Assembly (NCBI GenBank): GCA_000320545.1
Contig: ADNK01001076.1
Span: 193,139 to 257,138 of the forward strand
Origin: Bigelowiella natans CCMP2755
Taxonomy: Eukaryota; Protista; Cercozoa
DNA: 64,000 nucleotides
Direction of reading: 5' to 3'
Shown one piece after another: positions 1 to 64,000 of this stretch (positions are counted from its first letter, which is position 1; the number at the start of each line of letters is the position of its first letter). The notes beneath the pieces are model-generated. The model was given only the letters and a program-made list of their open reading frames with translations, did no database searches and was not told the DNA's origin. The position numbers and the translations under genes are program-made.

Positions 1-7250
<7,250 letters not shown>

Positions 7251-8536
7251 AAAAAGATAATATTTTTCATTGTATTTAAAACCAAGAAGGGAGGAGAGAT
7301 GTAGAGGTTATTCATCATAGAAAATGGTTGCTATTTCACAGTTGTGTAGTGCTTCTGCATTGTGTGCAGCATCTAGTCATGTTGAACATTCCTACCGTTA
7401 AGGAAATTGCTACTGAGGTACAATAAGCGCTGAAGATGAATGTGCGCAATGCACAGCGCATCTTTAATGCAATGCTTGGCGAGAGGGAGAGGGGATATAG
7501 TGAGCGGTAGTGCCAATGGCGGACGAGAATTGGAATAGATGTGTTGTTTGTCGTTTGCACATCATGATGATGATGTAACTTCCTGGGTACAGTGAGATCA
7601 AAATAAATCTATGACGCAGAAGTGAAACACCATCAATTTGTCACACATGTGATTTGTGTTAATTGTGCGTCCCCTGGAGTTGTCGTCGCCTCACCATCAT
7701 GAGTGCAGTTTTGTCGCAACATGGTTTCAGCATTCAGTCGTAGGAAGTCTCGGGAAGAAGTGTGCGACAATCTATGGCCGCTATTTTCGGGAATTAATAT
7801 TTCTCGGTCCACAGTCCACCAGCCCCGGGCGGGGGAGCACGCCTAAAAAGTACTTACACGTTCCCGAACATCATTTCATTCAGTTCTCTTTCAGTGTCTA
7901 AAACAACTGAACACGGGGGGGGGGAAGGAGGGGTAAAATGCACTTTTTTGTAAGTTAAAACTCGAGTTGTGCCTTGTATGGCCGAAAACAGATATTAAAA
8001 ATGACCTCATTGTACTCTAAAGACGAAAATTGACATCGAGCCATTTGTCCATATATCGTCTTTCCCACCCCCAATCTTCTACCTACTGCCTATTAAAATC
8101 ATATGAACCCTGCCATGGTGTTTGTGGGGGGGTATGACAGCTTGTGTTCCGCTCCGGGTTCCTTTCATTCATCGCTCATTTTGATGAGATGAATAGACGA
8201 TGTGTCAATGTACACTTCTTGTCCGTTCTCCTTAGTGCATGATACTGTTATTCTCTAACGCATAATTTTATGTTATTTGTTGTAGCATGCAGGCGCGGGA
8301 GGGAACTGTTGTTCTGCTTTCTACCTCATTCAATTTCGTTGAATTGGAGAGGTATGTCAACAAAGTGAAAAGCGTCAACTTGTTGTTATGTGTATGGTTG
8401 TTTTATATATTATGTGTATATCATATGCATGGGGTGGGAATTGAACCCTCCAGTGTGCCATATCACACCATGGTGGGTGTAATCACTACTCATGTTAATA
8501 ATGGAACGTGCATGCATGCCAAAATCGATTATCACA

Positions 8537-10983
8537 TTATGTAGTTGATCCTTCATCTCGGATTTGGTGTAATCCTGTCAAATCCCATGTGTAGTCCATC
8601 ATTGTCCATCCTCTACGGGAGAACCTTGCTGCCCTGGCTTCCATGAGTTCATCTCCCAACACTGGCTTGCAAGGTCTCATTATTTTATTCCGTATGTCAT
8701 CGATTACTTGACCTTCTTCTACCATAGGATTGCGCCACGGAATTAACAACATTTCCCCCTCCATGGCACAGAAAGCATTTGCTGTGAATCTAGATTGCAT
8801 GACGTCGTTCGTTTCAATAGCATCCACTACACTACATGCCCTCTCCAAGGTTGATATGTTTTTCACTTTGTCATCGGTAGCATGTCTGTTGACAGGGAAG
8901 AGACCAGTCTTCCTCCATGCTGAACAGATTTTCTCAGGATCTGTCTTTTCAAAATCATTCCATGCCTTTGTGATACATGAATTGAAATCAGGTTGGGAAT
9001 AATGCATGGTGGGATGCTGTCGTCGCCATCGTGTGATGTGTGATCCCACAAGGCCTTTCAGGATGGAATTGGGCCCATTATCGTTGGGCGCCAGCCATCC
9101 TGAGGTGTGTGAAGGTATGTAAACAAAATACACACGGTCGCACACCATTTCCATGTAAGCATCGGGTATCATATGAGAATCATGTCCATCGATGATCAAT
9201 ATTAAAGGTCTCGTGCTTGTGCTGTTCGCTATTCTTTTGACCACACCGATGAACCCTTGTTTCGTCATGTATCCAGCTTCATTCGTGAAGAACCAGAAAT
9301 CGGAACGAAGACCGAGCATGAGAGAAGAGTTTCCCCCTGTGGCGGCGGCTTGATGCACTATGCAGGGAGGGACTCTCAAACTACCATCAGCTGATGTGAA
9401 GAACAAACAGGTACTCCAAAATGGAGCTTTCTCTCCCGTCGTCCGTTCCTGTCGTTTCTCTTTCCCTCTTAGCTTGAACAGGAATTTTCGAGATTTGCCT
9501 CTAGGATCAAATCCTATTTCATCACCATACAGGAAATGCTTGGCTGCCATTTTATCGTCTTCCGGAATGCTTCCAGCACCTCGAAGGTCGTTTACGAACG
9601 ACTCATATTTGTCAAAGAAAGCATTTCTGACCGCAGGCGTTGCTTTCCTGGCTCGCTTCAAGTCGATTTTGGATCCTCGTGCAGTAGTGAGTTGCAGGTG
9701 TTCACAATCGTGATCCTTGAATATTCTGTTAAGTCGTTTAATGCATCTCCCTATGTACGTTCTGTGCAGCGACATGAGGCTACTCGATCGGTCAGGATAT
9801 TTTTGTTGCAAGAAACTTATGGCCATGTCACGAGCGCCGGCGCTTGTCATCGGTAGCCCCATGTCGGCAAGGCCTGTCCAGATGCGGGCCAAGAGCATCA
9901 ACTCTAGGTCCGTCAGCAGCGGCGGAAGATCGCCCCTGGACTTGGGAGCTGCATCCTTTATGAGGGATCGCAGAGTGTTATCGCTGAGCTGTGAGATGCT
10001 GTGCACGGAGTCATTAGCGCCGATGTGGTTGTCCACGGCTTCCAACACCGCTTGCAACCGGCGTCTAATGGTCCGTTCAGGCAACCGCTCAAGCCCGCGA
10101 TTGCGCCTGTCATTCACTAGCTCCCGAAGTTTTGTGCCTCTAACTCGCAGCAGCAGTGCCTCTTGCATGTCGATCTCGGTCCAAGGGCGACGTAGGGGCA
10201 TCCCTGAGGTGTGTATTACATGCACATCACATTGAGTTGTCCATGTTAAAAACATCTCCATGTTCACAATAGACACAGTAACATGATGTACATTGCACAC
10301 ATGTGACATCACGTTGTCCATGATTGTGAAAAAATTTTTCTAGTGATTGGGTTAACATGATGTTACGCTGTCGTAATTTTTTTTTGCTAGTTGGTTTGGT
10401 GCACCTATGGCTCGTCGGACGGCGACGTCGGCCCGGACCCTGCCTCTTGCTACCCCCTGGAGGCTCTTCCGTGCCTTGTAAATGGAATGGCGGGAAGTTC
10501 CGTGCTTCCGGGCTGCTGCTTCGACGGGGACACCGTCACAATGGTGATTCAGCAACGCCAGACGGAGGGCTTCGTCGTCGCTGGACTTGCGGGTGAGTTT
10601 GTTTTTCATCACCTGTCACCATGCAAATCACAATTAGCAAAAAACGGCCCCCTCCAATCGCACCCGCCAGTGGCGGGTGCGATTGGAGGGGGCCGTTTTG
10701 CGTTTGGGGGTGCACACCTTGTGAATTTTCCGTTCTGAGCTCCCTTCCCAGTCCACGTAGGGTCGCCATGCGTAGACCTGGTGAGACTTCACTGTTTTGT
10801 GCTCAGACAGCACTCGATCCAAGGAACGACCGTGTTTCCACTTGGCGATGAGAGCGCAAGTCAAGTCTTCCGCTTCCTCACCAGTCTCGGGCACACGAAC
10901 AGGCGGCTTCCCAGGTGCGACGTTTTCCTTGCCAGTGCGTGCCCCACCTGACGGTGCGCACAGCGTCAAGCGTCAAGCGTCAT
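8537..10983 (-). mobile_element. pogo/Fot1-like DD35D transposase gene, probably 3 exons (about 10983/10969-10718, 10612-10405, 10203-8537); likely inactivated at 5' end
   Basis: Catalytic motifs LYGDEIGF, ILIIDGHDSH and IPSHTSGWLAPND, with 35 residues between D2 and D3. psq-like RRPWTEIDMQEAL, then CENP-B-like HTH (LLTDLELMLLARIW..LADMGLPMT). Two phase-compatible GT-AG introns link upstream HTH-like ORFs. Element termini not resolved. Confidence 0.85.
10641..10699. repeat. Perfect 29-bp inverted repeat with 1-nt spacer (59-bp hairpin) within predicted transposase intron 1
   Basis: aaaacggccccctccaatcgcacccgcca-g-tggcgggtgcgattggagggggccgtttt. Confidence 0.95.
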
Positions 10984-12412
10984 GCGAGGTGCTGGGCACC
11001 ACCAGGGGGTTCGATTCCCCCCTCGCAAAAACAACAACCACACATTGCAATGCTTGGAGCGTCTCACTGAGTGGTCACTCGCACACGACCACAACGAAAC
11101 GAGGAGGCACCTGTTCGGCGAGCAACAGCACCAATTCGTGCAACTTTTGTTGACGTCAGGCAAGCCAAAGGAGAGCGGCCGCGTTTGCGAGACTAAATGC
11201 GTTCAGATCGGCGTGAACCTGACAAAAACAACGCGAAACAACCACTTCCAGTCGTCATGCAATTCGACCCCCACGTGCTCCTCACACGAACGGCGTGCAA
11301 CGCATCGGAACAGGATCGACCACCTGTTTGACCACCAAGAGTGGGGAAGGACGATGACCGGGTGACACGTCGATGGCGTGAGGTGCATGGGGTTGCTTGG
11401 AAGGGCATCACGAGCGTGTTTGTGCAGGTGTCTGGAACGAGCAGGTGCTGACAGTGATCGATGTGAGCTCAATTGACCGTTGGTTTTCGTTTGAATTTGG
11501 TGCAAAATTCAAGCAGGAAACATTGGGCAAAAGTTTGACCCTCAATTTCATCAAGTGCGACAATCAGAAAATGACAAATTGCTGACGAAGGGAAAAAATG
11601 CGACAGATCTAGTGGGATGTGCCACCGGCAAAAACATTTCAAAAGTGGTCGGAAAATTCGGAGAATTGTTTCGGCCATGCAATGCAACAGGCCCTTGTCG
11701 CGGAAACAGTTTCGGCCATGCAAAGAACGAGATGCAACTTTTCGGCCACTGTCGGTGACACACTTCCTAGTGCTTGTCGTGGCAGCAAGATCCAGGCCTT
11801 TTCAACTTTTTCCAACGATGCTGCAAATGATTGCGGCGAGCGATTTTGAGTTGGCTGCAATTTGCGTCATGAGCCTTTTCATCAGCGCTTTTCATTTTCT
11901 TCGGCCGATTTTTTTTCACAACTTGAATTGCCAATTTCCGTCATCTTTTTCTTGGTGGTCCCCGCTCTGATGAGGTTCCAGCACATGCAAACTTGATCAA
12001 TGCTTCACTCAAATTCAAATTCAAATTCTGATGTCTTCCAACACTTTGGAAATGCAGCTCATCATTGTCATTGTTTCATTGTTCCATTGTTGACCTTGGT
12101 TGTTCGAGTGGCTTTCTCGTGGCATCGCGCTGCGCCGATGCTGGGATGCGGAAATGGGCGGGGGGATTTTCGGTTGCGAGGGCAGCTTTCCTCCCCATCC
12201 CTGAATCACACGTTGACCGTTGGGATGGACAGACGTGTCACTCCGCTAGTCTGGCCACAGGGTGACTCAGTCAACTGACAAAGCCAGAAAGGACGCTTGG
12301 ATCTGACGTGAAAGACTCTTCCCGGGTGAAGACGTTGCTCAGATTGAACAACTGACTCGAATTGATTCACCCAGAGAAGTTTTGCACCTGATGAACTTGG
12401 ACGGCAAAAAAT

Positions 12413-12925
12413 CAATGAAACAATGAAACAATGATGAAGAACCACGTTTCCAAAGTGTTGCAAGACACTTGCAGTGTGCAAAGTGCAGTGCCTTGAACTG
12501 GTTTCAGTGAGGACTGTGACTGGCAAATCAACCAGCTGGTTTGCCAAAATGGCATGACTTGGTCATTGAGAAGCAATGACACTAGCGGCAAAATTCTGAC
12601 GGCGCAAGACCTCCACTCTGACGAGCAAGTCCCTGGACAAGCCAAGCAAGTGGGGACCTTGGTGTGAGGGCACGTCGTCGTGTTGGTTCGTCCTCGACAA
12701 ACCAGTCGATGGAAAAAAAAAAACCAAAACCTCCAACTGCCGAAGCTTGGGGGAAAATTGAAGCAGTCAAGCCAACCAGGCCAGCAGTGTTCACCACAGC
12801 AGCCAACGTGTCAACTTTCAGTCCTCGTTGAAGTTTCAGCTCGAGGCACTCTGCTGGTCTGCTGGCACTGCCAGACTGCGCCATCACTGCTTTGCAAGCG
12901 TCGTGCAACACTTTGGAAACACGGT
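12413..12925. mobile_element. MITE-like element with degenerate inverted termini; further copies of the terminus at 12034-12089 and 34632-34730
   Basis: tttccaaagtgttgca.gac.cttgca...gtgcct.ga.ctg..ttca..gaggactg occurs at 12447-12516 and inverted at about 12819-12920; the same motif is at 34658-34730. Confidence 0.6.
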
Positions 12926-13644
12926 CGATCACCAAGTTTCTTTCTTTTTTTTTTCCCACGATCCTTTCACAACTCCGTCAAACCCGGTGACGACTGGGGT
13001 TTGCACAAACCGTGCTTTGCGCGCACGGCCTGGCGCGCTCAATCGTTGCAATTGGACATTGGAAGCACACTGGAGCACTGTTTGAAGTTCAAACTTGAAC
13101 TTTTTTTTCGAACCTCAGCTTCAAAACCTCACTTTTCAACGCCTGCCAGCGGGCGCAAACTGGCAAATTGCAAAGTGCTTGCCACTTCTGAAACAGCTCT
13201 GAAGCTTGTTCAGTTGCACTTGCTGTGCCACAAGTTTTGCAAGCTTGCGAGGGTGTGCGCAAACTGGCTTTGCATCACTGTGAACTTTCAGCACACGAAC
13301 GCACACACCCGCGCGTGTCCACGCGCGGGTGCGTGCTCATTGATGCCGCGCTCACTCTGGAGTGCACATCGCCCTCGTCAGCGGCGTGTGCCAATGGGGA
13401 TGTGCCGAGCACGCACTTGCTCTCAGCTGACGAGTTGAGAGACGTGCTGGCGTGGCCCTGCCGACAGGAGGTTCCCGTGCTTGCTTTGCCTTTGCACCGG
13501 GCCTGTCGAGACAGCGATCCACGATTTTGTCGTCCTGCGCTGAATCGGGCATTGGGGTGCACGCGTGCATCGCTGCTGCGTCAACAAGAGGCGGTTGAAC
13601 GTGATTCGTGAAAGTGTTGATGAAACTTGAACTGTTGTTGTGGT

Positions 13645-13712
13645 GTTTGAGTTGTGTTGTTTTTTGAGTTGTGTTTGCCTTTTGAGTTGTGTCAGTGTTT
13701 GAGTTGTGTTTG
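13645..13712. repeat. Short tandem repeat, about 18-bp period, 4 copies (tttgagttgtgt core)
   Basis: Four copies of tttgagttgtgt visible. Confidence 0.8.
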
Positions 13713-15863
13713 CATGCAAGCAGGCTCAAGTTGCGCGTGCGGCTCCGAGAAAGCTTTCACTTGCAATGCAATCGTGCGTTGGTTTCACTGTGCGTCGTTC
13801 CGACGCCTTTGTCGTGCTGCGCGAACGCTGTGACGTGCAGAACGTTCCTGGACTTGTCCGAGAACGCGGCCAGCCCGAGGAAGAACGAGAGAACTTTCCA
13901 ATGACACAAGAGCAGCGAGCTGCACGTTCTCAGACCGTTCCGTGCTCCAGCGCTGGCACGTGCGTCACACGTGCCGCGAGGCGTCCCAGGACGTCGTGTG
14001 TCGCGAGTCACGCACACAACGGACGTCGCTCTGCCTGTCCGACCGTGGCGTGCAAACTGAGCGCCACGTTGAGAGGTCATGCCACTCGTCACAGGTTTGA
14101 CGGAGTTGTGTTTGCGAGGAGTTCCTGCTTTGCGTTGTGGCTTGTTGAGGGTGTCGAGCTCGGTGTTCCAGTGTTGATCTCTTTGGCTTCGGGTTCAGAT
14201 GAGACTTGGTCCCTGGAGTTGCCTGGCTTCGGCGCAGACTTGAGGACTTGTTTGCGAGCAACACACTTGTGCGTTTGCAGGTTGCGAGCTGGTGCGTTGG
14301 ACGCGACAAGGATGAGACGCCTGGCCGCTTTGAAAACCTCGTGGTCTTCTGGGATGTCTTCTGCTTCGAGGAGTTGCGTGAGGTGGACATGCACGTCGCA
14401 AGCTGCGGCGCAGGTGAGGCAATTGTTTGTCCAGCTGTCCTCGAATGTTTCTTTGACATCTCTGAGCCTTTCTTTGTCAGGAAACCAAGGGAACCGAGCG
14501 TGGGAGGCTTCGGAAGATCCGTGTGGAGCTGGAGTTTTTCACGCACTGCCTTGTGCGTGCTGGGCTTCAACGGCAAAAAGTCCGTGGCAGAGGCAATGCG
14601 AAGTCCTGCAAACTTGTCCAGACCAGCTGTTTCTTCTTGCTCCAAAGTTTCTGTTTGACGTGGGAGGTCCAAAAGGGAGTTGTTCTTTTCTTCTGCTGCC
14701 CCGGCTAGCCGGCTGCTGCATGCTGCCACTGGGCCAGGGAGTCGTTGTCCTGTTGGGACATCCAGTGATGGCGCCCAGGGCTGAAACGACCGGGGCGTTG
14801 GAAATCTGATCGTTTTCAGGCAATTTTGCAATGCCATTAGCGCCAAAACGTGCAATGTCTGGAAATCGCATCATCATTGTGAGCTGGGATGGCACAGCAA
14901 CAACAGCGATGGAGCCGAAGATTTGCCGAGTGAGCAGCGGGCGCAGCGAGCTGCGAGCGCAAGGCAAATGGAGAGGTGTGAGGTGCAGGTGCACGCGTTG
15001 TGTGCAGACGCTGTCCAGCTAGGTGTGCACTGTCACACGATGCACACATGCACATCGTGTGTGTGCACGTTTTTGTTGTCCGCCACACCTGGACATGCCA
15101 CGCTAGCACACGCGTGCTGTCGCTGTCTAGCTGTGTGTTGTGTCTGTGTGTGCATGGCGTCGATCTGACATGCCTGCGCACGTCTAGCTGTGCTGCGCTG
15201 AGCACGATGAGATCATTGTGTTTGTTTGTTTCGGCGATCATGTGCTTCATGTTGGCAAATTTGGCATTGTTGTGGCGGCCATGGCACGTCACACCACATG
15301 CATTCATTGTGATGAGCACATCTAGACATGAACGTGACCGAATGCACATGTTCTGTTCATGCAACTTGCTTGGTCACATGTGTTGGGCGCAACCAAGCCT
15401 AACTCTAGGCTCGCTGTGGCTTCATTCGCAATTGCCTTTGCACGCAACAACGAAGTGCTCCTCTGGAATGAGAGCACAGAAATTGGCGATTGTTTGCTTT
15501 GCACAACGAAAAAGATGACTAATTACTTGTAAGGTTTTGGAACTTATCAAATTGAATAACTTTTACCAAAAACACCTTTTTGTTCTCATCACAAATATGC
15601 CATACGTTCATGATCACTTGCCTGATCATAACGGTGCATCTCCACATTGTGTTGTGTGCTACTAAGCTACATCGTTGCTATGCCGATCAATTAGGACATC
15701 TTGTAGGTAGTCGTTTCAAAAAATATTTGCTTCACGCAAAACCGCATGCATAGGGAATGTGTGCTAGTTTTGTGGGTTGTGTGAAAGTCATTATATGATA
15801 TATAGAAGACGTAATTCCAGATAACCATTGCCGCCTTGGAGTGTAATGATCGTTTGGCTTTCT

Positions 15864-17270
15864 TTAATAATCGTCCTGGTCGGATTCCTCCTCTTCGTCT
15901 TCATCGCCATCATCATCATCATCTTCAGCCTTTTTCGATTTTAATAGAGCCAAAAACAGCAGCAGCGTTGAGGAAAAATTAACATTTTCTTCTCTTCGTA
16001 GTACAGTCATCCCCGTTATACACTATCAGTGCACCACCTCTCGAATGTGCACGACACACACACACACACACACACATACACACTCACGTAGTATATATGT
16101 ACGCAGTAGCCCCTAATGCAGCACAGTGATAACTGTGATATTATCATTATTATGCATTCACTTCAACATGTCATATTACTTCCCAGTCATCGTCCAACAA
16201 CCAACAATTATTACCTCAATTTCTGGTTCTTCAAGAGCAGTTAACAATTTCTTTAGTTTGGCAAATTCCTGATTGATGAATATAGAAATGTATTATGAAT
16301 GCAACCGAGAGCAGACGATGATGTGGTAGTGTTGTGCTAGTAGGTAGCAGTATTTATAGTAGTAGTAGTAGTAGTAGTAGTAATAAGTAGTAGTAGTGAC
16401 CTCTTTCCACTTGAGATTCCTAACACCCGACCCTAGCCACAAACAAGAGAAAGTATACCAACAGAAGAAGAAGAAGAAGAGGAAGAAACAACAGAAGATG
16501 ACGATGAAAATATATCATTCAAAAAGAGGGAAAATAATGTATCATCCTGGTACTGCAACGTACTGCTTGATTGATTGATTGCGACAAGCAGCAGCTACAG
16601 CATATATTTACCCCCTGCTACTACTACTATCATTATTTTTATTAAATGTTATTAAATTATATATTAAGATGATAATTTATTATCAATACGACTAGGAAAG
16701 AAAGGAGACCATTTAGTCGTCATCGTCGTTCGTACAACCAAAAATAAAGTTGCTTCAATACGGCGGTCAACGACGATATCAGTCGGAGAATACAATCCAA
16801 AAATGAGGGAGGGAGGGAGGGAAGGAGCAACTTCCATTTCTTTCCTCATCCTTTTCTCCTTGTTCTTATTCTTCTTCTTTGTTCTATTTATTATACTCCC
16901 CCTCCCCCTATTCTTCCTCTTCTTCTTCTTCTTCTTCTTCTTCTTTCTTTTACGACCTCCATAGGGATCCGTGGGAACTGTCGTTGTCAAATGTGACTCC
17001 CAGAAAGGTAGCTACATACATACATACATACATACATACAACAAATCATTGGTTGATTTATTTTTTGGTGTGTGTGTGTGTGTGTGTTGATTCAATCCTT
17101 CGATCGATAACACCCAGTAGTACTGATCACATTACAACGCACTTTCCACCACACATACATACCACTGCCACTGCTTACACTACTCAACCAAGAAAGAAGA
17201 AGAAGAGGAAGAAACATCAAGGGGGGGTAGGGGGGGGGACTTGGGAAATCTTATGCTATTGTAGAGTACA

Positions 17271-17301
<31 letters not shown>

Positions 17302-17546
17302 CTCTCTTGTGTGTGGGGGGGACACCTGCGTCTCGAGGATGTGGCGCTTCTTTAGCCAAAAATGCGTGCTTAGAACTTCTGTGAATCCCTCCAATGGACT
17401 GCGGGTTACTCCCTAAGATGGGTGAAAGAAAGAAAGAAAGAAAACGGATGATGATGATTATATAATACATACAAATCATGATCGTACATGTGTACTCAAT
17501 GAGAAATAGCAATACGGCCCCGCAACCATCAGTCACTTACTTTCTT

Positions 17547-17602
<56 letters not shown>

Positions 17603-18018
17603 AACATGGTACTACTACTACAACAACAACAACAACTACTACTACTACTACTGTAACTCAAACAATTTAGGTTATTTTAATAAATGAGAGGATAAATGAT
17701 TAATTGATCGAATGATTCTGTGATCGGTCACATAACAACACATACAGACTTCCATACATTGAGTTTTAGATTGCCACTGGAATACGGCCTATGCCACTGC
17801 GATTGTCCTAAATAACACAGAACAACTTAGTAATAATATATGATGATGTTGGTGATGATGATGATCATCTTCATCACATGCGTGGTAATGTTGAACAATC
17901 TTTAACCTAGACGCAGTAGTAATAGTAATAGTAGTAGTAGCAGCAGTAGAAGAATAAGAAATAATAGCAGTTTGACGTTGTGGTAATAATGAGGCTGATG
18001 ACGACGATGACATAAAAA

Positions 18019-18050
<32 letters not shown>

Positions 18051-19550
18051 ATATTAAAAGCAACAGTATTCCTCCTCCTCCTCCTCCTCACCCCCCTTCC
18101 TTAGTCTAATGCTGTTTGCTTACTACTACAATACTACTGCTTCTCCTACCTGTTACGGGATTCCAAAAGTACCATTTACCAGACTGATTGAAAAGATGAA
18201 ATATTATATTAAGCATTTTTAATGATGATGATGATCTTGAGTTACTGGATTGAATGAGGGAACAAGTGATAATAACCTTATCGTCCTTTGACATTTTCCA
18301 AGGAGTTGTGACGCTTGTTTGCTTACGATTGTTGATATATGTTGGTTTCCCAAATTTGGGTGCTCCGGGGTCTTGCTTCTGTATAATGATGATGATGATG
18401 ATGATGATGATGTTGTTAATGCTGATAATAATTACCATATCCTTAAGCCTTTTCTTCTCCTCCTCTTCTAGTTCCTATGGGAGTGTGTAGAGGAAGAGGT
18501 AGAGAACAAGAGGTAGAGGAAGGTGTGGGAGGGGGTAGGTAGTGTGGTTGATATGATATGATATGATATGATATATATAATAAGCAGCTAATTATTTGAC
18601 GAGAAGGAGCACCTACCTTAGGATTTTTGATCATTCTTAGCCAGTAGAGGTGATCATGCATTGCATGCATCACTGTACGGCACATCAGATACGAATTGTA
18701 TCCTCGAGATCTATTAACAATTGATTATTGTTTGCAGATAATAACAGTAGTAGTAGTAGTAGTAGTAGCAGTAGCAGTCAAAGGAGAAAAGTCAGAGAGG
18801 GGTAATGAAGAATTATCAAATTGTGTTTTATTGATAAAATAGTTGAAGAATACTGATGATGCAGGTCCTACTGACCCTCCTCCTCCTCCTCCTCCTCCTC
18901 CTCCTCTCCTTTCTCTTTATCATCATCATCATTATCTCCATAATATACTCGTTCTTAGTTATTACCTTGCAGTCCCTAGATCACGAACCCACCCAGGCTC
19001 ATTCACCTGATAATATGATGATGATGATGATGATGACGATGATGACGATGCGTGTGAGCTCAGGCGTCTTATCGTTATTATTCAATAGTGTGTTGTTTGT
19101 TTATGGTAGTGGTGTATTAGTGGAACTAGTAGTAGTAGTAGTAGTAGTAGTAGTACAATTGGCTCTGGTGCTCCAAGAATCATACTTTGAATCGATAGTA
19201 ACACCTAGTAGTAGTATACGATGATGATGATGATGATGATTATGATGATGATGACAACAACCACAACCACCAACAACGCGCATATAATATTACATATAAT
19301 ATACAACCATCATATCATCAGAGCTGATAACAAACAAGATGTCCACACACACACACTCTTTCCAAAAAAGAAGAACAAGAAGATACATACATACATACAT
19401 ACATACATACATACTACTACCTGCAATATATTTGAGTAGGAGGGATCCCATCCAGGCCCTGACCACGTACCGAGAAGCGATAAACAAACCTAATAATAAG
19501 ATCAACAACAATAATAAGAAGAGCGCCTTTGGAATAATGATGATTTCATC

Positions 19551-19582
<32 letters not shown>

Positions 19583-20892
19583 CACCTTGCCATTGTTGTA
19601 TAGATTTGGATTAAAGCGTACGGTAGCCCTGTTAGTTGTGATGATCTTGCATTTTGGTGGAGCAGCAGGGTAATTACTTGGAACCCAAATATCAAAGAAG
19701 AACACCTAAAGAAGAAGAAGAAGAAGAAGAAGAAGAAGAAGAAGAAAAAGGAAAAGGAAATGATCATAACGATGACGATGGTGATGGTGATGATGAAAGA
19801 AGAGGAGGAGGAGGAGGAGGAGGAGAAGGATGATGGTGGGAGAGAAAGATGAAAAAAGGAGGAGGAGGAGGAGGAGGAGGGGGAGTTCTCTCATATATTT
19901 GCGATTAGTTCAATGTGTTTAAAGCAGCAGTAAACAACAACAACAACAACAAACAACACTGCGAACAAGAAGTTGAAGAAACAGTAATTAATTAATTAAT
20001 TTCATTACCCCATTCTCATAAGGTGCATCACCAGGTGCCATGATGCAAGCTCGCATCAAATCCATACGTGAATTGTCTACTCTTAGGAAAATTCCGTATG
20101 GCAAACCTGTGGATAGATACATATGATAAACAAATAAATGGTAATAGTGAGTTACTTGATGATGATGATAGCAGTAGTGCTACAAAAGAAGAAGATGCAG
20201 AAGAAGATGATGAAAAGAGGTGGTAGATTAAGATTGTTTAACTGTGGTCATCATCATTATCATCATCATCATCATCATCATCGAACATTGTGCTGCTACT
20301 TCTTCTACTTCTTCATCTTCTTCTTTTTGTGACTACTACATAGTATTTGACAGATAATAATAATACCAGTCATCAGCGAACCGATTTCCTGTGTGAGTCG
20401 TCTGATCACTTTGGGGGGGGGGGGAGATCGCTCTGCATCCTTTTTGAACGTGTGCGTGACCTTTGACGACATTAAGTCGATCTGATGTGTTTCAATAATA
20501 ATACAAAAACAAATCAATCAATGCAGATAATGATAAAATGATGCTGCAGCTAGATGATGATAATGATGATAATGAAGATGCTCATGAATCATCATCATCA
20601 GCATATCTTCTGGGAACACTTGGGTGAGAATACTTTTATCCTCCTTCTACTGCTTACTCACTTTTGTTTCTTACCATTACATCTTAGTTATTATTAATAC
20701 CATATTGACAGCAATCGTCTGCATTCGATTATTGTGGAGCTTGGTCTCATCGTTGTTAGAGGATGATGATGATGATGATCCAGCATCACACACTTTCTTC
20801 CCTGATTTTCTACGGGATTTAATCAACGTCTTGTGTTGTGTGAGAATGGCAGCGATGATTCGATCAACCTACGTACGAAGTAATAGTAGAAA

Positions 20893-20927
<35 letters not shown>

Positions 20928-21327
20928 ACAGTAGTCATGGAGGAAGAAGAAGAAGAAGAAGAAGAAGAAGAGGATTATGATGATGAAGATGATGATGAAG
21001 AAGAGGAGATATTTTGATGAACAAGATATGTGCTGTAGCTGGTTGCTTCTTCTCCGCACATCCTCTACTTACTAGCTAGTACCTCAATATTATGTACACA
21101 CATATAGTATATATATATATATATATATATATTATAAAAATTCATCATTGCCTCTGCAGCAAATTCTGAGACTTTGATCATGTCAGCATCAGTCGTCGTT
21201 GTAGTCGTCTTCTGCTCTCCCCCCGGCGATGATGAGGATGAGGATGATAATGATGATGTGATATATACACTTACCTAACAACAACACAACATTTGATGTT
21301 ATATGATGATGATGATGATGATGCTAC

Positions 21328-21361
<34 letters not shown>

Positions 21362-21369
21362 CATGTAGG

Positions 21370-21400
<31 letters not shown>

Positions 21401-22603
21401 GGTTGGTGCTCTTTCTGTAACTACAAACTACATACCCAAATCGTCGTCTTCTCTCCTTTCGCGCTGCTATATACTACAACAACTACTACTACTACTACTC
21501 AATACACAGCACCTGTCGCTTAATCGATTCCAACAACGAGATAATATCTGCTCTCCCTGCGGATTCATTTTTCTCCAATATCTCCACCTTTGAGCATAAT
21601 AATGGATGAATGGATTGCCACGATGATCTATTTAATCAATCGTCGTCATCACTGATTAGTATAAACGCTACGACGTGGCAGCAGGTGAATGATGCAATGG
21701 CGACAGTTGAATATGATGATAATTGACTTAATAACGAGCAGCCAGATAGATAATATGTGAGACGATGATAATGATGATGATGATGATGATGACGATATCT
21801 TACTGTGGTTGGATATAACAAAATATATAATAATAATCATCACCCCAACGTCGAGTGCCACAGCCTCGCAAGTTTTCAGGACAGCTGCGTAACAATGTAG
21901 AAGGAAGAGAAAAGGGGGGGGGGTGATGTTTGTGAGTAGTAATGGACGATATATTGACATATTTTTTATTCAGATTAGATTACCAATGTGCTTCCCTTTC
22001 TCTCTCTTTCTCTCTCTTTCTCGGTGTAAAATATTTATGCTACTTCTACGTACGACAACAACTTCTTCTATGGTGATGATATTAATGATGATGATGATGA
22101 TGATGATGATAATAACACCTAGGTAGAGTGGCTGTCTCTCTGCAATTTGCATGAACGATGACCTCAGGTAATTCGCCTGATGATAAATAAGATAAGATAA
22201 AAGAACACTGCTATAAATATCCACCAAACGACACATCACATCTTGCAACTAAGACAGAAAATGAATCTTATCTTAGGTAAGATCACTACCAACTACTACT
22301 ACTACCACTACCAGCACCACATCTAGTACTACCAAGTATGGATTGAGTGATGCAAGCAATAGCTCCTCTCTGATGAATTATATGAAAGAGAAAATAAGAT
22401 GAAGATGAAGAAGAAGAAGAAGAAGAAGAAGAAGAAGAAGAACAAGAAGAAGCAGAGACAATGATGATGATGATGATGATGATTGTTCCAGAACTGTATT
22501 ATCGTAAATTTATTTTGCTTCTACTTGTGATTTTAGCTTCCTATTAACAATATGTGTGAGATGATGGCGATTTATAATGATTATGATGATTATCATCATT
22601 ACC

Positions 22604-22639
<36 letters not shown>

Positions 22640-23081
22640 AACATGTAGCAAAAGACATAATTATACATTGACGTTGATAAAACAGCAAGTTTGTGAGTTT
22701 ACTCATACTAACATTGATCAGCATCACCATCATCATCATCATCATCATCATCATCTTCTTCATCATAGTAGTAGTAGTAGTAGTAGCAGTACTAGTACTT
22801 GTGCTTATCAATGCTGATTTCATGCGTTTTGGTCTCGGCGAGTAGGGTGACGATGCAACGAAGCAACAGCTAATAATAATAATAATAATGTCAGAGTACC
22901 AGATGATCGATCGTGTACAATGGAAAATGATTTTAAATAATGATACTGTGCATCTTGTGTCGTAGAGAAGAACAAAGAAGAAGAAGAAGAAGCTACATCT
23001 AACTTATCACCATAATAATATCAATAATTCGAATTCATTCATCTTGTCATTTTTATCATAAATATTATTATCCGGTGAGGA

Positions 23082-23130
<49 letters not shown>

Positions 23131-23252
23131 CTCCTCCTCCTCCCCCTCCTACTATTACTACCTCAGAAAATCCATCCGTTATCTTTTGCTCCTTCTTCTT
23201 GTCCGCGATCGCTTTTCTGTGCATTATCATCATCATTATCACCATCGTCATT

Positions 23253-23286
<34 letters not shown>

Positions 23287-24038
23287 GTATCATCATCCAT
23301 TCATCTAGCTACCTTGCTTTTGTGTCAATCCCTGCCGCACCTCCATACCCAATACCTCCAGATTGTGCATTTCCTGATGATGAGGAGGCAGAGCTGTTAT
23401 AGCTTATGCCACTAATAACAGCTTTCTTCACGACAATAACCTGAAGTACAAACAATAATAAGTGAGTTGGTTTAAGGAGGAGGAGGAAGAGGAGGAGGAG
23501 ACAATGAAGGAAGAAAAGTTTCTTCAGTCTAACCCTACTACTACTACTACTACTAGCATGTATAGTTGTCATAATTATCATCCTTTCTTTCATTGATTCA
23601 TCTGATCTCTATCTATCAATCCTCACACCGCATCATCATCATCATCATTATCTCGTCATCATCGTCCCACTTCATACTAATACATACTAATACGTACTAC
23701 TGCTACGACCTCTGGGCCTTTAGTAGTAGCTTCTTCAGCCTTGTCTAACTTTTTGCCATCATTATCATCATCTTGCTTCTTCTTCTTCAACAACTCTTGT
23801 TCCCTTTTCCGTTTTTTCTCTTCCTGCTCAGCTGCCTTGCGTTCTTTCTCGATGTTTTTAAGTTTTTCTTGTCTTGATGTTGTTTTCCCAGTCATTTTAC
23901 CTTTTGATCATCCATCAATCATATCTCCATCGATGACTAATAAATTTGCTTCGCTCGTCCTTTCCTCCCTCATTCTTTGCTCACCCCCCTCCCCCCCCCC
24001 TCATTCTCTTTCCAGCGTACTACTACAGCCTCTACTAC

Positions 24039-24084
<46 letters not shown>

Positions 24085-24145
24085 GTGTGTTGGTGGTGGT
24101 TGAAATGAACAAACATGAACTATTACACTACATAATAATACATAC

Positions 24146-24176
<31 letters not shown>

Positions 24177-25032
24177 TTACTGTAGTGAATATCCAACACT
24201 TCCAGCAATACAAGCAGCTGCAAATAGGACGCTGCTGCAGCGCAGATATCGTTGGACATAACCTTGTTGTTGTTGTTGCAAAAGAGAGGAGGTAGAATGT
24301 AGAGTAGCAAATGACGATGATGATGACGATGATGATGACGAAGAAATAAGCATCATCATCAGTAGCAGCAGCAGTAACTCACACAAACAAGCTCTACAAC
24401 AACAACAACTACCACTATTACTACCTTCTCATTGGAAAGGTTAAAGACTTTTTTCATTTTATCTTCCATGTCCTTGGTAACAGCCTGAACTTGCTTCTAT
24501 TGGAAGAGAACAAATCATCGTAACGAATTGGAAGAAGAAGAATGAAAATAATCACCACCACCATTATTATCATCATCATCATCATCATCATCACCATCAC
24601 CTGCATGGAATTCCGAGAGCTTACTCCCTGAAACAGCAGCAGCAATTAGTTTGGTGAGTTATAATTGCTTTGTTATGTAGAGCAGTATCACCCTAGTGAT
24701 GTGTGACACATATACATCAAGAATATTGACTCCTTCACCAGTTGATTAGTTTAGGGTGTTAATTGTTATATATAATAATAATAATAGTAATAATAATAAT
24801 ATATGTATGCATCGTGATAATTATTACACAGATCAGGTTAGCATCATGCTGGTAATACTACTACTACAACTAGGCAACAACTACTACTTTATTAATCTTG
24901 AGTGCTTTTGATGTAATGTCTTTGTACAGAGCTTGACCCTTCTTAGCCGTATTCCACCGAGATAACGATAAATCCTATTATTGGTATTATTAGCATCATT
25001 ATTATTACTATTATTGTTCGTGTTCATTTAGT

Positions 25033-25067
<35 letters not shown>

Positions 25068-25305
25068 ATTATTGTCGTCGTCTTTGTCATCATAAATAAA
25101 CCAACAATCACTACTACTAGTAGTAGTACCGCATATTCCGCGATTAGAATGAGCGCGGTACCCTTTAACTCCATGAGCTCTGGTGGTACAACCCTTGGTA
25201 GGTAATACATCATGTTGTTGTTCTTCTTCTTGTTCTCCTTTAAGAAAAGGTGGTGATTTGCAGCTACACCATTTATGATCTCGAGGCCAGCCTACAAGTG
25301 TATTG

Positions 25306-25336
<31 letters not shown>

Positions 25337-25910
25337 GCATCTTGCAAAAGTCGTTCTACTCATCGATGATGATGAAAATCGTATACTCCTTCTCTCAATG
25401 TAAGGATCACTTACTTGATTCCTCTCAGTAGATTTTTGCCGTTCTAGTGTGATCAACTGCCATGTCGTCTTTGCCATTGTCACTGGCTCGAAGGACTGTT
25501 GTCGGCTCAAATCTGGTAGATTTGACTGTGCAATAGTAACAAGATGAGGATGATTGCAAGCAAAGAAGATCACGATTAGAAGATCACGACTATTTATCTC
25601 ACGAGCAAATTCTAACATCTGTGTAAATCCACTAAAACAATAAAATAGTGTGGTATTGCAATAATTATCCCCTTCCTCTTGCCCACCACCACCATCATCA
25701 TCATCATCATCATCATCATTGTTATCATTATCATCATCAAAAGCAGCAGCAGCAGCAGCAGCAGTATTTTATGTAGAAGTAAACAAACACATATATACCG
25801 GAAGGGCGAGATGACCGTCCTTGTCATTACTCTGCTTCTTAAAATTGAAAATTGATTTTTCCTTTTTTTCCTTCTGTTTCTTCGAGGAGGAGGAGGTGGA
25901 GGAGGAGCTG
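15864..25910 (-). CDS. BIRC6/Apollon-C-terminus-like ubiquitin-conjugating enzyme (UBC domain), multi-exon; start uncertain
   Basis: Spliced RRLTQEIGSLMT|GLPYGIFLRVDNSRMDLMRACIMAPGDAPYENG|VFFFDIWVPSNYPAAPPKCKIITTNRATVRFNPNLYNNGK|VCLSLLGTWSGPGWDP (catalytic Cys present). Upstream GIGYGG and YLRSSFMQIAERQPLY, downstream EGFTEVLSTHFWLKKRHI, all BIRC6-like. Ends EEEESDQDDY* at 15864. Confidence 0.85.
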
Positions 25911-25916
25911 TCAATC

Positions 25917-25953
<37 letters not shown>

Positions 25954-26017
25954 GTGTAGGAGCTGTCAATCTGAGTAGTAGTAGTAGTAGTAGTAGTAGG
26001 TGTAGGAGCTGTCAATC

Positions 26018-26053
<36 letters not shown>

Positions 26054-26093
26054 ATAGTAGCAGTAGTAATAGTTGTAGAAGTCCACATTCTTA

Positions 26094-26392
26094 TTATTCT
26101 TGTTTGATGTTCTCCTTTGATTTACTATCATCAATACAACCCTTACAACAATAGCAACAAGAACAATAATGATGGTAACAGCATAGGGTGAGGAGGAGCT
26201 CCTTACTGCTACCTTGTTCTTGTTGTTGTTGTAAGTTATACACGACGTAGCGTAGAATTGCCTTCGAGCATCCGGAATAAATGGATACGAGACATTGTGA
26301 ATTTCATCCCAATCTCCTTTGAAGTGGCGAGGGAGGGCGGGAGGGAAAGGGTCTTATGCGAAACTTTTAAAAGGATAGAAAGAGAGGGAGAC

Positions 26393-26451
<59 letters not shown>

Positions 26452-27371
26452 AGAATAAGAATGAGAATAAGAAACAACAAATTGATAATTATAATGATGA
26501 TGATAGTAATGGTAGTTGATGAGAAGAAGTTATTAGTAGTACTACCTGTGATTTGGTTTAGGCTATGCAATGTCCATACAGTAGGATCACGCCATTTGTT
26601 GGAACTTGAAGTACGGAATCGGTATTTGAGTAAAGGGCCTATTGTTATTTGTTGGTTTGATGATGATGATAATCATGATGATGATGATGAGTTGTTGTTG
26701 TTCAACACTGATCAACAATGATGATCTCCCTCTTTACCAATACAATGTACCACAGTATTACTTGTTGTAGGAAGAAGAAGAAGAAAAAGAACGAATATGA
26801 GAATATACTCTCCTCTCCCCCACCCTCCCTCCCTCCCTGCCTGCTGTCTACCTCCTACCTGTTGTTGTTGCCGTAAGACTCTTCTACTATTACTACTACT
26901 ACAACTATTACTACTACTAACACTACATCATGCTGCTGCTACTATCACTAAATCTCTTTGTACTATTATTACTTGTAAATATCATCATTACCAAGAGAGT
27001 TTACAAATGTAAAGATCAGCGTGGATTGATGGCGCTCTTTCCATGCGAAATCTCTACAGAAAGAGAGAGAGGGAAGAGGGGAGACTTAAAATTATCGTTA
27101 TGGCTATTGAAAAGGTAGAAAAGTGAATAATCTCCTATTGCATGCTGCTGCTTCTTGTCGTCGTGTTACTCTCATTGCTTTGAGATTTGAATAAATAAAT
27201 TTGGAGAGATTTTGTTAAAATTGTTAAAGTCTATTCCCTTGTTCTTCTGTTAAGACATGCATGTGTAATACGTGCCTATTCCCTTGTTCTTCTGTTAAGA
27301 CATGCATGTGTAATACGTGCTTCTTCTTCCCACCTCCACTCTTGGTATCCATATACAAATGGAGGTCTAAT

Positions 27372-27406
<35 letters not shown>

Positions 27407-27464
27407 CTGCTGGGTCAACAACTTCAGTGGTGAAATAACCGATCAGAGAGAAGGCAGAGAGAGA

Positions 27465-27503
<39 letters not shown>

Positions 27504-27778
27504 GAAAAAGATCTATGACTTATATTAAATGAACGAACGTGTATTACTACTACTACTACGGTGCATTGTAAAATAAATGATAACATAGTAATTGCACATG
27601 GAGTTCGTATCGTAGTACTACCTGAGGGAATCCATGTTGTGAAGGGTGCCATTCTTGTTGCTGCCTCCAGGATTCTCGATGTGAATCGGGGTAAAAACCT
27701 ACAAAACAAACACACACAATGATATACACGATTCTCGATGTGGATCGGGGTAAAAATCTACACACACACACACACACA

Positions 27779-27810
<32 letters not shown>

Positions 27811-27846
27811 AATGATATAATGTATGTATATAAAAATAAATCTATG

Positions 27847-27901
<55 letters not shown>

Positions 27902-28483
27902 GATGGTTCGTAGTGGTAGTAATAGTAATATAGTAGTAGTAGCAGTAGTAGGAAGGGGAGGAGGAAGAGGAGTAGTGGTAAGGGTTTGGGCAACAACGCA
28001 CATTATTCTCAGTATTATTGCTGTTATTGTTCCTCTTATATTATTGTTATTGTTGTTACTAGTTGCTATTATTATTATATTATTATTGTTATTATTATTG
28101 TTATTGTTGATGATGATGATGATGTTGTGGTGGTATTGGTGGAATTTATTCCAGACATGACCTGTCCTCCAGTAAATGTCGCTGCCGTAGTATGAAACTT
28201 CTTCTCGATCCAATCCCCCCAGTTCATAAACCGAAACTATCACATAGTAGTTGTCAGTCAGTCAGCCACTCACTCACTCACACGTTGGAGAAGAAGGAAG
28301 AAGAAGGAAGAAGAAGAAGAAGAAGAAGAAGAAGAAGAAGAAGCAGAAAACAGTTGGTTGTTGCAAGATCATCACCTCTTTAAAAAACTACTAAGAATAA
28401 TAAGAAATAATAGCATAGTAGTTGCTGTTCTTGTTAAATGTTTGCTGTTGTTGCAGCTGCTGCTGCTGATGATGACGACGACG

Positions 28484-28514
<31 letters not shown>

Positions 28515-28580
28515 GTAATATACCTGAATACCACCAAGGGCTAGGCTCTTTGCGCTGCCACGTGCCTGCGTGAATCTACC

Positions 28581-28611
<31 letters not shown>

Positions 28612-28619
28612 GTAAACAC

Positions 28620-28659
<40 letters not shown>

Positions 28660-28676
28660 TTAACACAAAACACATC

Positions 28677-28717
<41 letters not shown>

Positions 28718-28834
28718 ATACATTACGCACATCTGTTACGATGACAATGAAAATGTTGTTGTGGTAGTAATCAACAATGAATGAATGAATGATTACCAAC
28801 TACTATCACCAAACAAAGCAAGCAATTCGTGCTG

Positions 28835-28883
<49 letters not shown>

Positions 28884-29113
28884 GTACTGTCCCTCCTCCC
28901 ACCTCCTCCCACCTCCCCTCCCTTCATCTACAACTGACCTGAATGCGTAGACACGAGTGTACGCAGGACGAATATTCTCAGGCTGATGACGAGAGAATCA
29001 TGAAAGGGATGGAGATAAAGTGATCGGAGAACAGAAATAATAACATATATGGCGAAATGACGTTGAAATGAAAGTCTACTATCACAACCCAGATGGAAAT
29101 CATCTACATAATT

Positions 29114-29146
<33 letters not shown>

Positions 29147-31692
29147 GTAATGATGATAAGATGGATAGGGAAATACCGCTTAGTCGGTACAAACACACAC
29201 GCATGCACAAGAACTTGTGGCAAAATAAAACAAATGACTAACAGCAGATAAGAGGTTATTAGGTATGAGATGATACGTATTACTGCTACTACAACAACTA
29301 CTACTACTACTACATTTATAAGAATTGTTTCTTTAGCGTTGCCTTTTCCGACCCGATACGTCATCTATTAACCGAAAAGACAACCGATGTCAACAATAAC
29401 AAATCAATCATCATTATCATCATCATCATCATCATCATCATCATCGTGAACATGATAGCCAATCATCAGAGCTATTAAACATAATATGAGGGGGAGGAGG
29501 AGTAGCTTTACATTAGCAGGGCAAATGGCATTAGACAATTAACTGATCACTTATATAATAATATAATAATTATATAATATTTACATTCATATCATTGACA
29601 TACTAATATTACAATCACTATCTTTACTACCGTATTCAACATCATCATTACTGTCATCGTTAAAACTATAATTTTTCTCATCGTCATTTTTGCCTTAATG
29701 CGCTCAGTTTCCTTCTGATCAGGACCCTCAGAAATCCCACGCACACCATTATACTGGATGTATGATCATCATCATCATCATCATCTTAACTTTCATGATC
29801 ATAATCAAAACTATCACCCCATTATTATTATTATTATTTTTATTATCATTATTTTTATATAATTATTATCACACACCACCACCACCACCACCACTTCCAT
29901 TATCATCATAACCTAGCAACCATGGTCATCAGCATAATATCCATCCCCCCCTTTTGGTTAAACTATTCGTGTCAATATCATTACACGTCGTCATAGTAGT
30001 TGTCACATGTCTCTTATTCTTTTTCTATTAATGTCGCACAGTATATACACACACACACATAAATTCAATAAATTTATATCCAGTAGCAAAAATTTTTGGG
30101 ACTTTTGTCATATCTTTCAGGCCGTAGATTTCCATATATTTGCCTTTTGACTTTCCCTTGCCTTCACCATTCTATCACGAAACATAGCTACTGTGATGAA
30201 AGTTAACACATGCTTGCATGGTAATTTTGTCCATGATTTGCATTTGTTATAATTTCTTCCTTTTAAAGTTGTAAATATATATTATATTTATTTATATTTG
30301 GTACCCAACGACGTCATCCGTCATCATTACCGTCGGTCATGACATCTCATGTAATTCATTATTATTGTTGTTGTTCATCCGATTCATTTATTTACTTACT
30401 ACCTCGAACACAGCTTCAGCGCCAAAAAACTCCTCAAAACTGAGCATTCCATCGCTGTTCTGGTCGATTTTCTGCGAGCGACAAGAAAAAAAGGTTGGTT
30501 TGGTTTGGTTTGTAGGCAGGTATGGGATGATGATTGACACCAATAAGTGGAATATGTGTGGAGAGAGGGAAGAAGAAGAAGAAGAAGAAGAAGAAGAAGA
30601 AGAGAGAAGCTAGTAGGATATCAGCCAAGTGTGCGTTCTTCTTCGAACACAACTGGTAGTGTCATCATCCTCTCTCCTCGGATAATGATATTATATCGTA
30701 CTTCTATATCATATGTTGACGTAGTAGTAGTAGTAGTTGTTGTAGTAGTAGTAATATATCTTTTGTGTATACTTCTTATTTATTGTTTTACGGAACAATA
30801 ATACCTTCATTGCGGCTGCAACTAGTTCATTGCCCTGGTCTGATGTGACCACGCTGCGAGAAAGGGGGGGGGTGGGAGAGGAGGGAGATGAACGTGATGA
30901 GCAGAATTACCCAGGGATTCATATTTCATCCATCATGTGATATTATACATAGTAGGCGCGGTTCATCAGATTGAATAGATGTGGTGCTATCATAAATATG
31001 AATGTTGCGTTTCTTATGAGATTACATCAGCTTCTGCGCTATTAGTATTATTTCTTCTATTTACTCTTCTAATTGTGATCTATTTCTAATCACCCCTACT
31101 ACCCTCTTTGTATCTGCAAAGCTTTGAGGTCACTAAGAAATTTCTCGGCTTCCTTTCGTTCGAGCATACCTACACAACACACACACACACACACATAAGT
31201 ACGTACGTAAGCACAACACACCGCACAACACATGCACGCGGCAAAGTTGCTTAAATACATGGGATATTGCTCTTGTGCCTTTTTTGATTTAGTACCAGAT
31301 TTGTCCATGTCATAACATGCAAATGCCTGCCTCGCTTGCTCTTCATGCTCCTTCGTAAATTTACCCTGTGTGGGGGGGGATGGATGTGATGATCGAATAT
31401 CACAAAAGAGGAGCCTCCATTATCGACTTAATACTACTTCAGGAAGTACAAATATCTGAGGGAGAGGCATCGAATATGACATGAAAGGGCCTTCAATATG
31501 AAATTAGAAAGCACAAAATATCCGAGGGGGAAAATCGTGCATACAAGGGGGCTTTACAAACAAGTACATACACGCATGCAGATGCACACATACACATACA
31601 CATACACACAAACCTACCTTAAAATTGATGTGGGAGAGAAGAGATTTTCCAAGCTGGGCATTCTCCTCAGGAAGTGAAGATCCGATTCCCAT
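26094..31692 (-). CDS. N-myristoylated EF-hand protein, probably continuing into an aromatic-rich, discoidin/galactose-binding-like C-terminal domain
   Basis: MGIGSS (MGxxxS); EF loops AFACYDMDKS|GMLERKEAEKFL and KIDQNSDGMLSFEEFF; distal exons KYRFRTSSSNKWRDPTVWTLHSLNQIT|GDWDEIHNVSYPFIPDARRQFY. Continuity of the middle exons and the stop position are uncertain. Confidence 0.6.
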
Positions 31693-33184
31693 TTTTCTTC
31701 CTGTATGTAATAAGTATCAGATCTTTGGAAGAGGAATTTCATTCACCGTTTTGGCGTGAAATTCTTCTGCAGATTTATACATCCCTATACTCCCAGTAGC
31801 AGGGGGTTGTTGTTGTACGCGAAGATTTGGTGTACGTACGTTAGCCCAGTAAGCATGCATCAAAAACGTGGAGAACAATGGGGATCAAGTTCGTCTTCTT
31901 ACTATATGCTACTCCTCCTCTTAAAAAACCATGGTGAACTGTGAATTGAATGAAGAGGCACAAGAATGCTGCGGATGGGCTGAGCTGCAACTACTGCTGC
32001 TTCGTACTATATCAATAGTAGAGGTAGATGCCGCTCCGTCAACCGATTGATCAATCGATGATGCAATGAAATTTACCACGAGGTGATTGGTTGTTTAGAG
32101 GACGAGTGGCCACTTTCCCATAAAAATCCTTTTATTTTCTGTCGTATAGACAAATATGCCTAGATCTATGTCCACCTATTCTTCGAATATCTTTGAATAC
32201 GAGTAGATCTATAAAAACAACTCAAGGAAATTTCCTGAGCATGACCAGGTGCAAATGGAGATATTATTATTATTTTTTTCCAAGAAATTTTCTCCGTTTC
32301 AGAATTGAGTGTAGCAAAATAATAGTTACCTTATCAGTGGACACTGGGCATTTTCCCTAAATTTGGGGATGCGTGAGCACTTTTTGGTTTTTGGAGTCTA
32401 TTTCAAAAGCTACGACATAAAACTGGTCTTACCGCAACGTGGATAATTGAGATTTAATGCATGACTGAAAGTTAGCCCACACCATCCTAATAGATTAAAT
32501 TTAGACAGAATGAGGTTGTCACATATCAGAAATATAGGCTATCTTTTACTAACATGTGCACGTTAAGTCAAAATCTACGACCTGGATCACTCAGACACGC
32601 AAAGCCCCCCGTGTAATGATGTGATCACGCATACCTTATGTTTGAGGGCAGGGGCTGGGTTTTTAGATTAGAGGGTTCTTGATCGCACCCCATGACATGC
32701 GCGTCGCACATTAACATGGAGTATCGGTTGATCTATAACTATTCTCCAAATCGTGCGGATGCCAGAGCGACTACTTCGATGACTATGGTGTGAATGCCCT
32801 GTATCCTCCAGGGACATTCTTGAACAGTCACCGTATAGATCCAATTGGTGTAGCAAATGAACAAGTGAAGGATTATTTGATATCATGTTGAGGGAGTTTT
32901 CCCAAGTTGTCCTAATATTGTCTGGATTCTTTCATCATATTCTGTTTAGGAGCTTTGGTCTCACAGCCAGTGCAAGGTAGTTGAAGACTTGTGATGAGAG
33001 CATTGTGACGCCCCCGAAGATGACCAAATACATTGTTACACACTCTGAAATTTTATGAGGAACAAAATTAGCGGATTTCTCTGAGGGGATCTTATTCACC
33101 CCCTTCTCACCCTAATCGAATTTCACAACATGAAGTCACATTTTCCGCGATTTAGGAACTTTCGGATGGACATCCAAATACATT

Positions 33185-33649
33185 TCAACCGGTATCATCT
33201 ATCAACACGACCATTTTTTTTGTAATGTCCAGATGATGACAAAAATCAACGCTTGGCTTCTGACATCCTTTGATGTGAAAATTGACCACACTTCTGACCG
33301 ACACCCAATTATTATGAGCACATATTCCGGTCTTGTTTTGTGCTCGCATGCTAATTTTGTTTCTTGTTCTATGTGCATCAGAAGTAAAAGGTAGGATCAC
33401 ATTTCGAAACAAGCACGCCACCGGAAAATTCCCACTCGATTCAATGTTAGAATGGGCATTTTCCAAAAGGGCATAAGTAATTTGTGGATGAATGTCAAAA
33501 ATTTTGTTTGTGAAGCAAACACAATCATGCGTCAGTGCAAAGATGGCTTTAAACGCGGATGACTCGAAGTTCATTTGAATTGATCTGAGGTGCGCATGCA
33601 TGAGATGTGATCCGACTGTTTTCAATCGATGTGCGTGCAAAGTGGCCAC
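33185..33649 (-). pseudogene. Intronless degenerate coding relic, partly TA-eroded
   Basis: 154-aa F/N/I-rich ORF with one Tyr and excess His/Cys; broken frames continue toward 32.6 kb. Confidence 0.35.
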
Positions 33650-34850
33650 TCGATTCTAGCTTTATTTGCATGCGCGCGCCTGTCTAGCTGTCACACGCGG
33701 GGAATGCACGGTAGTAGGCATGGAGAGCAACCCAACCCAATCAAAATCGATGTGCACACAGATTCAGCACACCATGGAACAACCGCATGCTAACATGATG
33801 AGCTGAGCGAGCTGCATGCGATTGCGTGTCACGCGCGCATGAGCTATGCTAGTGAGTGCAAGAACATCGTAGTGCAACGCGTGCTTGCGAGTTATTAGCA
33901 GACAGCACACCTCTAGACCTCCCTTCTGCGCGATGTAGCGAATGTGGCTCAGCTAGACAAAGCCGTCTAGCCGGCGTCACAAACACGATCGACGGCCTGC
34001 GCCACACGCGTGAGCTGCGATTTGCGTGGTTGATGCATGTGAGTTTTCAAAGTCACTGTTCTGTTTGAAATGAATGGCATTCGTTCAGCGAAAATCACCA
34101 CTTCTAGACCTCCATTCGACTTGAACACGACTGAACATGACAGCACTCGAACGAACGTGGTACAGTGGCAACAGTGGACACACTCGGTGACGTCACGTTC
34201 AACTGTTCGCAATGCAAGCATGCAAGACACCTCTGACTTGCAGTGCACGAAACGCAGTGCCTCGAACTGGCTTCTGGCTTCAGTGAGGACCAACTGGTGA
34301 AGACCAGCAGATTTTGAAGTTGGCACACTGGCCATTGCTGAATTGTGGAGCAGTGTGACTGGCAGCAACGTGGCGGTGACACGAACAAAGCAACAACTCT
34401 GGACCTGCTCTGAGCAGGAACTCCTGAACTGGTGAAAGCTGCACCCATGCGACGGTCCACAGTCGGGTCGTCCGAGGGAGCACCAAGTGGGACTTCGGTT
34501 TTGCTGGAACCAGCCAGCCAGAAGCGTGAAAAAGGAGGAGCAGGCAGAAGAGCCAGGAACAAGCTAGACAAAGGTGCAAGAGCTAGAGAGGGCCACTCTC
34601 ACACTTGAGAAAAATCTGTTCCTCACAGAAGCAATGAAACAATGATGATGAACTGCATTTCCAAAGTGTTGCAAGACATTTGCAGTGTGCGAAACGCAGT
34701 GCCTCGAACTAGCTTTGGTGAGGTCCAACTGGAGAATCCAGGAGGCATTTGACAGCATCTTGAGTGAAATCAGGGTGCGCACCGTCCACATCTCTCTCAA
34801 GTCTCCTGCGCATGTCAGGAGATGTGCATGCATCTCGGGATGATCTCGGG
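33600..34850. other. TpA-depleted repeat block
   Basis: 33961-34850 contains 5 CTAG and 1 GTAC as the only TAs; shares a repeat family with 12.0-12.9 kb. Confidence 0.9.
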
Positions 34851-34884
34851 ATAATCTCGGGTTAATCTCGGAAATTATCAGGAT

Positions 34885-36444
34885 ATGCAGACTACGGGCA
34901 GGGGCAAACCAATGCCTTGGTTGCTGGACCTGCTCTTCTTGCTTCTTACATTTCAGATCTTCAAAACTACAGCGGAACCCTGCAGAATAACCAGCAGAGT
35001 TCGTCTTCCGATAAGAAGGTCGACTCTGCATTCGCTGGAAAACTCAAGGCCACCTACTTTTCCGGGGAAATCACACTTGTTCGTGAAGGACGAACCCTAT
35101 CCATTTAAGAGAAAGTTTTCGGAGCTATGCATTGGAGCAGCAGGAATAATTTGCGCAGTCATGTTAGCAAACGCGCCAATTGCAGATGCAGTTGAGACTT
35201 TCCAGATAGAAAATGTCCGCCCATCATACAAAGGCTACCAATCGACCTCTGGAGGAGTCAAAGCTTTGGTGCAGGTCTAAAATGTATGTTTATCGGAGAT
35301 GAGCTCCACCTAAATTTATAGTTTTAGGGACTAACAGATCTTACCAATGCTATCGGCCTAGGGAAGGCAACTTATGCTGATGGTGCGGCCAACGAGGACA
35401 TAGACCACAACTACTCGCAACTTACTCCCACAGGATTGCGAGATGTGATCGAGGCAGACTTCAGAGTAACAAAGTTTCACTTTCTTTCGATAATTCCGTG
35501 ACGCTAGAATTTTTGAATTCCAGGAAAGAAACTATTTATGGACGGGAAGACTGACAACTTTCGCCTATGGACGAGATTGCGTCTTCACAGACCCTACCCT
35601 CACATTCACAGGGGTAATAATTATTTTGCAACAACATCATCATCGAAACACAAATGGGTTAACACTAATTTTCCTAAAATTACACAGGTCGACACTTTCA
35701 AGCGGAACCTTGCCAATCTGAGCCCTGCAATCGATGCATTAGTTGAGAACCCAACCACTAGGCTCTTTAAAATCGAACTCAAGGTTGGGCATTCGTCGAT
35801 ACATTTTAGAAAAGATTTTTGTCTTGCGACACGACCACGATGCGGCAGAAAAAAGTTAATTACACTTGTATTTCTCAATCTATTTTACCACTTGGGAGTT
35901 CTTGGGGCTATGTTCCGTGCAGCACACACTTTGTCGCCTTTGATCCACCTTTATTTGAGATGACGAGGACCACTTGTATTTTCAGGAGGAACAGGATCAA
36001 ATCATTGCGGAGTGGGAGATGGAAGGTCGCATTCGTCTGCCATGGAGACCAAGAATTAAGCTTCAAGGTTTGAACAAATTTTGAAACGATAGTTTTTTTT
36101 TCACGGCAATGTTTGGTGACAGGAGAAACGAGATACACGTTTTCACCATCTTTGAGAAACAAGGTAGAGGCCTCCACGAATCTCCAAGGATGAACTACAT
36201 CGAAATCAAAGAACAAAAGCACGCATCACATGAGCGCACTGCGCACATCTAAATCGAAATTTACGCGAAGGATATCACACACCAATTTGAAGGCAATTTC
36301 TTTTGTTGTTACAAACGCACACATTCCATGGATTTGTAACAGTTGAAATTACAGATAGTAAGATATGACGAGAGTTGGGGAATCACGGCTGGAGAAGCAC
36401 TCAAACAGATTCTGACCCCCGTCACAGCGCAGCAATCATGGTAG
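34885..36444 (+). CDS. DUF2358 (SnoaL/NTF2-like) plastid protein, multi-exon
   Basis: RNYLWTGRLTTFAYGRDCVFTDPTLTFTG|VDTFKRNL..|IIAEWEMEGRIRLPWRPRIKLQG|ETRYTFS..K|IVRYDESWGITAGEALKQILTP; N-terminal signal peptide plus transit-like region. Confidence 0.8.
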
Positions 36445-36553
36445 ATAATAGACATACGTATATATATTATACATACTGTGTCTAGCATCTGACAGTCTGC
36501 GATTACACAAATGAACTTGCACGAGGAAACCAAACGCATCGCAAGGCCGCAAG

Positions 36554-36589
<36 letters not shown>

Positions 36590-36592
<3 letters not shown>

Positions 36593-37200
36593 AGAAAACA
36601 CCATTGGGCAATTTCATCTACTGACATCACGGGGGTTTCACTTCCTTCATTGTCGCAATCTGTGTCATACAAATGCACATTCATCTCGTGCTGCAATCAA
36701 CTGCTCCTAATTTTTGCATCGCACAGCATGCATGAACACAGCCAAATCACCTTGCACTGTAAGACGGATGCAATGAATCAAATTGAATTTGGTCAATGGT
36801 CATCCTCATGTAGCTGTAAATGTTGTAGCACAACACACCATCATGTCTAGCTAGCTAGGCTAGCTAGCATTGTCCGCGCTATCTAGCTGTGGCCGCCGCT
36901 TTGCACAGCTACGCATATCAGGATGATGCTTGAAAACACGCAATCATTTCGTCTGCATCCGGCTCAGACTGTGAGACGGACACATGCGATGCGATGAATC
37001 GAACAAATTCAGCATCGCAACCAATAAATCAAATTCGTTCAGCCTCACATTACTGCTAGCATAGCATGCGCTCACACGACATGCACACACACACACACAC
37101 ACATGTTGCATGCTGGCATCCTCAAGGGAATGACACGCTGTAGCTGATTCTTTGCACAGCTGCATATTGGGATGACAATTGAAAGTGTTTGTGATCATTC
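36590..37200. other. Partially TpA-depleted repeat block
   Basis: TG/CA-rich; a (CTAG)n run survives at 36847-36868; 43-bp repeat shared with 50491-50533. Confidence 0.7.
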
Positions 37201-37599
37201 ATGACATCCGACCTACACGCATGTTGTACATAGCTACATGTACCATGAGTTTTAGGATTGAAACACGCACGCGTGAATCCAGGGGTAATGTGCGGTGAAC
37301 ATACAATGTACTGTAATCATGGTTAATGATATTAACAAGGCGATAATAATAACATACACGTAATAAAGTATATTGAAACATAGGCCATCTTTCTACGTCT
37401 CATTATTAGCATATTCGTCTATTTGTCTATATTCTGCCCATCCTAATTCCAAATTTTCTCCTGTGATTCTCCCTTGAAGCTACTACTATATTTGTCAACC
37501 AATTGCTCACAACGAATTACATTGCATAACACTCCCTCATCAGTTCCACACAAGATCTCTCTCTACAACTTCAATTATAAATTAAAAAAATTATCTTCT

Positions 37600-38021
37600 T
37601 TTCAGGATTACTATTTACACGGAAAATGATATGGACAAGGGGGGTGCCTTCATCAATCTTGTGCTGGCTAATAACTGACTACTGCGATGTAGATTTGAAT
37701 TCAAACCCTAGTGTAACTAACTTACCACAGAAAAATAATCGACGTCACCATCATCATCATCATCATTTTCTCTACTACTACTTTTAACTAACCACTGGCT
37801 ATCCACAGCCGACAGAGCACCTTTTTGTTCTAAACTCCGCAGTTGCTCTTTGAATATCTCATGAGCTCAGTGTGTAATTTTTAAAACCATTCCTTCTTTA
37901 ATGATGAAGTTGGTGTTGCTGATGAAGATGATAGAACTTGGCTAGTGCTGCAGCAAGGACGTGTGTAGTGGGAAGGGTATTTATAGTCTTACTCTCATCC
38001 TCTACTGCCACTTTTGTCTTC

Positions 38022-38053
<32 letters not shown>

Positions 38054-38142
38054 CCAACTACTGAGGGAGGCGGGCAATACCTTCTTGACCAGTGTCATTG
38101 CATCCGATGATTGTACCGATAACGATGACGATGACGATGGTA

Positions 38143-38173
<31 letters not shown>

Positions 38174-38731
38174 GACTATTCCAGGTTCTCCTTTCCCACT
38201 TCCTCCTTCTCGTAGTACCTCACCACCAAATTGTTGTTGTTGTTGCTGTTCTCTCTCCAACTGCTGCAATATTGCCAACGCCAGCAATTCATATGTTACA
38301 GAAGTGGGGTTTAAACCCAGTCTTGGCATGATTTTCGTGACAATATGTTGGGACCCAAGCCAAGCTTCTGATTCTTCTGCCTTGTTGCAACTACGGAGAG
38401 CCTACGACGTACAACAACAACAACAAGAAGAAGAAGAAGAAGAGAAATAAAAATGGGCAGGAAGAATAAAAGGACGAACAACTCACTTTTTTTGTCTTTT
38501 TTACTCATGGAAAAAACGAGATGATTAAGGCGAGGTTTTCGATCGTTAACGTCAAGAGAAAACATGAAGAGGAGGAAAGAAATTAACACTCCCTTGGTCT
38601 TTTTCCCTGGTAAGTAAATATTAATATTCTCACTTTTGTCATTATTATTATTATCATTATTATTATTATTATAATTACTACCGAATGTATAGATTGAAGA
38701 GTGAAATGGTGAGCGGGGACTTTAAGTGATA

Positions 38732-38765
<34 letters not shown>

Positions 38766-39393
38766 CGATGAATAACGAGACAGTGACGGTGCTGATACTA
38801 CTGCTGATGAATGCGAAGGCGATAGTAACAGTGATGAAGATGATGCTTTCTCGTTAGTTTGGGAGTCTTGGCTTTGTTTTGAGGTGCTGTCCGCTGCAGC
38901 TTGCTTTTTCCCCCCTTGTTCTTGTTCTTGTTCTTCTATTTGTATTGGGTTGTCGTCGAGAAATGCTACTGCTTGTTTCCATTCCTGAGAGGCTTCTAGA
39001 GCGTGCATCTAAAGAGAAGTCAATATTATTACTCTTATAAAATTATGTTGTTGTTGTTGTTGTTGTTGATGATGATGATGATAATGGGGAAGAAAATTTC
39101 GAAGGATAAATGAAGAAAGAGCATCATTGGATGAACAGGTAGTAGTAAACGACGTCGCGATCATCATCATTATCATCATCATCATCATCATTAGTCACAC
39201 TCACATACTACCATACTGAGCACGGCTTTGGAGTCAGGTCCTCCTCCTCCTCCTCTTTCTTTTTCCATCTCGAGCATCATTCTCTGAAATATCTTTAGAG
39301 ATTGTTCCCATCGACCCAATCTTCCTGCTAGCTGAATGGCTGCTGTGCGGACTACACGTGCATCTGCAGCAGCACCTACTGCACTGCTACTCT

Positions 39394-39425
<32 letters not shown>

Positions 39426-42242
39426 TGATAATTATGTTGTTGTTGACGCCGACGACCAACATTATTTCCACTTGGACTGTTTTTGTTGTTGTTGTCGTTA
39501 TTGTGTCGTCTTTTGTGATTTTGATCGCCAAGGCGGTGATGCTTGTTTTCAAACTGCTGCTCACTGTCTTTTCTCACCGCAGTAGAGGAGGATGAGGAGG
39601 ATGAGGAGAATGGGTCAAATATATAGTTATTCTGTTTGTTGCTGGTGGTGGTGCTGGTGGTGGTATGATGATCTTCTTCGAACCATTGATATACCTCTAG
39701 TGCATCCTCGTAGAGACCGTGTGATGATAATGCCTGAGACAATAGGAATGTTAGTAATAACAATTATCATAATAAGAAATGAAGATAACGAATGACGAAA
39801 GATGATAGGGATTGCCGTAGGAGGAGAAGGAAGTGAAAGGAAGATGAGGAGACTACAAAGTATGTTGTGTGATGTACCATTATGTTATGATAATGACGAT
39901 AATGGGTATGAGATTTTGGTGACGACGTCAATGACGACAATATACATTAACTGAAATCAAATTTATGGTTCTTTCCTAAAAAACATCATCATCATCATGA
40001 TCATCATCATCATCATCATCCCAAAGATGATTAAGAAGTGAAGTAGTCACTCTCTTCTTCTTCTTCTTCTTCTTCATCTTCTTCTAGCACAAACCTTCAT
40101 AGTAAGTGAGTAGGTGTAGGCGTCCATGGTGCTAGTACAGCTACTGCTACTGCTACTGCTGCTGCTGCTGCTACTACTACTCCTTAGGTATCTTAGCATC
40201 TCTTTGGCCTCCCTTCCTGTGCAGCTGTTTCCTCCTCCTCCTCCTCCTCCTCCTCCTCCTCCCTCTTCGCAAGCAAGTACACGCATGAGTGCATTGAGAG
40301 CTTCTGTTTTGGTTTCAGCATATCGTTTTTGTCCCTGTCCGTCAAGAAGAGGCGGTAGTAAATGTATTGCTTCTTTTGCCAACCTTGCAAGGGAAGGAGA
40401 TAGTGTCTGAGGAAGTGCGGCACTGCTGGTGGAAGAAGAAGATGATGATGGTGATGATGGTGATGATGATAATGGCAATGAAGAGGAGCTTCGTTGCTTA
40501 AGGCGTGCATAAACAGCAGCAGCAAGGGCAGGATGTCCCCCTCTTCCAGATACTACTTCGCTGCTTTCTCCAGCAGCAGATGTGATTGAGGAGGAGGAGG
40601 AGGAGGAGGAGGAGGAGGAGGAGGGGGAGCAGGAATTGATGACCTCCACGTAAGTCGTAGTATCAGGTGTAAGGGCATGTTCTGATAGCTTCCATAGCAC
40701 TTTGAGTGCCTTGTCCCATTCTCCATTGCGCGCATAGCACTTAAGCAGCCCGTTATATATCACTGTATTCGGTTTCACGGTAGCTGCAGCAGCAGATTCT
40801 TTAATAAGCCTTTCCGCTATATCGGCACGATTGTTATTTGAGAGAGCTAATACGACCGCACCTAAGGCTTTGACATCTGCAGCAGCACTACTCAACCCCT
40901 TTCTTTTTGTTGTTGTTATAGTCTCCTGAAGATAATTGGTAATATGATGAGTAAGTGAGGGAAGGCTGTACACGACGACGACGAAAACACGGTAATATTA
41001 CGGATAATAATTGCTAAAACCGTAGGAAGAGAAGAAGAAAAAAAGGAAATAGTGCGGGTTTGTTGCTGCTGCAGATAATGATGATGACGATAATGATGAG
41101 AAGAAGGGGAGGAGGAGGAAAGGAGAAGAGTCATCAGACACGACGACAAACTCTTGCGCTGAAATTTATTCGGTAAGAAATGACAATCAAAATAATAGAG
41201 ATTATGATACACAAAGTCGTTGATGTATATTTGTGCATCACCTCTTTGGCATAATTATTGTTGTTTCTCCTGCTCCTTTCAGATGATGATGAAAGGTGTA
41301 ATTTTCTGTTGGCGTGAATACTCTCAAGAGATCGGTACGTTTGCAGTGCCTTAACAAGAAAAGAAAGGTGAGAGGTGGAGGTGAGCAGGAATTTAGGACA
41401 ATAACTTTTATTTCTCGAAATAATTAATTATGAGGAAAGCTAGCATATAAATATTATGTTGACAGTATTGATTAGGATGATGATGATGATCAGCATACCG
41501 ATTCCCAGTCGCCCTTCTCCGCGTAGATAGGTATCATGGCTGTAAGAGTTACAGCATTTGCGGATATGCCTTCTTGTCTCATCCTCATATACACTCTCCT
41601 TGCTGCATCAGGCTGGCCATTTTGCACACAAGCTGTGATCATTGTGGAATATGTGTACACGTCTGGCTGCGATGAAGCTTCTCGCATCAATCCCGCAACA
41701 CCAAGTGCACGTTTCCACATGCCTCCTCTTGACATTGCATGTGCAAAGGCATTGAAGACGTAGGGAGAGATAATGACCTCGTGTTGATGACCACCATCAC
41801 AGTGATCTTCAAAGTATTTCAACGCATGCTCCCAGACACGCGCCTTAGCACATGCAGAGAGTACCTAAATCGTTATAAAGATAACATCATATTTATGTTT
41901 TTACTTCTTCTGGATATATGGATGGTAAGAGCATTGATGGTGAGATTGTAAAATCCACAAAAAGAGGATATGATACCGATGAATGTGAATAACTGTCTGG
42001 CGTCAGGCTTGGTCTCTTTCTTGCCATTTTTCTCATCTCCTTAGCGAGCTGTAGCGCTTGAAACCATTGCCCAGACTAAGTGATAAATGTGGTATTATTA
42101 TCAGAGTTTGTAAGAATAGTGGTGGTGGTAGTAGCAGTAGTAGTATTAATAGCAGTAGGGAACAACGATAACTACAACACCTACTGCTGCTACCAGCTAA
42201 TACTGCTGTCACACTACACAGCATGTTTACTACTACTACTGT

Positions 42243-42275
<33 letters not shown>

Positions 42276-43504
42276 GTCGGTCCCATAACCTTGGCAAGAG
42301 CAGCGAGAGCTGCATTATAGGCAAATAGATCGGGGGAAGGCAGCCTCCTCCTTTCATTGTCGATCTCTTCCTCCTGCTGCTGCTGCTGCTTCTTCTTCTC
42401 TCCCTTCTTAACTCCTCTCCCTATCTTCGGAGTGGTCATAATCCCACGCAAAGTTCGCAATGCGGCTGCCCAATGCCCCCTTTTCCCGTGCTCGACGATC
42501 AGTTGTGTGTGCTTTTTCATCATCATCTCCTCATTGTAAAACGCAACAGCTCCTCCTGCTCCTATTGCTGTGGTTTCCTCCTCTTGACTCTTCCTCAGTA
42601 TTCCTTCCCTCGTACTACTACTACTACTACTACTACTACTTCCACTAATAACCTCTCTTCTAACATTGTTGGTCCTACTACTGAGGATGCTGCTGCTGCT
42701 GCTACCACCAACCCCCGGAGGCTGGTAATTGTTGCGAGGAAGATTTGGAGATAATGATGATGATGAGCCAACAACTCGAGTAGGTGGCGATGATGATGAT
42801 GAGGATGATGATGATGATGATGATGGTGATACTGATGCACCTCTTCTTCTAAAACCCACTACTCCCCTGCCCCCTCTTGTGCCCCCCCCCTTTAACTTTT
42901 GATCAATCCATGTTGCAGAGGAAGAAGTAAGAGTGCTACTATCTTGGCTACTTCTGGTACTGGTGGAGTAAGCAGTATCTGATTCTTCTTTATTCTCAGT
43001 CCCACTTATGTTAGGAACACCATTATGAAAATTTCGGCGGTTAGTTCCTTGGGTCGCATTTGGTTTCGAATCTGAGGAACGTGGTTCCCACATTTGCCGG
43101 CGACGACCCGATGTGGAAGAAAAGGAAGAAGAATCCATTAGTCCTCCTCCCATAGCCATAGCCGAGGGGGGGGGTGGAGCAGTTCGAGGAGGAGGAGGAG
43201 GAGGAGGAGGAGGACGATTGGACTCACTTCCTTGCTGCTGGTGGACGTGTGGCTTTGTAGTGCGAAAGAAAGGATGGTGCGGATGGGATGTTTTTAGGAA
43301 GACACTGTGATGATGATGATGGTGATGATTGTGATCATCTTCCTTCTCTTCTTCTACTACACCACTTCCTGTCGCCTCCTGTTTGGTTGTGTATGCTGCA
43401 TTAAGATCTTCCTTCGCCATGACTTGAGGTTGTCCCTATTATTATCATATTTATTATCGGTTAGTTAATAAATAAAACTATGGGTTTACTAATCGTAATA
43501 GTTG

Positions 43505-43542
<38 letters not shown>

Positions 43543-43996
43543 GGGTGCGTGGTAGTATCGATCTTCTCACAAATTTCGGTACTCTAGTAGGACATGCGTC
43601 AAGATCCATTATTCATGTGGGGGTTGGTTATTGTGTCATGTATCTCGTACGTGAACAAGCACATCATCCGGAGTATGTGCTACTTGACGCCTTGTTGGCG
43701 GGTGTGAGTCCACGAGCCCATAGATTTGATGATGCTTCCCAAAATTACCACCAGCACAAGGCGTATTCTTGTGTCCCGGAAAAAGATTCTCACTCTTTAA
43801 TCGGGCTGCTGTATCATCAGCACCTTTCCGACTAAGAGATAAGAGGGAATAATGAACGAATCACAACTACAAATTTAGCTCCCCCCCCTTCCCCCACACA
43901 ACCAAAAATTTCAAATTAGTCTACGCTATTTCACACAAGTTGCAGGGTAACACATGGCTACTGTAACAGAACATGATGATTCGGTTTCTCGCAGAT

Positions 43997-44036
<40 letters not shown>

Positions 44037-44521
44037 GTTTCTTTTTCTTTGACATCGCATTTTTTTCTAGAAAATTTCGGTTTCTATAAATCACATGGAT
44101 TGGACCTGGAAAAGATGGCGATTATGTTTGGGCGAGCGGGACGGGTCGCGGAGCTCAATGCTGTGTTGCTACGGATGAACGGTGAATGTCTGTGCTTTGA
44201 AGCGAAGTACCTCTGGCTCACATTAGAACTCGAAGGAGCATCAAGAATTATAAAACATAGAGATATGAATGCCACGATCAGGCCCGGTATCAGCACCGGA
44301 CAAGATGAAGATGGCAATAGCCGGATTTCGGAGTTAAAAAGTGGCACGTGGTTGATATATTCCGATAATTTGTCTCGTAGCTTTGACCCCTCAGGTTTCC
44401 TGCTATCCCCGAACCAGCCCCATCCCGTGAGTCCACGAGTGGCTCGCATCATCACGTAATGCCAGGTAAGAGTGGCACAGAACGAGCGAGGGATTGGTGG
44501 TGCTAAGCCTTTGTTCCGCAA
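37600..44521 (-). CDS. Pentatricopeptide repeat (PPR) protein, probably organelle-targeted, multi-exon; both ends approximate
   Basis: PPR motifs PDVYTYSTMITACVQNGQPDAARRVYMRMRQEGISAN, KPNTVIYNGLLKCYARNGEWDKALKVLWKL, PDLFAYNAALAALAK. ORF 44084..44521 has a hydrophobic segment plus S/R-rich leader that may be exon 1. Confidence 0.8.
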
Positions 44522-45334
44522 TTTCTAGAGTCTAAATGTTTGAACATAAATTGACGAAGAATGAAAACCCTTTGTCATTCTATACGAAATATTTGGCATA
44601 TTCATGTCGTAAGTATAATATGAACGCCTCATTCCCTCAAAGAACTTTTAATTTATGTCTTAGTCCTCCATTCAGTTTGTCCTGGCTTGTCGTATATGCT
44701 GACAATTTTGCGATGGAAAGGCAGTAATCTTTATGACGTATCCCAAAAACATAATCAGTTCTCCTTTTTTTTTGGTTGTCGCAATATTTGTATTTATGTA
44801 CGTTTGCTTGTCGTTCTACTTCCGCCACTGCGATGTAAGATCAAAATATTATGCTGTTCACCATGGGGCTGAAGCGTTTTGGAGGTCAACGGCAAGAAAA
44901 GCTGGGAATCATCACATATAACCAGCTCGGATTTGCAGATTTAGTCGGTTGAAATGTTAAAATACGTAGTAAAATCTTCTGACAGAACAATGAGAATATG
45001 ATTGAAATTGAACGGCTTCTCTTGTAAAATATTGATGATCATCATCATCCGATGACAAGAGGCGATTTTCACGGTAATTTCATTAGATCTACGTTGTCAT
45101 ATTACGAGATCTCATTTTCCAAAAATCCCACCTGGGAAAAACTCATGACAATGAATACGAGAGCACAGGATCAAGCAAGAACATGCAAATAACAGAGTTT
45201 GAAGTCCACAAGTCTACCCTTCTCCGTCCTTCTTCTTCTTTGTACGGCAGGCAGTACATCTAGGCTATTTGAGGAAGAAGACAAAAGGAGGAGAATTTGT
45301 GTGTTGCGTCAACAATGTCATGCTATTTTTCAAA

Positions 45335-46012
45335 ATGCTTCGCTCCTACAATAAGAGCAATGGCGTCCCCAGAAGAAGCTTGTGGTGGCTCGTTGGACTC
45401 GGAACCCTGATCGCATCCGTTCTGATTTTTAAAATAGCTATATCACAAGAGGGTAATAAACTATTTTTTGATTCTTGCATTGAATGTGCCTAATGGGATG
45501 ATGAGACTGGAAACTTCTTTTACAACCTAAATGCTTTCGCATGACTTCATGTACGAGCACGCATGGTTATGTATGCTGCTGAGAAAGTTCATACCTCGGG
45601 GGTAATAAAAAGTAGCTTATGTAAATGCTACATATTTCATGCGATTGTGTCACGACGATTCTGGTAGAATTTGCTATAACAAGAAGAAGTAGCATTAGAT
45701 TGAATACAATCATTTTTGAAAACTGTTGCGAGATTGCAGACCTTAGAGCGTAGAATGAAAAATATTATCATTTTGTTATGCCCAATACTAGCCATCGGAC
45801 TTTCTGCGCCCTCAAATATTGCCAACAGCGGCCAACGGGTACCCCTTGCTTCTGGTTTCAAGAAACACCAATTACAACGTAGCAGCAGCAGGAATAGTCC
45901 AAGAAGATGTTCCCTTCCACGTGTGTATGCATCTGCTACGATACCTGCAGATAAGAAGCGGGTATAGCTTAGCTTGTTATGATGATTTCACCCTACATGC
46001 TCCTTGTTAGTG

Positions 46013-46050
<38 letters not shown>

Positions 46051-46765
46051 AGGGGAGGGTAGAGGGGTACTTGATGCTTTTTATTCTCTCCAATAAGATA
46101 TTTTAAATTGTACTTGATGCTTTTTATTCTCGCCAATAAGATATTTTAAATTGTACTTGATGCTTTTTATTCTCCCCAATAAGGTATTTTAAACTTATTT
46201 TCCCTCCTTTTGCACTTTAATCTCTTTTGATACTCTTCTGTTATTCATTTGATGCTGTAAGGTTACCGTTGTGGGCGGCACAGGATACATTGGAAAGTTC
46301 GTCGTAAACGAGCTCGCAAATAGAGGGTGTGTGTTGTTGTTTAGTGTTGTCTTTTATGGAACAAAATAAAGAGGGTGCAAGTCAGTTTAGTTTTTTGTGA
46401 ATGTAAACTGATGATCAACTGCTATCTCAAATCTAGAGGAAGGAGAAATTGCAGAAGATACGATCAGAATTAGGAATAGCTGATTAATTCAATAGTTAGT
46501 GAAAATAAGGGTTGCTTCGATGCACCAAATGCAGAATCCATAGTTTCATCTCTCTTTTCTTCTTTCACTCGATTGATAGGTACGATGTCACGGCTATCGT
46601 TCGAGAGCGGTATACTACTACGATATCATAATCGATGAGAAATCTTCGAGAGGATTAGATATTTTCATTGGGTCGCTCTTTGTTTTGCACCACAAACGGC
46701 AAGTGTTGAGTGGTGGTATGTGTATACGTGGGGAGGGGGGCAGGGGGGTGGGGGGGCATTTGGCT

Positions 46766-46805
<40 letters not shown>

Positions 46806-47182
46806 ATCATACTTAGTGATATCATTGTTTAACCCAAATGCTAGTCATCATCACTGACGAAATGCTATTACTGCTACTACTACTACTACAGTTCAGGTGT
46901 TGGCGGTAAATCCAATCTGGATGACGTGATGAAGGGCTTCGCTCAAGGTGTAAAGGTCATTGCTGGGGATGTTACTGATAAGGCAAAGTTGGACGCTGTT
47001 ATGCCCGAAACCGATGTCGTAGTATCGTGCCTTGCAAGCAGGTAGTAAAACCACCACCACCACCACCTCTTATAATTATAACCACACATCAAAGTGCTAG
47101 TTTATATTGGGAACGTGCCCTTCTCGCCCAACGGTGGCTATTTAATATACTGATGCATCTACAACGACAGCATTAACACGCG

Positions 47183-47266
<84 letters not shown>

Positions 47267-48812
47267 TGAAGCTTCGTTATCATTTTCTTCTTCTTCTTCG
47301 TTTTTAGAATGGTTGTTGATGTTGTTGTTGTGATCTGGAAAGGACTGGTGGCATCCAGGACTCATGGTTGATCGATTATGAAGCAACCAAGAACAGTATG
47401 AATAGCGGCAAGGGTAGTAGTAGTAGTGGTAGTAGTAGTAGTAGTAGAGGCATCCAGTAGTATGCGATATAATAATGATAATAATAATAATAATAATAAT
47501 AATAATAGCAGCTCACTAGCAGTTAATGTACTAGTAGCAGCAGCACAATAGTAGTTGTTACAGTGTGGATGGATGGATGGATGGATAATGATTAAGGGTG
47601 CTTTTTTCTATCTTTTGTAAATGTAATTTTGCTCTTCTTCTTCTTCTTCTTCTTCTTTTGTAAATGTAATTTTGCTCTTCTTCTTCTTCTTCTTCTTCTT
47701 CTTCTTCTTGAAAATAATATCCCCCTTCTCTCTTTTGAATCATCCTTCAGAGAAAGGTGCGACGCAGTTTGTACTTCTTTCCGCCATTTGCGTGCAGAAG
47801 CCGCTACTCGAGTTTCAAAGAGCCAAGCTGCGCTTTGAAGAAGTAGTAATCGTAGTAGCTTTTACTAATCTGTAGTTGTACGCATCACCGTCACCATCAT
47901 CATCATCATCACCACCACCACCACCTATTCCATCCTTCCCTAATAACATTATTATAGTACTACGCAACACTGTTTTATTATTGTTGTTATTATTATTATT
48001 ATATCTATCGTATACTTCATCATCACCATCATCATTATCATAGAGTAGGAGTTTGAATAAAGTCTTTTGTCGTCTTCGTCTCCATAGCACCCTTGCAGTG
48101 CTACTTAAGATTTTTATGATGAATGGTATCATTGCTGTTTTTCAGGAATTGATGAATTCCGGGCTAGATTACTCCATTGTACGCCCTACTGCCTTCTTTA
48201 AGTCGCTTGCAGGACAGATCGAAAACGTCAAAAATGGTTGACAGTAATTGTCTATCTGTACAACTGTTCATCTGTATGTCCGTTGCTTCTTGCTCGGTCG
48301 TCGTCGTCGTCGTCGTCATTGTTCCGACCGTATAAAGTATTCCAAGTTGTTGAGAAAAATGGAGAGAGAGGGCAGGGGAATTTGCAGCAGCTCCGTCAGT
48401 CGTCACTTTTCTACTACAACTACAACACAATATTTTCCTAATTTTGTCATCACTTCTTCTACTACAACTATAACACACTATTTCCTACTGCTACTGCTGC
48501 TACTACTACTACTACTACTACTACTACTGCAAACACTATTTCTTCCTCCTCCTACTGCTGCTACTCCCTTCTTCTCTGCCTATTCCTGGAAACATCCTTA
48601 TCCTTCTACTCCTCCTCCTCCACTTATTATCATTGCTAAAATTAATATTTTCGTGCATATCATTAGTATTATTGCTGTTATTATTATCCTCCTAGATATA
48701 GATGATGATGATGATGATGAATGTCAGGAGGCCCATATGTGATGTTTGGTGACGGGGAGTTAGCCGCATGCAAGCCCATCAGCGAAAGGTGGTATTTTTA
48801 TTATTATTTATC

Positions 48813-48843
<31 letters not shown>

Positions 48844-49925
48844 TGTGGATGATAATATTAAAACAATCAATCAAATATATACTAATTCTTCTTCTTCTTC
48901 TTCTTGTTCAAACTACTACTACTACTACTACCCAATACAGAGACCTTGCTTCATACATGGCAGAGTGTATCACAGATTCCTCACTTCAGAATAAGATCTT
49001 GCCAATCGGAGGGCCTGGTGAAGCACTTACACCTTTGCAGCAGTCTGAGATACTCTTCCAAGCTGCGGGTGTCCCTCCCAACACAATCAAGGTGTTGCTA
49101 ATCGATCATTATCATCATTGTCAAAATCATTGTCATCATCATCATATTATATTATTCTTCTTCTTACTTCTAGGTCCCGATTCAGATTATGGATGGTGCG
49201 ATTTGGGTGTTTGATCAGCTTGCAAAGGTAGGTAGGTAGGTAGGTAGGTAGGTAGGTAGCTCTGCTGTTACAGGATATAATATCACTGCATACATATGAC
49301 ATCATCATTGACCAATAGCAATGATAAGTACTAGTAGTAGAACTCAAGATTCACTAAGTCATTTCTTCCTTCCCCTCTCCTCTATGGTTGCTGTTAAATC
49401 TAAGGTCTTCAAAAACCTCGAAGATGCTGCCGAATTTGCCAAGATTGGAAGGTGATAATAGAAATGAATATGATAAGAACCTATGGTTGTCATGATGATG
49501 ATGATGATGATACAGAAGAAGAAGAACAAGAGTAATAATATAGCTCTCCAGAATGAATTCATTCGTGGCTTCTTAATATTAAAGTTTCAACTACTATTAT
49601 ATTTTTTGGTTTAATTTGGATAAATATAATTATTTAACATAATAAACAAACGTATATATTTATACGCCTTAATATGTGCAATTGCAGCTCTTCATAATGA
49701 CATATTGGGTGCGAACCAAAAATGATGATATTTACGATGCGAATGAGATAATTTATCAATTATGTACCTTTGGCTACTACAGATATTACGCCGCCGAAAG
49801 TATGTTGATGTTGGACGATAAAGGACAATATAATTCAGAGATTACGCCGAGCTACGGCAACGACACTCTTCAGGTATTAATCAAATAACTATCTTATCGA
49901 TATGTCCACACGTTTCTCTCACTCA

Positions 49926-49963
<38 letters not shown>

Positions 49964-50076
49964 TAATATATGATTTATATTACCAAAAGGATTTTTTTGA
50001 GAACTCAATTAAGTATGGACTGAAGGGACAGGAATTGGGCGACCAGGCTGTTTTTGGAATTAATAAGAAAGACTAG
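45335..50076 (+). CDS. DVR: Divinyl (proto)chlorophyllide a 8-vinyl reductase, NADPH-dependent (BciA type), 14 exons, plastid-targeted
   Basis: Spliced [23 protein letters not shown]|[81 protein letters not shown]|[19 protein letters not shown]. All introns GT-AG and in phase. Exon 1 (45335-45452) encodes a signal peptide. Confidence 0.95.
46067..46193. repeat. Intronic minisatellite, 43 bp x 3
   Basis: gtacttgatgctttttattctc(t/g/c)ccaataagatattttaaatt starting at 46067, 46110 and 46153. Confidence 0.9.
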
Positions 50077-50399
50077 CTCAAGAACACCATATTACGAATG
50101 AATTCGCTGTAATCTAGAATTTACTATGATGTTGCATGAAACGCGGAAAATATTCCAGGCGAAGAGGAAGATTAAACTCCAACATGTCAATGTATCGTAA
50201 TAAATATCATCAAGTAAAAATCAGGAGATTCTAATACACACAGACACAAATTCTTGAGCGTGCATTTACGACATAGTATATGCGTCCTATGGACTACTTG
50301 CTATCAAAATGTGTGCTACGGCTACGACTACACCATCTAGAACACTTAATGTGCTCTTGGTTGACAACAAATGTAACGGTAGCAACACGCTTGATTGAC

Positions 50400-51700
50400 A
50401 AGCAGCCGTAAATAGGGCATCAAGGTGTGGTGTGCATGGCGTACGAATGCATGTGCATGTGTAAGACGTACCTAGGTACGGGTGCAATGCAATCAAATTG
50501 AATTTGTTCAATGGTTATCCTCATGTAGCTGTGCAACAAGCGGCCACAGTGCTAATGTTTAATCTGTTGGTCTCCGCTATGATGTGTTTCATGCAATCAA
50601 ATGCATGTTATTTCGGTCTTGAATGTCGCACATTTCGTGTAGCAGGGCACGTTTCCTTCTCAAGGCAATAAGTCAATGTTTTCGTTTCATCGTCACGCAT
50701 CACCACGTGGCAGTGAGCTGATTCCTCAAGCAGCGTTGATGTGTGGCGTGCAATGGGCAAGGAAGCAAATGATCCACATCTTCAATGACGTTGCGCACGC
50801 TGCGCAGCGTGCTTTGTCTGCAGTGCACAATCCTCTTGAAAGTTTGAAGTTGCCACTGTTGCCGACACCCCCATGCTAGCATGATGTAGCAACACTAGGC
50901 AGCTTGAGCCTGTGTGCGCACAGCTCTTTTGTCTTGCACACATTGAACCGATGATCCAGCAGGGGATGGATGCACAAGAACTGGAAGGCATGAATGCCCA
51001 ACTCTAGATCACCCTAGACCTGCTTGCCTGCATGCATGCCAGAATGCCCATGCATGTACCTACACTGAGTGCATGAGACTTATTGCGGACGTTCGCGTGC
51101 ATGCGCCCCAACATTTCAGCCACGGTAGCGCTGCTACCCAGATGCATCGCAGACGCATGCATGCATGGTCTAGATGGCATGCACGTAGCTCATTAGCTCG
51201 AGTGTGGGTATCTCATTCCACACGTGCACATTGCAACAACTACGTGCACCGTTCATTCACAACCTACATGTCATCTAGATTGTGCGGTGCGCATGCACCT
51301 CAGTGCATCGTGATTAGGTGCTGGATGAGTTGGCTGGCTAACCCAAGCGCCGCTGCTACGATGAACACACATGTCATCAACTCAACTCATGTCTAGATCC
51401 ATGCGCATCGCAGTAGTTGCGTTCAGAGTAGCATCAAATTTGTTGCTAACAAATTGTTTGAGAGTTTGTTCAGTTTTAAACATGGCGGCTTTTCTTCGGT
51501 GAGTCGACACATTTTGTCAATTATGCATGCTAGCATGCAACCGATCTAAAGATTCTGTTGAATTTTTCTGGAATCATGTGAAACTGTAGTGCCAAACATC
51601 AATTTGGTGCAACAGTTTAATGATGTTTGCCGAACAAGGTCCAACTTTACAACACGTGATGCATGCGATGCAACAACAAAATTTTTACTTCTAAATTTGT
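50400..51700. other. Partially TpA-depleted block containing a probable non-LTR retroelement fragment
   Basis: Surviving TAs are mostly CTAG/CTA/TAG; minus-strand VIEDVDHLLPCPLHA resembles a LINE C-terminal zinc knuckle. Confidence 0.75.
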
Positions 51701-51708
51701 TTCCTCTG

Positions 51709-51753
<45 letters not shown>

Positions 51754-52299
51754 TACTGGCTCATCACTTCCACGCTGTGACGGTACGTTGCCTGTTCCAA
51801 TGCACGTTTCAATCAAGTGATTGTGATGAAGAAAAAAAAGTGAGTGCATTGCTAGAGTGATCCAACAAATCAAGGAAGGAGCATTGTCGTCACATTCAGG
51901 CGCATCTACCTGTGCGTGGTGCCATGAGGCTCTCATTTTAACTACAACTTGAAGAAGGAAAAAAACAAGATCAGAGGGGGAAAAGGGGGCGGTGGACGAA
52001 ATGCGATAAGAGCGATGTACAACCACAAAAAGAAAAGTGAGGGTGAGGGGAAGGGGTTGGAAAATGGAGGAATGAAAGAAGAGTGAAGAATCAACATGAA
52101 ATGAAAAATATCAAGGGAGGAGTCAGGAAGTGTTAAGATATATCATTGTGGAAGGAAGAAAGATGATCATGTTGGTTGATGATCTCAGTTATGCTCCAAC
52201 GAAATTAATTATATAATTAGTAATACGTCATAGTAACAAAAGCAAAACAAAAAGATTTATGGACATCATCAGCATCATCATTGTTGTTGTCGTCCTACT

Positions 52300-53076
52300 T
52301 CTCCAGCAAGAGCCGATGCTAACGCTAAGCTGAGCACGCAAGTTGTTTTCTCATCATCCTACAACATAAATTAGTAGCGGAAAAGTAGGATCACTGTTAT
52401 ATAAGCACCATCGACGACGAGAGTGTCTAGGAGGTGCTTCTTGCATTGATGCTACTATGTATCTCATTTCAAGCATCATCATCATGGTGCTGGGAGGAGG
52501 AAAAGATTGACGACGACATAAGCTACTACACCTAAACACTCATGCCTCATCGTCGTTATCATCGACGTTAAAAGTTATGACAACTTTACTGGAAATAGCA
52601 ATACATGCAGTTGTTCCTTCAACGCTTATCATAAACATGGACTGCCCACGCAACATACTCTTCCTCCCACTGCAACTACTACTACTGGCAGTGTTTCAAG
52701 AAATGATTGGGCAGCTACTCGCTCTCTCCCCCCCCCTAACCCCCTCCCACCCTCTTTCTCTCTCTCTTGTAGTGAGTAGTAGTATTTGTACTACCATGGG
52801 ATCCAACTTTGTTCCTTGTACATGTGCTATCATTCTGTATTATTATCAGAGGTACAGAACTTCTTCAGACATCATTTCGTATAGCAAAGTCAACTATCAC
52901 GTGACACAATATTGTAACGAAAAAGGGCATGATTTCATAATAATATATGATAATAAAAATCACTTTGATGGGATCCTGCTGCTGCTATTATCATTTTTGT
53001 CACAGTCATTCTTTGATCTCCGTAATTTTCGAAGAATCTGAGATAATTGTTATGTGTTTAAGCAAGTTAGTTTTCA

Positions 53077-53131
<55 letters not shown>

Positions 53132-53135
53132 GCAC

Positions 53136-53175
<40 letters not shown>

Positions 53176-55026
53176 CACTTATTATTATCATGGATAAATA
53201 TAAACTTTAAAAAAAAATGTCCACCACCATCTCATCACAGCAGCATTGTTCGGTAATCTCACGTTACGTTTGTATCATCGTTTGTATTTTTTCTCTCAAA
53301 ATGAAAAGCTTAATGATATCATATTCCTTGCTACCTTCATATTAACATCAACGATACTTTTTGTTCCTTGCAGTAATTGGATTTCTCTCGCAAAAGGCGA
53401 ATCAGGATTGATTGTTGTAGCATCAAAATCGATCTGCTGAGCAATTTGCTCCTCAAAGGTAAGAATGACATCCGAAAGTGCCTATAAGATGACGGGATAA
53501 CAAATCAAATCATCGATAGGAGAACGACGTTGCGTTGTTCAGATGGAGATGAGTAGTACAAGGAGAGGGCAGAGGAGCACTTGACAAAAGTAAGCAAGGG
53601 GACAAAAAAACATACATACATTAGGGTAATAGTCAAGGATGATAGAAGTTATCATGATATTATTATTATGAATACGACGGAGAAAATCGTAGTATAAGCT
53701 TAAAAAAAGGAATGGAGATAAACAGCAAGCAACTAATCTATGGTATTCATATGTTCTATCTATTATGTACGTGAGTAGCAAGGCAGTATTTGCGAGGTGA
53801 GTCTGCCTCGAATTGAATGTAAGGGAGAAAGTGCTGCTGCTGCTGCTGCTGGATATGATTAATCTGGGGGTCTTGATTGTGGTGATTATAGTTGCTCTTG
53901 TAGCCCTTTGCATGACCCGAACCATACCCAACATTGTCAGTGTAATTATTATCATCACCGTAATCATCATCATCGTCATCATCATGTTTGCCAGTCCTTC
54001 CAATGAATTTTGTTGAAATTGAAGCAGAAAACAAGAGTTCACTCAATAATGTATGATCGAAGACGTATGATGATGTGCCAGTAGTAGTGTCCTTATTATT
54101 TGTCGTCGTGACATTCCTGCTTGAATGCTTCTCCTTCTGATGATGATAACGATGATCTATGCCACTGTGATGATGATGATGACGATGATGGCTAGTGTAT
54201 AAAGTACGGTGACTTTTATTGTAGTCTTTGCCAACATCCATATTACAAGGATGTAGCGGTGATGAGTAGAGCTTTGAATACTTATCCAGAAACTAAAATT
54301 AGTAGAAACACAAGCTTATACAATTGCTGTAAATACATAAATACAACAAATGTGGGATGGGATGACTATGGTCGTTGGGACAAAGAATCTGTTCAAATGC
54401 TGTGTCAACAACATGATGCAAAAACACATCTCCATTCTGACTACTTCTTAGAATTTGAAGTAGTGTGAGAATTAGTAGTAGTAGTAGTAGCAGCAGTAGC
54501 AGTATAAGTACCTTAAATGGTAAATCCCACATCCAAGTCGGTATTGCATCATGGTTGGCTTCTTCGTCGGAGATAACCACATCAACATTATCATCATCAT
54601 CATCATCGTGATTTCTATAGTTTCTAATTCCTCCTCCTCCTCCCGCGGAAAAGGGTAGGTATTCGTCATCTTTTTGGTGATGTAGCCGTCTTTGTTCCTG
54701 CTCCTTCGCACCACCTCCAAAGACACTTTGTACGGCTGCATTGTAAAACGATGACGATAAAAACTATAAGAAATTTCGACTTATCGAAATCACAGCATGT
54801 ATGATTACATGACATGAGGGGGGAAGATGGAAATTAGTATCGTTACTACTGCCCTCTGAAACAACAACAACAACAACGGGGAAAAGAAGTGGTACTATTC
54901 TTTCACAATTAGGAATATAACCTTTGAATATCAGGCAAGAAGACCATAAATCATCTGTTTTATAGAGAAATGGATGTTCATAACGATTATCTTTGATATT
55001 TTGTTCATACGGATATACACATTCGT

Positions 55027-55067
<41 letters not shown>

Positions 55068-57110
55068 TACTTCGAATATACATTTATATGGTACGATAAA
55101 CACACGCTGGGAAGATTCACAAGCAAGACGATAAATTTACGAAATAGGCATTATTACCAAAATTATCACGGCTAAGGAAAAAGCATCTTGCCAACAATAG
55201 TAATAGTGAATATTTATGATGATGGGAGTTTTAATAATAATACAAGAAATTAGAGGCTAGAAAGAGTGAAATCGGTATTATTATTTTTTCAGCGGTTGAA
55301 GTGACTACCAAACATGGTAATTTCTCCAAATTCCGGTGATAGGAACATAGAAATTGATTTCATTGAAGAGGATAGCAACGATGAAGACTGATTTCCATGA
55401 TGATGGTAATGATGATGATGACTATGATGATGATGATGATGATGATGATCCAGTTGTCCTCCGTCATCATCTCGTTGGTGGAAACTCTCACATTGCTGAG
55501 AGACCGTACTTTCTGATAGAGCCTAAAATCCATAAAAACATCAACAATCAAATAAAAATCGAAATATATTATTTGCTTATTTGCTCATTTTCTTGGAAAA
55601 AATACGCAAATGCTTTGCAGTACAATCAAAATCAAATAAATGTTAGTACCACCAACAACCTATAATCAGGTTAGGTGGTTACCAATTCTTCAGTCAGTCA
55701 ACAGATGCAGACATGTATATAAACGCAAGGACTTGTTACTTCTGTGGTAGAGTTTTCAACTCAAACTACTATCAATTACCGATACATAGCTACTACTTAC
55801 CTTACTACCTACCACTCATAGTCTAACAGGCTGTGAATATTGTTATTATTTATTAATAATAATAAAATACCGTTATCAACATGAAACCGTCGACAAGGGT
55901 TGTCTCCGCTTTTCTAAGATCATTGGCCAACATTTCCATAGCTCTTTCAAGCGCTAGTGCATTCTCAAATAGAGATAGCATTCTCCTCCTCCTCCTCCTC
56001 CTTTGCTGCTGAGCAGAAGAAGAAATAGAACCATCCCTGGAAGAATAGTATTCGCCAAATTTCCTAACTTCCTCCTCCTTCTCTTGGAATGACAACAGCT
56101 TACGGTTATGATGATATTCATCAACATTTTCAGGATAGTATTTTACTCCAGCAGTATTTTCTAATTCTTCTTTTTCTTCTTCTTCTTCTCCTTCGTCCAA
56201 GAAACTGGCAGTACTACTTATACTACCTTCGTTGAATCGTGAATTTGTTTCATGAAGAAGATGTTTACTATTTTCAGTGCTACTATTATTGTTACCATCT
56301 ACTACGGTTACTGCTGCAGCAGCACTACTGGTAGTATGTTGAGGATGATATTGATGATAATATCCTGTAGAAGTAGTAGTAGTAGGTTGTTGCTCAAATA
56401 ATGATCCAATATTTGTTTCAAGGAATGATGATGATGATGATGATGAGGATGATCCACGAGAAGATAGTAGACGATAATTTTCTTTGTGCTTCCCCCCCAT
56501 CTGAATATTCCTATCTTCATCGTATTCATCCAAGCTTCCATCTTCATCATCATCATTGTTATTCTGATGAGTGCTACTACTTTTGTCGTTGATGAGACTA
56601 GCATCATCAGTATCCATATTCTCTCCTCCCAGCAGAGCAATCGGCTTAAACAAATTGTTATCAGGAATCATAAACCCAAGCTTTCGCTGCGCTTCAGCAT
56701 CTTCTTCTTCACTGAGCAGATGATGGTGGCAAAGTGAGGAGGTAACAATCAGTGAGAAGAATCATTCACTAAATAATGAACAAACTGAATCAAACGAATA
56801 TCATTGTAAGGAAACATTTCTGGGTCTACTGTTTCATTCATTAATACTGATTAACATGCTCATTGTAATGATGTTGGTAACTGGCGTCGTCCTACTACTA
56901 TCCTACAACACTCTTACTACTTTCCTCCCTCTTCTCCCACTCTTACTTATATCATAGCAGAGTATTAGTAGTATTTGTAGTATTCGTTGTATTCATAGTA
57001 GATTCTTAGTAGTTGTAGTAGTTGTTGTACAACTTGCTCTTTTTGAAGAATCATCTTCCTTCATCTTCTACCTTGTTTGCTTTGCCTTAAGCTGTTTGGA
57101 TGATAGTCCC

Positions 57111-57141
<31 letters not shown>

Positions 57142-58080
57142 GTATTATACCAAGAGCAATTTTCTTCTCGTGGATGTAGTCAGAACTATGTTTGAAAGCC
57201 ATATGTCTAGCTTTCGAGAGTGCTCTTTCATATGGTGATAGTGATGCTGCTTGTAGAGAAGAGCGATGATGATGATGATGATGATGTTGTTGCAGTTTCT
57301 CCAACCGTCCTTTGTGACTATTTTTCCTCTGCTGTGTCAATTTGGATTTGAGCAAATCCTGAAATAGCTCATAAATTCCTGCATTGGTTTAGGACAATAA
57401 CTTTGTGAGAAGGCAGCAGATGAATTAGAGAACAACACTAACAAACTAATGTTCGCAGTACCTGCAGGAAGAGCAAATATAGATTCATCTCCTTCTCGAG
57501 ACAATTCAGACATGATAGTCTGCAAAGGATGATGATTTAACCAACGATCATTAGGGTGATAACAAATATGATAATAATGATGATGATGGTGGAGAAGATA
57601 AGGTATCCAATGCTTTAATCTCCAATGTAATCACGAATAAAGTTTATGAGCCACCACCAAAAATAACAAATTCATGGCAGTATTAATATCGAGATGATAG
57701 TGAAAGAAACATAAATTTAAATTAAATTCTTGCAAAAATTATATTGCTACCTATTTTAATGGTTCAGAATTGTTAATTCGTATGATGACAGTGATGATTG
57801 ATCGTTGAGATGATGATGATGATGATGAGGATGAGCATGATGTAGGATAATCAATTATTTCAGTCTATTGGGGTTATGTGACAAAGTACTCGAGTATTTT
57901 CTGAGAATGATGATGACAGTGCTTCTTCTTCCTTATTAGTAATTGCTGCTGCGTCGTCTTCTGCTACACTTTTTCCAATGCCGCTATCATGAATATAGAG
58001 AGCATTAAAATTATAAATGATGATCACCAATATAGGATGCATTCATCAATTCGGCAAAGGATAAAGTACGGCATGCAGCA

Positions 58081-58140
<60 letters not shown>

Positions 58141-58400
58141 CTCAAAGTAGTCTTTAGATTACTACATTTTGGTGCGGTTATCATCTTTCTTTTCATTCAT
58201 CCTCGAATATTACCCGTCGTTTGCTGCAGCAGCATCATCTCCTTGGTCTTTTTCATAATGCGAATGCAGGTGCCTATGCCAGAATCCGTCAACTGTGCCA
58301 TCAGCAACCCCGCTGTTGCTGCCTTCTTGGCTTATTTCCTTTGGTAATAATTGACAGTTATTACGCATTATTATCGGAGGGCAGCAAGAAAGATGGTGCT
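52300..58400 (-). CDS. Large multi-exon uncharacterised protein; boundaries approximate
   Basis: Protein-like exons with splice sites: 55853-56671, 54890-55000 (RYEHPFLYKTDDLWSSCLIFKGYIPNCE), 54500-54740, 53756-54241, 53335-53480 (ALSDVILTFEEQIAQQIDFD..). No family recognised. Confidence 0.5.
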
Positions 58401-58439
58401 CGTCGTGGTAAAAGTAGAGGTGAAAGTAGAAGTAATAGC

Positions 58440-58470
<31 letters not shown>

Positions 58471-58615
58471 ATAGTATTTTATTTCATTGTAGTTGGGTTA
58501 TTTATGAGCAGATCATCCTACAATAAATACTACTATTACTACTACCACTACTACTACTACTGCTACTACTATTCCCGTTTTATTATCTAATAATAAATGT
58601 GAATGCTTTTACGGG

Positions 58616-58647
<32 letters not shown>

Positions 58648-58779
58648 CGTACCTGATAGCTTTTTAAAGTGACTAATCCTTGTTGAATAGTCATCAATGC
58701 TTGGCATAGCTCAAGAACATTGTTGACCTATATTCATTATTAAAATGATGATGAGTTAGTTGACAACCGAACTATAAGA

Positions 58780-61700
58780 AACTATTACTCAAAGAAGTTC
58801 ATTTGTGATCTCCATATACTACCATACTAATGCTGTCAAACTTCTCCTCACAATATCATCATCCAAAATACTGGTACACCATTCACATTACTGATAGATA
58901 CTACCGGAAAAGCTAACGATTCCCCTACTGTTAAAGTAGCTTCAAACCCAATATATCTGCAATATAGAAAGAAGATGATGGTGAGCCTAAGCATTACTCT
59001 ATGATCATTCAACAACTACATTGTGATGAGAGATTATAGACATTTGCTGCTTTCACCAAAAGCATCATCATCTTATATTAGTCATTTGCAAAATACATCC
59101 GTAGCTGCTGCTACTACCAACGATACCGCTGCTTCTGTCACTATTATTACTTTAACTACTGCTGCTGCTGCTGCTACCACTACTAATACTACTACTTTAA
59201 ATTCGAAGCGTCAAAAATGAGCGTCTTCCCATTGTTAAGCGAGAATGCACAATTCGGCTTCTCAACCTAAAAAGGCAACAATAACAGAAGTTGATATCAA
59301 TGAGAAAGATGAAGGAGAGGGAGGAAAAGGGGGAAAAGTAGAAGAAAAAAGAAAAGATACAATGGGAGACTAAGTGGTGTTGTCTGGACAAGAATTTGAA
59401 ATACTGAGAAGGTAGTATCAGGAACAACATTCACAGTAGCACATAAGATAGATAATACAGCAATATCAGCAATAATGCAATAATTAAGAAATTTTAGTCG
59501 TAGCAGCATCTTACACTTCAACTAAGATCATTTGAAGCATCATTCCAACCATCATAGCTTTTTACTATTTCTCACGTACCACCTTTCGAATAACATCATA
59601 TATTTCTTCGATGAAGCATTTATGCATAGCTTTTGCTGCCAATGAATCAATGGGTAGGGGCCTAGTACTTATCTCCTCTTTCGCATAATAATACGAAGGA
59701 GATGCAACTTCATTGTCATTCTTCTTCTTCCTCCTCTTCTTGATGCTATTTCTTTTTGTGCTATATTTGCTCTTACCATTATTGTCATGATCATCAAACC
59801 GTGAAGCATCTGCATTATTCACATGTCTGCTGTTCTCAAATCGGAAATTTTCTGGTTGGTTGCTGCCTCTGGAAGAAGAAGAAGAAGCAGCAGTAGTAGT
59901 TGGAATTCTGCTCTTTACACCGTTCTTGTTTTTCCCTCCAAGATCATATGAGAGGTGGTGGCCAACATGGTTGTTTTGTCTCATGCTGCTCTCATTGTAA
60001 TGCGGACCGCTGTCGTCGATTTGGTTTTTAATTGCAGTAGTAATGGTAGCAATAGTAGTAGTAGTAGTAGTAGTAGCATTTGAGGAAGAAGAAGAAGAAG
60101 AAGTGTTGTGGGAAGGTTTATTTTCTTCCATATGATTCCCCCCTCTGTGAAGAGCCCTTAGTCCTCCTCCTTTGCCCTCTCTCTTCGTGACGGTCGAAGA
60201 AGTTAACGGCGTAATTGTTAGATCAGGAAGCAATCTTTTTTGATCAATGACCTAAATCATCATCGTGAGGTCAGTAGATCCAGCAGGGTATCATCGTATC
60301 AGAAATTATGCATCATCACCATAATCATGATCATCATCAATTGCTGTAATTATGGAAAAAATAATCTCATCTTAGCATAGAATCACTCGAATGGCACCAC
60401 TGTAGTTCTCAAACAAACCCTTTATCAAAACATACTTCGCTTGCTGTTTGGAAGCAGGATTGATTTTCTTCTGTGATCTTTGATTCTACGGATTATTACC
60501 TTTTTCTCCTCATTCTCACGATGATTCTCGTTCAATAAAATGTTAGATGCTGCTGCTTCCGTCGATCGCATTTTACTATTAAGGGTCGAAGAAAGCTTTT
60601 CTTTTTTACTTTCTCGAAATCTCTGGAGGGATGCCGCAGATGATAGTGACGATAACAATGATGATTTTGTAGTGGAAGAAGAAAGGGGAGGGTTGTCTGT
60701 TTCTTCCGCTCGTGTATTCACCACGTCATCCCCTCTGCTTTGTCCTAACGAATAGTCTAGAGATGATGATGATGATACGAAACTATCCAAAGAACCGAAT
60801 TCAGGAAGGTGCGAAGGTAGCTGTACGAATCGAGGAGCTGAAGGTAGTAGACTGCTACTGCTTGTTGTACCGCGTTTAGTACCCTTTGCCGGTGGTGGTG
60901 TTGTTACTGGATTTGTAGGATGAGTTGTGATCCCGGAGGAAGAAGCAATTGAACTATAACCTCCCGTCAATTGAGGCTGATATGCAGCATTAGGATGAGG
61001 AGGATTAGCAGTTGTGATGATAGAAAATTCCTTGGTTAGAATTGCTACTTTCAATGGGAGATGGCCATAATCTTCAGCAAATTCTGCATGGGAAGAGGTT
61101 ACTGGATCATAATGTTCTTGTAAGGGCGGCGCTGGAGCCAGTTTGTAATCTATTTGAAATAAATGTATTGTGGGTAGACAGCAATATTTGGAGGTTCATT
61201 AGCAACGGGTGTGCAATCGTGATGAGAATGTAGTATTTTTAAATAAAGTGCACCACGTATGAGCAGCAAATACAAGATTATTCAACTACATTATAAATTC
61301 TGTAGTATGCAGATAATAACAGGTGGTGCAATAAAGGATATCCACTCCATGAACATTCGTAATAATTTGTGTAAAATCGAAGTCGGTCAACCAGTTTCTT
61401 CATCATACCTTGACTCGATACTCTTTCTAGGAACTCACCGCTGTGACGTGGTGGTCGTCTTGTTAGGCCATATTTACGATTTACCGACGAATGACTCAAC
61501 GCAGGACTATCCATGACTGCAGCAGCAACACTGTTGATACTGCCGATAGACTGTTGATTCAACATCACTTTTCGTTGAGCTAGAGACCCTTGAATCAGAA
61601 GATTCATGATGTAGAGGATGATGCTACTCGTGATCACTCCGTTTGGACGGTGTGAATAAGTGCAAAAAGGATTGAACCAGATCATTTTTACTTCCTAATT

Positions 61701-61810
61701 TGTTGAATTAGCTCTCTGGTCCAGGATCACAACAATCCCTCCACCCTCGACCCCATAGTGAAAATGTCCGATGATGTGAGAGGGCACCTCATTGAAGTCT
61801 GGATGATTTA
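58780..61810 (-). CDS. Multi-exon uncharacterised protein, low complexity with hydrophobic segments; boundaries approximate
   Basis: Co-oriented ORFs 61278-61685, 60425-61054, 59565-60233 and 59297-59521. Confidence 0.45.
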
Positions 61811-62322
61811 TTTGGATATTTTATGGTAAATAAGATAGCATAAATTATTATCAACACAAAACATATCCAACAAGAAGAAGAGCAGGAACAGTCTGGACCA
61901 TTTGGCACAGGGAAAACATCACTGAAAATTGGACTTGTCATTGTAAGGTAGCCTAGGTTTTATTCAAAAATTCAAATTTCACAGGGGAAACGCCTGTTGC
62001 TAAATGCGATGGTTGATTCACACACTGCGACAGTTCACTTTCATTGATTTCTGCTCTAAACCCATCCTCACTAAGATGTACCACAAACACAATCGAAACA
62101 TATGATGACGACACGGAGAACGTACAACAAAAATGGCCTCAAAAACACAGATAATTGCCATGCTACGACTACATCCTCTGTATGTCGTACCATCAGAGAC
62201 CCAATGATGATGTACTGGCCTGTATCGATTTGCGTTTTTAAATTTTCAAACGGTGCCTACCACAAATCCGACTTGCAGCAGGAACGGAACCAACGCAACG
62301 CCTGATCTATTCCTGGATCAAA

Positions 62323-62989
62323 ATGGTTCAGCTGTCTCGCATTTTCGGTTTACGTATTCTCTTCTTAGTTGCTAACTTAGCCATCTGCATACTGGGAGAT
62401 ACTGGCACTAGCCATACCAATAGAAGAGACTCTGTCAAATTTAGAGAAATCATGAACTTCGCCAAGCGTCAATACTCATTTGCAACTCCCTCTCAATATG
62501 AGCCAAACCCTTACCAGGTCAAATAGTCCGTAATTCTGGAAAAAAGTTGAAGTCATTGGTTTATAATCACAATGTTGCAATTCAGCATCCTCCACCTCCA
62601 TCGCTTCCCGCAGTGCCCCCTCCCCCAGCTCCAATGTTTGTATCTGAAGGTGCCAAGTAACATTCCGCTAGTTTGTGTAGTGCATTCTAACAGAAGCAAC
62701 AATGATATCAGCATCATACGGCCAGTTCGGTGGCGCGTTTCGACAAACCCATCCTTCGTGGCCAATTCAAGGTCCAATTGTGTTGGAGTCCATATTTTGA
62801 GTGAATGGATCATTTGCGTTTGCTTTTATTTCAGTTTTCTTTCCATTCATCTATGAAGAAGCCTTGCGATCTAGCATCAAAAATTCTAACCCTGATGCTA
62901 TTTCAGGCTCACAGAGAACAGGGGATAGTCCCTGGTTCCATGTTGATCCATATGCAGCTAAACCAGTGAATGAAATGGCACAACCTTGA
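62323..62989 (+). CDS. Small spliced gene with signal peptide and Pro-rich segment, unknown function
   Basis: MVQLSRIFGLRILFLVANLAICILG leader, then short introns and exons PPPPSLPAVPPPPAPMFVSE and SSIKNSNPDAISGSQRTGDSPWFHVDPY. Confidence 0.45.
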
Positions 62990-63813
62990 TGGGACACATC
63001 ACAACGTGACCATTCACAGGTCATCATGGTGGCTGAGTTTGAATTGCAGATGTGGAACACTTTGACACAATGAAAACAAACAGAATGAAATCGTCAACCC
63101 GTCTGCATGCATCATGATGAAGTGTTGCATTGCATGGTGAAATGGACGAACAGCAGTGATGGGGCCATTGGTGTTCAACAGCGTTCAAACAGATGCGCAG
63201 AATGCTGCGATGCAAGTATGCACAACCAGTTCAAAGCCGCGCACATGGCAGGTTTCGTGGGTTTCGATCAAAGTTTCAAATGGAATTTTTTGCACAATTC
63301 TTTTTCCCAATTCACCTGCTGCGTGCCGAGGCAAACGTTTTCCATTGCAACATTGTCGCGCGTGTGCATCATGTGATGCATGCGTTTCTGCACGTTTTGT
63401 GCAAAAAAATCGCCACCATTTGAAAAGCGAGCACATGTGGAAACCCACACACACATCTGCAACATTGGGACACCGTGGAGCTCGCGCACTTGCATGATTA
63501 AAACGCATCAAAAGATGGCTTGCCGTAACCATCACGCTGGCCGCCCACGTTTGCACGATTCTGATCGATTTCACTCAACAGCGCGTGAGCACGCGTGCAC
63601 ACAAGCGCCCGCGCTGCAATGAGCGAACGTGTGTGGAGGGGAAACGAGCACGTGCATGCACTTTCATCGAAAAATGATGCGACCCCAATGCACATGTCAC
63701 ATTGTCAAAAAAGGTGTCATTGGTCCACTTTGAAGAGCGCAACCAGCCCTTTCGATTGATCCCAATCTCAGCCCCACCTGATCTCTAGTTGCCAAGAAAA
63801 CAACTCACTTTTT
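62962..63813. other. TpA-depleted block
   Basis: 4 TA counted in about 850 bp of AT-rich sequence. Confidence 0.9.
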
Positions 63814-63814
63814 T

Positions 63815-64000
63815 GGTAGGGTAGGTTAGGTAGGTAGGTAGGTAGGTAGGTAGGTAGGTAGGTAGGTAGGTAGGTAGGTAGGTAGGTAGGTAGGTAGGTA
63901 GGTAGGTAGGTAGGTAGGTAGGTAGGTAGGTAGGTAGGTAGGTAGGTAGGTAGGTAGGTAGGTAGGTAGGTAGGTAGGTAGGTAGGTAGGTAGGTAGGTA
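63815..64000 (+). repeat. (TAGG)n tandem array running off the window end
   Basis: More than 180 bp of GGTA repeats, starting with TAGGG/TTAGG variants. Confidence 0.95.

What the first reader, a model, noticed from the sequence alone, without database searches (positions are those of the whole stretch)
8537..10983. Mutation gradient across one transposase: HTH exons show His/Cys for Tyr while the DDE exon is largely spared
The 5' exons read AAARKHGTSR, LLNHHCDG, WKHGRS and LSEHKTV, where psq/HTH motifs often have Tyr (AAKKYG); TAY->CAY/TGY gives exactly these residues. Intron 2 (10204-10404) is partly eroded, which also falsely extends the ORF by 40 codons. The catalytic exon retains its Tyr and TA. 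Inference: mutagenesis spreads from the repeat core and fades over a few hundred bp, damaging DNA-binding domains through Tyr loss rather than by creating stops as RIP does.
Basis: partly seen in the sequence, partly recalled or inferred. Interest (0 to 1): 0.75.

Follow-up and report, generated by a model that had tools for sequence, protein, structure and literature searches.

The report
Transposase at algal TA-mutator edge
In what is likely the alga Bigelowiella natans, a transposase gene straddles the edge of a 5-kb block stripped of TA letter pairs, likely by an already reported host mutator; its catalytic exon looks spared only as protein, because its silent TA sites are depleted too, which likely means that selection kept the coding ones.

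Summary
The DNA contrast is real; the gradient story mostly is not. The window matches Bigelowiella natans proteins, where a 2026 preprint already reports TpA>CpA/TpG hypermutation. From 10480 to 15523, 0 of 598 TA/CA/TG sites outside CTA/TAG contexts are still TA (background 0.35). The gene is a spliced, 3'-truncated pogo-type DD35D transposase. Its DDE exon is not spared: codon-junction TA is 8 against 19.9 expected (p=2e-4), flat along the exon, while Tyr and ATA-Ile codons are kept, a sign of selection. Tyr frequency is equal in the 5' exons (3/145) and the DDE exon (9/466); the helix tyrosines survive. Whether the His/Cys were Tyr is untested: no intact close homologue was found. Both edges fit steps better than fades. 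The right edge falls on a neighbouring gene's poly(A) site (15523), beyond single-copy DNA. CTAG resists the mutator; this scan noted that before on other pieces of this genome. Verdict: a new locus of a known process, with two new clues (selection filter; edge at a poly(A) site).

The parts
10480..15523 (.). Block with no TA outside CTA/TAG contexts (0 of 598 unprotected sites; 7 of 283 half-protected; 11 of 73 CTAG-class)
10718..10947 (-). Exon 1 of the three studied (HTH-like by eye, no informative Pfam hit). Frame is open to 10972; the 5' limit at about 10947 is inferred from the gene model P0083; further exons lie upstream (putative RNA contig joins 11221 to about 11328)
10613..10717 (-). 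Intron 1 (GT..AG), holding a 59-nt near-perfect hairpin at 10641-10699; its one surviving TA lies in a branch-point-like CTAAT at 10635
   Evidence: splice in putative RNA run X15; hairpin; TA list; branch-point reading is inference
10405..10612 (-). Exon 2, HTH domain (HTH_23). His of KHG = 10504-10502; His-His-Cys = 10546-10538; surviving Tyr of SIYK = 10480-10478. The left edge of the TA-free block falls here
10204..10404 (-). Intron 2 (GT..AG), about half eroded; open in frame, which adds 40 false codons to the next ORF
8801..10203 (-). Exon 3, transposase part: a further HTH-like stretch, then DDE_1 with D227 (9523), D338 (9190), D374 (9082) = DD35D; silent TA depleted, replacement-only TA kept; two near-identical genomic copies
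8537..8800 (-). In-frame tail taken from another multicopy gene (P0002/P0003 family); replaces the roughly 300 C-terminal residues that full-length homologues have
   Evidence: (loose ends at 8788 and 8800)
12311..14119 (.). High-copy repeat core of the block; other copies read CTAG at 12522 and 12533 where the window reads CTGG and CCAG, and CA at 13246-13247 where the window reads TG
15326..15523 (.). Single-copy-depth stretch that is nonetheless fully eroded (0 of 32 unprotected sites are TA)
   Evidence: depth 93 against 91 for the single-copy contig in X14; counts
15523..15863 (-). 3' untranslated region of an expressed, unidentified host gene; non-templated poly(A) begins at 15523 (27 reads), the right edge of the block; 16 of 63 unprotected sites are TA

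Best explanation
A spliced, 3'-truncated pogo-type DD35D transposase gene straddles the left edge of a 5-kb repeat-centred block that has lost every TA outside CTA/TAG contexts, likely through the TpA>CpA/TpG hypermutation reported in Bigelowiella natans, and its DDE exon has lost most silent TA sites while keeping Tyr and ATA-Ile codons, likely because purifying selection filtered the damage. Mechanism, step by step. Shown: TA is lost and CA/TG gained; paralogous copies differ by TA/CA/TG; survival ranks unprotected < CTA-or-TAG < CTAG; the block covers high-copy repeats and single-copy DNA next to them; the dose drops in a step inside exon 2 and at the neighbour's poly(A) site. Inferred: a host adenine-directed mutator (the preprint proposes an ADAT-type deaminase) acts on a chromatin-defined domain seeded by the repeats, not on paired duplicates as RIP does; it is slowed about seven-fold per strand by a C before or a G after the TA, so CTAG is slow on both strands; transcription of the host gene bounds the domain. 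The transposase took a first, partial dose over its whole length while still under selection (as an active element or a useful gene), and its 5' part took a saturating dose. All of this predates the duplication into the two to three copies now present, which share the same eroded 5' exons. The His/Cys in the HTH exons may well be former Tyr (about 70% for KHG), but the gene shows no net Tyr loss.
For: Species and process: P0001 (jgi/Bigna1/132464) is 97% identical; preprint 10.64898/2026.01.13.699255 reports de novo TpA>CpA/TpG mutation and DDE-endonuclease enrichment among TpA-depleted CDS. Direction: 14 of 27 transitions listed between the window and other copies are TA/CA/TG changes, all 14 in unprotected context (p=0.002), from 40 of 50 rows shown; P0002>P0003, 22 of 32 differences fit one TpA transition against about 8% expected. 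Context: main block 0/598, 7/283, 11/73; three other blocks 11/418, 22/190, 17/42; background 0.35, 0.385, 0.31; CTAG against half-protected p=1e-4 and 4e-5. Selection filter; 16 of 26 unprotected TA left in exon 3 are replacement-only; ATA is 11 of 27 Ile codons (host 20 of 70); at the DDE columns where at least 20% of homologues have Tyr the window never has His or Cys. Domain rather than pairing: the two-copy 1.8-kb exon-3 segment is only part eroded, single-copy 15326-15523 fully. Edge: step at 15520, poly-T loose end at 15523 with no genomic A-run behind it. Lower dose near edges: half-protected survivors 4/44 left, 0/194 centre, 3/45 right; CTAG-class 5/51 centre, 6/11 right.
Against: One locus only; the edge/poly(A) match is a single case with about 20-nt resolution. 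The 5' exons are transcribed and spliced yet fully eroded, so transcription is not a sufficient barrier (expression looks low, and the transcript may come from another copy). CTAG-class survival is 0 of 11 on the left flank, which does not fit a lower dose there; the four left survivors may be held by selection. The host baseline is eight long stop-to-stop frames, of which only two have a clear Pfam match. The silent TA loss in exon 3 could have been acquired elsewhere in the element's history. The step fit did not model coding against intron baselines. Which flank (C before or G after) protects was not resolved. Summed contig depth is only a rough guide to copy number. No enzyme, chromatin mark or mutation rate was measured here.
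Confidence: 0.7

Rival explanations
1. Mosaic or rearrangement: the sharp edges are junctions. The gene's 5' part comes from a heavily eroded copy and its 3' part from a lightly eroded one (crossover or gene conversion inside exon 2), and the right edge is an insertion point that also set the neighbour's poly(A) site.
For: Both edges fit steps. The locus is demonstrably chimeric: foreign tail at about 8800, an internally deleted third copy (P0083), and a diverged single-copy relative that matches in patches at 10122-10157, 10397-10439 and 10497-10530.
Against: The reading frame, HTH match and splicing run across the left edge. Slow-class survivors rise towards the right edge (CTAG-class 6/11 against 5/51, p=0.002), as for a local dose. 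No repeat end or inverted repeat marks 15523; one single-copy contig spans 14307-16044 and a putative RNA contig spans 15339-15931.
Confidence: 0.15
2. One reading: mutation spreads from the repeat core and fades over a few hundred bases, disabling the HTH domains by Tyr loss and leaving the DDE exon nearly untouched.
For: Unprotected TA falls 5' to 3' from 0 (above 10480) to 0.17 (intron 2, exon 3) to 0.27 (8300-8788). A width of 100-150 nt is not excluded. Tyr aligns with the second His of HHCDG in PDB 2lvs, and 6 of 11 subfamily homologues have Tyr and none His before the Gly of their conserved HTH turn.
Against: Silent TA in exon 3 is down to 0.3-0.4 of expectation and flat along 1.4 kb. 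Tyr frequency is unchanged and replacement-only TA codons are as frequent in the 5' exons (4/145) as in exon 3 (20/466), p=0.62. KHG occurs in an unrelated psq-type homologue, P0127.
Confidence: 0.08
3. The low silent TA of exon 3 is the element's native codon style from a former host, and only the 5' part was ever touched by the mutator.
For: General TpA avoidance exists in host frames too (odds 0.58); TA o/e of exon 3 (0.53) is close to the lowest host frames (0.58-0.59).
Against: The deficit is context-specific in the mutator's manner: unprotected junction TA 8 against 19.9 expected, protected 10 against 13.7 (n.s.); third-position AT content at non-TA sites equals the host's (0.61 against 0.63); non-coding intron 2 is also half eroded with CA+TG o/e 2.03.
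Confidence: 0.07

Closest known systems
TpA hypermutation of integrated viral DNA in Bigelowiella natans (Mettrop et al., bioRxiv 10.64898/2026.01.13.699255; read parts 1-4 of 5 of the text, supplements not seen)
   Same: Same species by protein match; same TpA>CpA/TpG signature; the preprint already lists DDE-superfamily endonucleases among TpA-depleted CDS, finds 124 clusters of depleted windows, and shows a single-copy target.
   Different: Its main text has no occurrence of 'CTAG', 'gradient', 'spread', 'boundar', 'flank' or 'tyrosine'. New here: flank dependence at this locus, step-like edges, an edge at a poly(A) site, erosion of single-copy DNA beside repeats, and silent-site loss with retained replacement sites in a transposase.
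Fungal repeat-induced point mutation (RIP) and RIP leakage (PMC9453070, passages read; PMC4858203, abstract start in listing)
   Same: Dinucleotide-specific transition hypermutation of repeats that also reaches adjacent single-copy DNA.
   Different: Opposite direction (A:T>G:C), removes TAA/TAG stops instead of making them, and does not follow duplication here: a two-copy near-identical 1.8-kb segment is only part eroded while single-copy DNA is fully eroded.
pogo superfamily transposases, DD35D type as in Fot/Fot-like and Passer (PMC7386202, passages read)
   Same: DDE_1 domain, DD35D spacing, N-terminal HTH domains; homologues P0010 and P0127 carry DDE_1 with HTH_psq hits.
   Different: At least three introns, truncated after the DDE domain and fused to another gene, no terminal inverted repeat found; family placement by tree not done.

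Membership tests
B. natans TpA hypermutation | Host is Bigelowiella natans | tested here: met
   97% identity to jgi/Bigna1/132464 and 100% over the tail to jgi/Bigna1/82893
B. natans TpA hypermutation | A>G / T>C transitions at TpA, giving TpA loss and CpA+TpG gain | tested here: met
   TA o/e 0.03, CA+TG o/e 1.45 in 10973-15000; 14 of 27 listed transitions between copies are TA/CA/TG changes; TG/CA switch at 13246-13247
B. natans TpA hypermutation | Targets foreign or mobile DNA | tested here: met
   DDE_1 transposase and high-copy repeats; but single-copy DNA of no known origin at 15326-15523 is eroded too
B. natans TpA hypermutation | Ongoing de novo rate about 1000-fold above background | not testable with these tools
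   Needs mutation-accumulation reads; contigs drop rare variants. The shared pattern of the copies suggests old events
B. natans TpA hypermutation | Adenosine deaminase as the cause (proposed only) | not testable with these tools
Fungal RIP | C>T transitions that create TpA and stop codons | tested here: not met
   TpA is lost, not gained; long stop-free frames in the block
Fungal RIP | Triggered by, and confined mainly to, duplicated sequence | tested here: not met
   Two-copy 8861-10668 only part eroded; single-copy-depth 15326-15523 fully eroded; depth is a rough guide
Fungal RIP | Leakage into adjacent single-copy DNA | tested here: met
   a resemblance only
Fungal RIP | Premeiotic timing, RID/DIM-2 dependence | not testable with these tools
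   none
pogo superfamily transposon | DDE_1 domain with DD29-56D triad | tested here: met
   PF03184 E 3e-9; D227, D338, D374 = DD35D; range from PMC7386202
pogo superfamily transposon | N-terminal DNA-binding domain of the CENP-B_N, HTH_ABP1_N, HTH_Tnp_Tc5, BrkDBD or HTH_psq type | tested here: inconclusive
   Exon 2 hits HTH_23, not these five; homologue P0010 has a weak HTH_psq hit
pogo superfamily transposon | Terminal inverted repeats and TA/TAA target duplication | tested here: not met
   No inverted match above 13 nt between 7001-8900 and 10901-12400; 3' end replaced by another gene. So: pogo-derived gene, not an intact element
pogo superfamily transposon | Placement in the pogo clade by phylogeny | not tested
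   No tree was built

The most novel reading that the evidence does not exclude
The algal TpA mutator works on a spreading domain that is seeded by high-copy repeats, runs through single-copy DNA and stops at the poly(A) site of an expressed gene, and a transposase lineage survived inside its reach by shedding silent TA sites while selection kept the coding ones: a transposon adapted to an adenine-directed genome defence.
Probability: 0.35. Interest if true: 0.7.

Novelty: new member of a known kind. Interest (0 to 1): 0.45.

Why it matters
The enzyme and targeting rule of the B. natans TpA mutator are unknown. This locus gives two cheap, genome-wide tests: do the edges of TA-free blocks sit at ends of expressed genes, and do transposases show silent-site TA loss with kept replacement sites (which dates the mutator to when the elements were still functional)? 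It also warns that a 'spared' catalytic exon can be a selection artefact, and that TA loss opens false reading frames through introns (P0011). The process itself is already in a preprint, and the CTAG rule was noted before by this scan.

Tried and rejected
Homologue search for exon 2 among longer proteins: none of 1186 candidates at E<=10. ESM Atlas for exon 1: no usable hit. Pfam on 16 long frames of the TA-free block: no hit above a curated cut-off; on the right-hand host gene's two short frames: none. A profile of 11 subfamily N-termini scored exon 2 only at E 0.065, too weak to fix columns. The diverged relative that covers the KHG codon (10497-10530) showed no listed letter there, but 10 of 50 rows and 191 of 231 rows were not shown, so this is no result. 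Two attempts to tell whether C before or G after the TA protects were inconclusive: product ratio CTGH/CCAH 1.12 against 1.03; strand-resolved silent sites 8/27 against 5/23. One search translated exon 3 in the wrong frame; its exon-3 numbers were discarded and redone. No indexed holder of the stretch is on record as RNA; X15 and X16 are guessed RNA, supported only by their GT..AG joins being absent from the DNA runs. Rejected: ordinary CpG decay as the cause (CG o/e stays 0.7-1.3 in the block); assembly artefact (independent runs' contigs match with 0-6 other letters); internal priming at 15523 (no A-run). Paper searches; only the one preprint describes this process. PMC12695648 (6mA) does not mention Bigelowiella or Rhizaria (word search); 10.1101/2025.11.19.688996 (ChlorV viruses) has no 'CTAG'. 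The base-editor papers were seen as a listing only and not used.
Full report
Source and context. The 555-codon frame 8540-10204 found four proteins; the best, P0001 (jgi/Bigna1/132464), is 97% identical, and two more carry Bigna1 names (species label Bigelowiella natans). The window is therefore very likely B. natans nuclear DNA. A paper search gave bioRxiv 10.64898/2026.01.13.699255, of which I read parts 1-4 of 5 (abstract to methods). It reports, from mutation-accumulation lines, about 1000-fold hypermutation of two integrated viral regions, all at TpA (TpA>TpG or CpA), notes that DDE-superfamily endonucleases are enriched among TpA-depleted CDS, and proposes an ADAT-type deaminase. A word search of its main text finds no 'CTAG', 'gradient', 'spread', 'boundar', 'flank' or 'tyrosine'. 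Its supplements were not seen; Table S2 bears on the flank rule below.

The gene. On the minus strand: exon 1 (10718 to about 10947), intron 1 (10613-10717), exon 2 (10405-10612, HTH_23 E 2.8e-6), intron 2 (10204-10404), exon 3 (from 10203; DDE_1 E 3e-9). Both introns are skipped with GT..AG ends in putative RNA run X15, intron 2 also in X16, and DNA runs X12 and X14 hold the unspliced form. The triad D227, D338, D374 gives DD35D, within the pogo range of PMC7386202 (passages). Full-length homologues run about 300 residues further (P0010 792 aa, P0006 760 aa). Here the frame switches at about 8800 into the last 83 residues of an unrelated multicopy gene, P0002. No terminal inverted repeat was found. 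Contig depth suggests two copies over 8861-10668 (35 and 171 against about 18 and 85-91 for single copies) and three over 10782-11257. P0001 is the second copy (6 amino-acid differences in 466); P0083 is an internally deleted third copy with the same His residues in exon 1. The collapsed contigs differ from the window by 0-6 letters, so the copies share one erosion pattern: the erosion came before the duplication (inference).

The observation at DNA level. TA o/e is 0.00-0.14 from 10501 to 15000, 0.45-0.65 over 8501-10500, and mostly 0.6-1.2 elsewhere. Sorting sites by flank sharpens this. Counting TA among TA+CA+TG, microsatellites masked: with neither C before nor G after ('unprotected'), 0 of 598 in 10480-15523; with one of them, 7 of 283; with both (CTAG class), 11 of 73; background 0.35, 0.385 and 0.31. 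Three other TA-poor blocks of the window repeat the order (11/418, 22/190, 17/42; CTAG against half-protected p=4e-5; these blocks were chosen partly by their unprotected gaps, so only the CTAG/half contrast is an independent test). The numbers fit a per-strand block of about seven-fold (inference). Direct copy comparisons agree: of 27 transitions among the 40 rows shown, 14 are TA/CA/TG changes, all in unprotected context (p=0.002). In the high-copy repeat most other copies read CTAG at 12522 and 12533, where the window has lost even these. Earlier notes of this scan report the same CTAG rule on other pieces of this genome; I had found it first and do not count them as support.

Is the DDE exon spared? 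No. Its remaining TA sit where mutation would change the protein. At sites with a silent outcome (third-base T before A; Leu/Val NTA), unprotected TA is kept 10:55 (0.15) against 0.61 at non-TA control sites; eight long host frames give 0.49 against 0.63 (odds 0.12 against 0.58, p=7e-5; against three GC-matched frames p=2e-4). Shuffling synonymous codons within exon 3 gives 8 unprotected junction TA against 19.9 expected (p=2e-4), 10 protected against 13.7 (p=0.12); the host frames give 0.72-1.14 of expectation. Only two of the eight host frames have a clear Pfam match, so that baseline is provisional; the shuffle does not depend on it. ATA is 11 of 27 Ile codons (host 20 of 70), nine Tyr remain, including conserved Y311 (93 of 136 homologues), and no column with at least 20% Tyr in homologues shows His or Cys in the window. 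Sixteen of the 26 unprotected TA left are replacement-only. The deficit is flat over the three thirds (0.09, 0.22, 0.17), and non-coding intron 2 is down by a similar amount (8/47 against 0.35, p=0.009). The simplest reading is a partial dose over the whole gene, filtered by purifying selection (inference).

Were His/Cys formerly Tyr? Possible, not shown. Tyr is 3 of 145 in exons 1-2 and 9 of 466 in exon 3; His+Cys 10 of 145 and 22 of 466 (p=0.29). Replacement-only TA codons are 4 of 145 and 20 of 466 (p=0.62). The survivors in the 5' part are three Tyr codons (two in the putative recognition helices, QVYAWR and SIYKAR; PDB hits keep the latter Tyr), one Ile codon at the splice donor, one protected Val codon and a branch-point-like CTAAT. 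No close uneroded homologue was found. In favour of Tyr: 2lvs aligns Tyr with the second His of HHCDG (E 0.0015); 6 of 11 subfamily proteins have Tyr, 4 Phe, 1 Leu and none His before the Gly of their conserved HTH turn (my reading of the alignment). Against: P0127 has KHG, and the first HTH of the subfamily shows Y, Y, H, C, T at the comparable place (my reading). That the process does convert Tyr in this genome is clear from P0002 and P0003: 5 of 6 Tyr become His or Cys and 22 of 32 differences fit one TpA transition, against about 8% by a crude expectation.

Gradient or step? For unprotected sites over 8804-11500 the best model is a step at about 10484-10500, inside exon 2 (35/211 below, 0/107 above); logistic widths of 100, 200, 400 and 800 nt are 1.5, 2.5, 4.3 and 6.8 log-likelihood units worse. 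On the right the step is at 15520 (0/144, then 44/142). The profile is thus saturation, a step, a plateau of roughly 50-70% loss at neutral sites across intron 2 and exon 3, then 0.27 in the foreign tail. Slow-class sites do show a dose falling towards the edges (half-protected 4/44, 0/194, 3/45; CTAG-class 0/11, 5/51, 6/11), though the left ones may be held by selection and the CTAG class does not show it on the left.

The core and the right edge. The block does hold repeats: summed contig depth in X14 is 31,576 at 12311-12511 and 1,200-5,900 over 12914-14119, about 160-170 over 14120-14923 and 93 at 15326-15526, against 91 for the single-copy contig 14307-16044 (the tool warns that such depth is no true copy number). 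The last 200 nt are single-copy by this measure and keep 0 of 32 unprotected TA, against 8 of 37 just beyond (p=0.006). In raw RNA reads (X21, about 6% read) 27 reads carry a non-templated poly-T before 15523, and depth falls from 81 to 3 there: this is the main poly(A) site of a minus-strand host gene whose frame stops near 15864. Its 340-nt untranslated region keeps 16 of 63 unprotected TA, so coding constraint does not explain the edge. Duplication is neither sufficient (two-copy exon 3 is part eroded) nor necessary (single-copy edge is fully eroded), unlike RIP; reach into single-copy neighbours resembles RIP leakage (PMC9453070, passages). It is one case, and the spliced 5' exons of the transposase are eroded despite some transcription.

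Verdict. A real footprint of a mutator already reported in this species, at a new locus. Novelty: new member of a known kind. Interest 0.45, for the selection filter and the edge at a poly(A) site, both testable genome-wide. Paper searches found no other description of this process or of these two features in the held library.

Noticed in passing
window 10641-10699: Near-perfect 59-nt hairpin in intron 1; depth changes at 10669 and the third copy (P0083) appears to jump from this hairpin to near the end of the DDE domain, so it may be a deletion breakpoint.
   Followed up: partly
window 11300-14900: Hint of a second, weaker A>G target in the most eroded core: ApT is depleted (o/e 0.38-0.46 at 12501-14500; log2 odds -1.0 to -1.9), and 7 of 12 non-TA, non-CpG rows where the window has G and other copies A have T next (p=0.03; 40 of 231 rows seen).
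   Followed up: partly
window 33660-34850, 50670-51480, 62950-63790: Three more TA-poor blocks with the same CTAG-sparing order; 34628-34723 is an 85% copy of the repeat at 12417-12512.
   Followed up: partly
window 12427-12621: Very high-copy short dispersed repeat, read in RNA run X21 mainly on one strand (depth about 50), with CTAG conserved in most copies. Family not identified.
   Followed up: no
window 8300-8800: Fragment of the multicopy P0002/P0003 gene family (weak PolyA_pol head hit in P0003, E 0.036), spliced in X15 (introns near 8352-8594 and 8674-8727); paralogues differ by TpA transitions and would make a clean set for mutation-context counts.
   Followed up: partly
window 63815-64000: (TAGG)n array running off the window end, intact beside an eroded block; its TA is in the half-protected TAG context.
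   Followed up: no
window 7300-7800: Mild loss of unprotected TA (0.11-0.21 against 0.35) left of the gene; possibly another lightly eroded repeat.
   Followed up: no
window 39194-40997: Minus-strand frames with PPR repeat hits: an ordinary host PPR gene.
   Followed up: no
window 2016-2516: Minus-strand frame of Ser/Pro/Thr/Cys tandem repeats (SPTSSAPSC-like), mucin-like linker of a host protein.
   Followed up: no
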